Source: Oscillibacter sp. (lineage in GTDB: Bacteria > Bacillota > Clostridia > Oscillospirales > Oscillospiraceae). Taken from it: a DNA stretch of 33,735 nt. The DNA is taken from contig JAFSOM010000227.1 in the NCBI GenBank assembly GCA_017447005.1, positions 1 through 33,735 of the forward strand. The letters are read 5' to 3'. Positions 1-33,735 of this stretch are shown piece after piece. Numbering within the stretch: position 1 is the first letter of the stretch; each line of letters starts with the position of its first letter. The translations under genes and the position numbers were made by a program. The notes under the pieces are model-generated. The model searched no databases and was not told where the DNA came from. It worked only from the letters and a program-made list of their open reading frames with translations.

Positions 1-102
1 AAAGCGGACACGGGGCGAACTGTGCCCGTGTTGGCCTTGCCGTCGCTGCCCACGTCGCCGTAGCTGCCGTAAAAGACGAACGCGGTATTACTGTTATACT
101 CG
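1..102 (-). repeat. DGR variable repeat VR1 (IMH-like invariant 3' segment at 1-28)
   Basis: 88/102 identical to 29276-29377; the first 28 nt are identical; all 14 mismatches are at codon positions 1 or 2. Confidence 0.85.
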
Positions 103-1316
103 CAACAGGTCCACGGATAATAACCGTTACCGTATGCGGTCGCGAACCCCATTGCAACGGCGGTGTCGTTGAACGGGTCCTCCATTGTGTCGGAGGAGTT
201 CAAACGGCGGTCCGCCATAAGGATTGTAATTTCCTCGACGGACGGCAACCACCATTCGAGGTCGGGGTCCTCGGAACGGGAGTAATTGAACGCGGCGTCG
301 GCGGCCGGGAAACGGGGTTCATTTGCGCCGCGAACGTCGGTTCCCTTGAGAGCCGCGAGGAGGGCGGTTGTTTCCTTGCCGTCGCGGAGCATTGCGCCGA
401 ACGCGGACGGGTATTTGATGAAATGTTCGCCGATAAGATACGACGCATAATCCGCGTATTTGGCGCGGAGGGCGGCGCAATATTCGGAGTTCTCGAACGA
501 TGTTTGGTTGACAATTGTTGACGAACCGAGGGGGACGTTGGCGTCCGGAGTCGAACCGTTCGTCTTGTAATAGTCGACGAATCTCTTTTTGTTGCCTCCG
601 GCGAAATAGGAATCGACGCCGTTGTTGCGGCGGACCTGTTCGGCGGCGGAGAGGTACGCGTATTCGACTTGCCAATTGTGGGTATCCTCGACAAAGGCAA
701 CGCCCGAACCGCCGCCCGTTCCGGTTACGGAATCCACGGTGTCGCGGAGGTGGTAATTGTGCGCGAGGATGATTTGTGTTCCCACGGCGGCCGCAACCCA
801 CGCCTTGTCGTCGGCGTCGGTGAGGGTCGTAAACTGTGTTGAGATACTCGCGGCGATTGCGGCGAGGGTGGTTCCGGCCTCCCATTCAACGTCGACCTCC
901 TCGGTAACGGCCCCGTTGTTGTGAACAACGATTGCAAGGGTTCCGGCGATTTCGGGGTTAATGTTGTTAAGGGCGACCTCGAAAGGATGTCCCCAACGAT
1001 ACGAACCGAGGTTCTCGATTGCGGTAATTAACACCTTATCCCCCCGGCGGCCGTAAACCTCGGCGTACGGGTGGAGGTTCTCCGGGAATACGGAACGGAT
1101 AATCGTTCCGGCCTTGACGAAAACGCGCTTGTTTGCGTTGACGTCCTTACATACGAGGTCGCCGACTCCGGCGAGGTTCTTGTCCTCGAAAACGACGTTC
1201 ACGCCGTCGAACACGGCGCGGGAACCCTCGACGATACGGGACACGGCCGACGCGGTCGCCGAACGGGTGTTGTCGGCGTCGTAAGCGGCTTTTGTTGCGT
1301 AATTGTTGACTTGCAT
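1..1316 (-). CDS. DGR target protein 1, probable receptor-binding/tail-fibre tip protein with C-terminal CLec-like variable domain (3' end runs off the window)
   Basis: Absent from the ORF track because its stop lies outside the window. Manual translation from ATG 1316 gives an open frame: MQVNNYATKAAYDADNTR...WWLPSVEEITIL...YPWTCCEYNSNTAFVFYGSYGDVGSDGKANTGTVRPVSAF. The WxLPSxxE motif and terminal VRPVSAF are typical of CLec-fold DGR targets. It follows the fibre genes. Confidence 0.85.
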   Translation of the reverse strand, partial: MQVNNYATKAAYDADNTRSATASAVSRIVEGSRAVFDGVNVVFEDKNLAGVGDLVCKDVNANKRVFVKAGTIIRSVFPENLHPYAEVYGRRGDKVLITAIENLGSYRWGHPFEVALNNINPEIAGTLAIVVHNNGAVTEEVDVEWEAGTTLAAIAASISTQFTTLTDADDKAWVAAAVGTQIILAHNYHLRDTVDSVTGTGGGSGVAFVEDTHNWQVEYAYLSAAEQVRRNNGVDSYFAGGNKKRFVDYYKTNGSTPDANVPLGSSTIVNQTSFENSEYCAALRAKYADYASYLIGEHFIKYPSAFGAMLRDGKETTALLAALKGTDVRGANEPRFPAADAAFNYSRSEDPDLEWWLPSVEEITILMADRRLNSSDTMEDPFNDTAVAMGFATAYGNGYYPWTCCEYNSNTAFVFYGSYGDVGSDGKANTGTVRPVSA

Positions 1317-1328
1317 AATGAGAAATAA

Positions 1329-2411
1329 TTAAATGGTTTTCCAATCGGATACGGCCGAATTTCCGGTCGATTTGTAAACGGCGTTGTTCGCCTTATCAAT
1401 CCAAATTTGCCCGGCGCGGTCGGGTTTGACGTCCGGGGCGTTGGACGCAACGAAAATCAAATTGTTGTCGCCCCAAACCTCGAGTTTACGGACGGAAAGT
1501 TTCTCGACGAGAACGGTTCCGGATATAATCCCGATAACAAGGGCCGCGAGGGTTTCGAGTTTGGTTTCGACGGTTGCGTCGGCGTGTGCGAGGACCCCGA
1601 AAACGGTTTCCATATTCACAACGGCCGTTGTCGCGGCGGATGCGGCCGACGATGCGGCGGAGGCGGCGTCGTTTGCCGCGCTTGCGGCGGAATTCGCGCT
1701 CCCGGCGGCGGTATTGGCGGCGGTTGCCTTTTCGTCGGCGAGGGCGGCCTTTGCATTTGCAAGGACGGCCGCGTCATTTGCGAGTCCCGCCTTTGTGGTT
1801 GCAAGGGTCGCGGCGTCGTCCGCGAGTCCGGCCTTTGTATTAGCGAGTGCGGCGGCGGCGTTTGCGGCGTCGGTCGCCTGTGTTGCCGGGGCGACGATTT
1901 CCGCGAGGGCGTTATCATAACGGGATGTGAGGTCCGCGTAACCAACGGAAACGCCCGTGTCGACGTACGCGTTGAGGGAGTCGTCGTAAACGAGCCACGT
2001 GTTGTTGTTGGAAATCCTCGGGGAACACCCGGTTACGTCCACGTTGGACGGGAAATTCACAACAGTAAGGGCGAGGGCGACGGTTTGTTCAACATACCCG
2101 GCCGGGTTGTCGTCGTCGACGTTGATAATCTCGGCGAGGGCGGTTGAGTACATTGTGTTGTCGGACAACTTGACGTTGACGACGATTGCGTAATTACCCT
2201 CGGCCGTGAGTTCGCGTGTTGCGAGGAGCCGGATAAATACGTTGTTCGTCAATTCGTCGAAATTGATGTCCGCGAGGGTCATTGTTTGACCCCCGGGGAG
2301 TCGGAGAACGCCGCCGATATAACGAACCTTTCGCAAATCGACCGCAACTCCGGAGGGTTGGATAAGGGAAATTTTTAATCCACACCCGTAACCACGTTTT
2401 ACGTAATACAT
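1329..2411 (-). CDS. Putative tail fibre/stem protein with Ala-rich coiled coil and conserved C-terminal domain
   Basis: 360-aa ORF with Ala-rich ~14-aa periodic repeats (LANTKAGLADDAAT, LATTKAGLANDAAV); last 88 aa paralogous to those of 2438-3355; adjacent to DGR target 1. Confidence 0.6.
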   Translation of the reverse strand: MYYVKRGYGCGLKISLIQPSGVAVDLRKVRYIGGVLRLPGGQTMTLADINFDELTNNVFIRLLATRELTAEGNYAIVVNVKLSDNTMYSTALAEIINVDDDNPAGYVEQTVALALTVVNFPSNVDVTGCSPRISNNNTWLVYDDSLNAYVDTGVSVGYADLTSRYDNALAEIVAPATQATDAANAAAALANTKAGLADDAATLATTKAGLANDAAVLANAKAALADEKATAANTAAGSANSAASAANDAASAASSAASAATTAVVNMETVFGVLAHADATVETKLETLAALVIGIISGTVLVEKLSVRKLEVWGDNNLIFVASNAPDVKPDRAGQIWIDKANNAVYKSTGNSAVSDWKTI

Positions 2412-2437
2412 TGTTTTATGCGATTTTTGGGTTTAAC

Positions 2438-3355
2438 TTATACGGTCCTCCAATCGGAAACGGCGGCGTTCCCGACCGACTTATAAAGGGCGTCGTTTGC
2501 CGTGTCGATGTAGAATTGACCCGCGCGGTCCGGTTTTGCGGTCGGCGCGCCGGAACCCGTGAGGACGAGGTTATTATTGCCCCAAACGCCGAGGTCGCGG
2601 ACGTTGAGGGATTCGACGAGGGCCTTACCGGAAACGATACCGTCGAGGCGTTCCGCGAGGGCCTGTTGTCCGGCCTTGAGGGTGTCGTCGGCGTGTGCAA
2701 GGACAGACACGCGTTCGTCGATGTGTCCGTCGATGTCGTCAACAATACCACTCGCGGCCTCGGCCGCCTCGTTTGCGCTTTCGGCGGCGGCATTTGCGGC
2801 CTCGGTTGCCTCGGTTACGGCGGCGTCGGTATGTAACAGGCCGAGAAAAACGGATTCAATGTCGTTCGGGGAAACGATGTTCTCCGGCAACACGAATTCG
2901 AGTTTCGTTGCCGTTTGGATGTAGTGTCCGGAGGCGGAATCCCACGCGAACAACGCCCCGTTGACGTCGGTTTTCGGGAGGCGGTCGGCGTTGAAATACG
3001 CGCGGACGGTCGAGGTAATCGACGAGGTCGGGAACGTGAAATCGACAATTGTAAAACCAATCCGGATTGAGGCGTCGAACGCGTCGACGGCCGCCGGGGT
3101 TATGAGGGACCCGCCATTGTCGGTCTTGTCGACGACGGCGAACGCGCGATAACTACCTATCGGGAGGACGATTTGTGACAGGCGGGCGACGAACTTTCCG
3201 AGGGTCGTGTCCTTTGTCATTTCGGCCGCGATAAGTTGGTAATCCGGCGTTACGAAATAGAGGGTTGCCTTTGCGATTGCGGACAACGCAATCGGGGACC
3301 CGGAGGATGAGAAAACGGCGGTTAACAGTCCGCCAATTTTAGTGCTGACTTTCAT
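2438..3355 (-). CDS. Putative tail fibre/stem protein, C-terminus paralogous to 1329-2411
   Basis: 305-aa ORF; short Ala-rich helix followed by the shared VWGxNNL...KPDRAGQ..ID.AN.A.YKS.GN.AVSDW domain. Confidence 0.55.
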   Translation of the reverse strand: MKVSTKIGGLLTAVFSSSGSPIALSAIAKATLYFVTPDYQLIAAEMTKDTTLGKFVARLSQIVLPIGSYRAFAVVDKTDNGGSLITPAAVDAFDASIRIGFTIVDFTFPTSSITSTVRAYFNADRLPKTDVNGALFAWDSASGHYIQTATKLEFVLPENIVSPNDIESVFLGLLHTDAAVTEATEAANAAAESANEAAEAASGIVDDIDGHIDERVSVLAHADDTLKAGQQALAERLDGIVSGKALVESLNVRDLGVWGNNNLVLTGSGAPTAKPDRAGQFYIDTANDALYKSVGNAAVSDWRTV

Positions 3356-3367
3356 TTTTGCGTGTGT

Positions 3368-3886
3368 TTATTTACCGATAATCTTTGTCCGGGTCCGGTA
3401 CGACCGGAGGCGGCCGTTACCCTTGTAATCCGGGAAAATCTCCGGGTTGTTCGCCATATAGACAAAACATTCTTGAATATATCCGTCGGCGACCGAGAAC
3501 GCGTCGTTTGCGGCGATTTGGCGTTCCTTGATTTCGGTCGCGTGGGAATAATCGTCGTTTTTCTTGACGTACCCGAACCGGGTTAAATGGTTGGTCGCGG
3601 TCTTGACGAGGCGGCCCCAACTGTAATAAGCGAGGGCGCGGCGCAATCCGGCGAACACGTGGACGTTTCCGTCGGCGTCCTCGTAATCCCCGCCCTCGAG
3701 GAGCCGGGAATACTTGACGTTGTCGACCAAACGGACAAACAGGGCCTCGCCGAGTTTGGGTTTGATGTCGAGGAGGGACGCCTCCTCGATTGCGCGTTCC
3801 GCAACGTCGCGGTCAACGTCACAGGGCCGGGCGAGTTTCCGGATGTCGTCCGGGGTGATAATTGGTTTGTAGTGTTCCGTTATCAT
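3368..3886 (-). CDS. Putative head-tail adaptor/connector protein
   Basis: 172-aa mostly helical ORF overlapping the portal stop (ATGA); position and size fit a connector; function inferred. Confidence 0.45.
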   Translation of the reverse strand: MITEHYKPIITPDDIRKLARPCDVDRDVAERAIEEASLLDIKPKLGEALFVRLVDNVKYSRLLEGGDYEDADGNVHVFAGLRRALAYYSWGRLVKTATNHLTRFGYVKKNDDYSHATEIKERQIAANDAFSVADGYIQECFVYMANNPEIFPDYKGNGRLRSYRTRTKIIGK

Positions 3887-5100
3887 TCCGCGTCGGGGTT
3901 TTGGGTTACTGATTTAACGAGGGGTTCAACCTTGATGTCGTCCGGGCCGTTGAACGGGAGGAGGTCGTCGGGTTCCCAATGCGTGAAAATGAGGTTATAT
4001 GCGCGGGTCAACATTCGTTGGAACTTTGTAACCTGTTCGCAATATTCCTTTTTCACGTCGTTTGCAAGGTCCCCGGAGAATCCGATTGAACCCGTCCGGA
4101 GTCGTGCAAACATTTCTTGATTGAACGCGGCGTATATTTTCTCGACAACCTGTTTGTTGGTCGAGTCGAATTCCTTGTCAAAGTTTTTCGGCGCAAAGGA
4201 TACGAATTCCGGTTTCTCCTCGTCGACCTCGCCCTCACAAACGGCGATTTTACACGAATTCGTGTCGCCCTGTAAGGACTCGATACTTTCGATAAATTCG
4301 TCGAAATCCCCGTCCCCGGATGTTTCGGGGCGGTCCTTTCCGTCGAAAACGTCGGAACCCTCAGGGGGGAGGGGCCGCATTTGGCCCCTCTTAACCCAAA
4401 GGATACCCCCGGCGAGGAAATTGTTTCGGACGTTGCGGTTTGACACGTTCGACAATCCCTCGTCGGTTGACATATCCGTTAAAACGGTGTCGTACGTCGG
4501 TATTGGATACCGGAGTCGCCCGGCCCGGGAAATATAAAGGACTTGACCCTTATAAAACTCGATTCCTCCGGCCGCGATAATTTGCGCCTGTACGATTTCC
4601 GGGTCCGGATTGAACACGGGGAAAATTTCGATTGACTGTTTGTCGACCTTGACGGACTTTCCGTTCCGCGTCTTTTTACCGCGCCAATCCGGGTGATAAA
4701 TAACGTGTGATATAATGCCGTCGTCGTCCTCCTCCTCGAGTCGGACACATTCAAACGGCATTTGCGCGAGGGAAACGATGTTCCCGGCGACATTATAATT
4801 GACGTGTATTGCGATACCCTCGTATTCGCCGCAATCCGCCGACAAAAGGGAATGAACGTCGTCCACCGTTTCCCCGGCCGGATTACATACGAAATCGGAC
4901 AACGATTGCGACGCAAGGCCGTTCCCCTCAATGTAGGTAATACGGCGTTCCAAACAGGTACGGCCGCAAGACGACGCCGACACGATGTCGTGTAATTCTT
5001 GCGGATACAGGTTGTTTGCGCCGTACGTCTTGATTCCGAGGGCTGAAAGATACTTGACGTCGATTCGCGTTTCGGGTTTTTTGGTGTTTTTGATGTTCAT
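3883..5100 (-). CDS. Portal protein (probable)
   Basis: 405 aa; N-terminal YGANNLYPQ-type motif that I associate with Bacteroidota phage portals; size and context fit. Confidence 0.65.
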   Translation of the reverse strand: MNIKNTKKPETRIDVKYLSALGIKTYGANNLYPQELHDIVSASSCGRTCLERRITYIEGNGLASQSLSDFVCNPAGETVDDVHSLLSADCGEYEGIAIHVNYNVAGNIVSLAQMPFECVRLEEEDDDGIISHVIYHPDWRGKKTRNGKSVKVDKQSIEIFPVFNPDPEIVQAQIIAAGGIEFYKGQVLYISRAGRLRYPIPTYDTVLTDMSTDEGLSNVSNRNVRNNFLAGGILWVKRGQMRPLPPEGSDVFDGKDRPETSGDGDFDEFIESIESLQGDTNSCKIAVCEGEVDEEKPEFVSFAPKNFDKEFDSTNKQVVEKIYAAFNQEMFARLRTGSIGFSGDLANDVKKEYCEQVTKFQRMLTRAYNLIFTHWEPDDLLPFNGPDDIKVEPLVKSVTQNPDAE

Positions 5101-5113
5101 TGTCCGGGCGTTT

Positions 5114-5914
5114 TTACTCGGCCGGGTTCTCGGCCTTTATTGCGGTGAAATACTTTTCGACGCCGTACTTTGTGAGGGCCTTTCCGTCAACCTCCATTCC
5201 GACGTAATCGGCGACGATTGCGGATTTTGTGTCCCCGGCCTCGAGGCGGGCCTTAATTGCGGCGTAAATTTCCGGGTTGAGGCCGTTTGCGGCGGTCTTT
5301 TTGTCCCCGGCGGGTTCCTGTTCGCCCTTATTGGCGTCGTCGGACTCCTCCTCGGCGGTCTTTTCGGGTTCGCGCGGTTCGAGGACGATGTTTGACTCCT
5401 CGATTTTCTTAACGAGGGCGTCAAGGTCGGCGACGGCGCGGTTGCGATATTCCGTCATTTTGGCGAGTTCCGCCTTGAGGGATTCGTTTTCCGCGCGGAG
5501 GGCGTCAATATCGGCCGAATTTGCGGCCTCTTTTTCGTTTTCCGGGCCTTTCTCCTCGGCGGCGGTGTTGGGTATTACCTCAAACAGTCCACGCGCCCCG
5601 GGGCGTTCTTTTAGGAACTGTTCCGCGACGGCGTCGGTGAGGTTGTCGTTGGTATATACCTCGGATGTCCCGGACGGCTGAATAACGACTCCGGCCTTGA
5701 GGACGTATTTTGCTTTTTCCATTGTCAAATGATTTTTTGTGAATATGCGTAATTCGATAACGGCGTCCCGGTAACGGTCCGGGCAATTGCAATTGCGGAT
5801 GTGTTTTCCGAGGACGTCGAAATACATTTGTTCAATCGCCGCGCGGTCGGCCGTGGAAAACTCGAATTGAGTTCCCCACGCCGATACGCGACGTTTGATT
5901 TCCTCGTAATTCAT
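5114..5914 (-). CDS. Hypothetical phage morphogenesis protein (coiled-coil, acidic linkers)
   Basis: 266-aa ORF in the structural operon; CNCPDRY motif; coiled coil IDALRAENESLKAELAKM. Confidence 0.6.
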   Translation of the reverse strand: MNYEEIKRRVSAWGTQFEFSTADRAAIEQMYFDVLGKHIRNCNCPDRYRDAVIELRIFTKNHLTMEKAKYVLKAGVVIQPSGTSEVYTNDNLTDAVAEQFLKERPGARGLFEVIPNTAAEEKGPENEKEAANSADIDALRAENESLKAELAKMTEYRNRAVADLDALVKKIEESNIVLEPREPEKTAEEESDDANKGEQEPAGDKKTAANGLNPEIYAAIKARLEAGDTKSAIVADYVGMEVDGKALTKYGVEKYFTAIKAENPAE

Positions 5915-5929
5915 ACGACCCGGGCGGGG

Positions 5930-6535
5930 TTATTCGGCCCCGTTTACGAGGGTGTTAATGAGGGTCTTTGTTGCGGAGTATGAACCCGCGTCGAGGAACA
6001 GGCCGGAAACCGGGGATTTCTCCTCCTCGAGGGCGATTGACCAACCGCCGTTGGCGTCGTCGGAATAGGGGTCGAGGGAACCCTCGGCGAGGGTCAAACC
6101 CTGATAAAATCCCTTAACCTCGAACGCGGACTCGCCGGGGTGCGTTTCGTCCGTGAGGTGTTTTGCCTTGTTCTCCTGTATGAACACGAATTCGCCGTCG
6201 AGAATCGGGTCGACGATGTCGGCGGATACCTCGGGGGAATTGTCGAGAATAATAAACTGTACACGGTTAGTCACGTAACCGCCGAGGTCGGAGGTGTTGA
6301 GGGTCTTTGTGGAACCCGCGAACGGCTTTTTGCCTGTCTGATATACGGGGAACGCGTGTGCGCCGGAGGTGAGGGGGAACGCGGAAATAACGTTCGGGCG
6401 TCCGGTGGCAAACTCGACGTTCGCGAAATCCACGTGTGAACGGTTGATAATCCAACCGACGAGTTCGAGTCCGCCGACGAACGGTTCGTCGCAATTGCGC
6501 TCGATTGCCTTTTTAATGAGATTGTCGCAATTCAT
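5930..6535 (-). CDS. Putative major tail tube protein
   Basis: 201-aa beta-rich ORF directly after the capsid gene; inferred from size and composition. Confidence 0.5.
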   Translation of the reverse strand: MNCDNLIKKAIERNCDEPFVGGLELVGWIINRSHVDFANVEFATGRPNVISAFPLTSGAHAFPVYQTGKKPFAGSTKTLNTSDLGGYVTNRVQFIILDNSPEVSADIVDPILDGEFVFIQENKAKHLTDETHPGESAFEVKGFYQGLTLAEGSLDPYSDDANGGWSIALEEEKSPVSGLFLDAGSYSATKTLINTLVNGAE

Positions 6536-6560
6536 ATTGTTACGATGTTAAATTGTTACG

Positions 6561-6585
6561 AAAAGGGCGGCGGGGTGCGCCGCCC
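6561..6585 (-). terminator. Intrinsic terminator after the major capsid gene
   Basis: Stem GGGCGGCG (6565-6572)/CGCCGCCC (6578-6585), followed by TTTT on the minus strand. Confidence 0.7.
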
Positions 6586-6608
6586 GTGAATTGGATTCGG
6601 TCGTCGGT

Positions 6609-7691
6609 TTAGTATGCAACCTGTACGAGGTCGTCCTGTGCGACGAGGGTTCCGATTTTGTCCTTTGCGTGAATCTTGTTCAACTGTTCGTCGCGGTTGA
6701 ACCAAATTGCGATGTCGGCGAGTTCGGACTCGGACTCAACGCCCGCGAGGAGGTTGTCCTTGACCGTGTAAACGGCGCGGTACGGCTTGTTGTACTGTCC
6801 GGAGTTCGAGGTTGCCTCGTAACCCTGTATGATTTCGTCCCAAAAAGGAACGGCGATAACGGTTTTTCCGTTGTAGGTTCCTTTCTCGATTCCGTCGAAC
6901 AGGGCCTCCCACTGCATTTCGGAACCCTTGTTGTTAGACTTGATGTCGTGGTCGAGGGCGTCCTTAAATGCCTGTGAAATGTAGATAACGCCGTTCGGTT
7001 GCTGACGGAGTACGAGGGGCGCGTCCTCGATGAGGGAATCCATAACACCCGTTGCAACTCCGGCAACTTTCATTGCGGCCTTTTGATTTGCCCACGTGGT
7101 TTGTGCGTTTGCGGCAATCGTAGTGTGACGGGCGGCGTCGGCGGCTACGATTGCGAACAGGCGTTTCCAAAGACCGTCGGTAACGGTGAATTTGGTTTTG
7201 TCGGTTCCGGGTTTGAGAACGCCGCCGTTGGCGACGACGTCGGCGGCCTTGTCGCCGAACCACACAAAGCGGAGCAACATTTTACGGATTGCGAGTTCGA
7301 GTCGAGGCATAATGATATGGTCGATATACTCGGTTCCGGTGAGGTCCGCGATGTCGGTTCCGGTACGCATTGCGACCTGTGCGAGGGTTCCCTCGAGGTC
7401 GGCGTAACAAATTTTTTCGGCGACCTCCCATTCGGGGATGTCCCACGTCTTTTCGGATGTCGACATAATGTCGTTGTCGAAAACGGGGTTACATTTGGTT
7501 GACGCCTTACCGATGAGTCCGAATTCTCCCACGAAACCGACCTTTTCGCCGTTTTTCTGCTTGGGGAGAACGTTTACGAGTGCGCCGATTTGGTCGGCTC
7601 CGAGGACGGCGAGGAAAATAAGTTTCCGGAGGTCCCTAACCGCCCCGTTGTCCGGGGTGAGGTTTTCAAAATTCAGTCCAATTGAGGCCAT
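6609..7691 (-). CDS. Major capsid protein (probable)
   Basis: 360 aa directly downstream of the protease/scaffold gene and followed by a terminator; R.VWFGD...DGLWK pattern resembles capsid proteins. Confidence 0.75.
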   Translation of the reverse strand: MASIGLNFENLTPDNGAVRDLRKLIFLAVLGADQIGALVNVLPKQKNGEKVGFVGEFGLIGKASTKCNPVFDNDIMSTSEKTWDIPEWEVAEKICYADLEGTLAQVAMRTGTDIADLTGTEYIDHIIMPRLELAIRKMLLRFVWFGDKAADVVANGGVLKPGTDKTKFTVTDGLWKRLFAIVAADAARHTTIAANAQTTWANQKAAMKVAGVATGVMDSLIEDAPLVLRQQPNGVIYISQAFKDALDHDIKSNNKGSEMQWEALFDGIEKGTYNGKTVIAVPFWDEIIQGYEATSNSGQYNKPYRAVYTVKDNLLAGVESESELADIAIWFNRDEQLNKIHAKDKIGTLVAQDDLVQVAY

Positions 7692-7738
7692 AATTGTAAT
7701 TGTTTAATTGTTAATGATTTGCGTTGTTGCGTCTTGGA

Positions 7739-8953
7739 TTACTCCTCCTCGCCCTTGTTCTTTTTCTCGAGGGCCTCGAGGCGTTGTGCGACGAGGGATT
7801 TCTTGACGGGGGTTGTGTCGCTACCCTTTTTTCCGGGTTCCTTGTTTCCGGCGGCGGGTTTGTAGTTGGATTTTGCGGATTTCAACCACTTAATACCACC
7901 CGCAACGGTTACGAGGTTGAGGATTTCGAGGTCCTCCGGGGTCTTTGCGGCGGCTTTTGCGGTCGCAAGTTCGGCCTCGAGTTCGGCGATACGGGCGTTC
8001 GCCTGTTCGAGGGCCTTTGCGGTTTCGTCGTCGTCCCCGTCGTTGTCGTCGTTATCGTCGCCGGAGTTGTCGTCAGCGTCGCGGATTTCGGTAATTACCC
8101 CCTCCTCGATAACGATTGTCTTTCCGTCGGGCATTTTGTGTTCACCGTCGGGGGATGCCTTGTCGCCGACGGCCGGGTCCTCGCCCTCCTCCTTTTCAAT
8201 GGTGATTGTTCCGCCGTCGGCGGTGTTGAGGTCGTATGCGACGACCTTTGTTTCCCCGAGGCCGAGGGCCTTACCGAGGGCCGCGAACGCCTGTGCGATT
8301 GCGGACTTTTTCGTTTCTTTTGACATTGTAATTTGGTTTTTGGGATTATGTGCGTTCCATTCCTCCGGGGACAACGCCCGGTCGATTTTCTCGGCGGCCG
8401 CCGATTTCGGAGGGGTTATTTCGTGGATGAATCCGAGTTCCTTTGCCTTTTCCGGCCCGAAATAGGTTCCCGCGTTCATTTGCGCGTCGAGGACGTCGCG
8501 GTCGGTCCCGGTGCGTTCCACATAAAAGGCGAGCATTTTTTCGCGTTCGACCTTGAGGTCGTTTGCGATTCGTTCGAGGTCCTCGGCGTGGTATGCGCCC
8601 GCGAGGGTGTATTCCGGGATATAAGGGTCGTGAATGAGTAGCGACGCGTGAGGGGCGGCCCGGCGTACCGATGCGGCGCAAAGAATGATTGTTGCCATTG
8701 ACGCGCATTGTCCCTCGACCGTTGCGACGATTGTTTTTCCGGTTGCCCGGAGTTTATCGACAATCGCCCAACCCTCGGTAACGTCGCCGCCCGGACAATG
8801 AATCCGGAGGTCGATTGTATCGTCCTCGGCCGCGACCGATTGGATAAACTCGTCAACCGACGAAAAGGACACGCCGTCAATTCCGCAAAACCACAACAGG
8901 TCGAGGCGTTCCTCGTCCGAAATAATTGGGTTGTAAATCTTGAGAATTGCCAT
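7739..8953 (-). CDS. ClpP-family head maturation protease fused to a C-terminal scaffold-like region
   Basis: IHCPGGDV, CASMAT (catalytic Ser), LLIHDP (His) and AKELGFIHEI motifs, followed by an acidic/coiled-coil C-terminal half. Confidence 0.85.
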   Translation of the reverse strand: MAILKIYNPIISDEERLDLLWFCGIDGVSFSSVDEFIQSVAAEDDTIDLRIHCPGGDVTEGWAIVDKLRATGKTIVATVEGQCASMATIILCAASVRRAAPHASLLIHDPYIPEYTLAGAYHAEDLERIANDLKVEREKMLAFYVERTGTDRDVLDAQMNAGTYFGPEKAKELGFIHEITPPKSAAAEKIDRALSPEEWNAHNPKNQITMSKETKKSAIAQAFAALGKALGLGETKVVAYDLNTADGGTITIEKEEGEDPAVGDKASPDGEHKMPDGKTIVIEEGVITEIRDADDNSGDDNDDNDGDDDETAKALEQANARIAELEAELATAKAAAKTPEDLEILNLVTVAGGIKWLKSAKSNYKPAAGNKEPGKKGSDTTPVKKSLVAQRLEALEKKNKGEEE

Positions 8954-8984
8954 TGTTGAAAAGTGTTGTTAACTGTTAACGGTG

Positions 8985-9015
8985 CAAAAATAACCAAATG
9001 TGTACTCGGTACACA
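8985..9015 (-). promoter_or_regulatory. Putative late promoter: -7 box TATTTTTG with upstream TGTGTA-N5-TACACA palindrome
   Basis: caaaaata at 8985-8992 is TAnnTTTG on the minus strand; palindrome at 8999-9015; the same motif occurs at 19669-19685. Confidence 0.6.
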
Positions 9016-9055
9016 CGCGCAAATGCAAAAATCGAGTGACAACAATTTGTCAGTA

Positions 9056-9295
9056 TTACCCGGGAATCCCCCTCCGGAAACGTTCGACTATACGCCAAAC
9101 GGAACGTTCCGAGAGTTCGTATTCTTGGCAAAGGTGAACGACAACGTATGTCGTTTTGAGGCCCTCCCGGGTCAATCGGACGAATTCCTCGTATAACTCG
9201 ATGTTCTTATAATCCTCGGCCGAGGCCCCCGCCGACGTCAATTTGTGGAGGACGTCGGCGTTTGCCTTGACGAGGTCGTAAACGGTCGTTTTCAT
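9056..9295 (-). CDS. Small HTH protein, Mor/C-like activator candidate
   Basis: 79 aa; C-terminal LCQEYELSERSVWRIVERF resembles the Mor-family HTH. Confidence 0.55.
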   Translation of the reverse strand: MKTTVYDLVKANADVLHKLTSAGASAEDYKNIELYEEFVRLTREGLKTTYVVVHLCQEYELSERSVWRIVERFRRGIPG

Positions 9296-9307
9296 ACGCG
9301 GTCCGGG

Positions 9308-12202
9308 TTATACGTCCCCGAGGGACTCGACGACGTCCACGCGGGACGACACGCGCCGGATTTCCTCGACGGCGACAACCGGACGGATTCCGGACACGCC
9401 CCGGGCGACGGCCCGGGCGAGCATTTCCTCCCCGGCGATTTGGTTTCCTGTGTTTGCGGCCGCAATCGGAACCCCGCCTCCCAACTGATTGAGGGCCGAG
9501 TATAACGGCGCAAATAAGGATGTCGACAACGCATTGTTGACGGATTCGCCGTTCGACAACCGGGCCGGGACGGAATCGGATGTCCCGGAGCCGGGGCCGG
9601 ATACGTAACCGCCCGTCGAGTACGAACCCGCCGAGGGGATTTTCGCGCCCTTGACGGTCTTAATTGCGGAGGTAATATTCGCGAGGACGGTTGCAACGGT
9701 CGTCGCAATCGCGGCGAGGTTCGCCGGATACGGGACGGACATTGCTTGCGCGGTTCCTGCGGCGATTGCCTTTCCGGTATTGATTGCGATTTCGGCGAGT
9801 GCTAACATTTTGCCGAATTGCGCGAAACCCTCGTCCTCCTCGCCGATTTCCGACATAAGGTCGGACAACGCCCCGGTAACGGTCGCGATTGATTCCATTT
9901 TCGCGGTTTCGATTTCAACCTCGTAATCCGCGAGGGCCTTTTTCGCGTTGACGTATTCCTGTTGCGCGGCTAACATTCGGGCCTTGAACGCGGCGTCGGA
10001 TTCCCCCTCGAGTTGTTGGAGTGTTTCCATTTCCCGTTGTTTCATTTCCACCTCGAGGGCGAGGGTGTTTTCGCCTTGAATTGCAAGTTCCGCAATTCGG
10101 TTCTCGTACTCGAGTTTGAGGGCGTCGGTGGTCTTTTGAATCGCGAGGTTCGTATATTCGGCGTTGAGGTCGGCGGTTTCCTTTGCGTACTTTGCCCGGA
10201 TTAGTTTCTTTTGTTCCTCGGTCACGCCGACGGCGGTTAATTCGGCGTATTCCTGTGTTTGGAGTTGCTCCAACCGGATTTGGTATTCCTCCTCGGTCCC
10301 CTCCTTGACGGCCGCAAGACGGAGGGCGATTTCCTGTTGTACGGTCTTATAACGTCGGTCGGCGGCCTCCCGGTCGAGATTCTCGAGGTTCCGGGCGTGT
10401 TGTTCCTCGGCGAGTTCGATTTGACGCGTAATCGCGGCGCGGGCGGCCGGGGTCAATTTCTTTTCGGTTTCGAGGCGTTTCTTGAGGTCGGCGATTTGCC
10501 GGGAATACCGTTCGTTTTCCTCGGCGAGTTCCCGTTCCCCGGCGTCCCGGATGAGGGCAATTTCGGCGTCGGTCGCGGCGCGGACGGCGTCGAGTTCCGT
10601 TTTGAGGCGTTCCTCCCGGAACTTTCTTGCGGATGTCCCCGCCGTTTTGCGGGCGTCGGCGATTTGCTTGTCCCGGGCGGCCTCTAAATTCGTTTGGAGA
10701 ACGAACATTTCGTTCGCGGTGATAACCCCCTCGGCCCGGAGGAGTTTTAATTGTTTGACCTGTTCGGCGAAATTCGCGTTTGCCTTGATTGTTGCGTATT
10801 CAACCTCGCCGATTGCCTTTTTGAGGATGTCGTCCCGGTACGACGACACGACCTCCCGGAGGTGGTTTGCGGTGTCGTTCAACGCGGATTGGTAATTCTC
10901 CTCGGCGGTCTTTTTCCCCTCGAGGGCGTCCTTGTATTCGTCCTTGTCCTTTTTGTACAGTTTCGCGGCCTCCTCGAAATGTGCGTTTTGCCGGGACGAC
11001 AAATCCCGGAGGAGGATTAACCGTTGATTCGTGATTTCCTCGTCGGACTTGCCGATTGCCTTTAATTTGGTGAGGTGTTCGTCGTACTTTTTCGCGAGTT
11101 TGTCGAGTTCCTCGCCCTCCTTTTTGAAATTCTCCCGGGCCTTTTCCTGTGACTTGCCGAACAGGTTAAACGCCTTGACGAGGCCGTAAACGGCGGACAC
11201 GGCCGCGATAATGAGGGACACAATTAAAACAATCGGGTTCGCCTTTAACGCGGCGTTGAACAACCGGGTTGCAATCGTCGCGGCACTGGTCGCCCCGGCC
11301 TCGCCCGTGAGGGCGGCGGCGTTCATTGCGTTTGCCTTTGCCTGTAATTTCGTCCGGGCCGTGTTGACGGCTTGCATAACGATTGATTGCGATTGCAACA
11401 TATTTTGGACCTTTTGCAAGGCCGTGAGGGTTCCGAGGGTCAACGTTATAACCTTGAATGTGTCGTTTAGGTCCTTATTTTCGATTCCCATTTGTCCGGC
11501 AATAACCGAGTATTGAGCCCACAAACCGAGGAGGTTTTGTGTCGAGAGGACCAACCCGTCCAATCCGGCGGTATCGGACGACGCCGCGCCGATTTGGGCG
11601 TTAACGTCGGCGATTGCGTCTTTCATTTGGGCGGCCTTTGCGGACAACTCTTGAAATTCGGCGGTGTTTTCCTGTCCGGCGAATTTCATTGCGGTTAATT
11701 TCTCGACGAGTTCGCGTAACTGTTGTTTCAACGGTTCGACCGCGCCGGGGTAATTACCCACATTCCGGTAAAACCTTTCGGTTTCCTCCTCGGCCGCCTT
11801 GAGTTCGTTTGTGATTGCGACAATCTCGGCGCGTTTCTTCTCCCCGGCCTCCCCGTTACGTTCCGCCCGGGATAACGCGTCGTATTCCTTTGTTGCGTTT
11901 GACAGTTGCGCCCGGAGGGACCGGAGGGACCCCTCTTGTTCGTTTTCCTGTTTGATGTTATTTTGTATTTCTTTCGACAACTCCCGGATTCCGCGCTTGT
12001 ATTCCTTTTCGGTTTCCTTTAACGCAATGAGTGTCCGGTTGCGTTGTTCGAGGGTGATTTCGCCCTTTTCGTACTGTTCTTGCGCGTCCCGTTCCGCCTC
12101 TTTGACGTCCTCGAGGGCGCGGGTGTATTCCTCGATTCCCCGGACGGCGTCCGAGTAACTCGTTTCGATGTGGACGACCTTTGTTATTGTATCCTGTGGC
12201 AT
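9308..12202 (-). CDS. Tail tape measure protein
   Basis: 964-aa helical, Ala/Glu/Lys-rich protein with a hydrophobic ANPIVLIVSLIIAAV segment and the C-terminal GGYVSGPGSGTSDSVPARLSNGESV motif typical of tape measure proteins. Confidence 0.9.
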   Translation of the reverse strand: MPQDTITKVVHIETSYSDAVRGIEEYTRALEDVKEAERDAQEQYEKGEITLEQRNRTLIALKETEKEYKRGIRELSKEIQNNIKQENEQEGSLRSLRAQLSNATKEYDALSRAERNGEAGEKKRAEIVAITNELKAAEEETERFYRNVGNYPGAVEPLKQQLRELVEKLTAMKFAGQENTAEFQELSAKAAQMKDAIADVNAQIGAASSDTAGLDGLVLSTQNLLGLWAQYSVIAGQMGIENKDLNDTFKVITLTLGTLTALQKVQNMLQSQSIVMQAVNTARTKLQAKANAMNAAALTGEAGATSAATIATRLFNAALKANPIVLIVSLIIAAVSAVYGLVKAFNLFGKSQEKARENFKKEGEELDKLAKKYDEHLTKLKAIGKSDEEITNQRLILLRDLSSRQNAHFEEAAKLYKKDKDEYKDALEGKKTAEENYQSALNDTANHLREVVSSYRDDILKKAIGEVEYATIKANANFAEQVKQLKLLRAEGVITANEMFVLQTNLEAARDKQIADARKTAGTSARKFREERLKTELDAVRAATDAEIALIRDAGERELAEENERYSRQIADLKKRLETEKKLTPAARAAITRQIELAEEQHARNLENLDREAADRRYKTVQQEIALRLAAVKEGTEEEYQIRLEQLQTQEYAELTAVGVTEEQKKLIRAKYAKETADLNAEYTNLAIQKTTDALKLEYENRIAELAIQGENTLALEVEMKQREMETLQQLEGESDAAFKARMLAAQQEYVNAKKALADYEVEIETAKMESIATVTGALSDLMSEIGEEDEGFAQFGKMLALAEIAINTGKAIAAGTAQAMSVPYPANLAAIATTVATVLANITSAIKTVKGAKIPSAGSYSTGGYVSGPGSGTSDSVPARLSNGESVNNALSTSLFAPLYSALNQLGGGVPIAAANTGNQIAGEEMLARAVARGVSGIRPVVAVEEIRRVSSRVDVVESLGDV

Positions 12203-12216
12203 AATGTAGAATGTTT

Positions 12217-14859
12217 TTAATATTCGATGAGTGTAAAACCGAAATCGTCAACGATTCGCGCAATTCCCGGTTGTGCATAATACGCCTCGCGGGACCCGGC
12301 GGGAACATACACGCGTTTTGTCGTCGACATATCCGACCCGGCGGAATGGAACGCGGAATAAACAATCGTCGGGGGTGTCGAACCGTAAAACCGGATTGTT
12401 GTTAACTTGTAACAATGTCCGAACGCGACGTCGTCGATGAATTCGACCGACTCGGGGAAATTCACAATCCGGATGTTGTAACAATACTCGAAAGATTGCC
12501 ACGCAAATTCGCGGATTCCCTCCGGGAAAAAGAATTGATATATTTTCGACGCGTAATAAAACGCCTTGCGTTTGATAACCCGGACGTTTTCCGGGAAATG
12601 CAGATACCAAATGTTGTCGAGGGAATACACGCCCTCCGAAACCTCGGTATTTACAACCGGGACCTCGTCCGAAATGAACGTACACGCGGACAAATCCAAT
12701 CGACGGGCGACCCCGGAGGACGCCGCCGCAACCGCAATATTTGATATATCCTCGGCGGTGAGGTTGCGCCCGGGCGTCGTCTTGACGACGAGGCGTCCCT
12801 CCCACCTCGTCGGACAAACCGACGTCCACGTTTCGCCGGAGTTTTGCGAGAACAGTAACGCCAAAACCTCCGGGGCCGTTTCGGGTAACTGTAACAATTC
12901 GACGGTGCAAATATCCGATTCGGTTTGGACGGATACAATCCCGTAATAACGGCCGTATTGCTTGAGGTATACGGGTTTCGTATAGTCGAGGCCGAGGATG
13001 TCGTATTCGGTCAACCGGAATTTTTCCTTAATAACGACCGCCGAATTGAGAATCGCGCCGAGTTGCTGATAATACCGCGCAATCATATTCGCAAAGGAAA
13101 TCGGGATAAAACGGGCGTACGCCTCGTTTCCGTTCGCACCCCCGCCGCGCATACATACGAGGCGCGGGGTCAACGCGACGTCTTGCGGGTTTCCGTCGTC
13201 GTTCAATTCATAATGAGGGATTCGGGCGAGGGTCGTAGCGACGCCGCCGAACGTCGTTGCCTTTTCGTCGGTCGCGGCGAACGGAATTGAAATCGCGTCC
13301 TTTTCGGGTTCGAGGGCCTCGTTATTAACCTCGAGGGCGGCCGTTCCGGACGTTTCGACCGTGTCATCGTCTTTATACTTAAACCAATTCCGACGGGCAA
13401 ATTCGCCGTATGAGTATTTGATTTCGCGGGGGTCGCCGTCGGCGCGGTCCCGGATGAGTTTTCCGGACCAATCCGCCGCGTTCGCTTTGTTGCCGACGAG
13501 GAGGTCGATTGACGCGAATTTGATTGTATCCTCGGACCCGGACGGGACGACGAACAGGCCGAACAACCCGCAAATCGCCTTGACAAAATCGAGTTGTGTT
13601 ATGTCCGGGAAATTCCCCTTTGCCTTGAAATATTCGCCGAGGGCGATATTGGATTCAGCCGCCGGGGGCGAGAACGACAACGACGCGCCCGTTATACCGT
13701 TGAATCGGTATCCGTCGCTCATATAGAACCCGACAAATATTTCGTCGTCCTCGATTACGTCGAATTCCGGGGTAAACGCGAATTGTTGCGAGAAATAGTA
13801 ACGACCGCCGGATTTACCCAACGATTCGGATTTAGTCGGGCGTGTATCCCACACCAAATCGAACCCTCCGGACGATGTCGAACGGATAACCATTTTCGTA
13901 TTGGGGACGTACCCGGAGTTTTTACACGACGTATTAACAATGAATATTAACGACATTCTCGCCCGGCCGGGATACTTGTTTTTAATAACCGTACATTGCG
14001 CCGTTTCGCCCCAAATATTGAATTTCATTCGTTTATCCTCGGTTTCATAATATGTCGATGTCGGGAGGGTAAACGTTACGCCGATATTGTAATAACACCA
14101 ACCTTGCGACGTGTGCGATTCAATCGCGGACGCGTTACGCGCCTCCGAGGAGGATGTTTTCCGGGTCGTAAGGGGGACGGCAACCGAACGGAACAACCCT
14201 CGGTTACTGTAACCCGGTCGAGTCATATACCCGGAGGGGAAATTGAACGTTATTCCGGAGTCCTGTTGTATTTGTTGGAGAATCATTCGCACCGACACGA
14301 ATTTATGTAACCAAATTTGGGACTTGATATTCGCCGGGATTGTATCGGTCGAACCGAGGCCGCAATCATAATCCGCGTTAATGAAATACGAGTCGTCGAT
14401 ATATACGTCCGGGTCGCCCTCGTCGGCGTCGACGCAATACGTTTTCGACATTGTGTTACTCCAAACTTGAGTGAGGGAATCGAACGACAAATCATTCAGT
14501 TTCGCGCCGGATTCCGTCCATTTTTGAAGACGCGTCATTTCGCCCCAATACAACGCGATTTCAAAGGACTCCGACGCGGATAACATAACCGCGTACGCCC
14601 CGGAAATGATTTTCACGCCGTTTCGGGAGTATTCCGCCGTGTGTCGCTGATACGGGAACGTTGAATTCCTCGCGGGCGACGTCGCGTGGTCGAAAACGGA
14701 ACGGTTGCGTAACGTCTTGGGGAGGTTGATTGTTTGCGAGTTAGACGCGGTAATCTTGGAAATATCGTTTAGGAGGTTGGATTTGAAATTCAACGTTATT
14801 CGGGTGTCCGGCGACATATCGACCCGGACCCCGTCGATGAGTAATTCCTCGGTTTTCAT
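12217..14859 (-). CDS. Tail tip/hub-like protein with C-terminal BspA-type leucine-rich repeats
   Basis: 880 aa; C-terminal repeats FPENVRVIKRKAF / FPEGIREFAWQSF / FPESVEFIDDVAF.C..L..I.F..TPP...VYVPAGS.EAY match the BspA/LRR_5 pattern; structural role inferred from position. Confidence 0.65.
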   Translation of the reverse strand: MKTEELLIDGVRVDMSPDTRITLNFKSNLLNDISKITASNSQTINLPKTLRNRSVFDHATSPARNSTFPYQRHTAEYSRNGVKIISGAYAVMLSASESFEIALYWGEMTRLQKWTESGAKLNDLSFDSLTQVWSNTMSKTYCVDADEGDPDVYIDDSYFINADYDCGLGSTDTIPANIKSQIWLHKFVSVRMILQQIQQDSGITFNFPSGYMTRPGYSNRGLFRSVAVPLTTRKTSSSEARNASAIESHTSQGWCYYNIGVTFTLPTSTYYETEDKRMKFNIWGETAQCTVIKNKYPGRARMSLIFIVNTSCKNSGYVPNTKMVIRSTSSGGFDLVWDTRPTKSESLGKSGGRYYFSQQFAFTPEFDVIEDDEIFVGFYMSDGYRFNGITGASLSFSPPAAESNIALGEYFKAKGNFPDITQLDFVKAICGLFGLFVVPSGSEDTIKFASIDLLVGNKANAADWSGKLIRDRADGDPREIKYSYGEFARRNWFKYKDDDTVETSGTAALEVNNEALEPEKDAISIPFAATDEKATTFGGVATTLARIPHYELNDDGNPQDVALTPRLVCMRGGGANGNEAYARFIPISFANMIARYYQQLGAILNSAVVIKEKFRLTEYDILGLDYTKPVYLKQYGRYYGIVSVQTESDICTVELLQLPETAPEVLALLFSQNSGETWTSVCPTRWEGRLVVKTTPGRNLTAEDISNIAVAAASSGVARRLDLSACTFISDEVPVVNTEVSEGVYSLDNIWYLHFPENVRVIKRKAFYYASKIYQFFFPEGIREFAWQSFEYCYNIRIVNFPESVEFIDDVAFGHCYKLTTIRFYGSTPPTIVYSAFHSAGSDMSTTKRVYVPAGSREAYYAQPGIARIVDDFGFTLIEY

Positions 14860-14860
14860 A

Positions 14861-16009
14861 TTACAACGATTGTGTCAATTGTGAGGGTTCAACGATTGCG
14901 ACGCGGAATTCCTGTAACGATTTCGTCGATTTGGCGACAGTCGCCGGGTTTACGTTTACCCTGTGCCATTGCGGGACGTCGTCCTCGTTGTATCCGTCGA
15001 ACATATCCACGTACGGGGACGAAACAAGGGTTAATAGGAAATCAAACGTTTCACGGTCAACTGATTTCGCGCCGAGGGTCCGGGATTTCGCCCGGGAGAA
15101 CGATTGCCGGACGTCGGTTCCGTCGTTCGCGCCGTCGTTATACAACAGGGGGTTTCGGATGTCGGCGTCGATAAACGAGGAGCCGGACACGGCGTCGGAG
15201 GTGCCGAGGTCCTTAAACAACCAATAACAAAACCGCCCTTGATTGTCAATCCAACGCAAATAAACGCGTTTCTCGGCGTCTTTCGGCGTCCGGTCAATGT
15301 CGAGGTCATACGCAACGATTCCGGCCGATTCAACGTCGTTTTTCGACACATACCCGAACGGTTGGACGAGTCGGAGGCGACGTTCGACGCCAAAAGGGTC
15401 GACGAGGTCGGCGACATTGAGGAGGACGCGGGAAAATCCGGAGGCGGTGTCCGGGGTGTCGGTTTCATTGTTGGGGAACGATACGCCGGGACGATTGACG
15501 CCGTCGGCGATAACGTCGAGAGTGTCGCCGCCTTTCATATACCAATCGAGGGTAAACGGATAATTGACGAACCAACGGCGGCGGATGTTCCCTCCGGTCG
15601 ATTCCCCGCGTTCGATGTTCCCGAACACGGCGTCGATGTCAAACTCGGCGACGACAACCGTTTCGTTGTTGTCGTTCGTGTACGATACGGTGCCGGAAAT
15701 CTTGCGGAAATTCGGATTGTCGGTCCACATTCCGCCGTTGTAATTGACCGTATCGAGAACAACGCCCTCAAACGCGGTTTGCAAGAATCGCCGAATATCG
15801 AACACAACGTCGAGGTTGAACAGGGCGCGAAACTCGGTATAAACGCGGCCGTCCGGGTCCGCGAGTTGGATTGTGATTGTTTCGGGGATGTATTCCGTTT
15901 CGTCGTCCTGTTCCCACCATACGCGGACGATTGCGGGAACGTTGGAAAAATGAACGGTGTTCGGGAATCGGCAACGCCTCCAACCCGAAAGGGCGTTAAT
16001 TTGTCGCAT
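14861..16009 (-). CDS. Putative tail structural protein (distal-tail-like)
   Basis: 382-aa beta-rich ORF (YLRWIDNQGRFCYWLF) abutting the tail tip gene. Confidence 0.5.
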   Translation of the reverse strand: MRQINALSGWRRCRFPNTVHFSNVPAIVRVWWEQDDETEYIPETITIQLADPDGRVYTEFRALFNLDVVFDIRRFLQTAFEGVVLDTVNYNGGMWTDNPNFRKISGTVSYTNDNNETVVVAEFDIDAVFGNIERGESTGGNIRRRWFVNYPFTLDWYMKGGDTLDVIADGVNRPGVSFPNNETDTPDTASGFSRVLLNVADLVDPFGVERRLRLVQPFGYVSKNDVESAGIVAYDLDIDRTPKDAEKRVYLRWIDNQGRFCYWLFKDLGTSDAVSGSSFIDADIRNPLLYNDGANDGTDVRQSFSRAKSRTLGAKSVDRETFDFLLTLVSSPYVDMFDGYNEDDVPQWHRVNVNPATVAKSTKSLQEFRVAIVEPSQLTQSL

Positions 16010-16022
16010 AATCTATTGTGTT

Positions 16023-16538
16023 TTAATTGTTAATTGTTCGGAGTATTGATTCGGTCAATTGGACGTCGAACAGTCCCGCGAGGCGGCGGGAAATGTTCTC
16101 AACGGCCGTCGGGATTTCGTTTGAGAATATGTCGTCGCGGCCGCCGCCCCGGAACAGGGCGGAACCGGACGTCATAATCTTTGTTGCAACCCCCCACGGG
16201 GAGTCGAGGGCGACGCCCTTAACCGAGGCCCAATCGCGGACGATGTCGATAAACCATTTCGGCGCGGACGGATACTCGGTCCCGTCCTTGCGTAACCGGG
16301 TATGAATAACCGACCACGGCCGGGAACCTGTTTCGAGTCCGGCGAAATACGCCCTCCCGTCGAGTTCTCCGGAGGCCCCGTCGGGGTTTTCCTCGACGAG
16401 GACCCGCAACGATTCCGCCGTCGCCCCGGTCGCGCGTTGTCCGGCGGCGAGGTGGTTTGCGATAATCCGTTCCTTGAGGCGTTCGAGTTCGTCGGCGAGG
16501 ATTGCCGGGGCGTCGGCGCGTATTGTGTTGACGTCCAT
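16023..16538 (-). CDS. Putative neck/tail-completion protein
   Basis: 171 aa; ATGATAESL and YFAGLETG motifs resemble HK97 gp10-like proteins. Confidence 0.45.
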   Translation of the reverse strand: MDVNTIRADAPAILADELERLKERIIANHLAAGQRATGATAESLRVLVEENPDGASGELDGRAYFAGLETGSRPWSVIHTRLRKDGTEYPSAPKWFIDIVRDWASVKGVALDSPWGVATKIMTSGSALFRGGGRDDIFSNEIPTAVENISRRLAGLFDVQLTESILRTINN

Positions 16539-16549
16539 TGTTGCCGGGG

Positions 16550-17029
16550 TTAATAGTCAATACAGGTTCCCGGGGTTTCGACGACCTCGGGGGTTATCGT
16601 GAAAATACAAAGGTTCGCGTCCAATCGGTCGAACGATATTTGATAAGGGACGCGGCCCTCGATTTGCTCGAAATACCCGGAACGGTTCATTCTTTCGACG
16701 AAATCGGCCGCAATCCCTTTCAGTCGTTCCGCGATTGTTTGTGCCTGTTCTCCGGTAAAATCGAGGGGCATTTCGTCGGCGAACGCGAGGAGGGTTTGCG
16801 GGGAATCCTTGAGGTATCCCGTCGGGGTGAAATTCAGTCCTCCGGAAATCGGTTGAACGTACAACAACGCCGGGAGGGTTTCCCCGTCGTCGGTCTTGAC
16901 GGTCCCGTCCTGTTGGCGGTGGAATTTGTCAAACCGGAGGTTCGCCCGGGGCCACGTTTCACACATATACGTTAAACCCGCCTCCCGTGCGATTTGCGCG
17001 ATTCTTTGTTCAATTGTGGAGTGTTCCAT
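16550..17029 (-). CDS. Hypothetical structural protein (possible tail terminator)
   Basis: 159-aa ORF in a tightly packed operon; function from context only. Confidence 0.45.
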   Translation of the reverse strand: MEHSTIEQRIAQIAREAGLTYMCETWPRANLRFDKFHRQQDGTVKTDDGETLPALLYVQPISGGLNFTPTGYLKDSPQTLLAFADEMPLDFTGEQAQTIAERLKGIAADFVERMNRSGYFEQIEGRVPYQISFDRLDANLCIFTITPEVVETPGTCIDY

Positions 17030-17035
17030 TGTCTT

Positions 17036-17611
17036 TTATTTTTTCGGTTTGTATTTGGCGTTTATTACGTCCCGGAGGCGGCGTTCGTACGCGTCGCGTT
17101 CGGCGTCCATTTTCATACATTGATAAACCCGCAACCACGGGACCGACAACACGTCGTCGTGATTGGTGATTCCCATTCGCCGGGCGTACCAATCGACGAG
17201 GCCGAACGGCCCGAAATCGAGGTCGTTTACCCCGGCGGCGACTTCGTCCTCGTCCGGGGTGTGTTCAATCCGTTTGAATAGGTCCCCGATACGTTCGAGT
17301 TCCCGCGTAACGAACGCGACGAACCCGAACACCCGGTCGCACCGTTCCCGGAGAATCCGGCGTTTATTCCGTCGGGACTTGAGGATTACCCGGGCGAGGG
17401 TGACGATTGAGTCCCCGTTGTTCATTCCGTCGATTTCCTGTAACGACAACAGTTCCCCGAACGTGAGGCCGTCGAGGGATTCCGGGACCGGACAACCGAA
17501 CAGGCGGCCCGGCCGGGGGCGACTGTTCAACCATTGCCGGGAATCCGGCGTCAACGCCTTTTCGATTCGGAGGATGTGTTCCGTCGTCGGTATGTGGTTT
17601 CGTCGTATCAT
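17036..17611 (-). CDS. Hypothetical protein (possible tail assembly chaperone)
   Basis: 191-aa helical ORF directly after the large terminase; function inferred only. Confidence 0.45.
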   Translation of the reverse strand: MIRRNHIPTTEHILRIEKALTPDSRQWLNSRPRPGRLFGCPVPESLDGLTFGELLSLQEIDGMNNGDSIVTLARVILKSRRNKRRILRERCDRVFGFVAFVTRELERIGDLFKRIEHTPDEDEVAAGVNDLDFGPFGLVDWYARRMGITNHDDVLSVPWLRVYQCMKMDAERDAYERRLRDVINAKYKPKK

Positions 17612-17615
17612 ATCG

Positions 17616-18950
17616 TTAATTGAGTTTGGAAACGTGGACCCGCGCCCCTCGGACTTGCGGCCGAACGTAATATATCATTCCCATATTGAGTCCGTCGAAA
17701 TAGTCCGGAGAACGGCCGAGGATGCGTTTTTGTTCCGCCTTTTCGATGAGGCGTTTTTTCGAGGTGTCGGCGTCGATGTCGTGGGCGACTAAACACGCCT
17801 CGACCTCCTCGGCGATTCGGTCCCGTTCCTCCGGGTCGTCGCAATCAATGTGTATTTGTCGGTTGTTTATGAGTTCCGCAAGTTTGAACGCGCACTCCGA
17901 TTTGAGGTTGTAATATACTTTCGGATTGAACGCCCGTTCGCCGCCGTGAAACTCGGTAATTCCTGTTAGGTACGACGAAAGGTAATCCCCGAGGCCGTCG
18001 GAGTCCGCGACGATTTGCGAACGGCCGACGCCGTATTCCCTCGCAAGGGTCCCGAGGGATTCCTCGATTTGCTTTGAATTCGCTTTGTCGAGTTTGATTC
18101 CCACGCGGACGACAAGACCGTTCCATTTCCACGCAATAAAGCGGTCCCGGCCGCGTGTCGCAAGGTCGGCCGAGAGGCGGCGTAACCCGGACGGTTTGAC
18201 CGGGTTTGTGAACATATCGAGGATTGCGTCGTAATCGACGAGGGAGTTAACGTTCCCCTCGTATTCCCACCAACCGGACAACAGGCGGAGCCGGGTTTGA
18301 CGGTTTTTGATTGACTCGAGGGTGTGGATGTAATCCGCCGACACAAACGGGTTGTCATATACGAGGGCCTGTACGAACGCGCAATCCTTGTCGAGGGTCC
18401 CGGCTTTGAACGGCTTGTAAAATTGCGTATAAAGCCAATTCTTTTTGGGGTTACAGGTGATTAACATTTTCGGCTCGAGGCCGTATTCGGTGTTGAGGTG
18501 TCGCCCGATTCGGGATTTCAACACCTCGAACGCAAGGTAATGAACCTCGCCGCCCTCCTCAATCCAACCTCCCGTGAATTCCTTTGACCCGAGGCGTTCA
18601 AACATTGGGTCCTTTTTCGGGTAAAACGTGAGGTCGATGAGGATTATTTCCGAACCGTTTTTGAACTTGATTCCGTCGTCGTTGAGGCGGTAATCCGTAA
18701 ACGCGTATGAATCCGCAACCTTTTTGAACGTGACGAGGACGGACTCGCGGGAGTCCTTGATATTGTTTCGGCCGACAAACCAACGTGTCCGGGGAAACGC
18801 CCAACAACACCGGAGTAACCAATCGCACCCCAACCACGATTTACCGCCTCCGGCCGCGCCGCCGTACGCAACGAACCGGATTGCGGGGTCGTTGAGGTAA
18901 TGGAACGCGAGGAGTTGTTTTGCGTTGTATTTCGGGGTTGCGGTTTCCAT
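17616..18950 (-). CDS. terL: Terminase large subunit
   Basis: Walker A GGAAGGGKS, Walker B GGWIEE, coupling motif TCNP, nuclease acidic motifs SADLA and SPDYFD. Confidence 0.92.
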   Translation of the reverse strand: METATPKYNAKQLLAFHYLNDPAIRFVAYGGAAGGGKSWLGCDWLLRCCWAFPRTRWFVGRNNIKDSRESVLVTFKKVADSYAFTDYRLNDDGIKFKNGSEIILIDLTFYPKKDPMFERLGSKEFTGGWIEEGGEVHYLAFEVLKSRIGRHLNTEYGLEPKMLITCNPKKNWLYTQFYKPFKAGTLDKDCAFVQALVYDNPFVSADYIHTLESIKNRQTRLRLLSGWWEYEGNVNSLVDYDAILDMFTNPVKPSGLRRLSADLATRGRDRFIAWKWNGLVVRVGIKLDKANSKQIEESLGTLAREYGVGRSQIVADSDGLGDYLSSYLTGITEFHGGERAFNPKVYYNLKSECAFKLAELINNRQIHIDCDDPEERDRIAEEVEACLVAHDIDADTSKKRLIEKAEQKRILGRSPDYFDGLNMGMIYYVRPQVRGARVHVSKLN

Positions 18951-18967
18951 TGGCCGGGCCTGTTGTG

Positions 18968-19624
18968 TTATTCGCCGTTTTCCTCTCGTTCGCGCCGTTC
19001 ACGTTCCGCGTCGATACGGGCGCAATATTCAACGATACCGGGAACGTCCGGAACGACGGACGAGAACCCGGTAAATACTTTCCCTCCGGAGGTAATGTCG
19101 ACCTTTGCGGTTTGCAATCCGAGGAGTTTGTCGCGGCGTTCCTCCCACGCCCGAATTTCCGCAAGGATGCGGACGTCGCCGATTTGGTTGTCCTCGACCG
19201 TCCCGGATTCCGAGGTCGTTTCGACCGGGGTAATCGGTTTGCCGAGTTTCGGGACGCCGAAATCGTTTATTTCGGTGTGGGTCTTGTGGACTTTCTTTGT
19301 CTTGCGGACTTTCTTTTTCTTGGATTCCTCGTATAACGCCCACAGTTCCGCGAGGACGTGTTCACATTCCGCGACGGCCTCGTCGATTGCCTCCTTTGTG
19401 GAACGCGCCGACTCGTCGGCCCAACGTTTGCGGCAAAGGTCCCAATCGCTTTTGATTGTCGCGACTGTTACCTTTTGCCCGGTTTCCTTTTCGACGAGGG
19501 GGATTATTTGCCGGAAAGACAGGCGGCGCAACTTGTATTTCGACACGACCGGGAGCCGCTCCTCCCGGAGGAAGAGGGCGGACTTGTTCCGTTTCGCTTT
19601 CGATGTGTTTTTTTGGGGGTCCAT
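18968..19624 (-). CDS. Probable terminase small subunit
   Basis: 218-aa basic helical protein immediately upstream of terL; KLLGL..AKVDITSGG tail typical of TerS. Confidence 0.6.
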   Translation of the reverse strand: MDPQKNTSKAKRNKSALFLREERLPVVSKYKLRRLSFRQIIPLVEKETGQKVTVATIKSDWDLCRKRWADESARSTKEAIDEAVAECEHVLAELWALYEESKKKKVRKTKKVHKTHTEINDFGVPKLGKPITPVETTSESGTVEDNQIGDVRILAEIRAWEERRDKLLGLQTAKVDITSGGKVFTGFSSVVPDVPGIVEYCARIDAERERREREENGE

Positions 19625-19651
19625 TGTTCAACCGTGTTTGGTGTTCAACCG

Positions 19652-19687
19652 CAAAGGTACAAAAAAGGTGTGTACTTAATACACACC
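19652..19687 (-). promoter_or_regulatory. Putative late promoter: -7 box TACCTTTG with upstream GGTGTGTA-N5-TACACACC palindrome
   Basis: caaaggta at 19652-19659; perfect 8-bp inverted repeat at 19667-19687. Confidence 0.65.
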
Positions 19688-19697
19688 AAATTACAAA

Positions 19698-20018
19698 TTA
19701 AAAATCGTCCGCGTTGTTGAAATCCTCCGGGTCCGGGATGTATGGTTCCTCGAGGCGTCGGAGGGATTCCTCGGCGGCGAGGCGGAACGCCCGGCGTTTG
19801 TGTCGGTTGGTTAACGCCTTGTAAGACAATAACATATCTTGGCACAATTGCGCGGTTTCGTGGATGTCGTGTTCCCGGGCGGCGTCCCACAATAAGCGGA
19901 GGCGGGCGATAAACGGGTCGTTTTCGGATGTCCTTTCGGGCGGCGGCGTTACCTGTATGAACCGGGAACGCGGCTCGATTCTTTTGTCGGGTTGCTGATT
20001 TGGGATTTTCTTTTTCAT
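19698..20018 (-). CDS. Hypothetical protein
   Basis: 106-aa ORF collinear with its neighbours. Confidence 0.6.
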   Translation of the reverse strand: MKKKIPNQQPDKRIEPRSRFIQVTPPPERTSENDPFIARLRLLWDAAREHDIHETAQLCQDMLLSYKALTNRHKRRAFRLAAEESLRRLEEPYIPDPEDFNNADDF

Positions 20019-20024
20019 TGTGAT

Positions 20025-20603
20025 TTACGGGAATAAATAATTCGATACCGTGATTTTGAATTCCTCGAGGTCGCGGCAAACAACGTATTTATTGCCGTTG
20101 TCCTCGGCGACCTGTTCCCATTGGATTTGTTTGTCGGATTGGCCGGAACCCTTGCGGTGTGTTTTCATTTCGATACAAAGGGAATGGAATTCGCCCCGGC
20201 CGACGAGGAGGATTAAATCGGCGACTCCGGCGGTGAGGCCCTCGCGCTTGAGGATTGCGCCCGTCCGGGCGTTTCTCCGGGCGGCGTTCGGGACCGCGAT
20301 TAACAACGGGGCGATTGCCGGGAACGAGGACCGGAACCACGCGACACAAAGTTGTTGTAATTGGGATTCCTCGTGTCCGGGTTTCTTGCGGTCTTTTTCC
20401 TCCTCGGTCCACAGGGACGCGGCCGCCTTTGTCCGGCGGGTGCGTTTGTTCTTGAGGAATTCGTCGACGATGTCGGCCGGGGATTGTTTCGGGCCGAATA
20501 CGCGGTCAACGATACGGCGGGCCTCCTCGTCCTTTTCGGCGAGAATCTTGTTTAATTCCTCGACCGTGATTGTGTCGATTCGGGGTGAACTGTTGTGTTT
20601 CAT
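20025..20603 (-). CDS. VRR-NUC domain nuclease (putative Holliday junction resolvase)
   Basis: ESQLQ..CVAWF, AVPN, GLTAGVADL, IEMKT, QSDKQ..W motifs of the PD-(D/E)xK VRR-NUC family. Confidence 0.85.
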   Translation of the reverse strand: MKHNSSPRIDTITVEELNKILAEKDEEARRIVDRVFGPKQSPADIVDEFLKNKRTRRTKAAASLWTEEEKDRKKPGHEESQLQQLCVAWFRSSFPAIAPLLIAVPNAARRNARTGAILKREGLTAGVADLILLVGRGEFHSLCIEMKTHRKGSGQSDKQIQWEQVAEDNGNKYVVCRDLEEFKITVSNYLFP

Positions 20604-20725
20604 TTCTTGCGTTTGCGTTTGGGTTCCAATACCGCGAGGGCCTTTGCCGTAACGACGGGGTCCGGCGTTTCCCCGGTTATCGTCTTAATCGCGTGGACGA
20701 GTTGGGCGAGTTTCTTAATAGTCAT
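20600..20725 (-). CDS. Small hypothetical protein (41 aa)
   Basis: MTIKKLAQLVHAIKTITGETPDPVVTAKALAVLEPKRKRKK; fills the gap with ATGA overlaps at both ends. Confidence 0.55.
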   Translation of the reverse strand: MTIKKLAQLVHAIKTITGETPDPVVTAKALAVLEPKRKRKK

Positions 20726-21378
20726 AATTCAAACAAATTCAATTGTTGTGTTTGATTCCCGGCGGCGTCAACAGTAATTCCGCGACACGTCCGGTTGAAC
20801 CATTCGTTCGACGCGGCGAAATACTCCGGGTCGATTTCCGTTCCGACGAAATCCAACCCCGCGAAATACGCGGCAATCCTTGAGGCCCCGGAACCGAGGT
20901 GAGAGTCGAATATCCGTGCCCCCCCCGTCGTATAATTCGCAAAAATCCACGAATACAATTCAACGGGTTTTTGCGTCGGGTGAATCTTTCCGCCCTCGAC
21001 GGGAGTTGTCGTCCGGAACCGGAAAACGCGGATTTTCCGATGAATGGAACACCACGCGAATTCGGCCTCGGAAAACGACCGTCCGTAATTCATTTTGTCC
21101 CAAACAATCCAATCCTCGGAACGGGGCAAATCAAAGTAATTCCCGCCCCAAATGATTTGTTCCCGGGACACGCGGAACAGTTCCGCGAAATACTCCGGGC
21201 CGGGGACTCCGGCGTCCCAATCTTTGCCCCGTGTGTATTTTCGCGTCGTGCTGATTCCCATTGCTATACGTCCGGCGTCGATTCCATACGGCGGGTCAAC
21301 GACGGCGAGGCCGAAATAATTGTCCGGGAGTGTACGCATATACTCGAGGCAATCGACGTTGTAGACCTCGGAAATCAT
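20722..21378 (-). CDS. DNA N6-adenine/N4-cytosine methyltransferase (beta class), orphan
   Basis: DPPY precedes HPTQKP and DSHLGSG; start moved to ATG 21378, which overlaps the upstream stop. Confidence 0.9.
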   Translation of the reverse strand: MISEVYNVDCLEYMRTLPDNYFGLAVVDPPYGIDAGRIAMGISTTRKYTRGKDWDAGVPGPEYFAELFRVSREQIIWGGNYFDLPRSEDWIVWDKMNYGRSFSEAEFAWCSIHRKIRVFRFRTTTPVEGGKIHPTQKPVELYSWIFANYTTGGARIFDSHLGSGASRIAAYFAGLDFVGTEIDPEYFAASNEWFNRTCRGITVDAAGNQTQQLNLFEL

Positions 21379-21611
21379 ATCGACCGAATGAGGATAAGCG
21401 GGACGAAATACTCGTCGGACGATTCGTCGCCCGTTGGGAACGCGTGTTTCCGGAGGGCGGGGGTCAACTCCTCCTCGCCGTACCGGATGTTTTGCCAACC
21501 AACCGAACGCGACACGTGGAGTTTGTACTCCGGTGTTGCAACGAGGACCGGGAGGTCCAATTCGGACGGGGTTAATCCCTGTAAGAATTTTAATAAATCT
21601 TTGCCTTTCAT
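21375..21611 (-). CDS. Hypothetical protein
   Basis: 78-aa ORF with ATGA overlaps on both sides. Confidence 0.6.
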   Translation of the reverse strand: MKGKDLLKFLQGLTPSELDLPVLVATPEYKLHVSRSVGWQNIRYGEEELTPALRKHAFPTGDESSDEYFVPLILIRSI

Positions 21612-21835
21612 TGTTTCGTTTCATTTAGTTTGTTACACAGGGCGACGACCTTTTCGAGGCGGCGCGTGTTGTGTTCGAGGTGTCGGGGTGAATTCGGGTT
21701 CTCGGTGTGCTTTGTGTTGTATTTAATCCGGTCGCGGATTCGCTTTGACAACGCGCCGAGTCCGGCGCAAAGGGTTTCAATTTCCCCGGCGGTGAATTCG
21801 AGTTCATAAACGGGGGGGGGTAACTGTTCGTTCAT
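21608..21835 (-). CDS. Hypothetical protein
   Basis: 75-aa helical ORF in the coupled gene chain. Confidence 0.6.
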   Translation of the reverse strand: MNEQLPPPVYELEFTAGEIETLCAGLGALSKRIRDRIKYNTKHTENPNSPRHLEHNTRRLEKVVALCNKLNETKQ

Positions 21836-21837
21836 TG

Positions 21838-21987
21838 CTATTTGCGTTTACCTGTTTTGAATTTATGTTCGTCGCAACAATCCTCCGGGGATGTAATCCG
21901 GGCGTGTCGGAGGCAACCGAGAACGTCCCCGGAGTCGTTATACCGGACGACCGCCCGGCAATTGTCGCAACGCCTGTTGTCTTTCAT
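21838..21987 (-). CDS. Small Cys-rich protein (49 aa), possible metal-binding
   Basis: MKDNRRCDNC...GC...CCDEH; start overlaps the upstream stop (ATGA at 21984-21987). Confidence 0.55.
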   Translation of the reverse strand: MKDNRRCDNCRAVVRYNDSGDVLGCLRHARITSPEDCCDEHKFKTGKRK

Positions 21988-22163
21988 TTGTCGGAATCGT
22001 TTTCGATGTCCTCCCGGCGGCGGCCGAGGAAATAATCGTCGTCGGTATCGTCGGGGTTGCCGTACTTTTCCGCCCATAACACGGCGGCGACATATACAAA
22101 CGCGCCGAGAAAAACAACGGCGACGAGGAACAGGATAACAAGAATTACGGATATTGCTTTCAT
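21984..22163 (-). CDS. Small single-pass membrane protein (59 aa)
   Basis: Manual translation MKAISVILVILFLVAVVFLGAFVYVAAVLWAEKYGNPDDTDDDY...; below the ORF-track cutoff; coupled overlaps at both ends. Confidence 0.6.
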   Translation of the reverse strand: MKAISVILVILFLVAVVFLGAFVYVAAVLWAEKYGNPDDTDDDYFLGRRREDIENDSDK

Positions 22164-22426
22164 AATAACTCGATGTCTATTATTTGACCTTTCGGGAGTT
22201 TGGGAATCGAGATAACGAAACGTTCGCCGTCCCTTTCGGGAAAATACGCGTACGTTCCGAGGAGGAGGAACTTTCCGGGTTTGGTTTCGACCGATAACTT
22301 TAATTCGGATTTGTGCATAACGACCCGGTCGCGGGCAATATCAATCGCCCGTTGCATTGTCGTAACGAGTGTTGACTCGCGGCGGCCCTGTTCGGAGAAC
22401 TTGAAATTGTGGCGGGTTGGTTCCAT
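22160..22426 (-). CDS. Hypothetical protein
   Basis: 88 aa from ATG 22426, just after the upstream stop. Confidence 0.55.
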   Translation of the reverse strand: MEPTRHNFKFSEQGRRESTLVTTMQRAIDIARDRVVMHKSELKLSVETKPGKFLLLGTYAYFPERDGERFVISIPKLPKGQIIDIELL

Positions 22427-22434
22427 ACGGCGGG

Positions 22435-22860
22435 TTACGCAAAACATTTCTCGATACGGACAACGACGCGGTGAATGTTGACCGATATATCGCCCGTAAC
22501 GGTCCAAACCTCGTTGAGGGTTTCAACCTTGCGGGCGGCCGCCTGTATGATGAGGAATTCGCAAAGTTGGCGGGAGAAAACGTAATTCATTGACGACCCG
22601 CCGTTGTTGGAAATCGGGAATTTCCCGGACTCCTCAAATACGAGGTAAACCTCGCCCGTGAGGTTATTTAATACCGGGGTGCAATGTTTGAGGGCCTTTT
22701 TCTCGATGAGGGCCGCGATTGCGCCGTTGACGCGGACGTAATAATCCGAGGATTTGAGGTTAACCTTGATTTGAATTTGATTGTCGGCGAGTTTGCCGAT
22801 ACGGGTTGCGCGGTCGGCGGACGCCTCCGGCATTGAGAACAGGTCAAAATTTGTTTCCAT
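22435..22860 (-). CDS. Hypothetical protein
   Basis: 141 aa from METNF (ATG 22860) with an A/C-rich leader; the longer track start overlaps other genes. Confidence 0.6.
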   Translation of the reverse strand: METNFDLFSMPEASADRATRIGKLADNQIQIKVNLKSSDYYVRVNGAIAALIEKKALKHCTPVLNNLTGEVYLVFEESGKFPISNNGGSSMNYVFSRQLCEFLIIQAAARKVETLNEVWTVTGDISVNIHRVVVRIEKCFA

Positions 22861-22874
22861 TGTGTTGTGAGGTT

Positions 22875-23162
22875 TTAATTGGTGAATAATGATTGTTGTT
22901 CGGGTTGAGGTTCCAGGGATTCCGGAGGGGCCGCCGGGACGTCGATAATTTCGAGGTATCGGTCGTTTATTGTCGGCCCCGTCCGGATGTAACCGCCGGA
23001 TTCCAATTCCTTGACGGTTTCCCGGGCCTCCTCGCGCGTTATCGTACCGAGGTGGCGGGATAACTCGACTCCGAGGCAAAAGTCCGGGAAACGGCGTTTC
23101 TCGCGTTTTTCCGTCCGGATTCGGAGGAGGATGTCGTAAACCTGTTTTTGCGCGGGTGTCAT
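22875..23162 (-). CDS. Hypothetical protein, possible winged-helix
   Basis: 95 aa; MTPAQKQVYDIL...VKELESGGYI pattern. Confidence 0.55.
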   Translation of the reverse strand: MTPAQKQVYDILLRIRTEKREKRRFPDFCLGVELSRHLGTITREEARETVKELESGGYIRTGPTINDRYLEIIDVPAAPPESLEPQPEQQSLFTN

Positions 23163-24160
23163 TTCTTGCGGGGGAATTGGTGGTTATCAAAATACAATTT
23201 GTAATTCTCCGGGAGTCCGAGTGACCGGATAACAGTTTCCCCGGCGACGGAATGGAAATAATCGACGCAAGGGGTCGGGACATATAGAACGAACATTCGC
23301 GGCCCTTGCTGATTCATTGCGTCGGACGTTGTGCAAACACAACCGACGGAATCCCGGAGAATCCATTTGTCCGCGTTGGGATTGCCGGATTCCGTGAGGG
23401 CCTTGTAAATCCTTTCGACGAGCCATAATTCGTTGTTACCGCAAGTTTGAAACTCGTTGTCGAGTGTATATCCGTCGGCGGCCGCGAGGCGTTGCGCCGG
23501 GGTCCACCAAACAACGCCACCCTTTCCGGTCCAACGTTTGCGTTCATTCGCCGCGATAAACTGTTTAACCTGTTTCCCGGGATGTAAGGCGTTCGCAAAG
23601 AAAAAGACCTTGTAAAACGCCCTTTCCTCGGCGACGCGGTCCTCGGTCGAAAGGTCCGCAAGCGAAAAACCCGCCTCGCGCGATTTATTTTTTAGAGAAA
23701 TATCTTGTTGTTGTTCTTTTTTCGAGGATATATTCTCTCCATTATTACCGTTCTTTCTTTCTTTCCATTCTCCAAGTGTTGTTATTTGATTGTTATTTGA
23801 TTGTTGATTGTTTGTTATTTGATTGTTATTTGATTGTTGGTCGGCGTCCTCGTCGATTTGGTAATCGTCGAAATTACAAACACTTATGATTGTATATTTG
23901 TTTGTTGATTTTCTGACAATTTCTCCGGTGCGCTCGAGCCGCGTTAAACACGTCCTCACCTGTTGGGTTGTTAACCCGGTCGCCCGGACGAGTGCGTCAA
24001 CACTTGTCGGGAATTCACCCCGGCGGATATTGACGCATTGCCAAACGTGGTCCTTATGCGAGGCCGATAACAGGATGTAAATAAAGATTTGCACCATTTC
24101 CGGCCTCGAGAACCATTGCCAATTGAGGAACCGACGATATAATTTGACCCAACCGTCCAT
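23159..24160 (-). CDS. Phage replication initiator protein
   Basis: GWVKLYR N-terminus, HTH TSVDALVRATGLTTQQVRTCL..L...GEI, TIISVCNFDDYQ, then a Q/N-rich repeat linker. Confidence 0.8.
   Translation of the reverse strand: MDGWVKLYRRFLNWQWFSRPEMVQIFIYILLSASHKDHVWQCVNIRRGEFPTSVDALVRATGLTTQQVRTCLTRLERTGEIVRKSTNKYTIISVCNFDDYQIDEDADQQSNNNQITNNQQSNNNQITTLGEWKERKNGNNGENISSKKEQQQDISLKNKSREAGFSLADLSTEDRVAEERAFYKVFFFANALHPGKQVKQFIAANERKRWTGKGGVVWWTPAQRLAAADGYTLDNEFQTCGNNELWLVERIYKALTESGNPNADKWILRDSVGCVCTTSDAMNQQGPRMFVLYVPTPCVDYFHSVAGETVIRSLGLPENYKLYFDNHQFPRKK
23779..23839. repeat. Iteron-like tandem repeats, probable replication origin
   Basis: TTGTTATTTGA x2, one 11-nt variant, TTGTTATTTGA x2 (33-nt higher-order period), inside the initiator gene and next to an AT-rich tract. 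Confidence 0.7.
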
Positions 24161-24167
24161 AATTCGT

Positions 24168-24917
24168 CTATATTGCGAGTTTATCGAGCCGGACGATTAA
24201 ACCCTTGTCCGCGACGTAAACGTTCGCGTACGGGGCCGTTTTGCGTATTTCCTCGCGAAATATTGCGGGGTCCGCGTTGTCGCCCGACAAATGAATCAAT
24301 ACAACCGTTTCGAGGTCCGGGGTGTTGTGTTCCTTGACAATCGCCCGGCAACGGTCGAGGGATAAATGATTCTCCCGGACACGTTTTGCAAGGGCGGGAA
24401 CCATACGTCCACGGTAAACGTTCTCGTCGACAATCGGGTCGGCGTAATTCGCCTCGATAACCAAATGTCGGATTGTCGCCGATGCGAACGAGAAATTCAT
24501 TTTCCCGATGTCGGTTGCAAACAGGATTCGCCCGGATTCCGGGTGTTCAATGATATACGAAAATGGTTCGGCGGCGTCGTGGACGGCCGGGAACGGCCGG
24601 ACCTTGAACGGGCCGACGTCGTACAATTGCCACGTCCGGAGGGGTTCGACGAGGACGGAATCCTCGAGCCGGAGGGCGGCCCGGGTCCCCGGGGACATAA
24701 ACGCCCGGAATCCGAGTTCCAACCAACGACGGATAAATCCCGCGTGGTCGCCGTGTTCGTGGGTAATCAATACCCCGGCGATTTTGCGCGTCGATACCCG
24801 GACACGTTGGAAAACCTTTTCCGGGGCGACCCCGGCCTCGATGATGAGGACGGAGTCGTTCCCCTCGAGGACATAACAATTGCCGGACGACCCGGTCGCG
24901 ATTACGTGTAAGTTCAT
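24168..24917 (-). CDS. Metallo-beta-lactamase-fold hydrolase (probable exonuclease)
   Basis: GSSGNCY, THEHGDH, HDAAEP, ATD, IEANY, HLS motifs. Confidence 0.9.
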   Translation of the reverse strand: MNLHVIATGSSGNCYVLEGNDSVLIIEAGVAPEKVFQRVRVSTRKIAGVLITHEHGDHAGFIRRWLELGFRAFMSPGTRAALRLEDSVLVEPLRTWQLYDVGPFKVRPFPAVHDAAEPFSYIIEHPESGRILFATDIGKMNFSFASATIRHLVIEANYADPIVDENVYRGRMVPALAKRVRENHLSLDRCRAIVKEHNTPDLETVVLIHLSGDNADPAIFREEIRKTAPYANVYVADKGLIVRLDKLAI

Positions 24918-24928
24918 ACCCGGGCGGA

Positions 24929-25924
24929 TTACATATCAAACAAGCCAGATTTCTTTTCGGCGGGCGCGGACTGTTCCGCCGGAGCCGGGGCGGGTTTGGC
25001 GTCGCCCTTCGGGAGGTCATCCTTGCCCTCACCCGTTTCCGGGTCGGCCGATTCGATAACCGGGGCGGCCTCGATTGCCTTTTCGACCTTTTCAACGGGG
25101 ATTGCGTCGAGGTCGACGGCGACAACCTTGTCGGGTCCCTGTTCGTCCGGGGCGTCCTTTGTGAGGTCATTGTTGTTGTCGGTATAATACTCGTACAACC
25201 CGGAGTCGTTCGACGCGGTTATGAACAGTTTACAGGCGCGGCCGAGGACGGTTTTTTTACACATTTCTTGAGTAAAATTGAGGTGTGCCGGGGAACCGCC
25301 TCTCGTTGCGCCCTGTTTCCACGCGGTTTGTATTTCTTGCATTGTCATAACCTCGACGAACGGTTGACGGTCCGGGTCGTCGGCGTACGGGACCAACGCC
25401 CACGCGCCGACAATCTTTGTGTTGTCGATATTGCCGAGTTTTTGAATGTGTTTCGTCACGACCTTGTTTCCGGTCCGGGTGTCAATCATATACTCGAATT
25501 CGTCGCCCTCGTATATAACTTGCGCCCGGGGTTCCCCGGCCCCGCCGAACCTCTTTGCGAGGGCGAGGCGGCCGTGATACTCGAGTTGAAAGTTGAGGCG
25601 GGTTCCGTACTTGATGAACGCGCATTGTTTACGCGATAACGACACGCCGAGGACGCACATTCGGAACAGGGATTGCGCGACGGATGTTGGTTCGACGACG
25701 GCGAGAATCGGTTGTCCGGTTGATTGGTCTTTCATTTCGGACAACTCGAGGAGGGCGAGGGTTAACTCGTTCCCGGCGTTGTACCCTTTCGGGAGGGCGA
25801 TTCCCCCGGCCTTTCGCATTTCGTTGAGGCGGTGGGTGACGGAATTCTCGATTGCCTGTTTGTTTTTATTGGCGATAACCGTTAGTTCCGCCGGGGTCGG
25901 GTTGTTGTTGTCTTTGTTTGCCAT
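24929..25924 (-). CDS. recT: RecT-family single-strand annealing recombinase
   Basis: QCAFIKYG..L.FQLEYHG, VIYEGDEF, IVGAWA, EMCKKTV motifs; acidic tail. Confidence 0.85.
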   Translation of the reverse strand: MANKDNNNPTPAELTVIANKNKQAIENSVTHRLNEMRKAGGIALPKGYNAGNELTLALLELSEMKDQSTGQPILAVVEPTSVAQSLFRMCVLGVSLSRKQCAFIKYGTRLNFQLEYHGRLALAKRFGGAGEPRAQVIYEGDEFEYMIDTRTGNKVVTKHIQKLGNIDNTKIVGAWALVPYADDPDRQPFVEVMTMQEIQTAWKQGATRGGSPAHLNFTQEMCKKTVLGRACKLFITASNDSGLYEYYTDNNNDLTKDAPDEQGPDKVVAVDLDAIPVEKVEKAIEAAPVIESADPETGEGKDDLPKGDAKPAPAPAEQSAPAEKKSGLFDM

Positions 25925-25930
25925 AATGAA

Positions 25931-26269
25931 TTACTTTTGAATGTGGGTTATTTTGGAATTTGGTTTCGGTCTTGTTCCGTTGAGGATTGGTTGTATATCG
26001 GAGTTCCGGTAAAACACGCGGGTTCCGCGCCGGACGGGGATTAAATACCCGTATTCTTTCTCCCAACGATACAGGGTGGACGGGTCGACCTTGAGGATGT
26101 CGACGACGTCCTCCCGGGGAATAAGGAAATCGGCGCGTTCGGCCGCAATGGTCCCCTCGAGTTCGGCCCGGGTGTCGGCAATGATTGTCCGGGCGGCGGT
26201 GATAAGGTCGCCGACGCGGATTGATATTGTAATTTCCGGATTGGTCCGGGCGAGTTCGAGGAGGTCCAT
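25931..26269 (-). CDS. Excisionase-like HTH protein
   Basis: IPREDVVDILKVDPSTLYRW...PVRRGTRVFYR.SDI (MerR-like/HTH_17 pattern). Confidence 0.75.
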   Translation of the reverse strand: MDLLELARTNPEITISIRVGDLITAARTIIADTRAELEGTIAAERADFLIPREDVVDILKVDPSTLYRWEKEYGYLIPVRRGTRVFYRNSDIQPILNGTRPKPNSKITHIQK

Positions 26270-26280
26270 ATCTTGCGGGA

Positions 26281-28356
26281 TTACTGTTCGATTGAGAGTT
26301 CCGCGCCCTTGACGACGGACAGGCGGACGACCTGTGAATCGACGTCGAAACGCGAGGTTGTGATTGATTCGGCGTTGTCAACGAATATCGGCGCGGTTAC
26401 GCCGTGCGCCCGGCAAAACGTCGCGATAACGTCCATACCGACGAGGATTCGTTTTGCGTCGTTCATTGAACCGTACGGGACGTTGTTTGTATCCATAACG
26501 GTACAATCCTCGACGACGTCGCCGTTTACGAGGGTGTCGAACATACGGAACCGGGCAATCCGGAACAGGCCGTTAATTGCGCCCTCGACGGCGGAAATGT
26601 CGGCCTTGAGATATTCGGCCGCGTCGAATTCCATTTGTTCGAGTTCGGCGAGGTGTTCCGTGTAACGTTTTTTGTTTTCCTGTTCCGCGTCGATTTTCGC
26701 CTTGATACGGGCGGCCTCCTCCCGGCGGGCGAGTCGGGCCTTGAGGGGGTCGACCGTTGCGGTGTAATCCCGGCGAACGACGTTGCATTTCTCCTCGAGT
26801 TCACGACGGCGGGCCAACAGGCCGGAAACGTCCGTTGTAACAGGGTTCCCGATTTCCGTTTCGAGGGCGGCGATTTCCTCCTCGAGGGCCTTGTATTCCG
26901 GGGAATTCTTGACGTTGTCGACGACGCCGTCAATGTTGAATATTGGCGTACGTTTCACCTCGTCGAGTTCCTGTTCGGCGGCCGACAGGGATTCGCGGGT
27001 CTTGATGAGTTCGGCGCGAATGAGGTCGGCCCGGGCGGAGTCGTGTTCAATATTCGCCCCGAGGGTGTCGTATCGGGGTTGCAAAGACAACGCGGTTTTC
27101 TTGAGGTTGTCGATTTCGCGCTGATTGTCGGCCGTGAAATGTTCGAGGGCGGCGGCGCGGGCCTGTTCGATATTGTCGGCCGGGAGGGGTTGACCGCAAG
27201 CGGGACAAACGGTGTTGCCGTTATACTCGAACGCGCGGGTCTTAATATCAGCGATTGCCTGTTTCATTCTTTCGACACGGGCCTCGATGTCGGCGCGTTC
27301 GTCCCTGTTGGCGGCGATTGTGGTTTCGACGTTCCGGAGGGTGTTTTCCGCGTCGGCAATCTTGCGGCGGACCTGTTCGACCTTGCGGGATGCGGCGTCA
27401 ATATTGCGGGTACGGTCGTAATTGGCGGATTGAACACCGTTCGTCGCGTCGTCAATGAGTTTCCGGGCGGCGAGGCGGAGGTCCGCAACCTTTTTCCGTT
27501 TGTCGGAAACGGCGGCGACGGCCGCGTTGTCGGCCTTTCGGATGTCGGCGACCTGTTCGTCAACGCCTTTTATTTCGGCCTGTATTGCGGCGAGTTCCTC
27601 GTCGGCGGCGAGGGCGCGGTTCTGTATTTCCTTTGCGATTGCGTCGTAATCCTCCGGAGCCGGGAGGGAATCGGTATAGGCCGAGATTTTCGGGTCACAT
27701 TCCGCGAGGTCCTTTTTGGTTTGGCGTTTGTCGGCCGCAATCCGGCGGCGGAATTCGGACACGTCCTCGCCGTTCATTTTGGCGATAATGTCGGCGAACC
27801 GGGCGCGGATTTCCGTTTTGTCGATACCGTCCCCGACGAGGTCCATTAACGCGGCGCGGCGGGCCTTTTTGTCGGTCGTGTCCCCGATGAAAAACAACGG
27901 GTCCGTAATGAGGCGGAAAATCTTTTCGTCGACGAGGTCCGCGATTGCTTTTGAATAATTCTCGAGGGTGTCAACGTTTATACCGTTGACAAAGAATAAC
28001 GATTCGTGACCCGTGAGGCGGGACTCGGTTTCCTTTTTGGCCCGGGACCACGTTTCGCGCCAAACCCTCCGGAGAACGGTTTTGATTCCGTCGGTCGAGA
28101 GTTCGGCCTCGACGAGGGTTTCGAGGTGGTGGACCTGTTCCCCGGTGACGGGGTCGATTGGTACGATTTCAAACTTGTTTTGAACGGTGTTTCGGTGGTC
28201 CTTTCCGAACAGTAACCACGTAAACGCGTCAAAGATTGTGGATTTGCCGAGGCCGTTGTCGCCGACGATGTTTGCGGACACGCCGCCGAGGTTGAACGTC
28301 CGGTCTTGAATCCCTTTGAAATTTTGAATCTTGAGGGTAATAATACGAATATCCAT
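26281..28356 (-). CDS. Rad50/SbcC-like ATPase with coiled coils and zinc hook
   Basis: LKIQNFKG, Walker A GDNGLGKST, central CPACGQ, Walker B IFVDNAES; start moved to ATG 28356. Confidence 0.88.
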   Translation of the reverse strand: MDIRIITLKIQNFKGIQDRTFNLGGVSANIVGDNGLGKSTIFDAFTWLLFGKDHRNTVQNKFEIVPIDPVTGEQVHHLETLVEAELSTDGIKTVLRRVWRETWSRAKKETESRLTGHESLFFVNGINVDTLENYSKAIADLVDEKIFRLITDPLFFIGDTTDKKARRAALMDLVGDGIDKTEIRARFADIIAKMNGEDVSEFRRRIAADKRQTKKDLAECDPKISAYTDSLPAPEDYDAIAKEIQNRALAADEELAAIQAEIKGVDEQVADIRKADNAAVAAVSDKRKKVADLRLAARKLIDDATNGVQSANYDRTRNIDAASRKVEQVRRKIADAENTLRNVETTIAANRDERADIEARVERMKQAIADIKTRAFEYNGNTVCPACGQPLPADNIEQARAAALEHFTADNQREIDNLKKTALSLQPRYDTLGANIEHDSARADLIRAELIKTRESLSAAEQELDEVKRTPIFNIDGVVDNVKNSPEYKALEEEIAALETEIGNPVTTDVSGLLARRRELEEKCNVVRRDYTATVDPLKARLARREEAARIKAKIDAEQENKKRYTEHLAELEQMEFDAAEYLKADISAVEGAINGLFRIARFRMFDTLVNGDVVEDCTVMDTNNVPYGSMNDAKRILVGMDVIATFCRAHGVTAPIFVDNAESITTSRFDVDSQVVRLSVVKGAELSIEQ

Positions 28357-28360
28357 ATCG

Positions 28361-28609
28361 TTACAGGGTTGAGAGATTGAGGTTGAAATTTGTTGACAGG
28401 AACCACGCGACGAGGGCGTTTGTGGACCTCCGGATTCCGGTTTTCTCGTAGATATTTTGCGTATGCCGTACAACGGTGTTATACGATACGAAAAGCCGTC
28501 CGGCGATTTCCTTTCCGGTCAACCCATAACGATAACAATAACCGACGGCGACCCGGGTTTCGGCGGGAGTCAATACCGCGTCGGTTGCGAGGGGATGTTG
28601 TGCGTTCAT
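28361..28609 (-). CDS. LuxR-type HTH regulator (stand-alone)
   Basis: LTPAETRV...GLTGKEIAGRLFVSYNTVVRHTQNIYEKTG. Confidence 0.85.
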   Translation of the reverse strand: MNAQHPLATDAVLTPAETRVAVGYCYRYGLTGKEIAGRLFVSYNTVVRHTQNIYEKTGIRRSTNALVAWFLSTNFNLNLSTL

Positions 28610-28633
28610 ACTTGAATGTGCGTTTGTTGGTTG

Positions 28634-28870
28634 TTACTCGCCCCAACAGTCGTTGACGCCGTATTTGCGGAATACTGATTCCACGCGGGCGGCCTTTTCG
28701 ACGTCGAGGATTCGTTTTCCGTCGGCGTACGCCGCGAGTGATTGGCGGGTTGTCACGTCGAGGGCGGCGGCGAGTTCCTCGCGGACGGCGGCGTTGTCGC
28801 CGACCTTGATTTCCCGGAGGCCCTTTCGGAACGCCTTTGCGGGAGGGGTTGTGTTTGGTGTCTTATTCAT
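28634..28870 (-). CDS. Small putative DNA-binding (Cro-like) protein
   Basis: 78 aa; ELAAALDVTTRQSLAAYADG resembles an HTH. Confidence 0.5.
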   Translation of the reverse strand: MNKTPNTTPPAKAFRKGLREIKVGDNAAVREELAAALDVTTRQSLAAYADGKRILDVEKAARVESVFRKYGVNDCWGE

Positions 28871-29183
28871 TGCAAATTGGGATTAAATGCGTTTCGGGTT
28901 GTTCCTGTTCGTCCGGTTCCTCGAGGGCGGCGGTTTCCTGTTTATCGTCGTGGAACGGCCAAACCTTATAACCGAGCCACGCAATCGCGAACCCGGCGAG
29001 TCCCCGGAGGATGTTATCAAACAGGATTGCGAACCACGAAAACCAACCGAACAATTCCTCGACGTGTTCCGTGTAACCCGGCTCCGGCTCCCCGGCGACC
29101 GACATAATAAACAACGCGCCCGTACAAATAAGGGCAAACCCGACGAGGGCGAGGACGATTGTTTGAATAACGTTTGTTTTCAT
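28863..29183 (-). CDS. Two-TM membrane protein
   Basis: 106 aa from MKTNV; two hydrophobic segments and an acidic tail. Confidence 0.6.
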   Translation of the reverse strand: MKTNVIQTIVLALVGFALICTGALFIMSVAGEPEPGYTEHVEELFGWFSWFAILFDNILRGLAGFAIAWLGYKVWPFHDDKQETAALEEPDEQEQPETHLIPICNE

Positions 29184-29262
29184 TGTCTTTGTCTTTAACC
29201 CCGTCCCGACCAACCCCGACAAAGCGGGGCGAGTCGGTCCGGGAACTGATTAACTTTTTAAC

Positions 29263-29778
29263 CTAAAACGGGAGAAAAGCGGACACGGGGCGAACTGTGC
29301 CCGCGTTGGACTTGCAGTAGTTGCACACGGCGCCGTAGTCGCCGTCAAAGACGAACGCGTAATAACTGTAATACTCGGGGTCCGGGTCCTCGTCCTCGGT
29401 CCACATCCAACGGGCGTCGCCTTTGTGGAGGGGCGTTCCGCCGACAACGTCGAGGGCGTCGTCGAGTCCTTGAAAACGGGCGTCGTAAATGTCGAGGACC
29501 TCGCGGCGGTCCGGGAGGTGGAATCCCTCGACGGCGAGATTCGCGACGGATGTTGACGGGGTGAACGCCTTTGCAAGTTCGACGGCCTTTTCCCAACGGA
29601 AATTGATTTCGCCGTCCACCTTGACGGGGTCCTTTGCTATAATGATTCCGTCGCCGTGTTTGTTGACGATTGCGACGAATTCGGCGGACGTCGGGTTCTC
29701 GACCTTGCGCCAATCCTCGAGGGATACGAATTCCCCGTTTGCGGGGTTCACGATGAAAATTGAAAATGCGTGTTTCAT
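29263..29778 (-). CDS. DGR target protein 2, stand-alone CLec-like domain in the early operon
   Basis: 171 aa; GFHLPDRRE, WMWT and C-terminal VRPVSAF; its 3' end carries VR2. Confidence 0.85.
   Translation of the reverse strand: MKHAFSIFIVNPANGEFVSLEDWRKVENPTSAEFVAIVNKHGDGIIIAKDPVKVDGEINFRWEKAVELAKAFTPSTSVANLAVEGFHLPDRREVLDIYDARFQGLDDALDVVGGTPLHKGDARWMWTEDEDPDPEYYSYYAFVFDGDYGAVCNYCKSNAGTVRPVSAFLPF
29276..29377 (-). repeat. DGR variable repeat VR2
   Basis: 88/102 identical to 1-102; mismatches only at codon positions 1-2. Confidence 0.85.
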
Positions 29779-29800
29779 AATGATTTGGGATTAAATGAGG

Positions 29801-30628
29801 TTATAAATCAATTTTGAAATAATCGGATAAGTATTGCCTCGCGTCGATTGCTAATTCCGGAAAGATACCCCCCCCTATTTTGAGGCGGTATTCCTCGAGG
29901 TTGTGGCAAAAGAATTGATAAAACATTGATTTGTAGACGTCCCCGTCAAAGGCCCGGCCCCTGTTCGGGTCGGCGGCGTAAAACCGTTTTTTCGCCTCGA
30001 TTACCTGTTTGAGGAGTTTAGGATATTTCTTGAAACCCTCCCGGCCGTTACCGGACGCAAGGGGACAACCGATGCAACCGAGGCGGCGTTCGACGTGGAA
30101 TTGACCGTTCTCGTCGTAATAGACCGGGGCGCATTTGATACCGCGTTCCTCGATGAACCGGGCGACGTCCTCGTCCGTCCATTCGAGAACCGGGAGATAT
30201 ACGCGGACTTTTTCCTTTGCGGAATAGACCCGGCAAATTTCGGGTTCGTGGTAACGTTGCGCCCGTTTAGTGGATTCGGCCCGGCGGATTCCCTGTATTG
30301 CGCGGTTATATACTTTGTATTCCTTGAGGACCTCGCAACAAAAGCGGGAAAACCGGGACGGCGTCCCCTTTTTTTCGACGAGTTGTAAGAATGTGAGTTT
30401 CGGTTTGAGGATTGTAACGCCCTGTTCCTTGCAATGCGTGATTGTTCCCGGAGGGTCGATTGTCGTATTCTTGTAAATCGCCTCGAAAGGGATTCCCGAC
30501 ATACGGGCGAGTTCGAGGATAACGTCGGAATCTTTCCCGCCGGAATACGACAACTCAATCGGGCCGTCGTCGGTCGGGATTGACCGCAACAGTTTGATTG
30601 CAAAATCGACTTTTCGTTCGAGGTTCAT
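29801..30628 (-). CDS. PAPS-reductase-family (PP-loop) protein
   Basis: SYSGGKDS PP-loop, RFCCEVLKE, GIRRAES..RA, RLGCIGCP. Confidence 0.88.
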   Translation of the reverse strand: MNLERKVDFAIKLLRSIPTDDGPIELSYSGGKDSDVILELARMSGIPFEAIYKNTTIDPPGTITHCKEQGVTILKPKLTFLQLVEKKGTPSRFSRFCCEVLKEYKVYNRAIQGIRRAESTKRAQRYHEPEICRVYSAKEKVRVYLPVLEWTDEDVARFIEERGIKCAPVYYDENGQFHVERRLGCIGCPLASGNGREGFKKYPKLLKQVIEAKKRFYAADPNRGRAFDGDVYKSMFYQFFCHNLEEYRLKIGGGIFPELAIDARQYLSDYFKIDL

Positions 30629-30638
30629 AATCCAATTG

Positions 30639-30670
30639 TTTGTGCGTTGTCAAAAAATTACATATATTTG
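30639..30670 (+). promoter_or_regulatory. Putative rightward Bacteroidota sigma-A promoter for the repressor cluster
   Basis: TTTG (30639-30642)-N20-TATATTTG (30663-30670); a second -7 box TACCTTTG at 30697-30704. Confidence 0.55.
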
Positions 30671-30728
30671 CCATTTACGGCGGGTTAAATTGTTCGTACC
30701 TTTGCGGTGTGGAATCGTTAACCGATTG

Positions 30729-30760
30729 CAAAACTAAACATATTGTTTGGAAATACCAAA
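30729..30760 (-). promoter_or_regulatory. Putative leftward early (lytic) promoter
   Basis: Minus-strand TTTG (30757-30760)-N20-TAGTTTTG (30729-30736); overlapped by inverted repeats AAACA-N3-TGTTT and TTTGG-N5-CCAAA. Confidence 0.6.
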
Positions 30761-30799
30761 TTTTCCGAACATTATTTTTGGAGAAATTTTACGCACAAA

Positions 30800-31243
30800 A
30801 TGGATATAATTAAAAATCAGCGAGTTGCGGAATTGGTCGCCGAATTGAAAAATCGGCACATTGTCCGGAATCAATCGCATTTTGCCGAGATAATCGGCTC
30901 CGACAAGGCGACTATTTCGGAAATTATCCGTGAACAAATCGAGGTTCCGAAAACTTTGTTCGGAAAAATCCTCGACAAATTCCCGTCGGTTTCCCGGGAA
31001 TGGTTGGAATCCGGAACCGGGCCGATGTTCCGGGCCGAGTTCGGCCCCACGCCGGGCGACCCGTTCCCCGTCCACGTCGAGGGCGATTACGCGAATTTCG
31101 GGAATCAAAAGGTTTCGATTATGTCTCCGGAGGTGATGTCGTACCTCCGGGAGGAACAACGACAATCGGCCGTTCATTTGACACAAATTGACCGACTGAT
31201 TGCGATAATTGAACATATAACCGGAACCCCGTTCGACAAATAG
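30800..31243 (+). CDS. CI-like XRE-family repressor (no peptidase domain)
   Basis: NQSHFAEIIGSDKATISEI HTH and VSREWLESGTGPM motif; divergent from the early operon; ATG 30800. Confidence 0.75.
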   Translation: MDIIKNQRVAELVAELKNRHIVRNQSHFAEIIGSDKATISEIIREQIEVPKTLFGKILDKFPSVSREWLESGTGPMFRAEFGPTPGDPFPVHVEGDYANFGNQKVSIMSPEVMSYLREEQRQSAVHLTQIDRLIAIIEHITGTPFDK

Positions 31244-31251
31244 TTCGTCAA

Positions 31252-31551
31252 ATGAAAAGAATTGCGATTTTGGCGGCCGTTCTCGGCGTTTTGACGTGTT
31301 GCCGGGGGAAATCCCCGTCGTGGGAGAAATCGGCCGAATACGGGCGTTTTTGTGCGTCCCTCGAGTCGTTACAGGCGGCGCGGGATTCCCTGTTCAATTT
31401 GTCGGAGTCCCTGTCGGCCGACGCCCCGGACGGCGAGGTCTTGCGCCTAATGGAGGAACGCCTCGCGGTCGAGGCGATAATCTGGCGCGTCAAACAGGAA
31501 TGCGACGAGGCCGAACGGATGTATTACCTCAAACAGGCGGCGAAACGATGA
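31252..31551 (+). CDS. Small lipoprotein
   Basis: Signal MKRIAILAAVLGVLTC-C (basic start, hydrophobic core, Cys); helical body. Confidence 0.65.
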   Translation: MKRIAILAAVLGVLTCCRGKSPSWEKSAEYGRFCASLESLQAARDSLFNLSESLSADAPDGEVLRLMEERLAVEAIIWRVKQECDEAERMYYLKQAAKR

Positions 31552-31871
31552 ACGCGGAACAGTTACACGCGGCCGACCCTGTGACGGTCCGATTCTTTGA
31601 GGCGTTCGCGGTCCTCGTTGCGGACGGCCGGACGACGGCGTCGGCGTTTTGCGTGGAGGCCGGGATTGACCGTCCGAATTTCCTAAAACAACGCCGTGAA
31701 CCGGGGCGGTCGATAATCCGCCCGGCGTGGTTGTCGCACCTTTGCCGGAAATACGGCGTTTCGCCGTCGTGGTTGCTTTTGGGAACGGGAACGATGTTCC
31801 GGACCAATTCGCACAAAAACCCCGTCAAATCGAACGGAAACGGCCCGGAATCGCACAATCCGGACCGATAA
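31548..31871 (+). CDS. Second XRE-like HTH protein
   Basis: ATG overlaps the lipoprotein stop; SAFCVEAGIDRPNF...YGVSPSWLLLGTGTMF. Confidence 0.7.
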   Translation: MNAEQLHAADPVTVRFFEAFAVLVADGRTTASAFCVEAGIDRPNFLKQRREPGRSIIRPAWLSHLCRKYGVSPSWLLLGTGTMFRTNSHKNPVKSNGNGPESHNPDR

Positions 31872-31890
31872 TCGCACACGGGGACGAATT

Positions 31891-31922
31891 AAGGCCGTCG
31901 CGCCTCGCGGCGGAACGGCCTT
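31891..31922 (+). terminator. Hairpin, probable terminator of the plus-strand cluster
   Basis: AAGGCCGT/ACGGCCTT outer stem with inner CGCG/CGCG; weak U-tract. Confidence 0.45.
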
Positions 31923-31971
31923 GCACAAAATTGGATGTCTTACAAAATCGTCTTGACGTCGCAAAGGTACG

Positions 31972-31998
31972 AAAAAACCCGCCTCCTCCGGCGGGTTT
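31972..31998 (-). terminator. Intrinsic terminator of the right-hand minus-strand operon
   Basis: AAACCCGCC-N6-GGCGGGTTT stem with a T6 run on the minus strand, just after the stop at 32001. Confidence 0.75.
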
Positions 31999-32000
31999 CC

Positions 32001-32225
32001 TTACAAATCGTTCGGGGCGTCGTCGATTCCCGAACAACAGGTATCCCACAACCCCGCGACCGACTCGTCGACGAGTTCCCCAATCTTGAACCCGGCCCGG
32101 CGGAGATACTTTATTTTGAGTTTGGTTTCCGGGGATACCCGGACGGTGAGGTTCACCCGGCCCGCGTCGGAGGGACGGCGGCCGGAACCCTCCCGGCGGC
32201 CGCCCCTGTTGGATGTCTTAATCAT
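32001..32225 (-). CDS. Small putative ribbon-helix-helix DNA-binding protein
   Basis: RGGRREGSGR basic motif followed by NLTVRVSPETK beta-strand/helix pattern. Confidence 0.6.
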   Translation of the reverse strand: MIKTSNRGGRREGSGRRPSDAGRVNLTVRVSPETKLKIKYLRRAGFKIGELVDESVAGLWDTCCSGIDDAPNDL

Positions 32226-32493
32226 TGTTGATAAATTCGATTATTTCCTCGAGGCCGGGCCACGCACAATCGAGGCCGTTTAAGATTTTCCCTATTGTGT
32301 ATTGCCGGAGGTCCTCCGGGTCGGTCGGGACAATGCCGTCGGCGGCGTAATTTTGGAGAACGGCCTTGTCGTCGTCCTTGAGGTCGAAATCGCGTTCGAT
32401 TTTCTCCCGGAGGGCGATAATCTTGTCGCGGTATTCAAAACACCTGTTGAGGAGGTTGTTTTTGTAAACGTCGGTGATTTTGCGGTTGTTCAT
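32218..32493 (-). CDS. Hypothetical protein
   Basis: 91 aa from MNNRK (ATG 32493). Confidence 0.6.
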   Translation of the reverse strand: MNNRKITDVYKNNLLNRCFEYRDKIIALREKIERDFDLKDDDKAVLQNYAADGIVPTDPEDLRQYTIGKILNGLDCAWPGLEEIIEFINND

Positions 32494-32534
32494 ATCTTGA
32501 TGTTTTAGGGGGCCGGAGGCCCGGCCCCGGGATG

Positions 32535-33044
32535 TTACTTTCGATTGCCTTTCCTGTATGTGAAAAACAGGCCGGGGAAATGTTCGTCGGCGTATTTGTG
32601 GAGGAAACGCGTTTTGTAATTGTCGGTATAATTGCGCTCCCGGCGGGCCTTGACCCACGCGTCCCACATTTCGTCCCATTTGGCCGAACGGTCGAGGTCG
32701 GCGTTGACTTTCTCGAATAAGGCCGCAATCCTTAACGGGTCGAGGATTCGGAACGCCTTATAAAGCGAATGAAAATGCGCCCCGGGTCCGTTGTTGATAA
32801 CGGCGATAATTCCGCCCGCCGGGGCGGGTTTCCTCGGGGTGTTATAACAGGCGGCCATTATTGGATGATACGAAACGATGAGGGTTCCGGAGAAATGCCG
32901 TCCGGAATACGCGACCGTCCCGTAAACCTTGAGTGTGAACGTTTCCGGGTCGTCGAGTTGGATTCCCTTTTCCACGTTCAACCCGGCCGATTCGAGGGTC
33001 TGTTTGAGGGCGAGGATTTGTTCAATTGTGAATGTCTTTTTCAT
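32535..33044 (-). CDS. Hypothetical protein
   Basis: 169-aa ORF with an A/C-rich leader. Confidence 0.65.
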   Translation of the reverse strand: MKKTFTIEQILALKQTLESAGLNVEKGIQLDDPETFTLKVYGTVAYSGRHFSGTLIVSYHPIMAACYNTPRKPAPAGGIIAVINNGPGAHFHSLYKAFRILDPLRIAALFEKVNADLDRSAKWDEMWDAWVKARRERNYTDNYKTRFLHKYADEHFPGLFFTYRKGNRK

Positions 33045-33094
33045 TGTGCGTTGTGTTTGAATGTGCGTTACCCAGGAACCGCCCGGGCGCGGTT

Positions 33095-33280
33095 TTAGTC
33101 GTTTTTGTGGTCCAATACTCGGACAATATATCCGGCGCGACCGTTACCGTTGTAGTAATTCCGGATTTCAAAGAAATATCCCTTGCGGGTTATTTCGCGG
33201 ATATATCCGAATAATTCGTCTTTCGTGCCGACCTCAAACGAGGTGTTCGCGATAATCTTGTACTTGAATGAGAGTTTCAT
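33095..33280 (-). CDS. Hypothetical protein
   Basis: 61-aa ORF between collinear genes. Confidence 0.55.
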   Translation of the reverse strand: MKLSFKYKIIANTSFEVGTKDELFGYIREITRKGYFFEIRNYYNGNGRAGYIVRVLDHKND

Positions 33281-33292
33281 TGTCTTATGTGT

Positions 33293-33601
33293 TTAGAGTT
33301 CAACGATACGGGTTGTTGTGGTTGCGGCGAGGCGGGCGCGGATTTCCTTGTAACATTTGGGGCCAAAGAAAAACAAACCTTGCGACATTGCCCCGTCGGA
33401 TTCTCCGACGATGTGTTTAACCTCGCGCACCTCGTCGGTATATTCGGCGGTGGTTAACATTTGAACACCTTTCATTGTTTTGGGGTTGAGTTTGCGGCCG
33501 CAACACTCGCAAGTGTTTTCCGTGTAACCGTTCCGGTTAATGCGGTCCCAATAATCGTCGGTGTGAAAACACGGGATAACCTTAATTGATTTCGTTTGCA
33601 T
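33293..33601 (-). CDS. Hypothetical protein with CECC motif
   Basis: 102 aa from MQTKS (ATG 33601), downstream of a consensus promoter. Confidence 0.6.
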   Translation of the reverse strand: MQTKSIKVIPCFHTDDYWDRINRNGYTENTCECCGRKLNPKTMKGVQMLTTAEYTDEVREVKHIVGESDGAMSQGLFFFGPKCYKEIRARLAATTTTRIVEL

Positions 33602-33640
33602 AATTCCAATTGTTTGTGCGTTGTTGTTATCTTTCGAGGG

Positions 33641-33672
33641 CAAAGGTAAAAACAATTTTTGATATTTGCAAA
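33641..33672 (-). promoter_or_regulatory. Bacteroidota sigma-A promoter for the small early-gene operon
   Basis: Minus-strand TTTG (33669-33672)-N20-TACCTTTG (33641-33648); palindrome ATTTGCAAAT (33664-33673) overlaps the -33 box. Confidence 0.7.
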
Positions 33673-33735
33673 TGCAACAATCAAAAATTTGCAAAAAGTT
33701 GGAAATTTTTTCGCCAACAATGGAAATTCCGGGGA

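What the first reader, a model, noticed from the sequence alone, without database searches (positions are those of the whole stretch)
29263..29778. Remote DGR target embedded in the early operon: a hypervariable non-structural protein?
Seen: VR2 ends a 171-aa gene that is second in the leftward early operon, between the PAPS-reductase-like gene and a membrane protein/HTH cluster, about 10 kb from the nearest morphogenesis gene. It has no signal peptide and no fibre or coiled-coil N-terminus, and looks like a bare CLec-like domain. Its DNA similarity to target 1 stops abruptly at the VR boundary (29378). Established: characterised phage DGR targets such as Bordetella BPP-1 Mtd are virion receptor-binding proteins, and multi-target DGRs exist. 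Inference: this phage may use the same retroelement to evolve an intracellular early binder, for example against host defence or regulatory proteins, in parallel with host-range switching. This is the best candidate for an undescribed system in the window.
Basis: partly seen in the sequence, partly recalled or inferred. Interest (0 to 1): 0.92.

Follow-up and report, generated by a model that had tools for sequence, protein, structure and literature searches.

The report
Active second DGR target, early operon
A temperate gut phage uses one targeted-mutation element (a diversity-generating retroelement) to rewrite both its tail-side gene and a small stand-alone lectin-fold gene among its early genes, which likely makes a variable binder that works inside the infected cell; this layout is already published for other phages and the protein's job is still untested.

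Summary
The template repeat (TR), Avd and reverse transcriptase are not in the window but on contig C335. VR2 differs from that TR at 20 of 38 adenines and at no other base, and has its own homing site and downstream hairpin. It is not a relic. Same-TR strains carry other alleles, all changed at TR adenines. One cluster has 15 different VRs on near-identical scaffolds. VR2 follows its own TR in 5 distinct relatives. The 171-aa protein is a predicted stand-alone Lcl-type C-lectin domain under purifying selection. It lies behind a repressor-facing promoter, and 0 of 20 neighbourhoods showed tail or capsid families. Its function is not shown: an intracellular early binder is the best guess (0.5). 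VR1 and VR2 residue spectra are nearly the same, so hitch-hiking remains possible. It is not undescribed: distal non-structural second targets are published (Quimbyvirus 2021, Shimadzu 2019, Dahlman 2025), and this scan noted the layout in at least 20 other genomes. New member of a known kind.

The parts
29263..29778 (-). Target 2: 171-aa stand-alone C-type-lectin-like (Lcl_C/DUF1566-like) protein
   Evidence: 86 homologues; scaffold dN/dS 0.37-0.51 against four relatives
29276..29377 (-). VR2, matched to the TR on C335 (2447-2552); observed allele changes fall between 29300 and 29375
29276..29290 (-). IMH-like 3' end of VR2: ends GCTTT as VR1 does, where the TR (IMH*) reads GAATT
29199..29237 (-). 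GC-rich inverted repeat about 40 nt downstream of the IMH (predicted DGR homing hairpin); not called terminator-like
   Evidence: similar hairpins follow the 5 of 5 relative VR2s and 5 of 5 relative VR1s folded
1..1316 (-). Target 1 (439 aa, cut by the contig end), right after the tail-fibre-like genes; VR1 = 1-102
30729..30760 (-). Bacteroidota-type -33/-7 promoter-like site heading the leftward early operon (consensus recalled, not from a call)
   Evidence: conserved in G001 and four relative loci
30639..30670 (+). Face-to-face promoter-like site for the repressor-like gene
30800..31243 (+). Repressor (CI)-like helix-turn-helix gene, divergent from the early operon
   Evidence: weak HTH_3 hit; the name is inferred from the layout
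29801..30628 (-). PAPS-reductase-like gene in the variable first slot of the operon; not a fixed partner of target 2
   Evidence: replaced in L033, absent in L034
28634..29183 (-). Small membrane protein and Cro-like HTH gene downstream of target 2
19667..19687 (-). Conserved palindrome plus T run, followed by a -7-like box just before the small terminase: likely early/late boundary

Best explanation
The phage's single DGR rewrites the adenine-matched positions of VR2 in an early-operon gene, and the product is likely a non-virion, cytoplasmic lectin-fold binder whose randomised face would occasionally fit and block a host or co-resident-element protein that hinders the start of lytic growth. 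Shown: a TR-matched VR2 with IMH and hairpin; allele turnover at TR adenines; independence from VR1; a conserved scaffold; early-module location across divergent phages. Inferred: transcription from the repressor-controlled promoter just after infection or induction; cytoplasmic location; absence from virions. Conjecture: the ligand is a defence, regulatory or rival-prophage protein, and binding sequesters it, since the protein carries no effector domain.
For: Activity. 20 of 20 VR2-TR mismatches are at adenines. VR2 carries its own TR's non-adenine letters in G000, G001 and G003 (0 mismatches to the own TR; 3-4 between the G000/G001 pair, 11-18 against G003's lineage). Of 7 virus records at least 89% complete, 6 (5 distinct phages; G001 = G002) hold an RT and a TR matching VR2. 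Strains with the same TR flanks show alleles differing from the window at 16, 17 and 7 (partial) VR positions, all TR adenines. In 10 of 10 clusters VR p-distance is 0.24-0.40 against 0.001-0.07 for the scaffold. Functional protein: scaffold dN/dS is below 1 in 9 of 10 pairs (0.13-0.51). Non-virion: 0 of 20 loci show tail or capsid Pfam families among up to three same-strand ORFs on each side; 13 show recombination, replication, methylase, regulator or other early-type neighbours. It is first after the repressor-like gene in L019 and L034. 95 of 97 further homologues are 350 aa or shorter, and 2 of 97 look signal-bearing by a rough screen. Fusions seen are to small phage modules, not fibres. 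VR1 and VR2 of the same phage are uncorrelated (4.43 shared residues vs null 4.36, p 0.45, 14 heuristic pairs).
Against: No ligand, expression or virion data. VR2 and VR1 residue spectra are almost identical (entropy 2.82 vs 2.80 bits; only Asp differs, 8.4% vs 5.1%, p 0.002 before correcting for 11 tests), so no sign of distinct selection. In Shimadzu, VR2 alleles were less selected than VR1. The fold matches tail-fibre tip modules (TM 0.58-0.66). Methylases are within three ORFs in only 3 of 20 loci and about 8 kb away in the window, so 'defence island' is weak. The gene has no PADLOC or PHROG match. Both VRs are unchanged across three samples of one study (contigs drop rare variants).
Confidence: 0.5

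Rival explanations
1. Hitch-hiking target: the protein does a VR-independent job through its conserved scaffold, and VR2 keeps being rewritten because retrohoming itself maintains the homology; most variation is neutral.
For: The VR2 spectrum is nearly that of VR1, with no conserved position among the TR asparagine codons. VR2 was weakly selected in Shimadzu. The IMH lies in constrained coding sequence. An invariant scaffold motif (Y98-x-A100-R101, L105-D106) lies outside the VR. The distal target is core even without the DGR in Toutatisvirus.
Against: A non-terminator hairpin follows VR2 in 6 of 6 phages folded, in different gene neighbourhoods, and has diverged in sequence while keeping its fold. 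The RT-less copy looks relaxed: 7 non-synonymous among 10 differences between two copies, VR protein unchanged (n = 2). VR1, which is surely selected, shows the same spectrum, so the spectrum test has little power.
Confidence: 0.25
2. Virion accessory: a second receptor-binding or decoration module that is made from the early region and docks non-covalently on the particle.
For: Structural match to tail-fibre C-terminal modules. Characterised phage DGR targets are virion adhesins. Baykov 2023 and Egorov 2024 favour a receptor-binding role for small second targets. Early and late genes share one strand here.
Against: No anchor or fibre segment. Never beside tail or capsid families in 20 loci. 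A conserved palindrome and -7-like box separate the operon from the packaging genes.
Confidence: 0.15
3. Receptor mask or allele archive: it is released at lysis to block the receptor that target 1 binds, or it donates VR sequence to target 1.
For: Both VRs share the TR frame and IMH, so recombination is possible.
Against: VR1 and VR2 are uncorrelated within phages (p 0.45), and the scaffolds are unrelated outside the VR.
Confidence: 0.05
4. Frozen relic, or a chance or assembly repeat.
For: The allele is identical in three samples of one study.
Against: Adenine-only differences, tracking of its own TR and many alleles; one contig spans the whole stretch in run X1, which may be the source, and complete relatives have the same layout.
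Confidence: 0.02

Closest known systems
Quimbyvirus distal DGR target (ORF 80/84; Benler et al. 2021, PMC8008677; section 17 and passages read)
   Same: A Bacteroidota temperate phage with one TR, a tail-side target and a distal C-lectin target; a role in phage-host conflict was proposed.
   Different: There the gene is on the strand opposite the structural module, among four methylases, in a family of about 75 kb. Here it is on the same strand, first or second after the repressor-facing promoter of a 40-kb phage. Protein homology to ORF 80/84 was not tested; no tblastn match in 50,697 deposited phage records.
Four inducible gut prophage species with a distal second VR (Dahlman et al. 2025, PMC12629997; passages read)
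   Same: Second VR far from the RT cassette; a counter-defence role was suggested.
   Different: Those lie near DNA methylases; here methylase proximity is inconsistent (3 of 20 loci).
Roseburia phage Shimadzu VR2 in orf43 (Cornuault et al., bioRxiv 10.1101/575076; passages read)
   Same: Second VR in a gene of unknown function; both VRs are mutagenised.
   Different: Firmicute myovirus; read-level data exist there and show weaker selection on VR2. Homology was not tested.
Small DUF6273 second targets of Toutatisvirus and nd4/nd12 phages (Egorov 2024, section 10 read; Baykov 2023, abstract and sections 9 and 11 read)
   Same: Single-domain C-lectin second target, 17.5 kb from the TR in Toutatis, kept when the DGR is lost.
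   Different: A different Pfam family (DUF6273; here a weak Lcl_C match); those authors favour receptor binding.
Bordetella BPP-1 DGR (mtd-avd-TR-brt; as described in Wu et al. 2017, PMC5758913, passages and section 13 read)
   Same: Cassette order, adenine-specific VR, IMH/IMH*, downstream GC-rich inverted repeat.
   Different: BPP-1 has one target, a virion adhesin.

Membership tests
DGR target | VR differs from a TR almost only at TR adenines | tested here: met
   20 of 20 mismatches
DGR target | Cognate intact RT and accessory gene beside the TR in the same element | tested here: met
   RVT_1 with a YVDD motif and no stops, plus an Avd hit, on C335. Linkage to C116 rests on synteny with complete relative G001, not on one contig of this assembly.
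DGR target | IMH distinct from IMH*, with a downstream GC-rich inverted repeat | tested here: met
DGR target | C-type-lectin fold with the VR at the C-terminus | tested here: met
   Model pLDDT 76.7, best PDB match Lcl C-terminal domain 8q4e. The VR loops are low-confidence, so their surface layout is not established.
DGR target | Ongoing adenine-directed diversification | tested here: met
   Between strains and samples; read-level rates not measurable, as only contigs were served.
Virion receptor-binding DGR target (Mtd-like) | Gene in the tail module with an N-terminal anchor or fibre segment | tested here: not met
Virion receptor-binding DGR target (Mtd-like) | Present in virions | not testable with these tools
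   needs proteomics
Distal non-structural second target (Quimbyvirus-type) | VR gene far from the cassette, outside the morphogenesis module | tested here: met
   9.8-14.3 kb from the TR on the circular map in 5 relatives (G005 treated as circular although its record is linear)
Distal non-structural second target (Quimbyvirus-type) | Nested among counter-defence genes such as methylases | tested here: inconclusive
   3 of 20 loci; the window's neighbour resembles BrxP/DndC only through the PAPS-reductase domain
Distal non-structural second target (Quimbyvirus-type) | Protein homology to the published second targets | not tested
   Those proteins were not fetched; the indirect search was blank.
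Phage anti-defence protein | Binds and inhibits a host defence component | not testable with these tools
   no family match; needs experiment

The most novel reading that the evidence does not exclude
This family (about 100 clusters at 50% identity with E up to 1e-10) is a phage-made, antibody-like intracellular inhibitor. It is made among the first proteins after the lytic switch and randomised by the DGR, so that each lineage evolves a binder against whichever defence sensor or rival prophage repressor blocks it in a new host. One retroelement would then adapt both entry (VR1) and survival after entry (VR2).
Probability: 0.35. Interest if true: 0.85.

Novelty: new member of a known kind. Interest (0 to 1): 0.4.

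Why it matters
What distal, non-structural phage DGR targets do has been open since at least 2019-2021. This case adds a compact protein family with many natural alleles, shows that VR2 is diversified as much as the tail-side VR1 but independently of it, and offers a natural RT-less comparison. If the protein is an intracellular inhibitor, phages would have programmable counter-defence. The layout itself is not new, and no cultured host is at hand for this phage, which limits how directly it can be tested.

Tried and rejected
No RNA holder was listed, so nothing can be said on expression. Only contigs were served, so within-sample VR1/VR2 read diversity could not be measured. The VIA structural comparison never ran, so there is no direct comparison with Mtd, TaqVP or TvpA. 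The single-sequence model of target 1 was unusable (pLDDT 36). A search for long fused forms (435-2000 aa) was blank, which is weak evidence. PHROG, PADLOC and deposited-phage searches of target 2 were blank, and the sequence search of the PDB gave nothing significant (best E 0.084). A fixed PAPS-reductase/target-2 module was rejected, since the slot varies. A DNA-mimic reading was considered: pI 4.6, but target 1's C-terminal domain is as acidic (4.4). The T-to-G change in VR1 of three genomes is not a family rule (Ala or Val in about 2 of 78 alleles). Cross-comparisons involving G004 were out of register by one base and were dropped; its self-comparison (0 non-adenine mismatches) was kept. 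0 of 150 sampled genomes of the assembly's family hold the gene. The look-ups of earlier findings by sequence and by relatives were blank. Supplements of the cited papers were not read; genome maps there may show whether any published second target is a homologue.

Full report
What the window is. The window is the whole contig C116. It holds most of a temperate phage: tail and head genes at left, then terminase, a replication/recombination operon, and a repressor-like switch at right. The assembly breaks inside VR1 at position 1. The rest of the phage is on C335 (avd, TR, RT, lysis genes) and C94 (81% match to the probable integrase gene of G001; name inferred from position). The three pieces line up at about 80% with a complete 39.8-kb relative, G001, which also occurs as an identical provirus, G002. 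The assembly looks like a spore-former (Spo0A present, SusD not found). The phage has Bacteroidota-type promoter sites (consensus recalled), its closest terminase and RT are from Bacteroides phages, and 5 of 7 genome hits are in Bacteroidota bins. It is probably mis-binned, so the host is inferred, not shown.

The observation. VR2 (29276-29377) matches the TR on C335 with 20 of 38 adenines changed and no other mismatch over 100 nt; VR1 has 17 adenine changes and one other. The chance that all 20 fall on adenines is 6e-11. Both VRs end in the same IMH-like letters, which differ from the TR's, and a GC-rich inverted repeat follows VR2 at 29237-29199. The terminator scan did not call it. Wu 2017 describes exactly these elements (passages). 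Similarity to target 1 is confined to the VR end. The protein's model (pLDDT 76.7) best matches the Legionella Lcl C-terminal lectin-like domain and the C-terminal modules of phage tail fibres. It is therefore probably a detached fibre-tip-type module.

Is it active? Yes, at the level of the phage group. (i) VR2 follows its own TR at non-adenine sites: 0 mismatches to the own TR in G000, G001, G003 and G004, against 3-4 between G000 and G001 and 11-18 against G003's lineage (G004 cross-comparisons dropped as out of register). (ii) Of 7 virus records at least 89% complete, 6 (5 distinct phages) hold an RT and a TR matching the homologue's VR, with 17/17, 12/12, 13/14, 16/18 and 23/23 mismatches at adenines. 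The seventh, a 132-kb phage, has no RT or TR detected. Three fragmentary virus records and three bins also gave no RT, and two bins with RTs were not checked for a TR. (iii) In 10 of 10 clusters the VR p-distance is 0.24-0.40 against 0.001-0.07 for the scaffold; cluster 4 has 15 different VRs among 15 listed members on 2 scaffold variants (at most 15 members listed per cluster). (iv) Four samples of one study hold a strain with the same TR flanks. They show alleles differing from the window at 16 (X4, X10), 17 (X5) and 7 (partial, X7) VR positions, all at TR adenines, and X7 holds at least two alleles. Against: three samples of the probable source study show the window's VR1 and VR2 unchanged.

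Is it a working, non-structural gene? Scaffold dN/dS is 0.13-0.51 in 9 of 10 pairs; the tenth pair has almost no synonymous change. The window has only three full -33/-7 sites; two face each other between the repressor-like gene and the PAPS-reductase-like gene, against 0.015 expected by shuffling, and they are conserved in relatives. Target 2 is second behind the leftward one; in L034 and L019 it is first, and in L033 another gene fills the first slot. A conserved palindrome and -7-like box before the small terminase likely mark a separate late unit. In 20 loci scanned (up to three same-strand ORFs each side; near-duplicate loci L023 and L042 left out), 13 have recombination, replication, methylase, regulator or other early-type neighbours. 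One lies at the HNH/terminase edge, one beside a transposase, and five have no Pfam hits; none shows tail or capsid families. The gene moves around within the early region but was not seen in the tail module. Of 97 further homologues, 78 are 200 aa or shorter, 2 exceed 350 aa, and 2 look signal-bearing by a rough screen. The family has 100 clusters at E up to 1e-10.

How it likely works. Inferred: the gene is read from the repressor-controlled promoter early in lytic growth and the protein stays in the cytoplasm. With no effector domain, it can act only by binding, so the most likely role is to sequester a variable intracellular opponent, from the host or a co-resident element (0.5). No evidence names the ligand. 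The main rival is hitch-hiking (0.25): VR2's residue spectrum over 104 alleles nearly equals VR1's over 78 (entropy 2.82 vs 2.80; overall p 0.04, driven by more Asp), and Shimadzu's VR2 was weakly selected. Against that rival, the hairpin is kept after VR2 in every phage folded, and two copies in the RT-less phage differ by 7 non-synonymous among 10 changes with an unchanged VR protein (n = 2). A virion accessory role (0.15) is not excluded without proteomics.

Novelty. Non-adjacent targets within prophages are catalogued (Wu 2017, section 13). A distal non-structural target with a proposed conflict role is in Benler 2021 (section 17) and Dahlman 2025 (passages). Activity of a second VR is in Cornuault 2019 (passages), and small second targets are in Baykov 2023 and Egorov 2024. 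I also read passages of Roux 2021, the UHGV preprint, Macadangdang 2024 and PMC11792537, which add nothing on function. Six searches turned up no paper that assigns a tested function to such a target; the library lacks most subscription papers, and supplements were not read. This scan holds 20 findings with the same key words in at least 20 genomes, none on look-alike DNA. This protein family appears unnamed (no PHROG or deposited-phage match). Verdict: real and active, a new member of a known but functionally unexplained class; interest 0.4.

Noticed in passing
G000 as a whole; C116, C335, C94: The assembly looks like a spore-forming firmicute (Spo0A present, SusD not found), but the phage looks Bacteroidota-infecting; it is probably mis-binned and split over three contigs.
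   Followed up: partly
L017:9950-10480 and L044:322-852 (G008): A 132-kb phage with no detected RT or TR keeps a homologue with VR-like end, IMH and hairpin; two copies differ mainly by non-synonymous scaffold changes while the VR protein is unchanged.
   Followed up: partly
window 19650-19687 (-): A palindrome, T run and -7-like box just before the small terminase, conserved in G001: a terminator or an activator-dependent late promoter.
   Followed up: partly
window 30629-30799: Face-to-face promoter-like sites between the repressor-like gene and the lytic operon, highly conserved in five relatives.
   Followed up: partly
window 29801-30628: The first slot of the early operon is variable: PAPS-reductase-like gene, an unrelated 119-aa gene (L033; a similar gene sits beside the probable integrase in G001), or empty (L034).
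   Followed up: partly
window 35 (VR1): VR1 has the same non-adenine T-to-G difference from its TR (tyrosine codon) in G000, G001 and G003, though Ala or Val occurs there in only about 2 of 78 pooled alleles; unexplained.
   Followed up: partly
window 29240-29262 and downstream of VR1: The spacer between stop codon and hairpin is similar after VR2 and after VR1 (the latter seen only as a loose contig end); it may be part of target recognition.
   Followed up: no
L009:2403-2569: The TR is in frame with the RT open reading frame, so the RT start may lie inside the IMH* region.
   Followed up: no
window 23779-23839: 11-bp tandem repeats inside the replication-initiator gene, iteron-like.
   Followed up: no
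window 1329-1595 and 2438-2704: The two tail-fibre-like genes share a 66%-identical C-terminal module, a possible docking site for target 1.
   Followed up: no
window 24168-24917: Metallo-beta-lactamase-fold hydrolase with a weak, below-cut-off match to anti-Pycsar Apyc1; more likely the usual recombination-operon hydrolase.
   Followed up: no
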